64,000 nucleotides of DNA from positions 1,156 through 65,155 of the forward strand of contig JAQXBM010000052.1 of assembly GCA_029252405.1 (NCBI GenBank), in the 5' to 3' direction. The position numbers and the translations under genes are program-made. The stretch comes from Crocinitomicaceae bacterium. Lineage in GTDB: Bacteria; Bacteroidota; Bacteroidia; Flavobacteriales_D; Crocinitomicaceae. Under the pieces are notes generated by a model. The model searched no databases. It was not told the origin of the DNA and saw only the letters and a program-made list of their open reading frames with translations. Of the stretch, positions 1 through 64,000 are shown one piece after another (within the stretch, counting starts at the first letter, position 1; every line of letters starts with the position of its first letter).

Positions 1-620
1 AGCAAAGAATAACAAGCTATCTGTGGTCAATAAGTCTCTGTATATAGAGTCCATTACTTTTGTTCCCTGGTCATCGTATTTCAACACTCTGGGCTGATAC
101 CCCCCTGATTGTAGGCAGAAAAAGTAAACTGTCCTTCGGAATCGGTTTGCAATTGTGTTAAGCAACCATAAACAAATTGATTAGAATTTATGTCCGCATT
201 CCTCACAAAAAAATTCATGCTTCCATCTAGATTAAGCTTACCAAACAGAGTTTCTGCCCGCAAGTTGGTATTACTAATTTCTGTTCCCAAAAAATAATAC
301 CCCGAATTTGTCGGGAAAATATCACTTATTACCGCGACAGAATCATCGAAAAAATAAATATTGTGGAAGGTCTATTGACCCTCCACAATTCCCACATGAC
401 ATAAAACCCATGCGATACATATATATTTCACTATCCGTCTCAAATCATTTGTTCACCACAATGCGTGTTGTATAAACTGAACCATCGCTGCATTCTGCTT
501 TTAGGAACAAGATACCCGTTTCTTTGTTTAGAATCAAAATTCGATTGGTATTTGAATGTTGTTACTTCCTTTCCCTTCTCGTTCCAAATTCTTCCCCTAC
601 CTTTGCCAAAACTCTTCAAA

Positions 621-1208
621 ATGCTCATCGAGGTAAAGGATAAAATTATTTCTACTCAGATTTTCGAACGGAAATTTGTGTGTGATTTGAGCGCGTGCAA
701 AGGCGCCTGCTGCATCGAGGGGGATTCTGGTGCTCCAGTTACGCTCGAAGAAATCGATATTCTTGAGGAAAACATCGAAGCGATAAAGCCGTATATGCGT
801 GAAGAGGGTGTTCGCGCGGTTGAGGAAAAAGGTGTGTTTTACGTCGATCAGGAAAATGACGAAGTGACGACCTTGATCAACGAAAAGGAATGCGCGTTTG
901 TGTTTTTTGATGAGCAGGGTATTACCAAATGTTCGATTGAAAAGGCGCACCAAGAAGGAAAGCTTGATTTCAAAAAACCGATTTCTTGTCACCTTTACCC
1001 AATTCGAACGAAGCAGTTTGAGGAATTTGAGGCTATCAATTATGATACTTGGGATATTTGCAAACCGGCCTGTGCCTGCGGTGATGAATTGGATGTTCCA
1101 GTGTTTCGATTTTTGAAAGAGCCTTTGATTCGTAAATATGGGGAGGAGTTTTTTGAGGAGTTGGTAGTTGTGGATCGCGAGATTCGCGAACAAAACCTCA
1201 ACGGTTAG
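621..1208 (+). CDS. DUF3109-family Cys-rich protein
   Basis: The internal ATG at 621 (MLIEVKDKII...) removes an implausible hydrophobic N-terminal extension of ORF 465..1208. The motifs CDLSACKGACCIEGDSGAP and CHLYPIR are typical of the Bacteroidota DUF3109 family. Stop codon is TAG. Confidence 0.65.
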   Translation: MLIEVKDKIISTQIFERKFVCDLSACKGACCIEGDSGAPVTLEEIDILEENIEAIKPYMREEGVRAVEEKGVFYVDQENDEVTTLINEKECAFVFFDEQGITKCSIEKAHQEGKLDFKKPISCHLYPIRTKQFEEFEAINYDTWDICKPACACGDELDVPVFRFLKEPLIRKYGEEFFEELVVVDREIREQNLNG

Positions 1209-1485
1209 TTTTTCTTGTTTCCATCGGATAAAGTCATTCAACTTTACAACTTAATTTCACTGGTGATTCGACACTTTTTCATTCATCGAAAAAAGTGTCC
1301 AAAAACGCCGTTGCGCTGATTTTTCTCTAATCTAAAACGCTTTTGAAACGCGGTATTTTCAGTGATCGCTCTCGCGCTTCTTCAAACACTAGCCCGTTTC
1401 AATTCGGTTTTCTCACTCCAAAAAATAGGCGCGTCCTTCGAGATTATCACACACATCTTTTTGACATCAAAATTTGTGAGCCAAA

Positions 1486-1890
1486 TCAAAAAACAGTCAA
1501 CACTAATTTTCGACTTCCACCATTATTTCGAAATTCACAAAGGTAAATCCCTTGCCATGTTCCTAAGTTCAATTTGCCATTGGTGATCGGCACAGAAACC
1601 GAAGATCCCACCAAAGACGATTTGATGTGCGCAGGCATGTCGTCAGAACCCTCATAAGTGTGTTTGTAGAAAGGTTCATCTTCCTGAACGAGGTGGTTGA
1701 AAGATGCTTCAAGGTCAGATTGTACTGTTGGATCAGCGTTTTCGTTAATCGTTAGCCCTGCAGATGTGTGTTGAATGAAAATGTGCAACACCCCGATTTC
1801 TGGCAAGTCGGTGTTTGAAAGAATGTAATTTGTAATCAAGTGAAAACCTCTCGAATGTGGTGGAAGGATTAGTTGTTTTTGTGTCGCCAT
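1486..1890 (-). CDS. YjbQ/UPF0047 family protein (secondary thiamine-phosphate synthase-like)
   Basis: 134 aa. The motifs HTSAGLTINENADP, DMPAHIKSSL and GTWQGIYLCEF are characteristic of UPF0047/YjbQ. Confidence 0.85.
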   Translation of the reverse strand: MATQKQLILPPHSRGFHLITNYILSNTDLPEIGVLHIFIQHTSAGLTINENADPTVQSDLEASFNHLVQEDEPFYKHTYEGSDDMPAHIKSSLVGSSVSVPITNGKLNLGTWQGIYLCEFRNNGGSRKLVLTVF

Positions 1891-1997
1891 GAAACAAAAT
1901 TACTATTAGTTATCAATTCATAACAACTTGTTAAACTTACTCTTACTCTGAATGTTTCAGTGTTTTGTTTGTTCTTTCGGGTAAAATAATTAACGCT

Positions 1998-2645
1998 ATG
2001 AAACTAAAAACACTACTGTTTTCGGCATTTATGCTGACTACATTCTTTATGTTGGCTCAAGATTGGAGCACTGATGTTTACAAGTACGGAGAACTATACC
2101 CTGGTTACATTGTCGATACAGATGGTAACAAAACGGAAGGCTTCATCAAGTACCAGAATCGATACTCACTTCAAAACAACATCCTTTTTTACACGGATAA
2201 AAACGACAAGAAAACGAAGACAAAGTACAAGTCTCAAGACTTGGCTGAATACAAAGTGGCAGACAAATTGTACCACTGCATCCACTATTCAGGAGGAGCA
2301 TTAAAAAAACCGATTCGCGGAAATCTTGTGGTTAACGAGGATTGCATCACGGAGTACGTTTGGTACGATCGCGATGAGAACTACTCGACAATGCGCAAGC
2401 AAAGCGGTGAAACGCAAGAGGAATTCTTAAATCGTCTTTACCCACCAACAACATTATTCTTGAAAGATGGTGAAGAAGAGGTAAGAACTATTGCAAGTTT
2501 CGCTTTGAAATTCTCGAAGAAAATGTCGGAATGGATTGGTGACAACCTCGATTTAGCAGGAAAAGTTGCCGCGAAGGAAAAAGGGTACAAAGTGTTGAAC
2601 CTCCTTCAAATCATTGATGAGTACAACGAATCTTGTGAGAAATAA
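1998..2645 (+). CDS. secreted hypothetical protein
   Basis: ATG at 1998 gives the signal peptide MKLKTLLFSAFMLTTFFMLAQ. No recognisable catalytic motifs. Confidence 0.55.
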   Translation: MKLKTLLFSAFMLTTFFMLAQDWSTDVYKYGELYPGYIVDTDGNKTEGFIKYQNRYSLQNNILFYTDKNDKKTKTKYKSQDLAEYKVADKLYHCIHYSGGALKKPIRGNLVVNEDCITEYVWYDRDENYSTMRKQSGETQEEFLNRLYPPTTLFLKDGEEEVRTIASFALKFSKKMSEWIGDNLDLAGKVAAKEKGYKVLNLLQIIDEYNESCEK

Positions 2646-2646
2646 G

Positions 2647-4248
2647 ATGAGAGTATTATCTGCAACACTAATGGTCCTCGCTTTGAGCATGGGCCATTTT
2701 CTTTTCGCTCAAGAACCAGTGTATAAATGGGGAGAGCCGTGTACCAATGAAAATTTAGATCGTCAGATTGAGAAGCTACTCAACCTTGGTGATGATGGTT
2801 TTGCCGTGCTAAAAAGTAAGACTGGAACGGGATTGGTGAAAACCTATTGGATCGAACAATACGATGCTACTTTGAAGCTCGTTGAAACTAACCGCGTAGA
2901 TTTTGCTGGCGGAGTGATGGGCGATTCGTACGATATTACCGACATCTACGTCGTCAATGGAAAGATTTATGCTTTCGTTGAACACTGGCACAAAGCATAC
3001 GGACACAACACCTTGTTGGTTCGAGAATTGACTGTGGATGGATCAATGACCGAAATTGCTGAATTGGACATCATCAACGCGAAGAAGATGATGAACCGCG
3101 GAAAGCACGAGGTTTCATTTTCTGAAGATGGAACAAAAATGATCGTTCTTTCTCAACTTCCAGGAGTGAAGAAGACAAACGAGAATTTCAGAATTTCATG
3201 TTTTGAAGTAGAAGGAATGAAACGTTTGTGGTCGCACGAAAAGGAAACAACATGGCCTTCAAAGTAGTACTATAATCAAGAAGTGTACGTGAACAATAAG
3301 GGCATGGCTCTTCTGTTCAAACGAACGCGTGTGAAATCGGTTTGGAACTATTCGATTTACTCCATTGGAGACAGCGGAGATCTAACGGATCATTCTGGAT
3401 TGATGCTTGAAGGGCTCGAGATGGAAGATTTCCAACTGAAATTCAACTCGAAAGATGAATTGGTTGCCTACGCGACAATTACCAACAAGGGGGCTGTTTC
3501 TGAAAAACGTGTTCATGGAAGTTGGTTTGCTAAGTTCGATGCTGACATGAAGCTTCAAACGGTTCGTCAAGGCGACTGGGACGCTTCTATTCTAACGCGC
3601 GTTGGTGGTGAGCGATTGGCAAGCAAAAAAGAACCTTATCTGAAGAACTTCACCTTGAAAGATCTCTTGTTTAGAGAAGATGGAAACATTATCGTTTTAT
3701 TGGAAGAGTTACGAAAAGAGAAAGAAGTGGTTCCTGGATCTTCGCCAATTGGATACAACTTTGAATGGAATTATGGAGGTGTGCTAACACTAGCACTAAA
3801 CCCCGAATCTGGCGAAGAAATCTGGTCTCAGTTCTTTGATAAAAAGCAAAAAACTCAAAACGGTAGAGATTGGGATGAGTATGGTTCGTTTGTCTATCAC
3901 TTGAGTGGAAATAGGCTTTTCATCCTGTGGAACGCAACAGAGTTATCAATTGCATCAATCCCTCCTGCGAACTGGACGGAGCCAGATGGAACACGTTATG
4001 TGAAACACAAAGCGTTTAATGAAAAGACTTCGCACGGTACTTTCATGCACGTTGTTGAAGCGGACGGGTCAATGGCTTACGGTAATCGCACGTTCGGTTT
4101 GCCTCTTTTCAACATGCATGACGGGGCGATATTCCCTATGAGTATGTCGGCGCGTTTCTTCTTTGAATCAAATGGTATGCTCGTGCTTCGTGCAGCAATG
4201 AACAACGGCGGAAAACGTTACCGTTATGGTTTGGTAGATTTGAAGTAA
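2647..4248 (+). pseudogene. secreted hypothetical protein (about 530 aa) interrupted by one in-frame TAG
   Basis: ORFs 2647..3267 and 3283..4248 are in the same frame (both coordinates are 1 mod 3). They are separated only by TAG at 3265-3267 plus 5 sense codons (..WPSK*YYNQEVYVNNKG..). The second part has only a GTG pseudo-start. The signal peptide MRVLSATLMVLALSMGHFLFAQ is on the first part only. Confidence 0.6.
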
Positions 4249-4268
4249 ACTCATCATAAATTCACTTG

Positions 4269-4297
4269 AAAGGAGAGCTAAAGACTCTCCTTTTTTA
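4269..4297. terminator. bidirectional rho-independent terminator between convergent genes
   Basis: Hairpin aaggagag-ctaaagac-tctcctt followed by a T-run. Confidence 0.5.
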
Positions 4298-4363
4298 GTG
4301 TATAGAAACTACCAAGCATTTTCTCCATTAAGAATGGACTTTGGGTAAGGTTCTAATTGAGAA

Positions 4364-5929
4364 TCATTCTACTACCAAACGTTCGGCAATCATCCCTGTT
4401 TCTGTTTGAATATTGATGATGTACACTCCGCTAGCCGCGTCTTGCAATGAGACATTCCAAACCAATGACCCTTCTTTCGTGAAACCGATCTCCTTTCCTG
4501 CTAAATCAAACACCTGAATCGATTTTATTTGATCGTTTGGACTTTCAATTGTGAAGATCCCATTATTCGGATTTGGATAAATTGAGATTTCCGTGTTGCT
4601 CAATTCAGGAGTACTCGCCACTCCACCAGCTTCGCAACCATTGTCAATCTCAGTATCATAAAATGTCTTCGCCCAGCCTGCCAGGTTAATCACATTTGAT
4701 GCATTCTCCAGATGATTCCCGCCTTCAGAAAAAACAATTGCATAACTCTGCAGCAGTGTGTCTCCTGAATTGAATGATTGAACTTTCGTTGTATTTAAGC
4801 CTCGTCGGTCTCCTGTGACATACCCTGCTGACGTTTCGTTCCATTGAGTTGGGTCATTTGGATCTCCATACACCAAAAATGTGGTAATGTCTCCATTTGG
4901 GTCAACAAGTGGAGCACCGTTCGGTTGAAGTCCATTGAGTAAATACCATGCTTGGGCAGCCGTCGAAGGAGCAAATCCATACGACATGATACTGGTACTC
5001 GGAAGTTCGAGCGCTGTTATACCAATTGCCGGTGGATTATCAAGATAACCTCCCCCATCTAAGTTGTCAGAATTGTAAAAAATCATGGTATTCGTCGTTG
5101 AATCTGACCCGAAATAATCATCCGAAGCATCGCCTAAATCAGCATCCGCCATAAAGCTACATGCAAACTCGGGATAGTTCTGTGTCCCTCTGTTGATTAC
5201 CATTACATCCACGAAAGTCGTATTGTACAAATCGGTATTCGCACCAAATTGGTAAAACAGGTAGTGCATCTCTATTCCAATAGGATCGGACCCCGATACA
5301 GTGTGAGGGTTTCCCTGGTCATTTTGAATCATATATGTTGCACAACACCCTTTGATTAACGGATAATCTCCTCCTATCGGATCGTACACCCCATCCCCAT
5401 TTCGATCAAAAAACGGTGCCAATTGAGCAGCCTGACCAATTGCTGGGTTTCCATTTCCCGGCCAATCATAAATGGAGTTTAAAACGTCACTTGACGGTTG
5501 CATCACAGTTGAGCAACCTGGATCCCCAGGCCCATTTGAACATTCCCACCATAAGACGAAATTATCAATCTCCTCCTGACAAAGTGTGATCATATACGTT
5601 CGGTCATAATCAGGGTTGGTATATGAGTTCGTGGAAGAGAAAGGCCCTTGATCAACGTCTGTTCCTTGATTATTTCCTCCGATTGAGGTGTGCAACATAC
5701 CGTTGATCTCTTGTGCTCCAAACCAAAATTGACTTGCATAAATAGCATCAACTCCTCCTCCTTTGGGTATTTCATAACCCGCACTGCCGTTTGAAGGACT
5801 CGTGAAAAAGCTGCCTGAATTGCTAATTGTAGTTGCCGCATTGTTGTGATCCAGTTCTTGTTCTGTGAGCTGGCCTAGTGCGCTAATCGATAAAAGGGTG
5901 AATAGGATGATTGGTATAATTGCCTTCAT
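4364..5929 (-). CDS. T9SS type A sorting-domain secreted protein
   Basis: N-terminal signal peptide. The C-terminus (ISIYPNPNNGIFTIE...SGVYIINIQTETG...RLVVE) is a Por/T9SS C-terminal domain. Confidence 0.8.
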   Translation of the reverse strand: MKAIIPIILFTLLSISALGQLTEQELDHNNAATTISNSGSFFTSPSNGSAGYEIPKGGGVDAIYASQFWFGAQEINGMLHTSIGGNNQGTDVDQGPFSSTNSYTNPDYDRTYMITLCQEEIDNFVLWWECSNGPGDPGCSTVMQPSSDVLNSIYDWPGNGNPAIGQAAQLAPFFDRNGDGVYDPIGGDYPLIKGCCATYMIQNDQGNPHTVSGSDPIGIEMHYLFYQFGANTDLYNTTFVDVMVINRGTQNYPEFACSFMADADLGDASDDYFGSDSTTNTMIFYNSDNLDGGGYLDNPPAIGITALELPSTSIMSYGFAPSTAAQAWYLLNGLQPNGAPLVDPNGDITTFLVYGDPNDPTQWNETSAGYVTGDRRGLNTTKVQSFNSGDTLLQSYAIVFSEGGNHLENASNVINLAGWAKTFYDTEIDNGCEAGGVASTPELSNTEISIYPNPNNGIFTIESPNDQIKSIQVFDLAGKEIGFTKEGSLVWNVSLQDAASGVYIINIQTETGMIAERLVVE

Positions 5930-6067
5930 AAAAAATTGTTTCCAGTCAAGCTAAACATTCGTTTCGGAGGTGCAAAGCGGAACGTGTGCTCGTTGAGTCG
6001 TTGGTAAGGTCGATTGACTAAAGTGTGAATTGAACCCACGGATTGATGGCTGGAGCTACTCCCCGTT

Positions 6068-9022
6068 TTATCTCAACAGGGAAATATGACCTGTATATTC
6101 GTGCGTTTCTCCGTTTTCATCTACGACAGTAGCGACGTAAACTAACACACCATCTTGAATGTAGTTCCCGTTGTACGTTCCGTCCCATGAGAAATTGGGG
6201 TCTTGAGATTCAAAAATCAACTCTCCCCAGCGATCAAAAATTTTAAAGTCAAACGATACAGCCCCAATCACTGAAATGGAATAGGCATTGTTGAACTCAT
6301 TTCCATCTGGAGTGAAGGTATTGGGAGCATAGAACCAATATTCGTGTAAAATGGTCATCGGTTTCGAGATCGTGTCGACACAGCCCATTTCATTGGTTGC
6401 GATAAGCGTTACAAGATATGTTCCTGCGGTTTCATAGGTCGTTCCAGGTGAAAAAAGTGTGGAATATTCTCCATTTCCTAAATCCCAATCCCAGATAACT
6501 CCACCCACAGAATTGTTCTCAAAATAGACCGGCAATCCTTCAACTGTTGTGGTCGAAAGAAAAGAGAAATCTGCAATCGGTTGAACAATCTCAACAAAAG
6601 GATAACCTTCTACTGTGTATGTGTTGCAAGCATCAGAGACGGATACCGTGTATGTTGTCGAATAACCAGGAGCGACAGTAACCGAAGAACTTGTTTCGCC
6701 CGAATGATTCCAGTAATAGTTAAAAGGAGGTAATCCTCCTGAAACCTGACACCAAAGCTCCGTTTCCTCAAAAGGACAAACGAGACGGTCTTCGTTAACT
6801 TCGAGATCCATTAATGGGGTTGTGACGGTAATCCTCACTGTGTCAAAGTTTGAAACGCCACAATTATCAACCACCTCAACGATGTAGTCTGTTGTTGAAG
6901 GAGGAGCTGTACTTATCGTGTTCCCTATGCCAATTTCGACCCCGTTAGCATTCCATGTGTAAGAATAATCTGGGTTTCCTCCAATGGCTTCCACAACAAG
7001 GGTTGTTGGCGTATATGGACATAATACAGTTTGGTCTATTCCAGCAAAAACGAACAAAGGGTTGTCTGGTACTACAACCGTTGCTGTGGCATCAACATTT
7101 GACTGAGTACAGGCATCTGTAACGGTTACCGTATAACTTTCAGTGGAGAATGGGGCAACGGTTATACTTTCAGTCGTATCTCCAGTTGACCAGACAAATG
7201 AGTAGGGAGAAAGTCCTCCATCGACCATAGGTGTTAATGTAAGTTCTTCACCTGGACACACAACATTCGCATCGCTAAGACTCACTGAAGGTTCGCTGAC
7301 GTCGAAAATCTCGAAGGTAATTTCATCTTCCAAACAGTAATTTCCTGCCACACTTAATGTGATTGTAACCGTTTCTGAACCTTCGAGAATGTTGTCGAAT
7401 AGTGCGTCCACATTAAAGATTGCTTGCGTTTGTCCTGCTGCAAGTGTCACCTGATTGGGCACCGATGTGTAATCTACTCCTTCCTGAGCGGTTCCGGATG
7501 TGCTCAGGTTGATCGTGACAGGATCGTTAGCGTAAATACTCAATCTTTCTATACTGATTAATGCCGTGCCGCAGCCCTCAGCAATATCACCTGTTGATTG
7601 CACCCCATTATTGATGTAAGATGCATTCAAATTAACTTCTTTTGAAAAGCCCGAAAAGTACCCAGCTGCGCCAATATTTGTGCTTCTGTTGATTAGCGAA
7701 ACGCGCACGGGAAGTGTGGAAACAATATTCACATCTCCTGCATAGCCGGAAATCGAATAGGTCACGTAATCTGATGTTCCCGGAATGGCTGATGCCCCGG
7801 TCAATTGATTTCCATTTGCAGTTATGACGGCGCCAGCATCTGCTACGATGTTGATGTATGCCTGACCGAGGAATGAAACATCGGGTAAGGTGACAGCTTT
7901 TTCTCCTGTACATTTAACAGGGGGAATGAAGTTCATTCCTGCATGACGCTCGTTATCTGCGGAGGTGCCACTTTCTCCATTGGTTGATTGTGTAACATAA
8001 ACCGGAGCTGACGAAGTAAGATACAAGTTTCCATTGCCTGAAAAACTGGTTCCCTCGATCACGTGGAAATCCCCCGCTTGAAGAGTTGCAACCAAAGTTG
8101 TTCCATTGATAAAGACGTCTGTGTTATCTTGCGACGCAACCACAATTGTTCGTTCGTTATCAATACCAAAACCTTTGATGAGGACATATTCGTCACCGAT
8201 TACGTCAATCGGAACAATTTGATCAATCCCAATATCTCTTCCTGTTTCTATAGGGCCGTTGGGAGATGTGCCATATATCGCGTTTCCTCCCAACCACGAT
8301 CCGCAGTTCACGACAATATCTTTATTGGAAGTAATGTGTGTACCATTCAATCCATTCGTGTTATTGCTCGCTCCCGATTGATCCATATATGCTGATGCGA
8401 CATAACTATCTCCTGCATTCAACTGAACGTTAAATGTTGTTGTACCTGGGGCAACACCATTCAAAACAACACCCGGTTTAATGTTGGATACCGTCACTGT
8501 CGTGTTGTCTTCTGTAGCCATGAAACTGAAACTGCTGCTTTTCACACTGCTTAAACCAGCATTGTTGTACAAGTGACCAACGCGAAAATCGGTTCCGGTC
8601 GCGGCGTCTTGTCCTTTTGATGTGAGCGAAGCTGCTTGGTTTGAAACTTTAACCCTGATGTTAGCATAAAATGGTTGTGGCGCTGTTAGTATGAGTCCTT
8701 TTCCGCTTCCATTGGTCAATGGTAAATTCAACAGACCTTGATCCACCAAGAAAGGTGAAGAATATCCACTTCCTATGTTTGTTGTGTTTGAGGCTCCATT
8801 CGAAATCGGGATTGTTGTAATTACATTACCCGAGCCATCTTGTACGGTTACGTTAAACGATGTTGTTACGGGTGTTCCCAATACCAAATAATGTGTTCCT
8901 GCAAGGTCTCTGGCGTGAAGTGGTGGGATATAGTGTTTGGTGTCCAGCTGCGCCATTGCATTTACTGAAAACAGTAGAACAAGTAGAACGATGCAATATG
9001 AACGATTTTTATATCCTGGCAT
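6068..9022 (-). CDS. large adhesin-like protein with Calx-beta, PKD-like repeats and a gliding-motility-associated C-terminal (T9SS type B, CHU_C) domain
   Basis: 984 aa with a signal peptide. A Calx-beta-like segment is present (GTAQEGVDYTSVP..AGQTQAIFNVDA..DNILEGSETVTITL). The tail (YAPNTFTPDGNEFNN...FKIFDRWGELIFES...WDGTYNG...) is a typical CHU_C domain. Confidence 0.85.
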   Translation of the reverse strand: MPGYKNRSYCIVLLVLLFSVNAMAQLDTKHYIPPLHARDLAGTHYLVLGTPVTTSFNVTVQDGSGNVITTIPISNGASNTTNIGSGYSSPFLVDQGLLNLPLTNGSGKGLILTAPQPFYANIRVKVSNQAASLTSKGQDAATGTDFRVGHLYNNAGLSSVKSSSFSFMATEDNTTVTVSNIKPGVVLNGVAPGTTTFNVQLNAGDSYVASAYMDQSGASNNTNGLNGTHITSNKDIVVNCGSWLGGNAIYGTSPNGPIETGRDIGIDQIVPIDVIGDEYVLIKGFGIDNERTIVVASQDNTDVFINGTTLVATLQAGDFHVIEGTSFSGNGNLYLTSSAPVYVTQSTNGESGTSADNERHAGMNFIPPVKCTGEKAVTLPDVSFLGQAYINIVADAGAVITANGNQLTGASAIPGTSDYVTYSISGYAGDVNIVSTLPVRVSLINRSTNIGAAGYFSGFSKEVNLNASYINNGVQSTGDIAEGCGTALISIERLSIYANDPVTINLSTSGTAQEGVDYTSVPNQVTLAAGQTQAIFNVDALFDNILEGSETVTITLSVAGNYCLEDEITFEIFDVSEPSVSLSDANVVCPGEELTLTPMVDGGLSPYSFVWSTGDTTESITVAPFSTESYTVTVTDACTQSNVDATATVVVPDNPLFVFAGIDQTVLCPYTPTTLVVEAIGGNPDYSYTWNANGVEIGIGNTISTAPPSTTDYIVEVVDNCGVSNFDTVRITVTTPLMDLEVNEDRLVCPFEETELWCQVSGGLPPFNYYWNHSGETSSSVTVAPGYSTTYTVSVSDACNTYTVEGYPFVEIVQPIADFSFLSTTTVEGLPVYFENNSVGGVIWDWDLGNGEYSTLFSPGTTYETAGTYLVTLIATNEMGCVDTISKPMTILHEYWFYAPNTFTPDGNEFNNAYSISVIGAVSFDFKIFDRWGELIFESQDPNFSWDGTYNGNYIQDGVLVYVATVVDENGETHEYTGHISLLR

Positions 9023-9242
9023 ACAACCAAAAAATACTTCATTATTCTTTTAGTGACAAACTACATCCACAGTGGGTAAGTTAGCTTCTTTTATTAGACC
9101 GAGCAAAGAGGAAAAGGTTTAATCAGCAATTATATGAGGATAAACCACTTCTGTTGCTTGAAGGTGCTGCGATATCATTTTGTGGCTAAAACACTGGAAA
9201 ACTTGCGGTTGGTCCTTTTCGTAGGTAAACAATGTTAAAATC

Positions 9243-9275
9243 AAAAAAGCCCGAGTCGACACTCGGGCTTTTTTT
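9243..9275. terminator. rho-independent terminator downstream of nrdA
   Basis: Perfect hairpin gcccgagt-cgac-actcgggc flanked by A-run and T-run, so it could act in both directions. Confidence 0.7.
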
Positions 9276-9342
9276 GTTGTATTACTTCGAATGGCACTAT
9301 TCTCTGTGATACAGGTTTTATTTGTTGTTGTTTGTTGCTCTT

Positions 9343-11700
9343 TTAGCTTCCGCACGCTTCGCAATCGTCACCATTGTCGATCGCACACGCTTCTGCCTCT
9401 GCTTCTTCCAATGATTTAGCTGTAGGTGCTGCCACAACTTCTTTCTCGATCGTGAATTTGATCGCGTCTGTCGCTGCTTTAGTACGCAAGTAGTACATTC
9501 CAGTCTTCAATCCTTTTTCCCATCCGTAGAAGTGCATCGACGTCAGTTTCCCGAAGTTTGCGTTCTCCATGAAGATGTTCAACGATTGTGATTGACAAAT
9601 GTATGCTCCACGATCTGCTGCTTGCTCAATGATTGATTTCTGTGAAATCTCCCAAGCTGTTTTGTACAAATCTTTCAAGTTCTGAGGAACTTCGTTGATG
9701 TTTTGTACCGATCCGTTCGCTGCCATGATCTTCGTACGCATTTCTTTCGTCCATAATCCTTCGCGAACCAAGTCTTTCAATAAGTGCTTGTTTACTACGA
9801 TGAACTCTCCAGACAATACACGACGCGTATAAACATTTGATGTATAAGGCTCGAAACACTCGTTGTTACCAAGGATTTGAGCTGTAGAAGCAGTTGGCAT
9901 TGGCGCTAATAACAATGAGTTACGCACACCGTGCTCTTTCACTTCTTCTTTCAACACATCCCACTCCCAACGATCCGTTGGAGTAACATCCCACATATCG
10001 AATTGGAATCTTCCTTCTGATACAGGAGAACCTTTGAACGTTTCGTATGGTCCTTCTACTTTCGCTACATCTTTCGACGCTGTCATTGACGCGTAGTAAA
10101 TTGTTTCGAAAATCTCTCTGTTCAATGCTTTCGCTTCTTCCGACTCAAATGGGAAGCCCATCATGATGAAGGTGTCTGCCAACCCTTGAACTCCAAGACC
10201 GATTGGACGGTGACGCATGTTTGAGTTACGCGCTTCCTCTACTGGATAGTAGTTTCCATCGATAATTTTGTTCAAATTCAATGTTGCTTGGTATGTTACA
10301 TCGAATAAGCGTTGATGATCAAACGATTTATCGTCTTTTACATACTTCGGCAATGCCAATGAAGCCAAGTTACATACCGCTACCTCATCTGGAGCAGTGT
10401 ACTCGATGATTTCTGTACACAAGTTTGAAGACTTAATTGTACCCAAGTTCTGTTGGTTCGATTTCGCATTCGCGGCATCTTTGTACAACATGTATGGTGT
10501 TCCCGTCTCAATTTGCGATTCCAAAATCTTGAACCACAAGTCTTGCGCTTTGATTGTTTTTCTTCCTTTTCCTTCCGCTTCGTACTTCGTGTACAATGCT
10601 TCGAATTCTGCACTGTGCGTATCAGAAAGTCCTGGGCACTCGTGAGGACACATCAATGTCCAATCGCCGTTTTCTTTCACACGCTTCATGAATAAATCTG
10701 GAACCCACAATGCGTAGAATAAATCTCTTGCACGTTGCTCTTCTTTACCGTGATTCTTTTTCAAATCCAAGAAATCGAATACGTCTGCGTGCCATGGCTC
10801 GATGTAAATAGCGAAAGATCCTTTTCGTTTTCCTCCACCTTGATCAACGTAACGCGCTGTATCGTTGAATACGCGAAGCATTGGCACAATTCCGTTCGAT
10901 TCTCCGTTTGTTCCTTTGATGTACGATCCTTTTGCACGAATATCGTGAATAGACAATCCGATTCCACCAGCCGATTGTGAAATTTGCGCACATGATTTCA
11001 ATGTGTCATAAATTCCACCGATGCTATCTTCTTTCATTGTCAACAAGAAGCAAGACGACATTTGTGGTTTTGGTGTTCCTGAGTTGAATAATGTTGGTGT
11101 CGCATGTGTGAACCAACCTTCAGACATCAAGTTGTATGTTTTGATGGCTGCGTCGATATCCGTTTTGTGGATCCCTACAGAAACACGCATCAACATGTGT
11201 TGTGGACGTTCAACGATGCTACCTTCTAATTTCATCAAGTAAGAACGCGTCAATGTTTTGAATCCGAAGTAATCGTAACGGAAATCGCGATCGTAAATAA
11301 TGCTTGAATCCAAACGTTCTTTGTTCGCTTGAATAATTTCATATACATCATCCGCAATAAGAGAAGCGTTTTCTCCTGTTTTTGGATCGATGTATTCGTA
11401 CATGTCTGTAACTACATCAGACCATGACTTCTTTGTTTCTTTGTGCAAGTTTGATACTGCGATGCGAGATGCAAGCAAAGCATAATCTGGGTGATCAATT
11501 GTTTTTGCTGCTGCAACCTCTGCCGCAAGGTTATCCAATTGAGTTGTTGTCACTCCGTCGAATAATCCTTCGATAACTTTCATTGCAACTGCCTCTGGAG
11601 ACACCAATGGGTGCAATCCATAACACATCTTGGCGATGCGCGCCGTGATTTTATCAAATTTTACTGCTTCTTTTCTTCCGTCTCTTTTTACAACATACAT
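9343..11700 (-). CDS. nrdA: ribonucleoside-diphosphate reductase, alpha subunit (class Ia)
   Basis: 785 aa. N-terminal ATP-cone ([20 protein letters not shown]), catalytic-core motifs ([26 protein letters not shown]) and a C-terminal CxxC tail (CEACGS). Confidence 0.95.
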
Positions 11701-11849
11701 GGGCGCGTGAATTTTTTAATGTTTCTAGTATTCTTTTTTTCGAAACTTCCGTTTCTCATTTCTTGATGCTTTCGCATCGGCTTGGTCTTTTGGGTGTCCG
11801 TCATCCCTATATCCCGATAGTTATCGGGATCGCGGAAACGAACGGTATT
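11701..11849 (-). promoter_or_regulatory. structured nrdB-nrdA intergenic leader
   Basis: The minus-strand RNA contains hairpin ATCCCGAT-AACT-ATCGGGAT and hairpin GATGC-GAAA-GCATC inside the conserved AAGCCGATGC..GCATCAAGAA motif. It also contains GAAAC-GGAA-GTTTC and a possible long-range CGTTTC/GAAACG pairing. Confidence 0.35.
11760..11783 (-). promoter_or_regulatory. conserved 5-prime-leader hairpin motif (copy 1, upstream of nrdA)
   Basis: Plus strand reads ttcttgatgctttcgcatcggctt. The minus-strand RNA is AAGCCGATGC-GAAA-GCATCAAGAA, with a GNRA loop. Confidence 0.4.
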
Positions 11850-12824
11850 TTAAAAGTCTTCGTCGAGACTAAAGTTCTGTGCTCCGTCGTTATTCAAAAC
11901 GCCTGCTTTTTGGTATTCACCAACACGTTTTTCGAAGAAGTTTGTTTTTCCTTGAATCGAAATCATCTCCATGAAGTCGAAAGGATTTGACACGTTGAAC
12001 TCTTTGTCGTTTCCGAGCTCTTGAAGCAAACGGTCAGCAACGAATTCGATGTATTGTGACATTAGATCGCTATTCATACCGATCAATTTCACAGGGAGTG
12101 CGTCTAGGATAAATTCTTTTTCAATCTCAACAGCATCAAGGATGATTGTTTTGATTTCCTCTTTTGTCATTTTATTGACAACGTACTTGTTGTAAAGTAA
12201 GCATGCGAAATCACAATGCAATCCTTCATCACGAGAAATCAACTCATTTGAGAATGACAATCCAGGCATCAGTCCTCTTTTCTTCAGCCAGAAAATTGAA
12301 CAGAATGAACCTGAGAAGAAAATTCCTTCAACTGCTGCGAATGCTACCAAACGCTCAGCGAATGACCCTTCCTCGATCCAGCGCAATGCCCAATCAGCTT
12401 TCTTACGAACACACTCCAATGTTTCGATTGCGTTGAATAAGTGATCTTTCTCTTTTGTGTCTTTGATGTACGTATCAATCAACAATGAATATGTTTCAGA
12501 ATGAACATTTTCCATTGCAATTTGGAATCCGTAGAAGAATTTTGCCTCTGTATATTGAACCTCAGACAAGAAATTTTCGGCCAAGTTTTCGTTCACGATA
12601 CCATCCGATGCCGCGAAGAACGCCAACACGTGCTTTACAAAGTGACGTTCATTGTCATTAAGCTTGTTTTCCCAATCAATAAGATCTGGTTGAAGATCAA
12701 TTTCTTCAGCTGTCCAAAAGCTCGCCTCGGCTTTTTTGTAAAACGACCAGATGTCGTCGTGTTGGATTGGAAACAATACAAATCGATTGTTGTTTGGTTC
12801 CAAAATTGGTTCTACTTGTGCCAT
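11850..12824 (-). CDS. nrdB: ribonucleoside-diphosphate reductase, beta subunit
   Basis: Start taken at [20 protein letters not shown]. Ferritin-like di-iron motifs are present ([37 protein letters not shown]). Confidence 0.95.
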
Positions 12825-13274
12825 TCTTTTCAAATTTTTAGCGTAACGAATCCCTGTCAAAAAATGTCGATTTTTTGATTTTTTTACTCCGTAAAGCTCG
12901 ATTTTTTCCCTGCTTTTTTAACTGAAGATTGAGGTCAGCTATGTTTCGTTAAGCGGGACTACAAAAGTTGTCAAAAATCTGCCGTTTAGCAACTAAAAAA
13001 ATCCACAATTTTTCAACGTTATTAACATTGACGCACTGAAACCCTTTGAGATCAACCCATCACTCTTTTATCAACATAGAATTTAAAGATATTCACAGAC
13101 GGGAATTTGAGCTTTGTCGATAAATTCAACTCATTCGTCTTAAATCCTTCTAATCCAACGGTTACAGGGGCGTTCTATAAAAATAACGGAATTCCGCCCT
13201 TTGTTAAACAGTTTTATTTCTTATTTTAAACAATGAATTGTTCATAGAAACAAACCACATTCGACTGAAAAAAA

Positions 13275-13988
13275 ATGAGATCAACAACGCTCTTCAAACA
13301 TAGCGGGATTCTTAACGATACTCGCCACTTAATTTTCCCTCAAAAATGCCTCTCTTGTGAGAGTGAATTGACGGGTGCGGAAAGTACTATTTGTTCACTT
13401 TGCACCACCAATTTTACTGAAACGAATTTTCATTTGTCGGATGAACCCACAATGATGGATAAAATCTTCTGGGGTAGGGTTCCAATTCACAAAACGTACG
13501 CGCTATTTTTCTTCGAAAAAGCGAAAACCGCCCAAAAGATCTTATTTCAACTCAAGTACAAGAATAATCAGGCGGTGGGGCATCATTTCGGGCGGGAAAT
13601 CGCTAAGCGAATCAAGCTAAACGAAGAATTTAACGATGTGGATGTGTTCATTCCCGTGCCACTTCACCCGAAAAAAGCATTTATCCGCGGATACAACCAA
13701 AGTGAAGCCTTGGCGATCGGAATTACCCAAGAATTTGGTGTTAAAATGGACTTACAATCATTGAAACGAGTGCAACACGGCAAATCTCAAACAACAAAAT
13801 CACGGTATGAGCGGTGGAGTTCGATTCAATCCACTTTTCGCATCAAAGAATCAATTAAAAAGTACAATCATATTGTGTTGGTTGATGACGTAATCACCAC
13901 AGGGTCAACAATTGAAGTGATCGCATCTGCAATTTTGGAAAAACATCCCAAAGTGAAAGTTAGCGTGGTTACTTTAGCCATTACATAG
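13275..13988 (+). CDS. ComF-family protein (phosphoribosyltransferase domain)
   Basis: N-terminal CxxC...CxxC zinc-ribbon-like cysteines and the PRTase motif IVLVDDVITTGSTIE. Confidence 0.8.
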   Translation: MRSTTLFKHSGILNDTRHLIFPQKCLSCESELTGAESTICSLCTTNFTETNFHLSDEPTMMDKIFWGRVPIHKTYALFFFEKAKTAQKILFQLKYKNNQAVGHHFGREIAKRIKLNEEFNDVDVFIPVPLHPKKAFIRGYNQSEALAIGITQEFGVKMDLQSLKRVQHGKSQTTKSRYERWSSIQSTFRIKESIKKYNHIVLVDDVITTGSTIEVIASAILEKHPKVKVSVVTLAIT

Positions 13989-14051
13989 AACGTTCTCGTC
14001 CAAAATGCCTATTTTCATTTAATAACGAACACGCAATTATTCCATCCCAAC

Positions 14052-14819
14052 ATGAAAAAACTACCCTTATTTCTTTTCATTGGAGCCGTTGGTTTCTTGA
14101 TTTACGCTTTGGTGTATTTGGATGGTGGAAATGTGAAAATCAACACCGGGAAAAGCACAAAGTCTGAGTCGAGGAAGATTGAAAAAGTTCAAGTAGTTGC
14201 TAGAACCCAGAAGATTCACGCATTTAATAAAATCGAGGTGGACGGTATTTTTGAGGTTGTTGTGACTTATGGCAAAAAAGAGAAAATTGTGATTGAATAT
14301 GCCGACAACACCAGTAAAGAAATCAAGTTGAAAGTGAAGTCGGGAACATTAATGGTCAAACTAGATAGAAGCACTGCCCTTCTGTTTAAGAGCGGGTCCA
14401 AAATTCACGTTTACACGGAGAAGCTGAATGATTTTATGCTCGGTGGAGCTGCCTCCGTTGAATTGAATAACACATTAAAAGACGATTCGTTTTCGATCAA
14501 ATCTGGTGGTACGGCTTCTTTCAAAGGAGATGTTGAGGTCACTGAAGCGGCAATTGAATTAAATGGCGCTTCGAAGGTTGAACTGTCAGGAACGGCGACG
14601 GCGGCAAGTTTAGATCTTTCTAGCGCAGGTAAACTCACGGATTTTGATTTCCAAGTGAACAATCTATCTGTCGACATAAACGGATTAAGTAAAACGAAGA
14701 TCACGTGTTTGGAAAGTTTGTCGGGTGAAATCTCAGGGATAAGCACGTTGACTTACGACGGTAACCCACGTCTAAAAACAGTTAAAACCTCCGGGTCAGC
14801 TACTCTTAAGGTGCGATAA
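14052..14819 (+). CDS. DUF2807 / GIN-domain (putative adhesin head) protein
   Basis: Signal-anchor followed by a repetitive beta-helix-like pattern (GASKVELSGTA...LSSAGKL...GLSKTKI...GISTLTYDGNP). Confidence 0.6.
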   Translation: MKKLPLFLFIGAVGFLIYALVYLDGGNVKINTGKSTKSESRKIEKVQVVARTQKIHAFNKIEVDGIFEVVVTYGKKEKIVIEYADNTSKEIKLKVKSGTLMVKLDRSTALLFKSGSKIHVYTEKLNDFMLGGAASVELNNTLKDDSFSIKSGGTASFKGDVEVTEAAIELNGASKVELSGTATAASLDLSSAGKLTDFDFQVNNLSVDINGLSKTKITCLESLSGEISGISTLTYDGNPRLKTVKTSGSATLKVR

Positions 14820-14956
14820 AACTTTGAATTGGCACAACCAATTGACTCAAGTCGCTGTGATTCATACATCTCAAATTGACTGAAATTGTGTAAATTCACC
14901 CACTAAATCACCGTTATTCAAACCATCATGAAGAATTTGAAAGTCGTCTGAGACGC

Positions 14957-15268
14957 GTGTTTACTTTTGAGAATTACATCTGTTTTGGGATGTTCATAGG
15001 GGACCAACTCATTGGTGTTTCAAGCGGCTGGACCACGGTGCGATTGTATTCGGATAAGCAACTTGAAATAGACAATGTCATAATCAACGGAAATATTCAA
15101 TCAAAGGGTTACGGGAAAAAGCTCATTTCGGAAATTCAATTTTGGGTAACAAAAAACGGCTATAAAACAGTCGAATTACACACCTACCTCCAAAACGATC
15201 GATCGCATAAGTTCTATTTCAACCAAGGGTACAAAATACTCGGATTTCACTTTCAAAGAAAGCTTTAG
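14957..15268 (+). CDS. GNAT-family N-acetyltransferase, apparently N-terminally truncated
   Basis: Acetyl-CoA binding region (IQSKGYGKKLISE) and C-terminal FYFNQGYK. The product is only 103 aa with a GTG start, and the in-frame upstream region runs into TAA at 14891-14893. This may be a remnant. Confidence 0.55.
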   Translation: MFTFENYICFGMFIGDQLIGVSSGWTTVRLYSDKQLEIDNVIINGNIQSKGYGKKLISEIQFWVTKNGYKTVELHTYLQNDRSHKFYFNQGYKILGFHFQRKL

Positions 15269-15428
15269 GTTCACACTAAAATGCAGTGTGATCCGCCAGA
15301 TCTAATTGAAACAGGTGAAATCCATCCTTCTCAAATCAAACAATTTATTACCTTAATGGCAGAATTCACCATCGTGAGTAAAATCAGACGTACTCGCGAA
15401 CGCTAAAAGAACTTAATCCTATTCAATC

Positions 15429-18400
15429 ATGAGTGAAAACAACAATGATCCTAAACAGCCCACAGCTAACGACGTAAAGTGCTGGGACAGTAATGGAAGC
15501 ACAGAAAAAGTAACACAGCGTCTCAAAGAGATGTTCGTAGAAATGGGTCAAAAAACCCGAATCGAGGAAGGACAAACACCCGCAGAAAGAGCAGTATTCA
15601 GAAAACAACATGGTATTGCCTACGGGGAATTTATCGTCAATGATGATATTCCTGAAGAATACAAAGTAGGGATTTTTGCCGGTTCTCGCTACAGCTCTGC
15701 CCTTCGCTTTTCAAGTGATACTGGACTAACATCACCGGACTTACACACAACAATGGGAGTTGGGCTTAAGCTCTTCGGTGTTGAGGGTCCAAAACTCTTT
15801 GGAAAAGGAACAAATGCCGATTTCATCTTCCAAAATATTGATCGCTTTTTTGCCAAGGATGCACAACAGATGTGTACGTTCACTACTGCAGGAGTTATTG
15901 ATGGAGATTATGACGACTACATCGCCAAACATCCAGAGTTGGCGAGCATTTTGAATGCCATGATGAAAGAAGAAGCCAGCTGCTTAAGTGCCAGTTATTG
16001 GGCCATTCTTCCTTTCAAACTTGGAGAGTCGAACATTGTGAAATACCGATTGGTTCCAGATGAAGACGTAGATAGAGGTGCACCATTTGATGATGACAAC
16101 TACCTCAAGTTAGATTTAGAAAAACGCCTTCGCAACGGAAGTTCCACTTTTAGGTTTGAAATTCAACCTCGAACAAACGAAGAAACAATGCCACTCAATG
16201 ATGCACAAGTGGTTTGGAGCACAAAAGAAAGTGAATACGTTTGCATCGCCAAATTGCATTTGCCACAACAGGACGTGACGGCGATCGGCCAAGCAGATTT
16301 CGGAAGTGGTTTATCCTTCAACATTTGGAGAACGCTGGAAGCCCATCAGCCACTTGGTTCTATTTCAGAAGCGAGAAGAACAGTATACGCGGCGAGCGCT
16401 CAGGCTCGACAGCAAGCTAACGGTCAACCTCAACAGGAACCAAAAGAAATTAACCCTGCTTTTCAAGGTAATACAGACGAGGACAGCGATTGCATCGTAA
16501 AAGCCGCAATCTATCCACCGATTGGAGTGATGCGCGTTGGAAATAGTGAAGATGAATACTTCATCGGGCCGCTTGTTGATGAACCTGAAATAAAAGACGA
16601 TCCCTACGCCTACCGCGATAAGACAGGTGCGATTAAACGTCAAGCCGCGCAATTCAGGATTTACGGACTGAATGCTGCTGGAAAAGCGATTAAGGAATTA
16701 ACAATGGACAACGCCAATATTACCTGGCGATCTCATTTGGCGAATCAGAAAGCTTCGTGGTACCAATTTCAAATCGCATTGGATATTCCAGATGCGAATG
16801 ATCCAGATATTCCACCTTCATTGTTACGAAACATCGATGTGAAGAATCGTAAGAAATTGTTGATTGACGGCGGTAAGCGAAAAATCTCTGAACCGAATGT
16901 ATCAGTGGGGAAAAAGTTCAAGGGTAAATTCATGGGCGAGCGCGTATATTTGGGCGAAATGCACACAGACGAACAAGGGCGCTTAATCTTGCTAGGAGGA
17001 CACGGAAAATCCAAAAACTTCAATGGAGATAGAGCCATTACTTTCGCTAATAACGAAGGCTGGCACGATGACATGTCCGACGGTCCGGTAACGGCAACTG
17101 TAGAATACGAAGGAGTTCAACTTACCGTTGATCCAGCATGGGTTATTTGCGCTCCACCAGATTACGCACCAATGCAAAAATCGGTTCGAACAATGTGGGA
17201 CATGATGCGCAGCGTAGCTGTAGAAGCCGAAATGATGCCGCGACCAGCACGACCATCATTCAAAAAAGATATCCTCCCGATTTTCGAACGAATGACCAAC
17301 CTTCAATGGGTGAACGCAGGTTTTGCGGCGGCATTTGGTTGGGGCGGACAGTTCAACTATACGAGCCTCGAATGGGTGAAGAAACTCAACGACCCTACTT
17401 CTGCAAATTTTGCAATGCGAAGAACTATTTCGAATAATTTCCGGCGATTTGATGAGCCAGGAGCCACTGCTCCACAATTGTGGCCGTGGTTATATGGGGA
17501 TGCCGTAGCAATTCCTTCGCAGGGGTCTCCGCGTCAGCACGCAACCTTATCGACACTACAACTCGCCTTTTTGGATCAATGGGTTGAAGGCGATTTCGAT
17601 GCAGACTTTGTTGATATGACTGGGTGTCCACACGTCGAACCACCGAAAAAAATCGATGATTACCCTGTATCTGAACAACCAGATATGCTGACAAAAGCAG
17701 CGATGGATTTCTGTTTGGCAGATGCTTTCCACCCGGGTTGTGAAATGACGTGGCCAATGCGAACTTCAGGTATGTACTCGGAACCGTTCCGTTTAAAACA
17801 CGCTCCGAAAGAGCCTAAAACAGATTACAATTACTACGGTTCAACCATGAATAGTGATGTACTAACAATGCCGGCTGGACCTTTACTTGGAGGTCAAGTT
17901 CCTGGGGGAGTTACCCGCTGGATGGCCGTTCCATGGCAAACGGATACTGCAAGTTGCAGAGACGGATACACGACAACGTACGATCCATACTTGCCTACTT
18001 TCTGGCCTGCCCGAGTGCCTAATAACATCTTAAGTGAAGAGCGTTATCGAGAAACACTTGATCCTAAATTGTCAGAAGAAACACGTAAAGAAGCCTTCGC
18101 GTATCGCTATTTCTGGCTGGATGATTTACCGCTAGACGGAATGGCGCCAACGCAGACGAACCAGATCAATAGCATGATCAAGTATTTCGACAAATTGGCC
18201 ATTGTTCAGCATCGACCGGGAGTACCTGACAATCCTCTTTTCCCAAAACACATGCAGATTGGGGTTCCTCCAACAGATGAACAAAACGCGGCTCTTCTGA
18301 AGGCAACAGAAGAACGTTTGAGAGCAATTTTGGAGGATCAGCGAATGGACGGTAAAGAGAAAGAGATGATTCATACAACCCTCGACCATCTGTCAAAAGA

Positions 18401-18641
18401 AGGTTTGTTGAATGAGCAATTCAACCTAGAAGGCACACGCGATCAACTGCTTGAACTCGTAAAAGACGAGTTGCTTAAGGATGAAAAAGTGACGAAGGAA
18501 GTGAGAAAACTCGTGAACTTATTGTCTTCTGAAATCCATAAAAAGGAGAATAAGAAAACCGTTCCGCATGCTCGCCAACCACGCAAAGAAGTGGGTGTAC
18601 CAGAGCGCATGGTTCGTTTCCAACGTTTCAATCCGAAATAG
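15429..18641 (+). CDS. fusion protein: N-terminal catalase-like haem domain plus LodA/GoxA-family CTQ-dependent amino-acid oxidase, with a charged C-terminal tail
   Basis: aa about 45-330: RAVFRKQHGIAYGEF, RFSSDTG...GVGLKL, and HQPLGSISEARRTVYAASAQAR (distal His61 and proximal Tyr320 pattern). aa about 355-905: IYPPIGVMRVGNSEDEYFIGP, IKRQAAQFRIYG, HPGCEMTWPMR, WMAVPWQTDTASC. Confidence 0.8.
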   Translation: MSENNNDPKQPTANDVKCWDSNGSTEKVTQRLKEMFVEMGQKTRIEEGQTPAERAVFRKQHGIAYGEFIVNDDIPEEYKVGIFAGSRYSSALRFSSDTGLTSPDLHTTMGVGLKLFGVEGPKLFGKGTNADFIFQNIDRFFAKDAQQMCTFTTAGVIDGDYDDYIAKHPELASILNAMMKEEASCLSASYWAILPFKLGESNIVKYRLVPDEDVDRGAPFDDDNYLKLDLEKRLRNGSSTFRFEIQPRTNEETMPLNDAQVVWSTKESEYVCIAKLHLPQQDVTAIGQADFGSGLSFNIWRTLEAHQPLGSISEARRTVYAASAQARQQANGQPQQEPKEINPAFQGNTDEDSDCIVKAAIYPPIGVMRVGNSEDEYFIGPLVDEPEIKDDPYAYRDKTGAIKRQAAQFRIYGLNAAGKAIKELTMDNANITWRSHLANQKASWYQFQIALDIPDANDPDIPPSLLRNIDVKNRKKLLIDGGKRKISEPNVSVGKKFKGKFMGERVYLGEMHTDEQGRLILLGGHGKSKNFNGDRAITFANNEGWHDDMSDGPVTATVEYEGVQLTVDPAWVICAPPDYAPMQKSVRTMWDMMRSVAVEAEMMPRPARPSFKKDILPIFERMTNLQWVNAGFAAAFGWGGQFNYTSLEWVKKLNDPTSANFAMRRTISNNFRRFDEPGATAPQLWPWLYGDAVAIPSQGSPRQHATLSTLQLAFLDQWVEGDFDADFVDMTGCPHVEPPKKIDDYPVSEQPDMLTKAAMDFCLADAFHPGCEMTWPMRTSGMYSEPFRLKHAPKEPKTDYNYYGSTMNSDVLTMPAGPLLGGQVPGGVTRWMAVPWQTDTASCRDGYTTTYDPYLPTFWPARVPNNILSEERYRETLDPKLSEETRKEAFAYRYFWLDDLPLDGMAPTQTNQINSMIKYFDKLAIVQHRPGVPDNPLFPKHMQIGVPPTDEQNAALLKATEERLRAILEDQRMDGKEKEMIHTTLDHLSKEGLLNEQFNLEGTRDQLLELVKDELLKDEKVTKEVRKLVNLLSSEIHKKENKKTVPHARQPRKEVGVPERMVRFQRFNPK

Positions 18642-18649
18642 ACGAACGG

Positions 18650-19741
18650 TTGTCGGATAACAAAACGGATATATTAATCATTGGTGGCGGTATTGCAGGT
18701 TGCATTGCCGCCATCTCTTTGGTGGATACTCATCACGTCACCTTGGTCGACAAACTTTCGCAGCCCAAAGAACGCATTGGAGAATCCTTGGCGCCTGCAG
18801 CGAATCGCATCTTGGATGAACTCGGTTTATTGAAAGAAATAGAGAATCACTCTCCACCTATTTTTAAGCAAAACTTGGGAATGCAATCCTATTGGGGAAG
18901 TGACCAACTGCAGATTGTTGATCACATGCGAAACCCCGATGGATTTGTGAAAAGCTTGGACAGAAAAGCCTTTGAAGTGTACCTCCGCAAAGTGGTTGAA
19001 GATCGTGGCGTGAATTGTTTTTGGGGTTCGGCTTTGTATGCCAGTTCCTATGAGGATTCCTGCTGGGAGATTAAGCTGCGTTCTGTTGTTGACGAATCAA
19101 CTGATCAGCAGATATCTGCTGAATTTGTCATTGATGCCAGTGGACGGCAGTCTCATTTTGCAAGAAGTATTGGTGTAAAAAGGCAAGTAGAAGATAAATT
19201 GCTCGCTTGTTGGATCACACTACCAAATGTGCAAGAAAACACAATGAGTACCATCTCGTCGAGCTCGAATGGTTGGTGGTACAGCTCCGTGGTACCAAAT
19301 GGAAAACGGGTAATGGCTTTTCACACGGATTCCGATTTGATTGAAAAAAGTGCCTTGAAAACAGCACAATCTTTTATTGATTTAGCGAAGGAAAACGAGC
19401 AGATGAAAATGCTGTTGAACGAGGCTAAAAGCGCGATGGAGTTTCACGGGACTACTGCGGCAAACTCAACAAAACTAGAGCAAGTGGCAGGCAAACAATG
19501 GGTAGCAATTGGCGATGCCGCCGTCAGCTTTGATCCCCTGTCATCTCAAGGAATGTTTAATGCAATGGCCAGTGCAATGCAATTGCAAAGATTAATCAAC
19601 GAATTTGGTTTCGCAGACGAAGTCTCTAAACACTACACGAATCAAGTGGAACAAATTTGGGCGCATTACTTGAAGCATCGAAGTTTGTTTTATGGCGCTG
19701 AGAGAAGATGGAAAAGTGAGTTTTGGGAAAGACGTTTGTAA
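18650..19741 (+). CDS. LodB-like FAD-dependent flavoprotein (candidate CTQ-maturation enzyme)
   Basis: TTG start lies 9 nt after the oxidase stop. Rossmann motif DILIIGGGIAGCIAA and distal GDAAVSFDPLSSQG motif are typical of the tryptophan-halogenase/LodB-like flavoenzyme family. Confidence 0.75.
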   Translation: MSDNKTDILIIGGGIAGCIAAISLVDTHHVTLVDKLSQPKERIGESLAPAANRILDELGLLKEIENHSPPIFKQNLGMQSYWGSDQLQIVDHMRNPDGFVKSLDRKAFEVYLRKVVEDRGVNCFWGSALYASSYEDSCWEIKLRSVVDESTDQQISAEFVIDASGRQSHFARSIGVKRQVEDKLLACWITLPNVQENTMSTISSSSNGWWYSSVVPNGKRVMAFHTDSDLIEKSALKTAQSFIDLAKENEQMKMLLNEAKSAMEFHGTTAANSTKLEQVAGKQWVAIGDAAVSFDPLSSQGMFNAMASAMQLQRLINEFGFADEVSKHYTNQVEQIWAHYLKHRSLFYGAERRWKSEFWERRL

Positions 19742-19880
19742 GGTTTATTTATTCCGAAAAAAGACAATTTATTGACTTCGGAAAACACGGTTTTGCATTT
19801 AAAAACCAAGGAAAAACTATCTTTCGTATATTGAGCGCTTTGCTATCAATAATTTCATCTTTTATCCAGCACAATCCAAC

Positions 19881-20588
19881 ATGAAAGCACTCTCTATTTT
19901 TCTGTTCTCCGCGATTCTCTCAGTTAATGCAACTCATGCGCAAACAGCTGACGGCCTCATAACATCCTTTCTTGACAAAACTCAGATGAATAAGGTCACG
20001 AGCCTAAAAGTTGAACAGGTCATTACGATGATGGGAATGAACATGGAGGTTACCGCTTACTCAAAATCTCCAAACAAAGAGTACATAGAGACCGATGTAA
20101 TGGGTGACACCATAATCACGGCAAGTGATGGTGAAATAAATTGGGGTATTAACCCTTTTGATGAAAATCCTGAACCGAAAGTAGAAACGGGAGAAGACAA
20201 AGAAGATGACAGCTTTTGGTTTGATAACGACCTCTTCAATTATGAGGAAAAAGGATACGCAGTGAGCCTAGAAAGATTAGCAGAAATTGCAGGAAAGGAA
20301 TATTGGGAGGTGAAAATGACGAAAAATGAGGGCGAAGAAACGCTTTATTACTTTGATCCTGAAACCCTTTTACTGTGCATAATGCGATGGACAGATGAAG
20401 AAGAAGGCGTATCAGAGGAAGAGGTTTACGAATCGCATTTTAGCGACTATCGAGAAGTAGATGGTGGTTTTTTAGTTGCCTTTAGCACACTAATTAAAAA
20501 CAATGGGAAAACATCGTTTGAGATTATTTATACCTCAATAGAGTTGAATATCGACATTGACGATTCGAAGTTTACTATGCCTAAATAA
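19881..20588 (+). CDS. LolA-like outer-membrane lipoprotein-sorting family protein
   Basis: Signal peptide. The length and the pattern (..MEVTAYSKSPNKEYIE..YWEVKMTK..) resemble LolA-fold periplasmic proteins. Confidence 0.45.
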   Translation: MKALSIFLFSAILSVNATHAQTADGLITSFLDKTQMNKVTSLKVEQVITMMGMNMEVTAYSKSPNKEYIETDVMGDTIITASDGEINWGINPFDENPEPKVETGEDKEDDSFWFDNDLFNYEEKGYAVSLERLAEIAGKEYWEVKMTKNEGEETLYYFDPETLLLCIMRWTDEEEGVSEEEVYESHFSDYREVDGGFLVAFSTLIKNNGKTSFEIIYTSIELNIDIDDSKFTMPK

Positions 20589-20632
20589 GATTGAAAGAGA
20601 GTTTTAGGCAAGGGATATGTGATGGATTCCAT

Positions 20633-21049
20633 CTAACATTTACTAGCCCATCCTTCCCCATCAATATTGTGCACCTTCTTTCGATGCTCGACTCCCCAAC
20701 GATAAAGCTCACTCATCACGGATGAACAGGTCTTCCCATATTCAGTAATGCTGTAAGAAACAGTTACAGGGCGGGTATCCTCTACCTTTCTGGACACCAA
20801 CAGGTTTTCCTCCAAGTGCTTTAGCTCTTTTGACAACATTTTGGGAGTAATGCCCTCCACTATTCGTTCCAACTCTTTGAAACCACAGGATTGATAAAAA
20901 CTCAGTGCGGTAATAATGGGAATCTTCCATTTACCTCCAAATATATCCAAGGCATCGCGCATTGGAACCATGTAATTTCCAAAATGCTCTTTCATGGGAA
21001 CCTTTGGGTCCTCTGCGTCAATTTTCTCAATGGTGCTATCCTTTTGCAT
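20633..21049 (-). CDS. HxlR-family winged-helix transcriptional regulator
   Basis: GGKWKIPIITAL...FKELERIVEGITPKMLSKELKHLEENLLVSR...YSITEYG. Confidence 0.85.
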   Translation of the reverse strand: MQKDSTIEKIDAEDPKVPMKEHFGNYMVPMRDALDIFGGKWKIPIITALSFYQSCGFKELERIVEGITPKMLSKELKHLEENLLVSRKVEDTRPVTVSYSITEYGKTCSSVMSELYRWGVEHRKKVHNIDGEGWASKC

Positions 21050-21129
21050 AGTGCTATCTTTTATATAGTCGCTTTCAAAAATAAACTATTCCATCTATGT
21101 TTGTCAAACAAAACGCAAATAAAATCAAG

Positions 21130-21501
21130 ATGAAAAAGACAAATTTGATAATCTACTGGATCGTAACTGGTTTGTTCTGTCTGTCTGCAGTTGCAGGTGC
21201 CATTGCATACTTCGCTATGTATGACATGACAAGTGAAATGTTCACAAGCCTCGGGGTTCCAACCGAAGTAATCTACCCATTAGCCATTGCCAAGATCCTT
21301 GGGGTGATTGCTATTTGCTTCATTAAAAGCCCTCTCTTAAAGAAGCTGGCGTACTTAGGATTTGCTTTAGATCTTATTATGGCGATCATTGCTCACATAA
21401 ACGCTGGAGACGGTGAGTTCTATGGACCGATTATTCCTCTCGCTTTGTTGGCCACGTCTTACATTTTCTACAGAAAACTAAACGCCAAAACAGCGAATTG
21501 A
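21130..21501 (+). CDS. DoxX-like membrane protein
   Basis: ATG at 21130. Four predicted TM helices. It is divergent from the HxlR gene, which is a classic pairing. Confidence 0.6.
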   Translation: MKKTNLIIYWIVTGLFCLSAVAGAIAYFAMYDMTSEMFTSLGVPTEVIYPLAIAKILGVIAICFIKSPLLKKLAYLGFALDLIMAIIAHINAGDGEFYGPIIPLALLATSYIFYRKLNAKTAN

Positions 21502-21526
21502 GCCGAATTCCATCAATTACTAATCT

Positions 21527-21580
21527 AGACCTCACAGAAGTAGCTACAAAACGCTATTTCGTGAGGTCTTCTCATTTTCA
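21527..21580 (+). terminator. possible terminator after the DoxX-like gene
   Basis: 9-bp stem agacctcac/gtgaggtct with a long loop, then tctcatttt. Confidence 0.3.
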
Positions 21581-21760
21581 ACGCCCGATCTTTTCCAATT
21601 AAAAAATCAATCCCATTTTTTCTTGATAATAGTTCCTCTCCAATATTCCCAATTCTCTTTGAATTTCATAAAATTGAATCTATCTTGGTTACCGCTAAAT
21701 ATGAACTCGCCCGTAACGCTACTTTAAACCTTTTCCGGGCACACAACTATCACATTCACT

Positions 21761-23791
21761 ATGAAAAAGCCATTTGAACGCATTATTACGGTAATGTTCG
21801 AGAATCAATACAGGAACTACGTTATTTCCAACCCTTTTCTCAAAAAGTTAGCCTCTGCGGGAGCAGATATGACCAACTACTTCGGTGCATTTCACCCTTC
21901 CCAAACGAATTACCTAGCTTCTTTCTCGGGCGAAATATGCAGCACTACCAATGACACGGCTCCAACCGCACCATTGATGCAGAAAACGCTCGTTGACCTT
22001 TTGGAAGAAAAAAATGTCAGTTGGAAAGCATACATGGAGGCTTATCCAAACGAGCCATGGAACCCTGCTTGGAAAAGCCCAAAATATCCGGCAAGTGATG
22101 CGCCAATTGCACAGTTTCCGCCTGCCGGAGCAAAGGACTTGTCACGCTATTACCGAAAGCACAACGCCTTTGCCTCGTTTCACAGCGTTCAAAAGGAAGA
22201 AGCACGATGGAAAAAGATCGTCAACGACTCAGAGTTTTGGGGTGATGTTGCCGCAAATTCTCTTCCTGAATACAGCTGGTTTACCCCTGATATTTGGAAT
22301 GATGGGCACTATTTGTACAACACGCATATCGACACGAACCCAAGAACGCAGCTTGTTCCTCAATTATCGTCTTGGCTAGAACATGTATTTTTTGGGAATC
22401 TCACGCCCGACGAAATTCAAGGGGGAACGGACACTGGTGTAAGTACCATTGGACTCAATTTGGACGTTGATTTGCTCCTAACTGACCCGAAGAAAGCATG
22501 GGAACAATCGAATGTGCCGAGCGGTACGTTAATCGTTGTTACGTTTGATGAAGCTGATTATGATGCTGCGGGATACGACACAATGTATGATGGCCCCAAC
22601 CAAATATACACGGTTCTTTTGGGTGATATGATTGAAGCTGGAACAGAGATTTCTACTCCATACAATCACTACAACCTTATCCGCACGGTACAGGAGAATT
22701 TTCAATTGAATTCTCTCGAGAAGAATGATCATGGAGCGAACTGGTTCCGCTTCCTGTGGAACGAACGTTTCTCATGGGATAAAACGACACCAACAAAGTT
22801 TACTGTTGGAAATCAACTTGCCATTACAAACGGTTCAAACGGAGAATATTTGGTGTATTCAAACTCGGGCGGTCAACTATTTAGCAGTATTTTAACGAAC
22901 TCTGCCTGGAGTGCCCCACATGAGTTAAGCATTAACACTGCTGGACCAATCGCTATGGGAACCATTGGAAATACGACAACTTTAGTTTACACCGACAGCA
23001 ATAAAGAGTTGTTTCAAGCGACCTACGACAGTGTTAAAAACCAATGGTCCAAATCGAGCTCCTTGAATGTAAAGTCCTTAGGAAGTATTGCGTTAACAGC
23101 GTACACGGATGTATTGAGTTCCTCTCAAAAAATGATGCTCTGTTGGGTTTCAGAAAATGGGTTTATTCAGTCCATGGATGGCGATGCGAATGGGTTCTCA
23201 GGAACCATTGTTCCAGTATACCAGCTGACCGACGGAAACATGACCTTAGGACAAGTTGGAGCTTCACTCTTTTTAGTTTACAAAGAAAGAAACACTCGAA
23301 AGATGCGCATAACATCGTACAATACAGCGCCATACAACGCCTTCGAAGCACATGATTTTAGCGGTGCAAAAGCACCACTTAACAACACCACAATTGGCAA
23401 GTGGTCCGTGACTGATTATTCAGTTGGTCACTTCTCTAAAAAAATGGCTGCCTTTGCCGAGGAATATCAAAATTTGGGGCACTTAACGATGGCAACTTTG
23501 TCTGGAGAAATGCACCTAGTTCATCGTGGCGGATATCAAGATACTTCCAACGCCTATACTGAGCTCTTCGGACTTACGGGGATCTATTCTGCTGCCAATC
23601 AGTACTCAAATGGCTATGGGACTTTGAACCAAGCCGGATGGACGATAGAAGAAGAATTACCGGGAATAGAAATCGGTGTTGACAGTCCTATCGCGATGTG
23701 TTCTAACGGATCTTCACTTACGCTTGTTTGGGCGGACGAGAAGAGTAAAACCCTCCTGTTTACACAAGGAAAATACGCTACCAAAAAATAA
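21761..23791 (+). CDS. phosphoesterase-family (AcpA/PLC-like) domain fused to a C-terminal repeat (propeller-like) domain
   Basis: N-terminal half: VMFENQYRNY, HPSQTNYL, DIWNDGH, VVTFDEADYD. C-terminal about 340 aa: six or more repeats of the type xxLVYxxxxxxLFxxxY. No signal peptide is visible. Confidence 0.65.
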   Translation: MKKPFERIITVMFENQYRNYVISNPFLKKLASAGADMTNYFGAFHPSQTNYLASFSGEICSTTNDTAPTAPLMQKTLVDLLEEKNVSWKAYMEAYPNEPWNPAWKSPKYPASDAPIAQFPPAGAKDLSRYYRKHNAFASFHSVQKEEARWKKIVNDSEFWGDVAANSLPEYSWFTPDIWNDGHYLYNTHIDTNPRTQLVPQLSSWLEHVFFGNLTPDEIQGGTDTGVSTIGLNLDVDLLLTDPKKAWEQSNVPSGTLIVVTFDEADYDAAGYDTMYDGPNQIYTVLLGDMIEAGTEISTPYNHYNLIRTVQENFQLNSLEKNDHGANWFRFLWNERFSWDKTTPTKFTVGNQLAITNGSNGEYLVYSNSGGQLFSSILTNSAWSAPHELSINTAGPIAMGTIGNTTTLVYTDSNKELFQATYDSVKNQWSKSSSLNVKSLGSIALTAYTDVLSSSQKMMLCWVSENGFIQSMDGDANGFSGTIVPVYQLTDGNMTLGQVGASLFLVYKERNTRKMRITSYNTAPYNAFEAHDFSGAKAPLNNTTIGKWSVTDYSVGHFSKKMAAFAEEYQNLGHLTMATLSGEMHLVHRGGYQDTSNAYTELFGLTGIYSAANQYSNGYGTLNQAGWTIEEELPGIEIGVDSPIAMCSNGSSLTLVWADEKSKTLLFTQGKYATKK

Positions 23792-23820
23792 AAACTAAGA
23801 TAAAGCCGCAGAAGCGTTCT

Positions 23821-23853
23821 ATCCCTGTAGTTTTAATACGGCAGGGATTTTTT
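23821..23853 (+). terminator. rho-independent terminator
   Basis: atccctg-(14 nt)-cagggat followed by tttttt. Confidence 0.6.
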
Positions 23854-24254
23854 AGTTCTGGAACTCACGTTTCACTCATCAAAACTATCAATGAGCTTCT
23901 CTAAAGCTTCGTCAATCTTACTCACTGCGCAGGAAATCTCTGAGTCCAAGAGGTATGCGCAGCAGTTCAATTAAACCTTGTCGGGGATGAAGAATGGGGA
24001 ATAAATTGGCCGTTTAAACGAGAACAGATGGAGATGACACCAAAGATGAATGAAATAGGACGGATTGAAGACCTCACCACGTGGAGAAGTTTAGGGTAAG
24101 TGAAAAAGAATAGTGTAAGAATGAAAGGTAGAGTTGGACTAAAAATCAGGTTTAAACACACAGAAACGCAGCTAATTATTCTCAAACACGAGATGTTTTA
24201 CCTCTCGCATCACGTAAGTTGGGAATTCTCCCACTATTTTTTGAATCTTTGAAC

Positions 24255-25301
24255 ATGTCAAATCCACGAAAGATATTGGTTGTTGGCGCTGGACTTTCTG
24301 GTGTCAGTGTTTCCATTCAATTGCTCCGCAAAGGAGTTGACGTTGTTCTCGTAGATAACGGTACAAATGCAAGTTCGATTATAGCCGCAGGAATCATGAA
24401 TCCACTTGTCTTTCGAAGAATGACAAAGGGTTGGCGCGTGGATGATTTCGTTCCAAGCTCAAAAGAATACTATGCTTCCATTGAAGCAGAAACGAACACC
24501 TCCTTCTTTCATACGCTACCGATGCGCCGGATGTTTTCCACTGAGCACGAGAGAGAGTTGTGGTTAAAAAAACAAGTGCGAGAAGATTTTCAGGACTACA
24601 TGACACCACTTGAATCATCGGACGACACCTACAACCGTTGCATTAACCAATTTGGATCGGGAAGGATCAAAAACGCGTTTACCGTTAACCCTTCAGTTTT
24701 TCTAAGCGCAGCAAAGCAACTAATTGAGGCAAAAGGCTCCATTATCAACGAACTATTCGATTACGCTGAGTTGAGCGGAACGACCTACCGTGGAGCGCAA
24801 TACGACGACATCATTTTTTGTGAAGGTTACCTTGGAATGAACAACCCGTGGTTTTCGTTTTTACCCATCAACCCAACGAAAGGGGAAGTACTAACGGTAC
24901 ATTCTGAAAAGCTCCCAGAAGATGAATCGCTGAACAGAAAATGCTTCAACCTTCCTCTTGGTGACAAGAAATTCAAAATTGGTTCAACCATCGATTGGAA
25001 CAATACTTCCCTAGAAATTACTGAGGAGGGAAAGGCAGAAATCCTGAAAAACCTTTCGTACATTATCGAAGAAGAAGTGGATGTTTTGAGTCATCAGGCA
25101 GGAATTCGACCTGGGTCAAAAGATCGTCGTCCATTTATTGGAACACATCCCGAACATGCTAATTATCACGTTTTTAATGGCTTGGGATCGAAAGGTTATT
25201 TGCTCTGTCCGCAGCTATCAAAAGAATTGGTTGATTGGATCATTGAAGGGAAAGAACTTGATCCTGAAGTTCGAATTGAGCGCTATTACCCTAAGGCATA
25301 G
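24255..25301 (+). CDS. FAD-dependent oxidoreductase (DAO family)
   Basis: ATG at 24255 gives MSNPRKILVVGAGLSGVSVSIQL (Rossmann fold). C-terminal GLGSKGYLLCP motif. Confidence 0.8.
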   Translation: MSNPRKILVVGAGLSGVSVSIQLLRKGVDVVLVDNGTNASSIIAAGIMNPLVFRRMTKGWRVDDFVPSSKEYYASIEAETNTSFFHTLPMRRMFSTEHERELWLKKQVREDFQDYMTPLESSDDTYNRCINQFGSGRIKNAFTVNPSVFLSAAKQLIEAKGSIINELFDYAELSGTTYRGAQYDDIIFCEGYLGMNNPWFSFLPINPTKGEVLTVHSEKLPEDESLNRKCFNLPLGDKKFKIGSTIDWNNTSLEITEEGKAEILKNLSYIIEEEVDVLSHQAGIRPGSKDRRPFIGTHPEHANYHVFNGLGSKGYLLCPQLSKELVDWIIEGKELDPEVRIERYYPKA

Positions 25302-25410
25302 GGTTCGTGCCAATTTTTCTGATGCCGTTAACAAAAACTAAATTTAAGTTACCTAGGAAGATAAATCGCTGTAGAATCGTATCTTTGTATAAATTATTAA
25401 ACATAGATAT

Positions 25411-25827
25411 ATGTATCCACCAGAATTAGTTCAACCAATGAAGGAAGATTTAACGAGCGTAGGTTTTACAAACCTTACAGCTCCTTCAGACGTTGATGAA
25501 ATCATAAAAAATACAGAAGGATCACTATTGGTCGTAGTAAATTCAGTGTGCGGTTGTGCAGCGGGAAATATGCGTCCAGGGGTGAAGTTGTCATTAAGCA
25601 ACGATGTGAAACCAGCAGCTTTGGCAACGGTTTTCGCAGGTGTTGACGGTGAGGCGACGAACCAAGCACGTAAATATTTCCTTCCTTACCCTCCATCTTC
25701 TCCAGCAATTGCGTTGTTCAAAGATGGTAAGTTGGTTCATTTCTTAGAAAGACACCACATTGAAGGAGGTACAGCGCAAATGATTGCTGATAACTTAGCA
25801 GAAGCGTACCAAGAGTTTTGCAACTAG
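25411..25827 (+). CDS. BrxA/BrxB-family bacilliredoxin (DUF1094)
   Basis: MYPPELVQPMKEDLT..., VVNSVCGCAAGNMRP, and a C-terminal ..HHIEG.. pattern. Confidence 0.8.
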   Translation: MYPPELVQPMKEDLTSVGFTNLTAPSDVDEIIKNTEGSLLVVVNSVCGCAAGNMRPGVKLSLSNDVKPAALATVFAGVDGEATNQARKYFLPYPPSSPAIALFKDGKLVHFLERHHIEGGTAQMIADNLAEAYQEFCN

Positions 25828-25929
25828 TATTTAGTTCAACTTAATTATTGAAGGGAAGGCAATTGAATTTGTTTTCTCTTTTTTTGTTTGATCGTTCTAA
25901 ACGATTTGAATATCGTAAACGGTTTCAGC

Positions 25930-27315
25930 TTACCGCAAACATCTAGAAACTCCATCATTGTCTTGGCTCGCCAACCCAAATCGGTAACCGCTCGCATCGT
26001 CATCCGCTCCAAGCTCCAAACCAGCTGCTGAAGTCGTTGTCCCGTCTTCTTCGTTTGTAACAAATCGCACACAGGCATCGAAGATGATGTTCTTTGGATC
26101 GTTGAAATACGGATTTTCAGGATCCGCAGGTTGCCAAGGCACGCAATGGAAACTAAAATAGGCGTCTGAATCATCGCTTTCACCTAAAGAGCTCATTGTA
26201 TCTTCAATGGTTTTTCCTATCGCCTTTATCGTATTAAGCGAAAACTTGTTTCGTTCCTGGGTGTCTGGCAGTGAATAATCAGTGCAATCTGTTGCCTGCA
26301 AGTTTCCAATCAACAAATTCCCTCCAAGCAGGTTGGTCATTGTCGCCACAATCAGCGCACAATCTACGCAGTTCACATTATCACTGGTACCGTTTCCTCC
26401 ATTCAAGCGCTCAATGACCTTCTATAGGAACAAGCACATCATTTTATAATCGACATCCAGGGTGATTTTTTGCAGTTTTTCTGGGGGCGTGTCGTCGCTA
26501 TAGTCTGAGTTTTCGCTGTATTCAAAAATAGATGACTCGTTTAACTTGTCAGCGATTTTTCTACCAGCTTGTCTTATGTTTTTTGCACCTCTTGCCCATT
26601 CACAAGAAATTGATAAAGCTTCGGTCCAAATGGGGCTTTTCGTAAAGTCTCCATTGTAGATATTTCTAAACGGTCTGTCCGTCCATGGAGATTTGGGAAC
26701 TGAAAGAACCAAAAAGATCCGATGCTTCGAAGTTCTTATGTTCTTCCATTTATCATCGAGTGGAGCACTCTCACCTGAAGTCAATTCTTGGTATTGCCAA
26801 TTCAAAATTACGTCGAACACACCCACTCCAGCTTCAGCGAACTTGGAATTTATAATCTTCATAGGAATGTTGCTGTCAATGTTATCAATGATAGATTGAC
26901 CTGTAAGGCCTATGCTTAATCGTTTGTATTCGACCTCACCAAAAACATCCTTTGCATATTCACTACCAATAAATACTGGAAAGACCGTTTCCTCGCTAAT
27001 TGCTTTTTCTGGAGTAATTGGAACGGCGCGAACATAAATGTCTTTTCCCTTAAACTCTTCCGACAGAAATCGCGCCCATATACTAAGCCCACGATCAGCA
27101 ATTGCTGCTTTGGTATCTTCAATTGAATAAGCGGCATAAGAGAAGTTTCTCGGAATCCATGATGGTGAAAAAGGATAAAACAACAATGAACTCGTCGTAT
27201 GATCCGAGTCTTGGTATGAAAAATCGATGCTCTGAAGTTGAACAACTTCAATTTCTGCTTCTGGGAGAATTGTTTCAGACATAATGCTGTGTAAAATTGC
27301 CCCTTTAAGCATCAA
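25930..27315 (-). pseudogene. transglutaminase-like (papain-fold Cys-His-Asp) protein interrupted by one in-frame TAG
   Basis: ORFs 27315..26422 and 26406..25930 share a frame (27315-26406=909). They are separated by TAG (26422-26424) and 5 sense codons (..MCLFL*KVIERLNGGNG..), and the second ORF has only a TTG pseudo-start. Putative triad: CVDCALIVATMTNLLGG, FSFHCVPW, IIFDACV. Confidence 0.5.
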
Positions 27316-27343
27316 ACCTAAAGGAGCAGTTGTAAATAAATGC

Positions 27344-27715
27344 TTACGGTCGTGTTAAGTCTGCGGCTTTTCTGTCAACATTTACAAATGTATATTCAGC
27401 TCCTACTTCCCATCCTCCTTCAGGATTATCTAACTCTACGGTTGAGGTTAGTCCGGTGTTAGCTGTATGTGTAACATCAAGCTTTTTAACTCCTCCTAAA
27501 TCAACGATGATACCTGTACCTCTTCCATTAATGACTCTTGTTGCGGTCGTACCGTCATGATCTACTTCAACTATATCATATTGATGTAGTTCAGTTCCAG
27601 TATCGTTTTGAATATCTGTTGTTTCTGATTCTTCTATATCGGGCGATTGATACACGTAGGCCTGAACCGAGTCTCCTTGACCTGCACTTCCACCTATAAT
27701 TGTTCCATTTGGCAT
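27344..27715 (-). CDS. hypothetical 123-aa protein
   Basis: ATG ORF immediately upstream of the transglutaminase-like gene on the same strand. Gly/Thr-rich and probably beta-rich. Confidence 0.45.
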   Translation of the reverse strand: MPNGTIIGGSAGQGDSVQAYVYQSPDIEESETTDIQNDTGTELHQYDIVEVDHDGTTATRVINGRGTGIIVDLGGVKKLDVTHTANTGLTSTVELDNPEGGWEVGAEYTFVNVDRKAADLTRP

Positions 27716-27981
27716 AATAAAATGTTTTGAGTTAAATAATAATTCGTTTCGTTCAAAAAAGTTATTTAATGATAACTATCCTTGAATATGTTGTGAAACT
27801 GGGAATAAAATAACTGTCGAAACAAGACAAGTCACGAATGAACCTTTTTATGTTATTAAACCATTCATTTGTGTCACCCAGATTGCAAAGTACTTAAGTC
27901 GTCCGAGGCAAAAGTACCGTCTGACCGAATAGATTTTGATTATATTTCGTCATACTTAATGAATGGATACCACATTTAGCC

Positions 27982-30900
27982 ATGGATAAAAATTGTTTTT
28001 CTTATCACGCGCACCTGCGATGGCTTACTGCAATAGTTCTTCTATTTTGTTTTCAGAACCAACTGAATGCTCAACAAGGACGACCTTTCATTTCTAACTA
28101 TCCCCCAGTCTCTTACGCCTCGAACGATTACATTTCTAGTCCTCAAAACTGGTGTGTTGGAGAAGATAACAAGGGAAGAATAGTTGTTGCCAACACTTCT
28201 GGAATGTTGGTCTATGACGGAATGGCATGGCAAATGATCTCTGGAACGGAAAACAAATCACTCTTTAAATTCTCCACAGATAGGGAGGGACAAATCTTTA
28301 CTGCCGGAGATGGTGAAATTGGCGTGATAAAAGTGGGCGACAAGGGAGAGTTGGTCTTTCACTCACTTTTGAATGAGCTGAAAGCTGAGGATCGAGAATT
28401 TGGCAAAATATTCAATGTGGTTTCGCACGATGGCGCGGTCTATTTTCGCTCTAGTAGTCATCTAATTCGTTATTTCAACGGCAGCTTCAAAACATGGACA
28501 AGCGATACTGGTAAATTTATCAAATTAGTCAGTAGTTCGGCGGGAGTCTTTGTTTCCAAAAAGCAAAATTGGTATCAAATTAAAGGAGATGATCTTCAGG
28601 AAATTGCGAACTCAATGAACGGTGATCTCCCCAATTGGAGGGCTGTGTTTCAGGGACCTGGAGACAGTCTTCTGATTGCAACCAAGAACAATGGTTTTTA
28701 CCATTTGCATGACAAAAATGTCTCTGCTATCCAAAACGATTTTAGTAAGCTTACAATCAAAAATGGATGTCAGATTTCGGAAGGAGAATTTGCCTTAAGT
28801 ACAGACGAAAAAGGAATTATTATTGTTGACCGTGATGGTACTGTGAATCATGTAATTTACGAAGCGAGCGGTTTAAGTTCAAACTCGGCTATTTTTCCAT
28901 ACTTCAACAATGGTGCTTTATGGGTGGCCATGAATTCTGGCGTGAGCAAAATTGAGTATCCGCTAAGAACGACATTGGTCGACAAAGCGAACGGATTAGA
29001 CAACATTCCGTTAAGTACTCTAAAAATTCAAGACCGTTTATTTATTGGAACTTACAGTGGCGCTTACTGGATGAAAGGTCAGTCTGACCAAAATAAACTG
29101 ATTAGAATAAATGACCAAGAAAAATCAATCTTTGCTGCCATCGAGTTAAATAAGCGTCTTATAGCATCAACAGCGGATGATGGTTTTATTGTTATTAATG
29201 AAGACGATGATGTTTTCGAAGTAAAGAACTCATCCAGTGGCGCTTGCTATAGCATCATCCCAAACTCAAAGTCGAAGAATTCAGTTTACGTCGGTTACGA
29301 CAACCTGATCATCCCTTATGAAATTGGATAAACGAGCGCAACGAAACTTTCCGAACCTATTAATATTCCTCATTGGATTTATTCCATGGCCGAAACAAGC
29401 GACGGAAATCTGTGGGCTGCCTATGATGGTATTTCTCATGTGGATTTTTCAAAAGGATACGAAAACCAATCAGTTACTACCCTCGACAGTTTGAATGGGT
29501 TTACCTCAGAAATGCAACCTGTAGAGGTGGTCAAAGTGGGTGAAAAAGTGCTGTTTGGAACTCAAATTGGACTTTATACGTACGATCACAGCGCAAACAA
29601 ACTCGTTCCAAGTTCCATTTTCGGTAAACGCTTTTGTGATGGTTCCACCCCAATTGAAAACATCGCAGAAACGCGTAATGGAGACGTTTGGATCACCATT
29701 TTTACAGGCACGGGAATTCTTCGAAAACAAGCCAACAATTCCTTTGACTACGATTCTCTTCCCATTCGACACGTACCTATTACAGGCGTTTGGGACATTT
29801 ATGAAGATGAAGACGCCATCGTTTGGGTTTGCGGAACAGAAGCAATTGTTCGTTACGATCCAAATGTAGATTTTGACTACAAAACGCCTTACAAATCATT
29901 TATCCGAAGTGTCGTTGTAAACGATAAGGATGAAATCTTCAGTGGGAACTACGCAGACGAAAACGGTTTTCCTATCACTCATCAGCCTAAGGAGGATATT
30001 CCCGTCTTGGGCTACGATCAGAACTCCATTACCTTTAAATTTGGCGCCGCCAGCTATGACAAAGGTCGCGCCTTGGAATTCAGCGTCAAGCTGGAAGGCA
30101 AAGATGCGGAATGGTCAACCTGGAGGACATCTGGCGAGATGAGTTACAACAACCTTCCCGAGGGTCGCTACACCTTCAAAGTGCGCTCGAAAAACATCTA
30201 CGGAAACATTAGTGAAGAAGCGTTTATACGTTTGAAATATCTCCTCCTTGGTATCGAACGACGCTGGCTTACATTGGATTCATCATTGGGGGAATTTTAC
30301 TGCTCTACCTCATTGTTAAATTGAACTCTATCCGTCTGAAGCGTGAGAACTTGAAACTTGAGGGAATCATCACGGAACGCACTGCCGAGGTTCGACAACA
30401 AAAAGAGCGAGCTGAACAAAGCGAAGCCTTCAAACAGCAATTCTTGGCGAACATGAGCCACGAAATTCGCACACCAATGAACGCGGTGATGGGAATGACG
30501 AATTTGGTGTTGGACACACCACTCGAACCCAAGCAAAAAGATTACATGGAAGGCATTAAAAAGTCTTCTGACACGCTTTTGCACATCATCAACGATATTC
30601 TTGAACTCTCGAAAATTGAGGCGGGCAAAATGGAATTGGAAGAAATTGATTTTTCACTATCTGATAGTGTTGATCAAGTCAAGAAAACCTTGCAGCACCG
30701 AGCAACTGAGAAAGGACTCGAACTGATGGTTTCCATCAAGCCAGAAGTGAGCGATATTGTTCTTGGCGATCCTGTTCGTTTGAATCAGATCTTGATTAAC
30801 CTCGCTGGAAATGCGATTAAGTTCACCGAAAAAGGAAGTGTGGTGATTGAAGTCACGAAAGAGTCTAAAGGAATCAAGTTTGCCATTGTCGATACAGGCG

Positions 30901-31430
30901 TGGGAATTCCCGAAGACAAACTAAAAACGGTATTTGAAAATTTCTCTCAGGCCAATGCTTCTGACACTCGGAAATTTGGCGGAACGGGTCTTGGATTAAG
31001 CATTTCTCGCCAATTGGTTGAAATGATGGGAGGTGGAATTTCCATTGAAAGCAAGGTTGGGTCCGGTACGACGTTCTCATTTATTGTAGATGATGATGAA
31101 ATGTTGACAATGGCAATGTCGGATCATCTAACAAAGGACACTGCGCATGACATCTCTGTTTTTCATACAGGAGAAGAGGCAGTGAAAAACTTGAATGAAA
31201 ATCCTGACGTTGTTATTCTTGATTACTTCCTAAACACCATTGACAAGGACGCTGCAAATGGACTAGAGGTCTTGAAAGCGATCAAACAACACCTTCCGAA
31301 TACGCAGTTCATCATGTTGTCGAGTCAAGAAAGCTACGGAACAGCAGCACAGACAATTCAACACGGAGCAGAGCAATACGTTATTAAGGACGAAGATGCT
31401 TTTGATAAAATTGCTAAACTAATCCGTTAG
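27982..31430 (+). pseudogene. hybrid sensor histidine kinase (beta-propeller/Y_Y_Y periplasmic sensor, HisKA, HATPase, REC) with an in-frame TAA and a frameshift
   Basis: 27982..29331 and 29386..30324 are in one frame, separated by TAA at 29329-29331 (..PYEIG*TSATKL..). The Y_Y_Y region (LPEGRYTFKVRSKNIYGN) is followed by a frame change near 30216-30235. The next frame encodes ISPPWYRTTLAYIGFIIGGILLLYL (TM), then HisKA (FLANMSHEIRTPMN), HATPase (GTGLGLSISRQLVEMMGG) and REC. Confidence 0.7.
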
Positions 31431-31442
31431 GATTTTTCGCGA

Positions 31443-32189
31443 CTACCTTACTTTTTGGATACGATTGAGGAGTAATTCCTTCGTTTCTTTCGAAAGGGGA
31501 ATTTCGTATTCCTGAATCGTCAAGTATTTTGAATGGATTGAATCGATGTACTTCAAATTCACGTAATAAGATCTGTGAACGCGGAGCATTTCCTTTCTGT
31601 TCTCCAAAAAATCAAAATCTTTCAAGGTTGCTCTGAGCACAATTCGCTCTTTTTTCAACTGCACTTTTGTGTAGCTTCCTTCGCCTTTCACATACAACAA
31701 ATCATCCATCACGATTTTCTGATAGGCATGTTCACTTTTCATAAAAAAGGAATCTTCACCGAGCGTATCTTCGTTCTCTGTTACTTGCGGCGCCTCTTTG
31801 CTCAGAGCCAGTTTCACACTCACGATTAAATCGTCAGGCTTGCAGGGCTTGTTGAGAATCGAGTGAGGAACCTCATCCAACACTTCCGACATCGTTTTGG
31901 GATCTATGTTAGACGAAATGAATAGAAATGGAATCTTCCATCGATCGTATATCTCTCGTGCCACATCGATACCCGTTCCTGGACCATTCAGTCGAATATC
32001 CAGTATAACAAGGTCTGGCAGGTTCTTTCTTAAGCTGAGCAAAGCCTTTTCGTATGAGTCGACAACATCCGTGATTTCAAAATCGAATTCCTTCAGAGTC
32101 GATTAAAGATCTTCTGCGATGTTTTTCCAGAATTCAAGCTCAACCTCAAAAATGACAAAATCATCAGGCCCAATGTCGAGGTTCCTGAA
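31443..32189 (-). pseudogene. LytTR-family response regulator with degenerate receiver N-terminus and an in-frame TAA
   Basis: The C-terminal LytTR domain is intact (..VHRSYYVNLKYIDS..). The ORF has only a TTG pseudo-start. The in-frame upstream sequence reads ..FVIFEVELEFWKNIAEDL*STLKEFDFEI.. with TAA at 32103-32105, and there is no ATG. Confidence 0.6.
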
Positions 32190-32455
32190 TCAGGTTATGC
32201 CAATATGTGGATCATCTCAGAAAAGAATCTGAACACACACATGACGAAGTTAAAAGTGGGGGAAAAGTGCTTCTTCCTCAACGGAAAAAAACTGATTGCA
32301 GAATGCGAAATCGTTGAAATTAACTTGAATGGAAACCCTGCCACTAACGAACAAGAACGAGTTCATGACATCAAACCTGTGTTTCATGACATGTCTCAAT
32401 TAAGCGCATAAAAACGAACTAATATTACATTATAAACTTATTAATACTCCTCATT

Positions 32456-32638
32456 ATGAAAAATTTAAACACACTCAAAGCGATAACATTTTCACTGTTC
32501 ATTTCATTCGGAACTGCAGTAACAGGTCAAACAATTTCAAACGATCATTCAGCATTTGTAAAATGTCGGACGATAATAAGCGTGACGCAAACGCAACAAG
32601 ATAGATTTTGCTGTCTGCAGGCTATTCAAACGAAATGA
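32456..32638 (+). CDS. small secreted peptide (60 aa), hypothetical
   Basis: Signal-like N-terminus MKNLNTLKAITFSLFISFGTAVTGQ. No homology is recognised. Confidence 0.3.
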   Translation: MKNLNTLKAITFSLFISFGTAVTGQTISNDHSAFVKCRTIISVTQTQQDRFCCLQAIQTK

Positions 32639-32881
32639 TGAACGATCTTTTTGGACATGATAATTTTTACTTTCCAACGGACGAAGAAAACCTCAATACC
32701 ACTATCTATATCGTTGATTAATTGATTGAGAACGATCAATACGAAGAGTCGGACAAGGTAACGCTTATTCAACTTGCTAAAAGTGCTTACTCCATTTACG
32801 AAGGCACTTCAAATGCACAAGCCGTTCGATCAACATTGACAAACGATTTGGAAAAATAGTTTTCCAAAGTTCTAAATCTCA

Positions 32882-32916
32882 AAAGCCATTGTTCATAGCA
32901 GTGGCTTTTTTCTTTT
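32882..32916. terminator. bidirectional terminator
   Basis: aaagccattg-ttcatag-cagtggctttttt lies between a plus-strand unit and the minus-strand phhB end. Confidence 0.5.
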
Positions 32917-32926
32917 TTGATCTTTC

Positions 32927-33178
32927 TTACAGATCAATCAGCTCGTTTACTCCTTTTGCCCAGTCGAAATCTTTCTGTGTGAGTTGATTCCCATCGTCGT
33001 GTGTTGTAATGCTCAGTTCCAATTTTCGCCATTCACTGATGCGCATGTCTGCGTGATGATTTACTGCATCTGAGTACTTGGCAACTTGCAGAACAAACTC
33101 CCCCAATTCCGTTTGATCTTTGAAGACAAACTCCCTTACCAAAGCCTCACCCGTATTTTTCCAGTTATCTATTTCCAT
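32927..33178 (-). CDS. phhB: 4a-hydroxytetrahydrobiopterin (pterin-4a-carbinolamine) dehydratase
   Basis: 83 aa. NHHADMRISEWRKLELSITTHD is the PCD signature, and the gene clusters with phhA. Confidence 0.9.
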   Translation of the reverse strand: MEIDNWKNTGEALVREFVFKDQTELGEFVLQVAKYSDAVNHHADMRISEWRKLELSITTHDDGNQLTQKDFDWAKGVNELIDL

Positions 33179-33188
33179 TCATTTCTTT

Positions 33189-33791
33189 TTAAATATCAAA
33201 AACCACAAACAACAATATGATAATAATAAATGCAAGGAATGGTATTCCAGCAGCAAACAAGCTATAGTAGAACAACCAGGGGATAAACTTGCCCGTAAGG
33301 TGCAGTATCAAACTCACGATCAACCCAATCACGCCAGTCCAAAATAATAGGCCCACCAATATGATAATGAAAGCGGCAAAATTCAATTCAGATTGCGATG
33401 GTCTTTCTTTTAGTTGCTCTTCTGAGTTCGTTTCATCGACTTGTTGCTGATGACTAGCTGGACTCAATGGTTCTTGCGAAGATAAATCGTCTGTTGATTC
33501 AGGTTTTACTTCTTGTTCCGTTCGAATGATTGTCGGTTCCTCTCGCTCAGTTTCATGTTTTGTCTCTAGCTCAGCAACAACTGTTTCCTTTTCCTTGCTT
33601 TCAGTGTTCGAGCTTTCTTGCGAAACAGAATAGACTTCATCATCGTTTGTTGAACTTGAGTTTTTGTACTTCTTTTTTAGGTTCCAAAAGTGACCTTTCA
33701 GGTGCTTTCGCTTCGAGAAGTTCGAATTGTTCAAGTTCCCGCAAGAACTAACAAGCAACCAAATCAGCAGAAAGAAAACACTCCGAATCAT
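33189..33791 (-). CDS. membrane protein with acidic low-complexity linker
   Basis: Lipoprotein-like N-terminus (LLVSSCGN), a Glu/Ser-rich middle and two C-terminal TM helices. Confidence 0.5.
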   Translation of the reverse strand: MIRSVFFLLIWLLVSSCGNLNNSNFSKRKHLKGHFWNLKKKYKNSSSTNDDEVYSVSQESSNTESKEKETVVAELETKHETEREEPTIIRTEQEVKPESTDDLSSQEPLSPASHQQQVDETNSEEQLKERPSQSELNFAAFIIILVGLLFWTGVIGLIVSLILHLTGKFIPWLFYYSLFAAGIPFLAFIIIILLFVVFDI

Positions 33792-33821
33792 TCTCTTAAA
33801 TTAAGGATTATTCAGTACAGC

Positions 33822-34529
33822 TTATTTCCAGCGCTCTTTCAATTCGAGAATCGCTTGGTACAATTGCTCCATGCTTTCGATCACAAAGTACTTCGTTTGG
33901 ATTTTATCCGTTTCAAAGTAGGTCCCCAAGATTTCGTCCAAATCAAACGGCACTCGCTCTGTGTTCGGCTCCAAACAGGCAATTGATTCACCAAAAGACG
34001 ATGCGATTCCTGCTCCAAACACCTTCGGTCCATTCTCCTCAATCAAGCCAAACTCAATGGTAAACCAATACAAGCGCTGCAGTTGAATCACGCGCATCTC
34101 GTTCTCTTTGTTCCGAACGCCCAATTTCCCGAATTCGTGAATGAACTCGGAAAAAACCTTGTTCGAAAGCAAAGGAATGTGCCCGAACACATCGTGGAAC
34201 ATGTCTGGTTCTTCCAAGTAATCAAGTTGACTCATTGACCGAAGCCATGTCGAAGAACAAAACTGTCTTTTCGATAACAACTCAAAGAAATCGTCCACAG
34301 GAATCAACCCCGGAACACAATACATTTCCCAACCCGTTCGCGATTTAAACCAATCATTCAATTGGGCAAACTCAGCGATCCGATCTGAATAAAGTACCGC
34401 TTTCATCTCGTCCAAAGCATCTAAATACTCTGAACAAGCCTTGTCTTTCAAATTCACTACTTGCCGATCAAAAAGGGTCTTCCACACGTCGAAATCCTCT
34501 TGTGTGTACTGTTCAAATTGTTGTCTCAT
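33822..34529 (-). CDS. phhA: phenylalanine 4-monooxygenase (biopterin-dependent aromatic amino-acid hydroxylase)
   Basis: HDVFGHIPLL, YWFTIEFGLI and GAGIASSFGE motifs. Confidence 0.9.
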   Translation of the reverse strand: MRQQFEQYTQEDFDVWKTLFDRQVVNLKDKACSEYLDALDEMKAVLYSDRIAEFAQLNDWFKSRTGWEMYCVPGLIPVDDFFELLSKRQFCSSTWLRSMSQLDYLEEPDMFHDVFGHIPLLSNKVFSEFIHEFGKLGVRNKENEMRVIQLQRLYWFTIEFGLIEENGPKVFGAGIASSFGESIACLEPNTERVPFDLDEILGTYFETDKIQTKYFVIESMEQLYQAILELKERWK

Positions 34530-34736
34530 TTTACCAAATAAAAAAAGCCCGATTCAATAGAACCAGGCCTCGTATAAATTCATCACAATCTACGTCTAGT
34601 TCGTCTCCATTTGGAAATACGAATAAGTGCAATATGTGTTTGTCTTCATCATTGAGTCAAATATAGACAATAAGTTGATGTTTCAAAGAGAATTTTAAAA
34701 ACGCGAAAAGAATGAAATATCTCGTATCTTCGTGAC

Positions 34737-35615
34737 ATGGTGTTGAATATACTGCATAAGCGTTTCAAAGTTGTCGGTGATATCTATGTTGATGTGGACA
34801 AAACAATTTTTGCTCTTCTCATCATTTTAGGCACTTGGTTGTTTATTGTTGCGCTGCGAAGGCTGATTACGCGACCGAACTTTATTGCCGATAAAATCCA
34901 AGAGAAACGTCAAATGACGATCTTCTTGCTGACCAAATACGCTGCTTGGTTCGTCGCTATTCTTTCGAGTTTATCTGTTCTCGGGATCGACTTGACCACA
35001 TTGGTTCTGGGGTCAACCGCATTATTGGTTGGTTTAGGATTCGGGCTTCAACACATCTTTCGCGATTTCATTTCCGGAATTTTTCTCTTGTTTGAAGGAT
35101 CGATTAAAATTGGCGATATCATTGAGGTCGACGATGTTGTTGGGGTCGTGCTCGAGGTCAATTTGCGCAGTTGCGAACTGAAGACCCGCGATGATGTAAA
35201 GATCATTGTTCCTAACTCAAAGTTTTTGGCCGAAGAAGTGGTTAACTGGTCGCACGAAAGTGATCAAGTCCGCTTTACGATTGAGCTTGGTGTCGCTTAC
35301 GGCTCAGACATCGACAAAGTAAATGAATGTTTGGTGAAGGCCATGCAGGCGCACAAACACGTTTCATCGTCTCCAAAACCTTACATCCATTTCTCGAAGT
35401 TTGGGGAATCTTCTTTGGAATTTAAGATGTTTTTCTGGTCGAAGAATACCTTTTTGATCGAACAAGTGAAGTCTGATATCCGCATGGACCTGTACAAGCG
35501 CCTAAAGGAAAATGGTTTGGAAATTCCGTTCCCACAGCGCGACGTTCACATTAAAGGAATGGACAATTCTGAATTGCTGGCGAAGGGAGATTTGAAGAAG
35601 GGATTGGAAAATTAA
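34737..35615 (+). CDS. mechanosensitive ion channel (MscS family)
   Basis: TM3/beta-domain motif: LVGLGFGLQHIFRDFISGIFLLFEGSIKIGDIIEV. Confidence 0.85.
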   Translation: MVLNILHKRFKVVGDIYVDVDKTIFALLIILGTWLFIVALRRLITRPNFIADKIQEKRQMTIFLLTKYAAWFVAILSSLSVLGIDLTTLVLGSTALLVGLGFGLQHIFRDFISGIFLLFEGSIKIGDIIEVDDVVGVVLEVNLRSCELKTRDDVKIIVPNSKFLAEEVVNWSHESDQVRFTIELGVAYGSDIDKVNECLVKAMQAHKHVSSSPKPYIHFSKFGESSLEFKMFFWSKNTFLIEQVKSDIRMDLYKRLKENGLEIPFPQRDVHIKGMDNSELLAKGDLKKGLEN

Positions 35616-35706
35616 TGCTCCCTTTTTACCCGAAATTGCGCCACTTCCTAAATCCGTGATTTGAACTCATTCTGAATTCAATTGTACAGGTATTCAAACC
35701 CTACCT

Positions 35707-36522
35707 GTGAAACAAGAATATTCCGTTCCGAATCAATGCGACGAAAATTGGAATCAAATGACTCCAACTGATCGCGGTGCTTTTTGTCAAGTGTGTTCCA
35801 AAGAAGTACATGATTTGTCCAATTCGCCTCTAGCAGAAATACGCGCAAAGCTGTTTAAAAACCCAAATGAACGGATGTGCATCCGAATAAAGTCCTCGCA
35901 GCTGCAGGCAATCAATAGCGATGTGGATAGGTGGTATGAACAAGACAGAAACTATCCGCTCCGATTATTTCTCTTTGCGCTCTTTTTGGTTTTTGGGATG
36001 AGCATATTCACCGGTTCAGCTCAAGCGAGCAAGATTGCTCAAAAAGTACAAGAAATTCATCAGGTCGATGACGCTTTGACTCATGCAACAGCAGAAGTTG
36101 GAGATAGTGCCCGTAGAGGACTTTACGACGATGATTTCTATCATCAAGGAATACGGATAATCACCCCTTATGGATCGGGTTCTAAACCAAATAAATCGGA
36201 ACCGAAAGCAGACAGTACAAGTTCCATACGTGCTACAAAAGAATTGGAAGAACCTGAAGAGCTGATTGAGTTTGATATCGTTGCCTATCCAAACCCAACA
36301 CGAACGGAAACCACGTTGAAAATTAGCGTTCCAGATACACTAACGTTTGCCATTAAAATGTTCTCTATTTCAGGGCATAAGGTCCGATCCTTCGGAACAA
36401 AAACATTTCCAAAAGGCACGTCTGAATTCACCATCGATTTAAACTCTCTCCCCAGAGGAACCTATATTGTTGGTTTTCAGGGGGCGGAAATCGGGAAAAC
36501 TGTGTCAGTTGTTAAGCTTTGA
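35707..36522 (+). CDS. T9SS-sorted protein with N-terminal Cys4 zinc-ribbon-like motif
   Basis: GTG start. CDENW..GAFCQVCSKEVHD at the N-terminus. C-terminal FDIVAYPNPTRTET...GTYIVGFQG...VVKL is a type A sorting domain. Confidence 0.65.
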   Translation: MKQEYSVPNQCDENWNQMTPTDRGAFCQVCSKEVHDLSNSPLAEIRAKLFKNPNERMCIRIKSSQLQAINSDVDRWYEQDRNYPLRLFLFALFLVFGMSIFTGSAQASKIAQKVQEIHQVDDALTHATAEVGDSARRGLYDDDFYHQGIRIITPYGSGSKPNKSEPKADSTSSIRATKELEEPEELIEFDIVAYPNPTRTETTLKISVPDTLTFAIKMFSISGHKVRSFGTKTFPKGTSEFTIDLNSLPRGTYIVGFQGAEIGKTVSVVKL

Positions 36523-36523
36523 A

Positions 36524-39500
36524 TTATTCATTACTGATAATTTCCCCTCCCAAAACGCCACTTCCCGGACCGAGAGTTATCACTTCATTCGCGCAATCTA
36601 TTAAGGTTGAGTTATGCTCGATGAACAAAACCGTACTCCCTTGTTCCACTAACTTTTGGAATTGCTGAGCCAATTTCAAGACATCTACATTGTGCAAGCC
36701 TGTGCTCGGTTCATCAAAAAGGTAAAGTGATTTTCCGTTCGAACTCATCAGTTCTTTGGCCAACTTCAAGCGTTGAGCTTCTCCACCTGACAAGATGCTT
36801 CCTCCATGCCCCAGTTGCAGATGCCCAACTCCAACATCTTTCAAGAATTGAAGATCCTTTTTGATGCGATCACTCTCAAAAAAGGCGTGCGCTTCGTTGA
36901 TTGTCAGTTGCAGCACATCCCCAATTGATTTTCCGTTTAGAAGACACAGTTGAATTTCATCATTGTAGCGCATTCCGTGGCAAACATCGCATTCTGTCCA
37001 AACATCTCCCATGAAATCTAGGCTGGTTTTCTGTTGTCCTTGACCCGCACATGAGGTACACTTTCCCTTTTTACTCTGATAACTGAAATCCGCTTTTTTG
37101 AAACCTTGTTGCTTCGCATCTTCCGTTTTTGCGAATTCTCCTCGAGTGAAATCCAGTATTCCTGTGAATGATGCGACAGTGCTCAACCTATTTCCCGTGA
37201 AGGGCTTTTGATCAATCAGCAAGACCTCATCAAACTGATCCAGCCCAAAAATAGCGTCACAACCAACAGGTCGTTTCTTTGCATATGACTCAAATAGAAC
37301 ATCTCGAATCAGGCTAGATTTTCCACTTCCTGAAACACCCGTTATCGCAATAATTTGCCCTGATTTGACACTGACATCAATATTTTTTAGGTTGTTCTGC
37401 GAGGCATTTGTGACTCCAAAGTTGATCTGTTCATGATCGTAAACTTGCGGTTTCAACCTTGCAGTTTCTGCAAGCAATTGGGCTGTCAAGGTTTCTGGAC
37501 GCTTCTTTAAATCAACTCTTTCTCCTTGAAAAACTACTTCTCCGCCTCCTTTTCCTGCTTTTGGCCCCATTTCAATGACGTAATCCGCGGATTGAATGAA
37601 TTGGCGATCATGCTCGACAGCGATAACGGTATTTCCTTTTTCGACCAATCCAGCAAGCAGTTTTGTCAACGCATTTACTTGCTCTGCGTCCATTCCAATT
37701 GTTGGCTCATCGAGAATATACGTTACTCCGTAAAGATCAGCGGAAAATTGCCCCGCCAAAGAAATGCGCTGGTGTTCGCCTCCGGACAAACTCTTTGTTG
37801 ATCGATTGATGCTCAAATGCCCCAAACCAAGATCGAGAATGAGCTTCATTTTTCGTTGAATACCAGGGATAATTGCCAACGCTATTTTCGTCTCAGCGGA
37901 ATTCGAATCGGCATTAAAATCACTCAACAATTTGCTGCATTCGGCAATAGTTAATTGCGTCAACTCATGAATATTCTTCCCTGAAAACTGCGTTTTGAGT
38001 AATTCCTTTTTCAATCGACTCCCCTCACAACTTGGGCATTGAACCTCATGCAGAACAGCTTCCAAAGCCTGTTTGTTCTTATTGGATAATCTGCGCTGAT
38101 ATTCATCGTCTAAATAATCACAGAGCCCAAGCCATTGTGCTTTCAGTTGCTGTGTCCCCGTTCGCGATTTCATTATAAACGTCCACTCCACTTCCCACTC
38201 TGTGTCGTCTCCTCCGTGCAGAATTGTCGATTGTTGTTCTTGGGTCAATTCACTCCATGGCTTCGATAAACCCCAGTTTTTGTGTTCTGCTAAAGCCTGC
38301 AAAGTTGCCATGAACTGACCGTGAATATCTCCGTAATAATGAACCGCTTTATTGGAAGAAATTGCACCTTCGAAGATTGATTTTCCTGGGTCGACAATTA
38401 CGGCATCAGGATCGCACTTGAGTTGAACTCCCAATCCTCGACAGGATTCACACGCCCCGCTGTGATGATTAAACGAAAAGCTCTGCGCCGAATGATTCAA
38501 GCCGATCTGAGCTCCAATTCGAGCGTAAAGTAATCGAATGGAGTCGTAAATTCCCGACAAGGTTCCAACTGTCGATCTGTTCGAGATTGAACCTGCTTTT
38601 CTTCTCATGGCAATGCACGGCCCAAGTCCTTCCGATTCCGCAATGATGGCTTCATTGTTTTGATGAATCAACGAACGGTTGTAAGCCGAAAGTGACTCTG
38701 TGAATCGAGCATTTGCCTCAGAAAAAATCGTGTCGTAAACCAAAGATGACTTTCCACTGCCCGATAGGCCTGTAACCACTGTTATCTGATTCTTTGGAAT
38801 TCGAACATCAATGTTTTTTAAGTTGTGCGTTTCAACTCCTTTCAGAATGAGTTCATTTATTTTGACTCCTCGTGCGCTCGTCTCGCCCGTTGATCGTTGG
38901 TCAAGCTGTTTCGGAACACCTTGATGCAGAATGTATCCACCTAGACTTCCACTTTCCGGACCGAGTTCGATGTGCCAATCGCTATTTTGAATGATTTGTT
39001 CATCCTGCTCGATGCACACAATCGTGTTTCCTTTGTCCGTGATTTGCTGAAACAAATCCAACAAGGTTTTTATGTCTTGGTGATGCAAACCAGTACTTGG
39101 TTCAGTTAGCACGTAGAGCGTCGACCCCGTATCTTTTTTCTGAAGTTGATTAGCAATTTTGATGCGCTGCGCCTCCCCCCCAGAAAGCGTTGTAGACGAT
39201 TGTCCAAGCGTCAAATATCCCAAACCTATGGACTGCAATGTTTGAATTCCTCGAAGAATTTTGGGTTGATCTTCAAAAAAAGAAACAGCATCATTGATGC
39301 TCATCTCGTAGATGTCAGCTATAGATTTTTCGTTGAAAAGAACCTCTAAGGTTGGGTTGTTGAATCGTTTGCCATCACATTCGCCACAGCGTAAATCAAC
39401 ATTCCCCAAAAAGTGCATTCCTATTTGCGTTTTTCCCGCACCTTGACAGCTTTCACACCTTCCTCCTTTGTTATTGAATGAAAACCGCGATTTCGTATAA

Positions 39501-41281
39501 GAGCGTTCCTTTGACAAGGTTAATTTTGCGAATAAATCACGAATGTGATCAGAAATCCCCAAGTAGGTTGCTGGATTGCTTCGCGGCGTTTTTCCTATTG
39601 GAGATTGATCTACATAGATCAGTTTGTTAATGGCATCTGGGGCTGAGTCGGACATCAAGCGAAGTCCCTTTCCTGATAGTGACGATTCAACCTGTTTCAT
39701 CAACGTGCCCTTGACCAAACTCGTTTTCCCTGTTCCTGACTTTCCGCTAACAACATTCAATCTCCCCAATTGAAACGCAACATCAATGTTTTTCAAGTTG
39801 TTTTTGTTGCAACCGACGAGGTCAATGGTTTGACCCTCTTGATTCGAGTTTGCTTTTCGCTCGCTTATTTTATTGTCATTTATTGCTCGATAAGTTGCGC
39901 TCGTTTCCAATAGAAGCAAGCTTTTCTCGAAATCATCATAGGTTCCATTGAATAAAATTTCGCCACCGTTGACTCCTGCCTGAGGTCCAACATCTACTAC
40001 CCAATCGGCTTGGCGAATAGTCGCTAAATCATGTTCAACCACGATGACTGAATTGCCCTTTCGAACCAGTTCTTTCAAGTGATAAATCATCCGATCATTC
40101 TCATCGCGATGCAATCCAATGGAGGGTTCATCAAAAATGTAAAGAACATCGCTGAGTGAACTTGTGAGCTGATTCGCTACGCGTAATCGTTGAATTTCGC
40201 TGGAAGAAAGACTTTTCGCCTCACGGTTGAGGGATAAATGACCAAGTCCAAGATCCGCCAAAATCACTACATGTTCCTGTATTTTATCTACTATTTTCTT
40301 TGAAACCTCATCCCATTCTGGTTGATTGATCCATCTACTTAAATGGTTCAACTCAAGGTTGGTCAATTCGGAAATTGTACTCCCTTTTATTCTTACACTA
40401 CGTGCATCCGCATTGATTCGTTCGCTATTGCATTCTGTGCATGTAATCGATTTTACGTACTTCAGAATATTGGCGTTTCGATCACGTCGAAGGATGTCTG
40501 ACATAATGGGAATCATTCCTTTGTAATGTCCTTCCTCTCTAGGTTTTGCTTTGATCCCTGTCCATTTCAAGCGTGATTCCAAGCTGTGTTTTCCAAATGG
40601 AACTTTGATTTTGTCACTGCCGTAAAGAATCACGTTTTGTTGAACTTCCGTGAGTTCATTCCAGGGAGTTTCGACATTAAACCCTTCTGCTTCGCACACT
40701 TGGTTGAGCACGTCGATCGTCACCTGAGAATACATGATGTATCCTGTTGGCAAAGTTGGTGCAAGCGCACCTTCGCGAATGGTTTTTTCAGGGTGAACGA
40801 CGAGTTTTTCTAAATCAATCTGCTCTTCCTTCCCTATGCCTGCGCAGTGCGGACATCTTCCAACTTCCGTGTTAAAAGAAAATAGCGATCGCGAAAGCTT
40901 GATGTCACGATCGGTTTCACCCTTTCGGGCAAAGAGCAATCTCAGGAAATCGTAAATATCAGAAACGGTACCAACGGTTGAGCGAGCGTGCATTCCAACT
41001 GCTTTTTGTCCAATCGCGATTACCGGAGACAAACCTGTAATCGAATCTACATCGGGCTGGCTCAATTTTCCGATATACTGCCTTGAAAACGAAGGCAATG
41101 TCTCAAAATAACGACGTTGTCCCTCCTTGGCGATGACATCAAAAATCAAACTGGATTTACCCGAACCTGAAACGCCCGTTACGACCACAAACTGGTTGTG
41201 AGGAATGCGAACATGAACGTTTTTAAGGTTGTTTGTTCGTGCTCCAGTAATGTTGATTTCTGCCGAATGCTTTCCACTCAT
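36524..41281 (-). CDS. tandem-duplicated UvrA-like ABC ATPase (four nucleotide-binding modules, 1585 aa)
   Basis: Four N-N-L-K-N-(V/I) plus Walker A units: GVSGSGKSS, GKSGTGKTS, GLSGSGKSS, GVSGSGKSS. Four LSGGE signature motifs. Several CxxC zinc modules (CPHCAGIG, CESCQGAG..CGECDGKR, CESCRGLG, CPSCEGSR, CTSCAGQG..CDVCHGMR). Confidence 0.85.
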   Translation of the reverse strand: MSGKHSAEINITGARTNNLKNVHVRIPHNQFVVVTGVSGSGKSSLIFDVIAKEGQRRYFETLPSFSRQYIGKLSQPDVDSITGLSPVIAIGQKAVGMHARSTVGTVSDIYDFLRLLFARKGETDRDIKLSRSLFSFNTEVGRCPHCAGIGKEEQIDLEKLVVHPEKTIREGALAPTLPTGYIMYSQVTIDVLNQVCEAEGFNVETPWNELTEVQQNVILYGSDKIKVPFGKHSLESRLKWTGIKAKPREEGHYKGMIPIMSDILRRDRNANILKYVKSITCTECNSERINADARSVRIKGSTISELTNLELNHLSRWINQPEWDEVSKKIVDKIQEHVVILADLGLGHLSLNREAKSLSSSEIQRLRVANQLTSSLSDVLYIFDEPSIGLHRDENDRMIYHLKELVRKGNSVIVVEHDLATIRQADWVVDVGPQAGVNGGEILFNGTYDDFEKSLLLLETSATYRAINDNKISERKANSNQEGQTIDLVGCNKNNLKNIDVAFQLGRLNVVSGKSGTGKTSLVKGTLMKQVESSLSGKGLRLMSDSAPDAINKLIYVDQSPIGKTPRSNPATYLGISDHIRDLFAKLTLSKERSYTKSRFSFNNKGGRCESCQGAGKTQIGMHFLGNVDLRCGECDGKRFNNPTLEVLFNEKSIADIYEMSINDAVSFFEDQPKILRGIQTLQSIGLGYLTLGQSSTTLSGGEAQRIKIANQLQKKDTGSTLYVLTEPSTGLHHQDIKTLLDLFQQITDKGNTIVCIEQDEQIIQNSDWHIELGPESGSLGGYILHQGVPKQLDQRSTGETSARGVKINELILKGVETHNLKNIDVRIPKNQITVVTGLSGSGKSSLVYDTIFSEANARFTESLSAYNRSLIHQNNEAIIAESEGLGPCIAMRRKAGSISNRSTVGTLSGIYDSIRLLYARIGAQIGLNHSAQSFSFNHHSGACESCRGLGVQLKCDPDAVIVDPGKSIFEGAISSNKAVHYYGDIHGQFMATLQALAEHKNWGLSKPWSELTQEQQSTILHGGDDTEWEVEWTFIMKSRTGTQQLKAQWLGLCDYLDDEYQRRLSNKNKQALEAVLHEVQCPSCEGSRLKKELLKTQFSGKNIHELTQLTIAECSKLLSDFNADSNSAETKIALAIIPGIQRKMKLILDLGLGHLSINRSTKSLSGGEHQRISLAGQFSADLYGVTYILDEPTIGMDAEQVNALTKLLAGLVEKGNTVIAVEHDRQFIQSADYVIEMGPKAGKGGGEVVFQGERVDLKKRPETLTAQLLAETARLKPQVYDHEQINFGVTNASQNNLKNIDVSVKSGQIIAITGVSGSGKSSLIRDVLFESYAKKRPVGCDAIFGLDQFDEVLLIDQKPFTGNRLSTVASFTGILDFTRGEFAKTEDAKQQGFKKADFSYQSKKGKCTSCAGQGQQKTSLDFMGDVWTECDVCHGMRYNDEIQLCLLNGKSIGDVLQLTINEAHAFFESDRIKKDLQFLKDVGVGHLQLGHGGSILSGGEAQRLKLAKELMSSNGKSLYLFDEPSTGLHNVDVLKLAQQFQKLVEQGSTVLFIEHNSTLIDCANEVITLGPGSGVLGGEIISNE

Positions 41282-41524
41282 GACGTGAAATTAGAAATTA
41301 ACTTTTAGTTCCTTCGAACTATGCTCTCATATTCAGCTGATAGAAATGACATTTTCAAAAGCTCAATCCTTTTTTTAGGGTCGATAAAAGCACGACAACA
41401 CAGTCGCTTCGTGATTAAGTCAAAACATTAGAACCAAAATAATTGCTTAGATATTACCATTAAACCAGTAATTTTGAAATAACATAAGGCGACTAACGTC
41501 TAATGATCAATCAAAGTTGAAAAA

Positions 41525-42214
41525 ATGACCCAAGATAAAATTACCGTAGATATTGTTTCTGATGTTGCCTGCCCATGGTGTTACGTTGGTAAACGTCGAT
41601 TTGAAGCTGCCCTCGAGAAGTGGGAAGGAACACCTGTTGAAGTGAATTGGCATCCATATCAGTTGGATCCGACAATGGGAAACGAAGGAATTGGACGAGA
41701 TAACTACCTCATCAATAAATTTGGAAGCGCAGATAACGTTTCTGAGATGACAGATCGTTTGACGAGTGTTGGAAAAGAAGTTGGAATTGACTTCGATTTC
41801 GGTGAAAAGTGGATGGCATACAACACTTTGCATTTGCATCAACTTATGCATGTTGCCGGTCAAGAGGGGTTCAAAGCAGAATTAAAAGAGCGTTTTTTGA
41901 AAGCCTATTTCGTGGATTTAACTCCACTGAATGATTCCGAAGTTCTCTATGCTATTTTGGCCGATTTCGGCTGGGATCCAGCGAAAGTAGACGCAATTGT
42001 GAACAGCGAGGAGATTGCTCAAGGTGTAAAAGCTCAAATGGCTCAATTCCAACAAATGGGCGTTTCGGGAGTTCCGTTTTTTATCATCAACAGTAAGTAT
42101 GGAATTAGTGGTGCTCAGCCGAGTGAAGCATTTTTGGAGGCTTTGTCTCAGGTGGACGCTATGCCGGCGGTTAGTGAGGGTGATAGCTGTGAGCCTGGGA
42201 GTGGGTGTTGTTAG
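41525..42214 (+). CDS. DsbA-family (FrnE-like) thiol oxidoreductase
   Basis: DVACPWCYVGKRRFE active site and a C-terminal Cys-rich tail (CEPGSGCC). Confidence 0.85.
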   Translation: MTQDKITVDIVSDVACPWCYVGKRRFEAALEKWEGTPVEVNWHPYQLDPTMGNEGIGRDNYLINKFGSADNVSEMTDRLTSVGKEVGIDFDFGEKWMAYNTLHLHQLMHVAGQEGFKAELKERFLKAYFVDLTPLNDSEVLYAILADFGWDPAKVDAIVNSEEIAQGVKAQMAQFQQMGVSGVPFFIINSKYGISGAQPSEAFLEALSQVDAMPAVSEGDSCEPGSGCC

Positions 42215-42224
42215 ATTTTGAATT

Positions 42225-42322
42225 GGGGTTCGGCTCCGCTCACCCCGTGTATTTTTTGCTTTGTTGATTATTAAGATTAAACCTCGAGGGGTGAATTGGA
42301 CATCGAGCGGAGCCGAGATGGG
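42225..42322. repeat. palindromic repeat family 1 (GGGGTTCGGCTCCGCTCACCCC), imperfect inverted pair
   Basis: Left arm 42225-42246. The right arm GGGGTGA..GAGCGGAGCCGA (42286-42322) carries an insertion. Confidence 0.75.
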
Positions 42323-42396
42323 AACTTAGGCCGGATTCGAACCTCAAAATTTTGAAATTATCCTTATCTTAAGTAGGATCAACCACTATTTAATCC

Positions 42397-42699
42397 ATGA
42401 AAGGATACATGTACATTTTGCTTTGTGCCGATGCTAGCTACTACATCGGAAGCACTATAGATTTGGAAAGGCGATTATGGCAGCATCAAAATGGTATTGG
42501 TGCAAATCATACGAAAAAACGACTCCCTATTAAGCTTGTCTATTTCGAAGAATACGATAGAATTGACGGGGCATTTTACAGAGAAAAACAAGTCCAACGC
42601 TGGAGCAGAAAAAAGAAAGAAGCTTTAATCACTGCTGCACCAGAAAAGCTCAATCAACTTGCGAAGTGTCGAAATGAATCTCATCACAGGAATCAATAA
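42397..42699 (+). CDS. GIY-YIG nuclease family protein (small URI-domain protein)
   Basis: 100 aa. GYMYILLC..SYYIGSTIDLERRLWQHQNG...VYFEEY...AFYREKQVQRWSRKKK. Confidence 0.85.
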   Translation: MKGYMYILLCADASYYIGSTIDLERRLWQHQNGIGANHTKKRLPIKLVYFEEYDRIDGAFYREKQVQRWSRKKKEALITAAPEKLNQLAKCRNESHHRNQ

Positions 42700-42701
42700 C
42701 A

Positions 42702-42772
42702 GGGTTCGGCTCCGCTCACCCCTCGAGTCGATTTTCACACCGATTACTGAGGGGTGAGCGGAGCCGAACCCC
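42702..42772. repeat. palindromic repeat family 1, perfect inverted pair
   Basis: GGGTTCGGCTCCGCTCACCCCTC (42702-42724) and its exact reverse complement (42749-42772), with a 24-nt spacer. Confidence 0.9.
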
Positions 42773-42778
42773 GCACTC

Positions 42779-50179: not shown

Positions 50180-50293
50180 CCTTTAGTTTCTTTCCCATGA
50201 TTTCTCTTTTAGGATTTGATTCATTCTTTGACCATTACTTGGTCTAATTTTATCCAAGTCGGGGAAAGACGCTTGGTCACTTCCCGTTCCCTC

Positions 50294-50316
50294 TTCTTGA
50301 TGCTTTGCATCGGCTT
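50294..50316 (-). promoter_or_regulatory. conserved 5-prime-leader hairpin motif (copy 4, duplicated rtcB leader)
   Basis: Minus strand reads AAGCCGATGC-AAA-GCATCAAGAAGAGGGAACGGGAAGT. Confidence 0.4.
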
Positions 50317-50355
50317 CCTTTAATTTCTTTCCCATGATTTCTAATCTTTCATTTC

Positions 50356-50428
50356 GGGGTTCGGCTCCGCTCACCCCTCGGGTATTAGTTTCAACTATTT
50401 CGCTGAGGGGTGAGCGGAGCCGAACCCC
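50356..50428. repeat. palindromic repeat family 1, perfect inverted pair
   Basis: GGGGTTCGGCTCCGCTCACCCCTC (50356-50379) and its reverse complement (50405-50428). Confidence 0.9.
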
Positions 50429-50568
50429 GATTTAATTCTTTAATTGCGCTTCTTGCTGAAGCATTTTTATATCTTCCGAGATCTTGCACAGTTATGCAAT
50501 GGGTAAATCCGTTGGTTGTCGTTGGAGATGCCGTCACAGGTGTTATTCTGTGACGACAATCTCTTTAA

Positions 50569-50889
50569 CTATTCTCTTGCTCCTTTTAAATAAGCCTCAT
50601 CTCTTTTTTCAATTTCAGAGAATGGACTTCCAAGAACTGTAGAAATATTGCTAAAGCCATTTAACTCAGTAATCATTGATTCGGACTCAGCAACTGCTCC
50701 ACGGTATTTTTTACCATAATTCCCCGTTGTTTTCTTAGTCGCTGGATCCAAATCCCCCCAACTTGGAGGTCTACCTTTCTCAATCGGCTCAACATAATAA
50801 GTCTTCCCTGTTTTTAGTGATCTAACTATGAACCTTCCTGTTTCATCTCTATTCGTTAAAAAGTGTTTTACTCGTTTCATCACTATCAT
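50569..50889 (-). CDS. hypothetical 106-aa protein
   Basis: ATG ORF immediately downstream of the tRNA-Glu-like gene on the same strand. No recognisable motif. Confidence 0.4.
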   Translation of the reverse strand: MIVMKRVKHFLTNRDETGRFIVRSLKTGKTYYVEPIEKGRPPSWGDLDPATKKTTGNYGKKYRGAVAESESMITELNGFSNISTVLGSPFSEIEKRDEAYLKGARE

Positions 50890-50966
50890 TTTAAATTAAT
50901 ATGTTGGGTCAGCTTCTTAGTCTTCGCTGCGTTTATTGTGACCCATCAATTTTTGCAACTGTTTTA

Positions 50967-51038
50967 TACTCCGCAGGGGAACCGAACCCCTATTGCCTCA
51001 TAGAAAGTGAGGAGTACTAACCATTATACTAGCGGAGC
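50967..51038 (-). tRNA. tRNA-Glu(UUC)-like with U37 and G58
   Basis: GCTCCGC-TA-GTAT AATGGTTA GTAC-T-CCTCA CTTTCTA TGAGG-CAAT-AGGGG TTCGGTT CCCCT-GCGGAGT-A. 72 nt, G1-U72. Confidence 0.6.
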
Positions 51039-51077
51039 ATTTTAAGCTTATTCAGTGTCAAGCACTCAACTTTGACG

Positions 51078-51110
51078 CATAAAAAAAGCATCTCGTTTTG
51101 GGAGATGCTC
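51078..51110 (-). terminator. rho-independent terminator of small-ORF cassette B
   Basis: Minus strand reads GCATCTC-CCAAAAC-GAGATGC-TTTTTTT. Confidence 0.7.
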
Positions 51111-51135
51111 GTTATGAATGGGTGTGTATACTACA

Positions 51136-51255
51136 TCACTCAATATGGATCTCCCATGTCTCTTCATCGAGGTTTACCCCCTCTGATGAGAAACTTTCTT
51201 TTTGCGTTAAAGCAAAAAAGAACTGTTCGTTTATGTGGATTAATTCTGTACTCAT
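51136..51255 (-). CDS. small ORF (39 aa) of cassette B, hypothetical
   Basis: MSTELIHINEQFFFALTQKESFSSEGVNLDEETWEIHIE. It is unrelated in sequence to the cassette A ORF although the flanks are conserved. Confidence 0.3.
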   Translation of the reverse strand: MSTELIHINEQFFFALTQKESFSSEGVNLDEETWEIHIE

Positions 51256-51276
51256 GTGTTTGTTCTTTCGACGGTG

Positions 51277-51308
51277 CAAATATGAAGGGCATTTTTGATA
51301 AATCCAAA
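51277..51308 (-). promoter_or_regulatory. Bacteroidota-type promoter (TTTG-N21-ATATTTG), cassette B
   Basis: Minus strand reads caTTTGgatttatcaaaaatgcccttcATATTTGcaccgtc. Confidence 0.5.
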
Positions 51309-51491
51309 TGGTTTGTGAATTTATTTGATTGATTGTCAGTGTGTTATGTTGGTTTTTAGGATGTGGGAAGTCACCGCGCTAAATGCACGTTTTTGTTCAA
51401 TTTGTCAACTGGCTGTCTCTCAATTGATTTCTTCTTTTCAACAACTTTCCTTTATGTTGGTTTACTCATTCATGATTTCTCAAAAAAAGTC

Positions 51492-51521
51492 AAAAAAAAA
51501 CGCCCAAATGATTTTGGACGT
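51492..51521 (-). terminator. rho-independent terminator (conserved copy B)
   Basis: Minus strand reads CGTCCAAA-ATCA-TTTGGGCG-TTTTTTTTT. Confidence 0.6.
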
Positions 51522-51663
51522 CGTGATTTAAGTTCGATTATGGTATAAAAACGCTATTCCATTAGCGTATTTTTTGTCACACGACGTCTGTTATTTTGGT
51601 TTGTTTCTTCCATCTGAATACAAATATGGGATGATTTTGGGAGAAATCAAACTTTTTTAGTTT

Positions 51664-51759
51664 GGGGATTCGGCACTTCGACTCCGCTCTGTGACCTCCG
51701 TTAACCCATCGCGATTATTCTTCGATGTTTTCACCGAGGGGTGAGCGGAGCCGAACTCC
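51664..51759. repeat. palindromic repeat family 1, degenerate left arm plus intact right arm
   Basis: The right arm GAGGGGTGAGCGGAGCCGAACTCC (51736-51759) forms the last codons of ORF 51715..52374 (..HGVRLRSPLGENIEE). Confidence 0.7.
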
Positions 51760-52374
51760 GTGTTTCAATTTGGCCCTGAACCAAAGTGATTTCCAGAATT
51801 GATACCATCGTTTTTGAGGAACTGATTCTTCTACTCCAACTTGAATACTAGTGACCGTGTGCAAGATTAAATTGTTACGATCAAAGCCGTCAAATACCCA
51901 GTTCTTCTTTTCTTGAGGCGTTGATTTTTCAAACTTCTCCACGATTATTTCAGCGTGCAATTTCATTTCATTCACGATCTGCCCGCGAGTTGCATAACCA
52001 GAATATTGAAAATCATTGTATTGATCCTCTAAAAAATAGAGTGCATAGAAAAGATGTTTTGAATCCTCCCATCCCGAATAGGTACAGATGTTTCTAACAT
52101 GATTTATGATTTCATCTCTATTATCAGTCTCAATAATCATCCCTGCATTTTTTTCGATGACATAAACGTAAAACTCCTCTCTATCGAAAGTATCAAAACA
52201 AAATTTATTCATCTCGTATTGTGCATCTCTCTTGGTAAGATCAATTGAACACAAGCGAAGTACATTGTCATCTTCAAGGATAGAACACTGTATTTCTGCA
52301 TCATTATAAAACCATTCCTCAAATTCAGAAATGGCCATAAGTCCGGCGCATACATCAAAAACTTCCTTTTTCAT
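51715..52374 (-). CDS. hypothetical 219-aa protein downstream of rtcB
   Basis: ATG ORF 47 nt after the rtcB stop, acidic and cytoplasmic. The C-terminal 15 aa are encoded by the repeat element, so the native end is uncertain. Confidence 0.5.
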   Translation of the reverse strand: MKKEVFDVCAGLMAISEFEEWFYNDAEIQCSILEDDNVLRLCSIDLTKRDAQYEMNKFCFDTFDREEFYVYVIEKNAGMIIETDNRDEIINHVRNICTYSGWEDSKHLFYALYFLEDQYNDFQYSGYATRGQIVNEMKLHAEIIVEKFEKSTPQEKKNWVFDGFDRNNLILHTVTSIQVGVEESVPQKRWYQFWKSLWFRAKLKHGVRLRSPLGENIEE

Positions 52375-52421
52375 TTTACATTATTTAAGGGGCGCGAACC
52401 CATTTTCGCACCCCTGATTCA

Positions 52422-53822
<1,401 letters not shown>

Positions 53823-53964
53823 TTACTCCGCCAACCGGATTGTCGGCGGAGTTGACTGCTACTAAATATTCAATAGGAATAATTGAACAAAACAAAGGTT
53901 TCAATCAAGTGCGCAATTATTTTGCGTAGTTGAAAATCAAAGTGTATTTTTTCAGAAAAAAATC

Positions 53965-55701
53965 ATGGCGCAGAACAAAAATGCCCTCATTCGCTACCGC
54001 ACAATCGATAAGTGTTTACAAAACTCATATCGAACTTGGACGCTCAATGACTTGATTGAGGCCTGTTCTGATGCACTTTACGAGTATGAGGGGCGTGATG
54101 TGAACGTCAGCAAACGAACCATACAACTAGACATTCAACTGATGCGGAGTGACAAGCTGGGATACAATGCTCCTATTGAAGTTTACGATAAAAAGTTCTA
54201 TCGCTACGCAGATGAAGATTACTCCATCACGGAGATTCCTCTGAATGAAACCGACATGAACGTGCTCTCTGAAACCGTCGAGATGTTGAAGCAATTCAAG
54301 GATTTCTCGCTTTTTTCAGAATTGGGAGGCATCATCCAGCGCTTGGAAGACAAAATCTACACGGAAAAAACAGATCAGCCTTCCATCATTCATTTGGACA
54401 AAAATGAACACTTGCGCGGGCTGGAACATTTGGATATTCTCTATCAGGCGATTCTAAAAAAAATGGTGCTGAAACTCGGGTATCGGTCTTTCAAGGCGAG
54501 GTCGGCACAAGAATTCGATTTTCACCCTTTCATCTTAAAAGAATTCAACAACCGATGGTTTTTAGTTGGTAAGAAGAAAGCGTCAAGTAGTGTGATGACA
54601 TTGGCGCTGGATCGAATTCTCTCCATCGATTTCAACACCAAAATAGATTACATCGACGAAGAATTTGACGGTGATTCATTCTATGAAAACACAATCGGTG
54701 TTACGGTTATGGGAGAACAGCACATTCAGAAAGTTGTGCTGAAGGTTAAACGCCCTCACTCTCCGTATGTTTTAACGAAGCCCCTTCACCATTCTCAGCT
54801 CTTGATAAAGGAATTGGGAAATGGCGCCATCATGATTGAATTAAACGTTCACCACAATTTCGAGCTAGAGCGAATTATACTTGGATTTGGCGATGGTATC
54901 CAAGTTGTTGAGCCCGCTACTCTGCGACACAGTGTGCTCGCACGTTTGCAAAACGGGGCTGACTTATACCGAACGGAAATGAGTGAGGCTGGATTGAAAA
55001 AAGCCAAACGAAACTTACGTCAGCGTGGGCACAGCATCTTGAATGACATCTACACGCAGCGTGAAGTCAAGAAAATGCTCAATATTCTCAAGAAGTACTT
55101 TGACGGTTCTGATGAGCCCACTTATGGAAAACGGCGTCTTTTAAAGGATATTCCGTCCTTGGAACCGCTTTTATTGAATGAAAACCTGCTGGGAATTGTT
55201 CGATTCATAGATCCCGAAGCATTTTTGACTAAGGCTATCTATTTTGATAAACCCCAAACTCAGAATTGGGCTGTTGCTTGGCACCAAGACGTTCCCATCA
55301 ATGTTGAAGAAAAAATTCCAACGGAGGGATACACTTCTTGGACTTTGAAGAAAGGAATAAATAGTGTCTGCCCTCCTGAAGATGTGCTTCACAACGTTTT
55401 TACCTTGCGCATCCACCTTGATGATACGAACACGCTGAATGGAGCCTTAAAGGTTATTCCTGGATCACACAAACAGCGTTTCTCGGATAAAGAAATGAAC
55501 ACAATTACGAGCAATTCGAATCCGAGAATATGTGCAATTGAGTCGGGAGGTGTACACTTAATGAAACCTTTGATTTTACACTCTTCCCCGAGATCAACAA
55601 CCCAGAAAAAACGACGTGTAATTCATTTGGAATTTAGTTCGATGGAGTTAGCAGGCGAGTTAGACTGGTTAGAGCGAATGCAACTACCAACATCTACTTG
55701 A
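53965..55701 (+). CDS. HTH-WYL-WCX transcriptional regulator fused to a PhyH-type Fe(II)/2-oxoglutarate dioxygenase domain
   Basis: N-terminus: ..SKRTIQLDIQLMR.. (HTH), FHPFILKEFNNRWFLVG (WYL), FGDGIQVVEPATLR (WCX). C-terminal about 220 aa: WHQDVP (HxD), GALKVIPGSH, LILHSSPRS, RRVIHLEF. Divergent from rtcB. Confidence 0.75.
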   Translation: MAQNKNALIRYRTIDKCLQNSYRTWTLNDLIEACSDALYEYEGRDVNVSKRTIQLDIQLMRSDKLGYNAPIEVYDKKFYRYADEDYSITEIPLNETDMNVLSETVEMLKQFKDFSLFSELGGIIQRLEDKIYTEKTDQPSIIHLDKNEHLRGLEHLDILYQAILKKMVLKLGYRSFKARSAQEFDFHPFILKEFNNRWFLVGKKKASSSVMTLALDRILSIDFNTKIDYIDEEFDGDSFYENTIGVTVMGEQHIQKVVLKVKRPHSPYVLTKPLHHSQLLIKELGNGAIMIELNVHHNFELERIILGFGDGIQVVEPATLRHSVLARLQNGADLYRTEMSEAGLKKAKRNLRQRGHSILNDIYTQREVKKMLNILKKYFDGSDEPTYGKRRLLKDIPSLEPLLLNENLLGIVRFIDPEAFLTKAIYFDKPQTQNWAVAWHQDVPINVEEKIPTEGYTSWTLKKGINSVCPPEDVLHNVFTLRIHLDDTNTLNGALKVIPGSHKQRFSDKEMNTITSNSNPRICAIESGGVHLMKPLILHSSPRSTTQKKRRVIHLEFSSMELAGELDWLERMQLPTST

Positions 55702-56635
55702 GCAGGGTAGTACGTACTTTTTCATTTGAAAACAACATCTCAACAATGTACGTTCCACTAGGTAGAGTTGAAATATCGAACCCCTTTTCCGTGGCCTGCA
55801 CATCAAATTGCGCGATCCGCCTTCCCCAAAGATCCAACAAGTTGATTTCGTTTAATTCCGACGGATGGTCATACTCGATGAAGAAAAGTCCAAGTGTAGG
55901 ATTAGGGTAGACAGCAATACTCTGTTTGGGTAGTTCCTCGATTGATGTTGTGCAGTATGGGTTAAATTCAGAACCCAACAAAAGGGCACCTTCAATATAA
56001 AAGCAATCGAGTGTGAATCCAGCCTCAAATGTCACGTACCCTGCACATCCAACGCCACAGATGTAGCTAATATCGTATAAGTACTGGTTGTCAAACGGAA
56101 CTCCATCAAGCGAAAATCGCTTACGATACGAGGGCCCGACCAAAATAGAATCCACGGCCAGCACAACTACTGTGTCTATTCCAGGCCAAGAAGCTCCCAC
56201 GACTCCTGCTGGACTCATGTTTAGTGCTCGGAATGCTTCGGTCAGAAGAACCGTGTCTCCTAGCACAACGCTTTGATCAAAAGAAGCATCATGTTCTACT
56301 CCTTGGTTGTCAATATAGAATATCTTTTCATTCGGAATATCCTGCCGAACGCCCTGTATGTTAGCGTCTCCAATCACCTCAGTATAGGTTTGCCCATTTA
56401 TCAGAATATCTTCACCCCAATCTTCTGTGACCCAATCCTGCACCAGACCAGATCCATCGAAGTATTGGGTGTGAATGGTCCATGTCGCATTCTGTAGCGG
56501 GTAGGGCTGATAGATCGTTGTTTGTGCTTGAATTGAATAGTTTGATGCGATTAAGCATAACGTGAATAGCATTGTTTTCATCGGAAAGTATTGTGTTGAA
56601 GTAACGTTATAAATCTTAAAGAGGTTGGGGTTCAA
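55694..56635 (-). CDS. T9SS type A sorting-domain secreted protein
   Basis: Signal peptide. C-terminal IAVYPNPTLGLFFIEY...SGTYIVEMLF...TLLK. Confidence 0.75.
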   Translation of the reverse strand: MNPNLFKIYNVTSTQYFPMKTMLFTLCLIASNYSIQAQTTIYQPYPLQNATWTIHTQYFDGSGLVQDWVTEDWGEDILINGQTYTEVIGDANIQGVRQDIPNEKIFYIDNQGVEHDASFDQSVVLGDTVLLTEAFRALNMSPAGVVGASWPGIDTVVVLAVDSILVGPSYRKRFSLDGVPFDNQYLYDISYICGVGCAGYVTFEAGFTLDCFYIEGALLLGSEFNPYCTTSIEELPKQSIAVYPNPTLGLFFIEYDHPSELNEINLLDLWGRRIAQFDVQATEKGFDISTLPSGTYIVEMLFSNEKVRTTLLK

Positions 56636-56700
56636 CCACTCTCAGCCCTCGGGTAATCTCGTTGAAAAATAATTGAGCAAGGTGAGAGGAGTCGAATTCT
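56627..56700. repeat. degenerate palindromic repeat (variant GGGGTTCAACCACTCTCAGCCCTCGG / ..GGTGAGAGGAGTCGAATTCT)
   Basis: Same architecture as families 1 and 2 but a different core sequence. Confidence 0.4.
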
Positions 56701-56703
56701 CAT

Positions 56704-58017
56704 TCACGACCCACCTCGACCATTCCGCTTCTTTTCCTCAATCCAAATGGACATATATCGAGATGCTTGATGCGATTGATTTTGAAGTATTAAACTTACA
56801 ATGGACTGATTTCTGTGCGTGGCAAGATCCGTTAACTTCTCCAAGCTTTGATTCAAGGTATTCTCAAACTGAACCTTTGTAAATCGCTGCTGAATTAACC
56901 CAAATCCACGTTTTTGAGCCTTTTCCCATTCCTGCTGATCCAAGTAGAGTTGTGCTGCGCGATCGGCAAACAATTGCGGGTCGTCTTCAATAAATCCACC
57001 CCAGTTTCCGTCGGTCATTCCTTCTGCTCCGACGTTGGAAGTTATGCTTGGTGTTCCGCACATCATCGACTCCAACAACTTTCCTTTAATGCCAGCTCCA
57101 AATCGAAGCGGCGCTATGCTTACGCGCGATTTTTCCACCACTTCAAGCGCGTCATCCGCTCGACCTTTGACCAAAAACCCTTCCTTTTCATTCGCTAGCT
57201 GATAGACTTTCTCACTACAGTACGCTCCATAAATCGTAAGCTTTGCCCTTGGGACTTTCTTTCGAATTAGCGGCCAAATCGTGGATTTCAAATAGCGGAC
57301 GGCATCCCAATTTGGTTCGTGCCAGAAGTTGCCGATAAACACGAAGTTTTCGCGCACTGCGTAGGGCAAAAGTTCTTGATCCTTCACCTCAACGTAAAGT
57401 GGCAAATGAACCAACTTCTCACTTGGGATTTGGTATGTTTCGCTGAGTAGTTTTACTTCAAAGTCCGAGACCATTAATGAAATGTCGCTTCGGTAAATGG
57501 AAGCTAGTTCACGTAATTGTACACCGGAACGGAAGGATCTTAAGTCGAGACTTCGAGGTTCAACTTCCATCTCTGCTCCGCTCGATGCCCGACTCAGTTC
57601 TCGAGTAGCGACTTTTTTCACCTCTACATGTCTTGCTTCTCGCAAAAAGTGGAGGTCTTCAGTGTTCAAGATTCGAATCGCGTTTGGACATGAATCCATT
57701 ACTCGCCACGAGAACTGTTCCTCGGTCATGAAACGGTCGAAAATGACAATGTGTGGATTTAAATCTTCTATGAATTTATTGAACGAACTGTCGTTTAGCT
57801 GAACAAATGAGCAGGACAGTTCAAGTTTTAAGAGGTCTTCTTGGTAATACGAATCCTTGGCGGAAGACACAAAAGTTACCTCATCTCCTCGATCTATAAA
57901 ATGATGAATGAGCTGCATCATTCGCGTTCCGGCGGCTGAGGACTTGGGTTCTGGCCAAACCTTTCCTATGATGAGGATTCTTTTCAATTCGCTCTGTAAA
58001 CTAATCACATTATTCAA
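56704..58017 (-). CDS. glycosyltransferase (GT-B fold, GT4-like)
   Basis: C-terminal GT1/GT4 region: ..ALEVVEKSRVSIAPLRFGAGIKGKLLESMMCGTPSITSNVGAEG.. Confidence 0.75.
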   Translation of the reverse strand: MNNVISLQSELKRILIIGKVWPEPKSSAAGTRMMQLIHHFIDRGDEVTFVSSAKDSYYQEDLLKLELSCSFVQLNDSSFNKFIEDLNPHIVIFDRFMTEEQFSWRVMDSCPNAIRILNTEDLHFLREARHVEVKKVATRELSRASSGAEMEVEPRSLDLRSFRSGVQLRELASIYRSDISLMVSDFEVKLLSETYQIPSEKLVHLPLYVEVKDQELLPYAVRENFVFIGNFWHEPNWDAVRYLKSTIWPLIRKKVPRAKLTIYGAYCSEKVYQLANEKEGFLVKGRADDALEVVEKSRVSIAPLRFGAGIKGKLLESMMCGTPSITSNVGAEGMTDGNWGGFIEDDPQLFADRAAQLYLDQQEWEKAQKRGFGLIQQRFTKVQFENTLNQSLEKLTDLATHRNQSIVSLILQNQSHQASRYMSIWIEEKKRNGRGGS

Positions 58018-59248
58018 CCATCAACCTAAGGACTTTCCCTTTGTTCTGCGCTTCTACGATTAACAGATACACCCCTGGAGATTCATTGATTTCCACCGTC
58101 GTGACATTTCCATTTGTGTTCTCTTCAAACTTTACAGTTCTTCCTTTTAAATCTACAATAGACAGCTTTATTCCTGAATAGTGTTTATCAAGCTCTAGCA
58201 CGAACTTTCCATTAGACGGATTTGGCGAAATTTTAATTCCATTTCCAAATGCATTTTCATCGGCGCCTACGTGATCCATAGCAAAACATGCAGTAGTATC
58301 TGCACGCGCGCCAGGGTTTAGAATTACCGCATATGATCCATTTGAAGTAACCGTCAGTGACTGGTTTGTTGCCCCTGGGATACTTGCGTTCGTTTCACAA
58401 TCAATCCATTGATAAGCGCTATTGTTTTGATTTGAAGTTAATGTGTTACCTGACTGCGAAATAGTTAAATCAAGTCCGCCAGTGGTTCCTTCAGTGCACA
58501 AAGCCCATACTTCGCATGGGGTTAAAGCATCGCTATCAAGTCGAATGTCATCCAGAGATCCAGAGAAAAACTCTGCAGTGGTATTATCTGCATAACGTCC
58601 AAACATCATAAATTGACCTGTTGTTTCCCATGTTCCGAAAGATTGGTCTTCCTCCGAAAGCACCTTTTGACCGTTTAAATAGATAAACACGCTGTCATTC
58701 ACTTGGTCTTTGATAGCCACTAAATGATGCCATTCATTGATACTGTAGTCATCACTATTGTGAATTGCTACATGTCTTTGATCATTTCCTGACACGTAAT
58801 TTCCAAAAGAATACTCAAAATCCAAATCCATGTCTCCATCAGCATTCCTAGTTCTCAACACCAACAAACTTCTTGGTATTCCCGGAGAAAGCGTCGTTCC
58901 GTCCGCATTGTCCTTTTCATCGTAACGAATTAAGTTTTGATACGCGGCAGTCGAATTACATTTAAACCGAACACTGATTGAATTGCTGCTCGTATTCGAA
59001 TAATGCAATGTCGGGTTATCGCCTATATTTATCCAATCGTTTTGACCATCAAATTCATAAGCACTACTTAAGTTTCCAAATCGATCCTCCCCAAGAGTCG
59101 CTCCATTAACTATCCCGTCGTTCACATTTGTAGATTCGTCGTTGGGAATTCCGTTGAATGGATAATATGCTTCTAGGTTCCCTGTGGGAATTTGCGCAAA
59201 AACTAAATTCGAGCCTGCTAGGCACGCGATTAAAAATAGTGTTCTCAT
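58010..59248 (-). CDS. LamG/concanavalin-like lectin domain protein with T9SS sorting domain
   Basis: LamG pattern (..WHHLVAIKD..VFIYLNGQ..GSLDDIRL..). C-terminal ISPNPSNGKFVLE...PGVYLLIVEA..RLMVE. Confidence 0.7.
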   Translation of the reverse strand: MRTLFLIACLAGSNLVFAQIPTGNLEAYYPFNGIPNDESTNVNDGIVNGATLGEDRFGNLSSAYEFDGQNDWINIGDNPTLHYSNTSSNSISVRFKCNSTAAYQNLIRYDEKDNADGTTLSPGIPRSLLVLRTRNADGDMDLDFEYSFGNYVSGNDQRHVAIHNSDDYSINEWHHLVAIKDQVNDSVFIYLNGQKVLSEEDQSFGTWETTGQFMMFGRYADNTTAEFFSGSLDDIRLDSDALTPCEVWALCTEGTTGGLDLTISQSGNTLTSNQNNSAYQWIDCETNASIPGATNQSLTVTSNGSYAVILNPGARADTTACFAMDHVGADENAFGNGIKISPNPSNGKFVLELDKHYSGIKLSIVDLKGRTVKFEENTNGNVTTVEINESPGVYLLIVEAQNKGKVLRLMVE

Positions 59249-59257
59249 AATATTAGG

Positions 59258-60853
59258 TTATTCCTCGAGCTTGAACACGCGCTTCATCGTGCCATCACTG
59301 TAGATGTAAATCAACGGTGTATTTGGAACAGCTGGTGTTTCTCTCCCCAACAAATCTACGATTTTGATGAGCTCCGCAGAGTTAGGGGTCAATTCATTGA
59401 GATCCACCAAATCCACAAGGTGACATGATGAAGTATCAACTTCAATTGTTTCACACAAGTTTGAGTAGGTGATTCTAACCGCGTAATGTCCATACGCAGT
59501 CGCTGTGTACCATTGATTGGTTTCTCCAGGGATTTCAGCGTAGTTGTTGTCGCAATCGAGCCATTGGTAGGTAGCGTTGCTCATATCAGCTGTGAGTGTA
59601 GCTCCTGTTTGGGTAACATCATTATCTATCCCTGAAATACAATCAACATACACACACGAAGACGTATCCACTTGTGTTCCAAAACAATCTGTAAACGTCA
59701 ATTCCACAGCATAGTAGCCCGTTGAATCGACCGATAAGCTTTGAAAAGTTGCCCCCGGAATTGGTTCGTATCCTTCGCAGTCAAGCCACTGATATGTCGC
59801 CCCGTTCAGCTGAGCAGATAAAATAACGGTCGTTTGGTCGATATCAACGTCGTTGTTAATTGGTCCGCCACAAACTACATTAAAATTCACCGTTGGATCA
59901 TATAAAGCGTTCGCCACTGCGTATGGTGGATATGTCACGCTTGCACAGGTCAATTGCGGGTTGTTCAATATGTTTAAATCAAGATCTTGTCCATTATTCG
60001 CCACGAGACAAATCAACGAGTTATCGTGGGCGTAGAGCGTTATGAGATCGGAGTTTTGCGTAATGTCCACATGGGTCAACAAATTACCATTGCACTGAAG
60101 TTCTGTGAGTCCAGCGTGCTGAGAAACATCCAACGATGTTAATTGATTCTCGTGACAGTGCATGAAGGTAATTCCTGATGTCATTCCAAGGTTGAGCGTC
60201 GCGAGTTGGTTGTATTGACAGAACAAAATCACCACTTGAGCGTTCATAGATAAATCCAATGCTGTCAGTTGGTTGTTATTACAGCGCAAATCATTCATCA
60301 ATGGGTTGGCAGAAATATCTAGACTTGTTAATTGATTGATTTGGCAGTGCAATTTGAATAATCCTGAAAGCCCAGAAACGTCTAAGGATGTTAATTGATT
60401 CCCGCTGCAGCGTAAATCATTCACATTGGTGTTGCCTAGGCCTACAATTGATGTTAATTGATTATTGTAGCAGAAAAACGTAGTGAGATTGGTGTTATTC
60501 GAAACGTTGAGCGTGGTAAGTTGATTGTCGTTGCAACGTAAATCCGATAGTTGTGTGTTCTGGGATAAATCCAAGGATGTCAATTGATTCTGGAAGCAGA
60601 ACAACATGTTCAACGACGAGAAATCTTCGATTCCAGTGAGGTCCGCAATGTTGTATCCCCAAACGATTAGAGATCCCACACCGCTGATGTTTGCCGTTGT
60701 TACATAATCGTCATTTGGAACTCCATTTCCCATTCCATTCGCCTCAAGGTACGCTTCGAAGTTGTTATCTGGAACATATGTTTGTTGCGCAGAGATCGTT
60801 CCGACGATGAAGAAAGTCGAAATAAAGAGTAGCCGTGCCAATGAATTGATCAT
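59258..60853 (-). CDS. leucine-rich-repeat protein with T9SS sorting domain
   Basis: Start taken at MINSLARLLFISTFFIVGTISAQ. About 10 LRRs (NQLTSLDxSxNxxLxxLxCxxNQLT). The upstream MRLSNPE.. extension in the ORF track is translated repeat sequence. Confidence 0.75.
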   Translation of the reverse strand: MINSLARLLFISTFFIVGTISAQQTYVPDNNFEAYLEANGMGNGVPNDDYVTTANISGVGSLIVWGYNIADLTGIEDFSSLNMLFCFQNQLTSLDLSQNTQLSDLRCNDNQLTTLNVSNNTNLTTFFCYNNQLTSIVGLGNTNVNDLRCSGNQLTSLDVSGLSGLFKLHCQINQLTSLDISANPLMNDLRCNNNQLTALDLSMNAQVVILFCQYNQLATLNLGMTSGITFMHCHENQLTSLDVSQHAGLTELQCNGNLLTHVDITQNSDLITLYAHDNSLICLVANNGQDLDLNILNNPQLTCASVTYPPYAVANALYDPTVNFNVVCGGPINNDVDIDQTTVILSAQLNGATYQWLDCEGYEPIPGATFQSLSVDSTGYYAVELTFTDCFGTQVDTSSCVYVDCISGIDNDVTQTGATLTADMSNATYQWLDCDNNYAEIPGETNQWYTATAYGHYAVRITYSNLCETIEVDTSSCHLVDLVDLNELTPNSAELIKIVDLLGRETPAVPNTPLIYIYSDGTMKRVFKLEE

Positions 60854-60934
60854 GGAGTAAAGGTAAATCTTTATCCGCTGGCAGCCAAGTTTGGGAGGGG
60901 AATTGACTAATTTATCACGTTTTGTTAAGATTTC

Positions 60935-61050
60935 GGGGTTCGAGAGCCTCACCCCTCTCAGTTTTACTTCAGCAATTGACGGGTCCTTTCTCGAACCATA
61001 CCCCGCTCAGATTTGGGCCAAGAGTGGAAGGGTGAGGCTCTCGAACCCTG
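60935..61050. repeat. palindromic repeat family 2 (GGGGTTCGAGAGCCTCACCCCT / AGGGTGAGGCTCTCGAACCCTG)
   Basis: Left arm 60935-60956 and right arm 61029-61050, with a partial internal copy at 60981-61004. Confidence 0.8.
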
Positions 61051-61062
61051 TTTCATTTCTAA

Positions 61063-61365
61063 CTAATCATCCTTATCTCTGTATGCAATCGACATCTTTA
61101 CCAACATGTTTCTGTCACCTTCGATCAACGCTTGTTTTTTGGCTCTGCTCCATCTCTGAATTTGTTTTTCTCGATAGAAAGCGGTGTCGATTCGTGTATG
61201 TTCTTCATAATAGACAAGCTCGACAGGACCGTGTTTTCGAGTGTGGTTAGCTCCTAAACCCATTTGATGCTGTTTTAAGCGTAGCTCTAATTTGCGCGTG
61301 CTACCCGTGTAATAAGTACCATTTGCGCATAGCAGTATGTAGGTGTAACCTTGTATTGTGGACAT
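61063..61365 (-). CDS. GIY-YIG nuclease family protein (second paralogue)
   Basis: Start at MSTIQGYTYILLC..TYYTGSTRKLELRLKQHQMG...VYYEEH...AFYREKQIQRWSRAKK. The longer track ORF starts inside repeat family 2. Confidence 0.85.
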   Translation of the reverse strand: MSTIQGYTYILLCANGTYYTGSTRKLELRLKQHQMGLGANHTRKHGPVELVYYEEHTRIDTAFYREKQIQRWSRAKKQALIEGDRNMLVKMSIAYRDKDD

Positions 61366-61402
61366 AGTGGTTTTTAGATGTCCTATATAAGTTAGTGAAA
61401 AA

Positions 61403-61533
61403 GTGGGTTTCGAGAGCCTCAACCCACAGATAAATCTTCTTCTTTGAAATGAAAAGCAACGTGGACTTCAATAATCCAGACAAAAGTGCGGTCAGTGAAA
61501 AACGCGACCTGTGTTCTGAGGCTCTCGAAGACC
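61403..61533. repeat. palindromic repeat family 2, diverged pair
   Basis: GTGGGTTTCGAGAGCCTCAACCCAC (61403-61427) and CTGAGGCTCTCGAAGACC (61516-61533). Confidence 0.6.
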
Positions 61534-61547
61534 TTCTTTAAAACCAA

Positions 61548-62204
61548 TCAACCTCCCCATTTTCTCATAGTTGAAATAACGAATGGTTTAATATCCGAGC
61601 GAATAGCTCGCTTTGTTTTCCCCGTTCCAAATTGATGATCATAATTCGTTTCAGCATGGCGAATGTGGGCTTCTACCGCTAAATCAATCATTTTCTTGTC
61701 AAATTCTTTGGCTTTAGCTGTTCTCCCTACGCGTCCGCTGTGCTTTTCGCAGGCATGTTGAGCAATTGCCACTTCCCTGTTTTTCGGACAGTTCGGATAA
61801 AACCTTCTAATCGCTTTTGAAAATTCAGCAATGTAAACCTTGTCCTGCTCAGCCCTTCTAATCGCTGCCTTTTCATTTTTTAATGCTCGGTCTTTCGCAT
61901 CCGCCGCACATTCCAATTCCGCTTTTCTGATTGCATCAGCTTCTACATATTGCCCTCTTCGTTCGAAACGCTTTCTTCTGCGATTCCAGACGAATACGAC
62001 ACCACAATAACTCGAATGCTTTTTTGATCGTCGTGTTAAAGCTGCATTTCCAGGCTTTAAAAAGGTCGCGTTGACGTATTGAGAACAGGAGAAACATGTT
62101 CCTTTATGCTTTTCAGATTCAGCAACAAAAGCCTCTCCCAAGGCAATTGGCTTGTTGCATACCGAACACTTCAGTGTTTCCTTTTTAGTTAAAAAAACGT
62201 CCAT
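61548..62204 (-). CDS. DUF2293-family protein
   Basis: N-terminal Cys4 cluster (CSVCNK..CFSC). The C-terminal ..HSGRVGRTAKAKEFD...AVEAHIRHAETNYD.. resembles DUF2293. Confidence 0.55.
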   Translation of the reverse strand: MDVFLTKKETLKCSVCNKPIALGEAFVAESEKHKGTCFSCSQYVNATFLKPGNAALTRRSKKHSSYCGVVFVWNRRRKRFERRGQYVEADAIRKAELECAADAKDRALKNEKAAIRRAEQDKVYIAEFSKAIRRFYPNCPKNREVAIAQHACEKHSGRVGRTAKAKEFDKKMIDLAVEAHIRHAETNYDHQFGTGKTKRAIRSDIKPFVISTMRKWGG

Positions 62205-62437
62205 TTATTCCTGATACTTGTACAAAAAAGAAAGAGCCAAAAGTCAACGTGACCTTTGGCTCTTCAAAGTTAGTATTCTCTACTGTTTATTCAACTTGAT
62301 TGTTTTAATGACCCTTTGAATTCCCGTATTTCCCGCAAAAATTTAGCTTACAGCTTGTCAATAACAATAAGGCTGCGTTCGGGCATTTCCCGACACAAAC
62401 TTCGAAAAGATATTCCTTGACAAATCATCCAAGAAAA

Positions 62438-63337
62438 TCAACAACGCTTATTCAACCATCCAATCAAGTACGCATAAACCTCATCCCGATTCGTTTCATT
62501 GATGATTTCATGCCGACCTCCTTCGAATAATTTCAATTCCACATCCTTCACTCCAGCCTTTTTATACTGCTCGTGGGTCTTTTGAGGTCCCTTTCCATAT
62601 TGTCCCGCTGGATCCATTCCCCCGGCAACAATGAGAACAGGTGTGTCATCGTTGATTTTATCAATGTTGGTTTGCTTACACATTTCAAGAACGCCTCCTG
62701 CCAAGTCGACAAAGAACTGATTAGTAAAGTCTTGCATGCAATAAGGGTCGTTCATATATTGATCGACCATCTCCGAATCTCGTGTGAGCCAATCTTTTTC
62801 AGTTCGTTTATTCTCAACGCGTTTGTTAAAGCCCGTAAAGCTCATATTGGTCAAAAATTTCATGCGTTTCTTCCTTCCAAAGAAAAAGCTACACGCCTTT
62901 GAAATGGGTTTTCCTACGTATCCTTTCCATCCGGGATGTTTGATCGTCGCCGAAAGAATATAGCCGTCTGCCAGATTGGGTTCACTGAAAGCAACGGTTC
63001 TAGCTATAAAGGATCCCATGCTGTGTCCTAAAATAAACACAGGTACGTTCGCGTGCTTCGATTTGATTTGTTGTGTAATTTCAATTGCTTCCTCTACAAC
63101 CAAATTCCATCCATCTTTGTCAGCAAAAAAACCCACATTTTTTTGATCTCCCGCTGTTTTTCCATGACCTCGATGATCCTGGCAATACACGGAGTACCCT
63201 TCCTTGTTCAATGCTTCGGCGAAATGAGCATAGCGCAGTCCATGTTCGGACATACCATGAAAAATGTGTACGATTGCTTTTGGATGCTCGATCGTCCATT
63301 CGTGGATGTACATTTCTGGGTTTGACGCTAATTTCAT
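62438..63337 (-). CDS. alpha/beta hydrolase (lysophospholipase / monoacylglycerol-lipase-like)
   Basis: HGMSEH, nucleophile elbow GHSMGS and a C-terminal ..GGRHE.. motif. Confidence 0.85.
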   Translation of the reverse strand: MKLASNPEMYIHEWTIEHPKAIVHIFHGMSEHGLRYAHFAEALNKEGYSVYCQDHRGHGKTAGDQKNVGFFADKDGWNLVVEEAIEITQQIKSKHANVPVFILGHSMGSFIARTVAFSEPNLADGYILSATIKHPGWKGYVGKPISKACSFFFGRKKRMKFLTNMSFTGFNKRVENKRTEKDWLTRDSEMVDQYMNDPYCMQDFTNQFFVDLAGGVLEMCKQTNIDKINDDTPVLIVAGGMDPAGQYGKGPQKTHEQYKKAGVKDVELKLFEGGRHEIINETNRDEVYAYLIGWLNKRC

Positions 63338-63393
63338 GAACCTTAGTTTTGTTTAAATATAGTAATCCTTCCTTCTGATGGTTCTAGTCGGTA

Positions 63394-64000
63394 CTAATCG
63401 CTGAATGTTCTAATTCGAATGAGTTCTTTTTCCACTTCCCCTTTTTCAACTATCACTTTTTCTTCGTTCCAGTTTAGATGTGAAGCAAATAATCCGGACA
63501 CTTTATCCAAACTCGAGCTGATCTCTCCGGGGGCGTAGTACATTTTCCCTGTTCTACGAATGAAGAAGTCGTTCAAAGTACAAACACCATCATTCTCCAA
63601 GGCAAATAAGGCTTCTGCTTCAATCAATGAGGTGATTTCTTCTCGACCCAAAAGGCCAATAATATCATCCGTTTGTTTCCCGTAGTTATGCACTAAATAC
63701 GCCGCTTTATGAGCTGGTATGTTTAAGTTTTCTGTCTGTTTTTCAATGCTTTTACTATAATTATTGAACTCCTCAGCTCCTGAAAAATTACCTCCACATA
63801 GCTTTATTCTGCGCGTCTTGCATTTTCGTGTGATCTGCTTTTTATCACAGATAAGTCGTATTACTTTTTTCGCCATCAGGCGATATCCAGTGAGTTTTCC
63901 ACCAGCGATTGTAATCAATCCACTTTCCGATTCAAACAGTTCATCCTTTCGTGAAAGTTCAGAAGGATCCTTTCCGTCTTCATGGATCAGAGGTCGAAGT
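63394..64000 (-). CDS. glpD: glycerol-3-phosphate dehydrogenase/oxidase, C-terminal part (gene continues beyond the window)
   Basis: The frame is open to the window edge. ..ITIAGGKLTGYRLMAKK.. and the alpha-glycerophosphate-oxidase C-terminal domain pattern are present. Confidence 0.7.
   Translation of the reverse strand, partial: LRPLIHEDGKDPSELSRKDELFESESGLITIAGGKLTGYRLMAKKVIRLICDKKQITRKCKTRRIKLCGGNFSGAEEFNNYSKSIEKQTENLNIPAHKAAYLVHNYGKQTDDIIGLLGREEITSLIEAEALFALENDGVCTLNDFFIRRTGKMYYAPGEISSSLDKVSGLFASHLNWNEEKVIVEKGEVEKELIRIRTFSD

What the first reader, a model, noticed from the sequence alone, without database searches (positions are those of the whole stretch)
15429..19741. lodAB-like operon whose quinoprotein oxidase is fused to an N-terminal catalase-like haem domain
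The C-terminal about 550 aa of the 1070-aa protein carries LodA/GoxA hallmarks: IYPPIGVMRVGNS..EYFIGP, IKRQAAQFRIYG, and the motifs HPGC(771)EMTWP and VPW(836)QTD. As I recall, the CTQ residues are Cys516/Trp581 in LodA and Cys551/Trp616 in GoxA, which is 65 residues apart in both. The Cys771-Trp836 spacing here is also 65. The downstream flavoprotein, starting 9 nt later, matches the LodB role in CTQ biogenesis.

The first about 330 aa look like a catalase-related haem domain: R..FRKQH61G, RFSS..G, and HQPLG..ARRTVY320..S...R. LodA-type enzymes release H2O2 and act as antimicrobial and biofilm-dispersal factors. A covalently attached catalase- or peroxidase-like domain could detoxify the H2O2, or use it in situ in a coupled oxidase-peroxygenase chemistry. 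I do not recall such a fusion being characterised.
Basis: partly seen in the sequence, partly recalled or inferred. Interest (0 to 1): 0.75.

Follow-up and report, generated by a model that had tools for sequence, protein, structure and literature searches.

The report
Quinone amine oxidase fused to haem domain
This two-gene cassette encodes a quinone-cofactor amine oxidase with a catalase-shaped haem domain fused to its front, plus the flavoprotein that builds the quinone; the design was catalogued in 2015 but never tested, and the haem domain lacks the histidine a real catalase needs.

Summary
The ORFs are real: a 1070-aa protein (15429-18641) followed 8 nt later by a LodB/GoxB-type flavoprotein (18650-19741). 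The C-terminal part is a clear LodA/GoxA-family CTQ oxidase. It scores below both NCBIfam equivalog cut-offs, so its substrate is unknown. The N-terminal 330 aa is a genuine catalase-fold "mini-catalase"; its closest solved structure is MAP-2744c.

- The catalase distal His aligns with Phe57, not His61. Phe57 is invariant in 76/76 orthologues.
- The CTQ pair is Cys843/Trp859, with Asp839 and His768 nearby, not Cys771/Trp836.

The proximal Tyr320/Arg316, the three haem-propionate Arg and the distal Asn136 are all kept. The domain therefore probably binds haem but is unlikely to be a classical catalase.

The fusion is not new. Campillo-Brocal et al. (2015) listed 21 such proteins, including the Tenacibaculum ovolyticum orthologue, and none has been characterised.

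One observation I did not find in the papers I read: the Phe-type mini-catalases form a subfamily tied to LodA-like genes. They are either fused or encoded next to one (6/6 stand-alone cases, against 0/3 His-type controls). Close relatives of the oxidase (78% identity) lack the module entirely.

Verdict: a new member of a known but uncharacterised architecture, of moderate interest.

The parts
15429..18641 (+). Gene for the 1070-aa fusion protein (mini-catalase domain + LodA/GoxA-family CTQ oxidase + C-terminal tail)
   Evidence: ORF. Domains. 66-86% identical full-length orthologues in 75 other genomes.
15501..16433 (+). N-terminal catalase-fold ('mini-catalase', y4iL/MAP-2744c-like) domain, aa ~25-335, of the Phe-type subfamily
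   Evidence: Family profile against PDB: 3e4w at E 1.3e-18. AF2 pLDDT 88.7 with Foldseek hit to 3e4y at E 2.7e-15. Subfamily split.
15597..15599 (+). Phe57 codon: occupies the column of the catalase distal catalytic His
   Evidence: Alignments to 3e4w, 4qol and 1qwl. F in 76/76 orthologues. F in 65 and H in 108 of 178 representative domains.
15609..15611 (+). Conserved in both Phe-type and His-type mini-catalases, but not the distal His by alignment
   Evidence: It aligns with a 2-residue gap in MAP-2744c and with a small residue (Ser or Ala) in the two true catalases whose alignments were printed (1qwl, 4qol).
15831..15836 (+). Gln135-Asn136 codons. Asn136 is the catalase distal Asn. Gln135 is a Phe-type-specific partner (62/65 against 0-3% in His-type)
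16374..16409 (+). Arg316...Tyr320...Arg327: the proximal Arg, the proximal haem-ligand Tyr, and a haem-propionate Arg in the catalase pattern R-x3-Y-x6-R
   Evidence: Alignment to 3e4w and 6rjr. Invariant in 76/76 orthologues. Conserved in both subfamilies.
16494..18263 (+). [quoted passage not shown]
   Evidence: Foldseek of the full model: PlGoxA 6byw at E 1e-28, LodA 3weu at E 4e-25.
17730..17741 (+). His768-Pro-Gly-Cys771 motif. His768 aligns with PlGoxA active-site His583. Cys771 aligns with PlGoxA Val586 and is not the CTQ Cys
   Evidence: The H583C mutant entry 6vl7 is named.
17943..18005 (+). Predicted cofactor segment: Asp839 (= LodA Asp512 / PlGoxA Asp678), Cys843 (= LodA Cys516 / PlGoxA Cys682, the CTQ Cys), Trp859 (= PlGoxA residue 697, the CTQ Trp)
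   Evidence: All three are invariant in 76/76 orthologues. AF2 confidence is low across 839-861.
18264..18638 (+). C-terminal ~125-aa charged, predicted-helical tail with no family match
   Evidence: No Pfam or NCBIfam hit. Helices at low pLDDT. Conservation drops to 0.47-0.67. Only 45-68 residues remain in the Acanthopleuribacter, Holophagae and Alteromonadaceae orthologues.
18650..19741 (+). lodB/goxB-like gene: FAD-dependent maturase for CTQ biogenesis (363 aa, TTG start, 8-nt spacer)
   Evidence: NCBIfam LodB 241.8 bits, GoxB 227.1, QhpG 172.6, all below the equivalog cut-offs. Pfam Trp_halogenase and FAD_binding_3. Directly downstream in 76/76 complete loci.

Best explanation
This is a self-contained two-gene cassette on a Bacteroidota chromosome.

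Gene 2 is a LodB/GoxB-type flavoprotein. It converts Cys843 and Trp859 of gene 1's product into the cysteine tryptophylquinone (CTQ) cofactor.

The C-terminal 590 aa of gene 1 is a LodA/GoxA-family ('Group III') amine or amino-acid oxidase. It should oxidise a still unknown primary amine to an aldehyde or oxo-acid, releasing NH3 and H2O2. It is closer to GoxA than to LodA but is an orthologue of neither.

The N-terminal 330 aa is a haem-binding mini-catalase domain of a specialised subtype. This subtype keeps the proximal Tyr/Arg, the three propionate-binding Arg and the distal Asn. It has replaced the catalytic distal His by Phe and gained a neighbouring Gln. The subtype is found essentially only with LodA-like oxidases, either fused or encoded alongside.

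The most likely mechanism is that the haem site receives the peroxide made a few nanometres away at the CTQ site and uses it in a reaction other than classical dismutation. That could be a peroxidase- or peroxygenase-type step on the oxidase's own product or on a second substrate, with O-O cleavage helped by Asn136/Gln135 or by the substrate itself.

Shown here: the domain identities, the residue correspondences, the conservation, the gene linkage, and the optional nature of the module.

Inferred: haem binding, CTQ formation, peroxide hand-over, and the chemistry at the haem.
For: Identity of the parts.

Haem-binding residues are retained and invariant. R54, R93, S95, N136, F140/F141, R316, Y320 and R327 are unchanged in 76/76 orthologues and align with the catalase and MAP-2744c haem residues.

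The distal His is replaced by Phe in all 76 orthologues, and all 65 domains classed Phe-type by that column share Gln135 (62/65) and the retained haem-binding residues.

Functional linkage:
- The fusion plus lodB is the only conserved gene pair across the 76 complete loci, taken from Bacteroidota, Acidobacteriota and Gammaproteobacteria.
- Stand-alone Phe-type genes lie immediately upstream of a LodA-like gene (P0036, P0027, P0029, P0034), in the same cluster (P0025), or convergent to lodAB (P0033). That is 6/6.
- His-type controls P0039, P0041 and P0042 show no LodA-like neighbour, 0/3.

Precedent for the logic: the catalase-related AOS domain fused to the lipoxygenase whose hydroperoxide it consumes (3dy5 and 1u5u appear among the profile hits). 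His-type mini-catalases are likewise fused or adjacent to other peroxide enzymes.
Against: - No biochemical data exist for any member (PMC4417212; 10.64898/2026.03.27.714854).
- Without a distal His, compound I formation from H2O2 is normally very slow, so the domain might do little with peroxide.
- Oxidases 76-79% identical in the LodA-like region (Kordia, Aquimarina), and a 59% identical one (Pseudoalteromonas), lack the module. They have no homologue within 5-6 kb. The oxidase therefore works, or at least persists, without it.
- The full-length AF2 model has pTM of only 0.65 and gives no coordinates here. No inter-domain channel or interface could be shown.
- The neighbourhood sample is small: 6 Phe-type against 3 His-type.
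Confidence: 0.55

Rival explanations
1. Built-in catalase. The N-terminal domain simply dismutates the H2O2 released by the oxidase domain, protecting the producer cell.
For: The domain has the catalase fold and a complete set of haem-binding residues including the proximal Tyr. The protein has no signal peptide or T9SS C-terminal domain in its sequence (no such hit), so H2O2 would be made inside the cell. The idea is stated in 10.64898/2026.03.27.714854.
Against: The distal His is an invariant Phe. From established catalase enzymology, that His is essential for compound I formation and for catalatic turnover. The closest solved relative, MAP-2744c, is described by its depositors as a catalase-related protein rather than a catalase. 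Mini-catalases lack the C-terminal helical domain of true catalases (own knowledge). Closely related unfused oxidases have no catalase gene nearby. [quoted passage not shown]
Confidence: 0.15
2. Cofactor-maturation helper. The haem domain takes part in CTQ biogenesis, for example the first Trp hydroxylation or the oxidation steps. This would be analogous to the di-haem MauG in TTQ biosynthesis, rather than acting on turnover products.
For: Tryptophylquinone biogenesis does use a haem enzyme in the MADH system, and the first hydroxylation in LodA/GoxA is only loosely defined as 'autocatalytic, copper dependent' (PMC7876137). The Phe-type module strictly co-occurs with LodA-like genes. A site that is poor at peroxide dismutation would suit a slow, single-turnover role.
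Against: Oxidases 76-79% identical, carrying the same LodB partner, lack the module altogether. A LodB-type maturase is still present in all 76 complete loci. MauG is a c-type di-haem protein with no relationship to the catalase fold.
Confidence: 0.12
3. Non-catalytic module. The catalase-fold domain serves as an oligomerisation scaffold, a haem or redox sensor that gates the oxidase, or a haem-free relic.
For: A key catalytic residue has been lost. The module is dispensable in close relatives. At least one stand-alone Tenacibaculum copy (P0037) has also lost Arg316/Tyr320, which shows that decay does happen.
Against: Conservation across the domain is as high as in the oxidase part (0.8-0.94 per 30-residue block). 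It includes every residue that contacts haem in catalases, plus a subtype-specific Gln135-Asn136 pair at the distal face. This pattern is that of an active site under selection, not of a scaffold.
Confidence: 0.12

Closest known systems
Group III LodA-like proteins with an N-terminal pfam00199 / cd08152 (y4iL-like) domain (Campillo-Brocal et al. 2015, PMC4417212, Table 3), e.g. Tenacibaculum ovolyticum H518DRAFT_02976 (1061 aa) and Flavobacterium soli G508DRAFT_03147 (1072 aa)
   Same: Same architecture, same length class, and the same lodB gene downstream. The T. ovolyticum DSM 18103 locus (L040) encodes a 1061-aa protein 70.7% identical over aa 18-1070.
   Different: Nothing architectural differs. 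The window protein is simply a further orthologue; the best match is 86% identical, from a Flavobacteriales MAG. The 2015 paper, in the passages read here, did not report the His-to-Phe change or the split-gene versions.
PlGoxA / GoxA, the CTQ-dependent glycine oxidase (PDB 6byw, 6eer)
   Same: Best sequence and structure match for aa ~356-945 (phmmer E 3e-44, Foldseek E 1e-28). Shares the cofactor-region residues Asp839 / Cys843 / Trp859 (= 678 / 682 / 697) and the active-site His768 (= His583).
   Different: The NCBIfam GoxA score is 396.7 against an equivalog cut-off of 750. PlGoxA Tyr766/His767 align with variable Met905/Ala906. GoxA has no haem domain and no C-terminal tail. Glycine specificity is therefore not implied.
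LodA, L-lysine epsilon-oxidase of Marinomonas mediterranea (PDB 2ymw, 3weu)
   Same: Same fold and family (E 2e-39; Foldseek E 4e-25). Cys516 aligns with Cys843. Has a LodB partner.
   Different: The NCBIfam LodA score is 186 against a cut-off of 600. The alignment breaks right after the CTQ Cys, where LodA has 65 residues between Cys and Trp against 16 here. The window has His768 at the GoxA His583 position; from memory, LodA has Cys448 there.
MAP-2744c, the 33-kDa catalase-related haem protein of Mycobacterium avium subsp. paratuberculosis (PDB 3e4w/3e4y), and the y4iL-like mini-catalases
   Same: Same ~300-aa catalase core without the C-terminal helical domain. Best profile hit (E 1.3e-18) and best structural hit (TMt 0.75). 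The proximal Tyr and Arg align.
   Different: MAP-2744c and 108 of 178 representative domains keep the distal His (motif R-x-x-H-x-K). The window domain belongs to the 65-member Phe-type (R-x-V-F-[RL]-K-x-H-G with Q135-N136).
Coral allene oxide synthase-lipoxygenase fusion (PDB 3dy5; AOS domain 1u5u)
   Same: Works alike in layout: an N-terminal catalase-related haem domain fused to a C-terminal oxygen-activating enzyme whose peroxide product it consumes. It appears among the profile hits (E 6e-8 and 3e-7).
   Different: The partner there is a lipoxygenase and the peroxide is a fatty-acid hydroperoxide. From memory, cAOS retains the distal His. The resemblance is in logic only; this is not the same family of fusions.

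Membership tests
LodA/GoxA family of CTQ-dependent oxidases | LodA_N and LodA_C domains above the curated thresholds | tested here: met
   PF17990 261.6 bits (cut-off 26.3) and PF18417 140.3 bits (cut-off 25). Foldseek hits to 6byw and 3weu.
LodA/GoxA family of CTQ-dependent oxidases | Cys aligned with the CTQ Cys (LodA Cys516), four residues after the conserved Asp (LodA Asp512 / PlGoxA Asp678) | tested here: met
   Asp839-x3-Cys843. The LodA 3weu alignment ends at 517 = window 844. PlGoxA D678/C682 align. Invariant in 76/76. Asp678 is named in PMC7876137.
LodA/GoxA family of CTQ-dependent oxidases | Trp aligned with the quinone-bearing Trp | tested here: met
   Trp859 aligns with PlGoxA residue 697. 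In the 6vmw alignment that was printed, residue 697 is a non-standard residue (X), and 6vmw is a glycine-soaked structure. The same is inferred from matching score drops for 6eer, 6vmf, 6vl7 and 6ubn. A direct alignment to LodA Trp581 could not be obtained, so Trp896 is not formally excluded.
LodA/GoxA family of CTQ-dependent oxidases | Adjacent downstream LodB/GoxB-type flavoprotein gene | tested here: met
   18650-19741. LodB model 241.8 bits, GoxB model 227.1 bits. Adjacent in 76/76 loci.
LodA/GoxA family of CTQ-dependent oxidases | CTQ cofactor actually present and amine oxidase activity with H2O2 release | not testable with these tools
   Needs protein chemistry: quinone staining, mass spectrometry, activity assays.
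GoxA (glycine oxidase) equivalog | Score at or above the NCBIfam NF038173 cut-off, with the glycine-site residues | tested here: not met
   396.7 bits against a cut-off of 750. PlGoxA Tyr766/His767 align with variable Met905/Ala906.
LodA (lysine epsilon-oxidase) equivalog | Score at or above the NCBIfam NF038172 cut-off | tested here: not met
   186.3 bits against a cut-off of 600. The alignment stops at model position 504 of 684.
Catalase-related mini-catalases (y4iL-like / MAP-2744c-like haem proteins) | Catalase core fold of about 300 aa | tested here: met
   AF2 pLDDT 88.7. Foldseek 3e4y at E 2.7e-15, TMt 0.75. Profile against 3e4w at E 1.3e-18 over 46-331 / 26-313.
Catalase-related mini-catalases (y4iL-like / MAP-2744c-like haem proteins) | Proximal Tyr ligand with its Arg partner, plus the propionate-binding Arg residues | tested here: met
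   Arg316, Tyr320 and Arg327 are seen aligned to the catalase / MAP-2744c residues, as is Arg54. Arg93 lies in the RFS motif that aligns with the catalase RFS motif, and its role as a propionate-binding Arg is from established catalase structure. All are invariant in 76/76.
Catalase-related mini-catalases (y4iL-like / MAP-2744c-like haem proteins) | Distal catalytic His (R-x-x-H motif) | tested here: not met
   Phe57 occupies the column. F in 76/76 orthologues.
Catalase-related mini-catalases (y4iL-like / MAP-2744c-like haem proteins) | Distal Asn | tested here: met
   Asn136 aligns with the catalytic Asn of the G-N-N motif in 4qol. N in 75/76 orthologues.
Catalase-related mini-catalases (y4iL-like / MAP-2744c-like haem proteins) | Pfam Catalase (PF00199) gathering score | tested here: not met
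   17.1 bits against 25 for aa 52-154 only. Some orthologues carry a precomputed PF00199 hit.
Catalase-related mini-catalases (y4iL-like / MAP-2744c-like haem proteins) | Bound haem b | not testable with these tools
   Needs a UV-visible Soret spectrum or a pyridine haemochrome assay.
Monofunctional (true) catalases | Distal His-Asn pair, the ~480-750-aa subunit with wrapping loop and helical domain, and catalatic activity | tested here: not met
   The distal His is absent. The domain ends at about aa 335 and matches only the N-terminal and beta-barrel part of catalases (Pfam profile positions 43-140 of 383; Foldseek TMt 0.45-0.5).
LodB/GoxB CTQ maturases | Full-length match to the LodB/GoxB models and an N-terminal FAD-binding GxGxxG | tested here: met
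   Aligned over 7-362 of 363 to both models. IIGGGIAG at aa 9-16. Scores are below the 400-bit equivalog cut-offs, so membership is at family level only.

The most novel reading that the evidence does not exclude
The Phe-type mini-catalase may be a previously unrecognised, dedicated haem partner of CTQ oxidases that is not a catalase at all. One possibility is that it captures the oxidase's H2O2 and, by Asn/Gln-assisted or substrate-assisted O-O cleavage, carries out a second oxidation on the nascent aldehyde or imine. That would be a one-polypeptide oxidase-peroxygenase cascade giving a product different from that of the unfused relatives. The other possibility is that it acts as a MauG-like haem maturase for the quinone. 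Either would define a new enzymatic function for the catalase fold and a third component ('LodC') of a subset of lod operons.
Probability: 0.25. Interest if true: 0.7.

Novelty: new member of a known kind. Interest (0 to 1): 0.4.

Why it matters
LodA-like quinoproteins are H2O2-generating enzymes implicated in biofilm dispersal and microbial antagonism. They are also sought as biosensor and biocatalysis enzymes. Group III, to which this protein belongs, has no characterised member, so even its substrate is unknown.

A haem domain wired to the peroxide source would change what the enzyme releases: less or no H2O2, or a further-oxidised product. That in turn changes its ecological role.

Three findings here give a ready-made experimental design:
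- The fused domain has lost the catalytic His but kept every haem-binding residue.
- The subtype travels only with LodA-like genes.
- Natural fused, split and module-free versions exist at 60-80% identity.

They also caution against annotating these proteins as 'catalase', as some database records already do (for example P0222).

Tried and rejected
- Single-sequence searches of the N-domain were nearly blind. Pfam Catalase gave E 0.003, below threshold, and PDB phmmer gave E 0.16. A family profile and AF2 were needed.
- The search for related loci with the broad alignment A1 failed because it had no conserved 7-10-mer. The narrower A2 worked.
- I tried to align LodA Trp581 directly. LodA alignments always stop at residue 517, and a profile of aa 845-940 did not retrieve LodA even at E<=10. 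The papers that state the PlGoxA and GoxA cofactor residues (PMC5886718, PMC5087737) are not held, and a text search for the residue names found nothing relevant. The Trp859 assignment therefore rests on the non-standard residue 697 in glycine-soaked PlGoxA entries.
- I tested whether the 720-aa relatives are split genes with a catalase ORF upstream. The Kordia upstream 341-aa gene is unrelated, and tblastn finds no N-domain homologue in L081, L094 or L095. The split-gene idea is rejected for these.
- I looked for conserved neighbours beyond lodB. There are none across 76 loci, and none of the window's flanking genes recur except DUF2807 in one locus.
- Promoter and terminator scans gave no more sites than shuffled sequence. 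Sigma-70 consensus scans are not informative for Bacteroidota.
- The full-length AF2 model (pTM 0.65) gave no usable information on the domain interface, because no coordinates or PAE are returned.
- A literature search on catalase-related proteins with altered distal or proximal haem residues (terms 'catalase-related', 'distal histidine', 'proximal tyrosine') found nothing relevant.

Full report
**1. What is in the sequence**

The window carries an ATG-to-TAG ORF of 1070 aa at 15429-18641 on the + strand. Eight nucleotides after its stop, a 363-aa ORF starts with TTG (18650-19741).

The surrounding genes show an ordinary Bacteroidota chromosomal setting:
- ribonucleotide reductase alpha and beta
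- two cargo proteins bearing the C-terminal sorting domain of the type IX secretion system (T9SS)
- a ComF-like phosphoribosyltransferase
- a DUF2807 protein
- an HxlR regulator
- a DoxX-like protein

**2. The C-terminal two-thirds**

Pfam places LodA_N at aa 362-574 (E 9e-78) and LodA_C at aa 698-859 (E 5e-41). NCBIfam's GoxA model aligns over aa 322-935 at 396.7 bits, and the LodA model over aa 360-845 at 186.3 bits. Both are far below the equivalog cut-offs of 750 and 600.

The protein is therefore a member of the LodA/GoxA family, closer to GoxA, but an orthologue of neither. Its substrate cannot be read from homology.

A full-length AF2 model (pLDDT 78, pTM 0.65) finds PlGoxA (6byw, E 1e-28) and LodA (3weu, E 4e-25) as its best structural matches. 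ORF2 aligns end to end with the LodB, GoxB and QhpG maturase models.

**3.

- phmmer against LodA in native numbering (3weu, 726 aa) aligns window aa 743-844 to LodA 427-517. This places LodA Cys516 on Cys843.
- In PlGoxA, Asp678 aligns with Asp839 and Cys682 with Cys843. Asp678 is the residue mutated in entries 6ubr, 6ufq and 6ubn, and is named in PMC7876137.
- One PlGoxA entry printed (6vmw) shows a non-standard residue 'X' at position 697. Foldseek's entry titles show that 6vmw and the other entries with the same score drop (6eer, 6vmf, 6vl7, 6ubn) are glycine-soaked or glycine-bound structures. Residue 697 is therefore the quinone-bearing Trp carrying the substrate adduct. It aligns with Trp859.
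It cannot be the universally conserved CTQ Cys.
- The motif F-H768-P-G-C771 is instead the equivalent of the PlGoxA active-site His583 motif (the H583C entry is 6vl7).
- Trp836 is the Trp of the P-W-Q-x-D839 motif that precedes the cofactor Asp.
- The 65-residue spacing between Cys771 and Trp836 is coincidental. LodA's own 65-residue Cys-Trp spacing reflects extra sequence after the Cys, which is also why every LodA alignment breaks at residue 517.
- Asp839, Cys843 and Trp859 are invariant in 76/76 orthologues.
- I could not align LodA Trp581 directly. Trp859 is therefore well supported but not proven, and Trp896 is the only alternative.
- The PlGoxA glycine-site residues Tyr766/His767 align with variable positions 905/906, again arguing against glycine specificity.

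**4. The N-terminal third**

Alone, aa 1-360 gives only a sub-threshold Pfam Catalase hit: 17.1 bits against a cut-off of 25, covering aa 52-154.

A profile built from 31 homologues (A1) hits the 33-kDa catalase-related protein MAP-2744c (3e4w) at E 1.3e-18 over nearly its whole length. It then hits bona fide catalases and the coral allene oxide synthase domain. An AF2 model of aa 1-350 is confident (pLDDT 88.7, pTM 0.87). It superposes best on 3e4y (E 2.7e-15, target-normalised TM-score TMt 0.75) and then on catalases. The catalase-fold call is correct.

**5. The haem pocket**

The printed alignments give these correspondences to the catalase haem residues:

| Window residue | Catalase counterpart |
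|---|---|
| Arg54 | Arg of R-x-x-H (propionate binding) |
| Arg93-Phe-Ser95 | R-F-S motif |
| Asn136 | second Asn of G-N-N (distal Asn) |
| Phe141 | distal Phe |
| Arg316-x3-Tyr320-x6-Arg327 | proximal Arg, proximal Tyr ligand, third propionate Arg |

All of these are invariant in the 76 orthologues.

The distal catalytic His column, however, holds Phe57, in the motif R54-A-V-F57-R-K-Q-H61-G. This holds in alignments to MAP-2744c, Bacillus pumilus catalase and H. pylori KatA.

In the two true catalases whose alignments were printed (KatA and the B. pumilus enzyme) it aligns with a small residue, Ser or Ala. It is conserved in mini-catalases whether or not they have the distal His. By homology it is not the catalytic residue.

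**6. A Phe-type subfamily**

An exhaustive HMMER search of 1.84 billion representatives found 7106 relatives. Among the 178 best domains aligned to the profile, 108 have His at column 57 (motif R-D-A-H-P-K-x-H-G), 65 have Phe and 2 have Gln.

The Phe-type carries correlated changes. The most notable is Gln135 next to the distal Asn: 62/65, against at most 3% in the His-type. Others are Asp97, Ser96, Met178 and Arg233. Both types share the haem-binding set.

Every LodA fusion in the sample is Phe-type. His-type domains are instead fused to DyP peroxidases, animal-type haem peroxidases or RoxA-like di-haem cytochromes.

**7. Comparative genomics**

A scan of one genome per GTDB species found 277 loci encoding a relative. 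The best 80 are 68-85% identical in the N-domain. They come mostly from Flavobacterium, Tenacibaculum, Dokdonia, Taibaiella, Pedobacter and Mucilaginibacter, but also from Acanthopleuribacter, a Holophagae MAG and Alteromonadaceae.

All 76 loci with enough sequence encode the fusion, and 75 of them a full-length (>900-aa) one of about 1000-1100 aa, 66-86% identical over the whole length. A lodB-like gene follows immediately in every case. No other neighbour is conserved. This is a mobile two-gene unit under strong purifying selection.

Stand-alone Phe-type genes tell the same story:
- P0036, P0027, P0029 and P0034 lie directly upstream of a LodA-like gene.
- P0025 lies two genes upstream of one.
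- P0033 is a convergent neighbour of a lodA-lodB pair.
- Three His-type controls are not LodA-linked. One of them sits next to an animal-haem-peroxidase gene.

Conversely, oxidases 76-79% identical in the LodA part (720 aa, from Kordia and Aquimarina) and 59% identical (652 aa, from Pseudoalteromonas) start right at the I-Y-P-P-I-G motif. They have no N-domain homologue within 5-6 kb.

The haem module is thus specifically associated with this oxidase family. It occurs as fusion, split gene or not at all, and it is not required for the oxidase to exist.

**8. Literature**

Campillo-Brocal et al. (BMC Genomics 2015, PMC4417212) listed 21 LodA-like proteins with an N-terminal pfam00199 / cd08152 (y4iL-like) domain. 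The list includes Flavobacterium soli (1072 aa) and Tenacibaculum ovolyticum (1061 aa, my locus L040, 70.7% identical).

That paper placed them all in Group III and stated that no Group III protein had been characterised. [quoted passage not shown]

A July 2026 preprint on a Rickettsiales endosymbiont re-noticed the architecture and proposed immediate H2O2 detoxification. It explicitly left the function open. Searches for any biochemical study found none.

**9. Interpretation**

Shown:
- domain identities
- residue correspondences
- conservation
- linkage
- the optional nature of the module

Inferred:
- The domain binds haem, because every haem-contact residue is conserved.
- It is not a classical catalase, because the distal His is replaced by Phe in all 76 orthologues and in every LodA-fused or LodA-adjacent copy examined.
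- It acts on something the oxidase makes. This rests on Rosetta-stone logic and on the precedent of catalase-related AOS fused to lipoxygenase.

I consider a peroxide-consuming, non-dismutating haem reaction the most likely mechanism (about 0.5-0.55 together with the identity statement). The rivals are plain catalase detoxification (0.15), a role in CTQ maturation (0.12) and a non-catalytic module (0.12).

**10. Verdict**

Both sets of catalytic residues were misidentified. The architecture has been on record since 2015.

What this analysis adds is threefold: the corrected residue map, the His-to-Phe subtype and its exclusive association with LodA-like genes, and the existence of natural fused, split and module-free variants.

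This is a new member of a known but uncharacterised kind. Interest is moderate (0.4).

Noticed in passing
P0098, P0154, P0158, P0104, P0191, P0153 (representative proteins); L090 165-2781: His-type mini-catalase domains are themselves fused to other haem or peroxide enzymes: a DyP peroxidase, animal-type haem peroxidases, and RoxA-like di-haem cytochromes c. One stand-alone His-type gene (P0041) sits directly upstream of an animal-haem-peroxidase gene. Pairing a mini-catalase with a second redox enzyme seems to be a general theme.
   Followed up: partly
window 18264-18638 (aa 946-1070): The fusion protein ends in a ~125-aa lysine- and glutamate-rich tail, predicted helical, with no family match and lower conservation. 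Only 45-68 residues of it remain in the Acanthopleuribacter, Holophagae and Alteromonadaceae orthologues. The length of the unfused 720-aa Flavobacteriaceae relatives suggests they also carry it. Its function is unknown, and it is not a T9SS sorting domain.
   Followed up: partly
window 17724-17741 and 17943-18011 (aa 766-771, 839-861): In the full-length AF2 model the only low-confidence stretches (pLDDT < 50) inside the otherwise well-predicted oxidase core are aa 449-458, a short 691-693 stretch, and the two segments that carry His768 and the Asp839-Cys843-Trp859 cofactor region. For the cofactor segments, this may be because their native conformation depends on the cross-link.
   Followed up: no
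P0037 (Tenacibaculum sp., 336 aa) in alignment A1: A stand-alone Phe-type copy that keeps V-F-K-Q-Q-H-G but has lost Arg316/Tyr320 and other conserved positions. It looks like a decaying paralogue.
   Followed up: no
P0024 (Skermanella aerolata, 456 aa, on a 364-kb contig); P0022 (Sphingomonas, 348 aa): Some genome-derived 'short' homologues diverge into unrelated sequence shortly after the catalase domain or early in LodA_N. This suggests frameshifted or pseudogenised fusions, or assembly errors.
   Followed up: no
window 21761-23791: A 676-aa protein whose first ~330 aa match the Phosphoesterase (phospholipase C / acid phosphatase) family. The C-terminal half is long, Ser/Thr/Gly-rich and repetitive-looking, and has no Pfam hit.
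   Followed up: no
window 14957-15268: A 103-aa GTG-start ORF that matches only positions 32-115 of the 116-position GNAT acetyltransferase profile. It lies 160 nt upstream of the fusion gene. It is possibly a truncated gene or a mis-called start.
   Followed up: no
P0222 and P0003: Public records name full-length or partial orthologues simply 'catalase' (Tenacibaculum skagerrakense, Dokdonia MAG). One unfused relative carries a 'Valyl-tRNA synthetase' UniRef name (P0234). Annotation of this family is unreliable.
   Followed up: no
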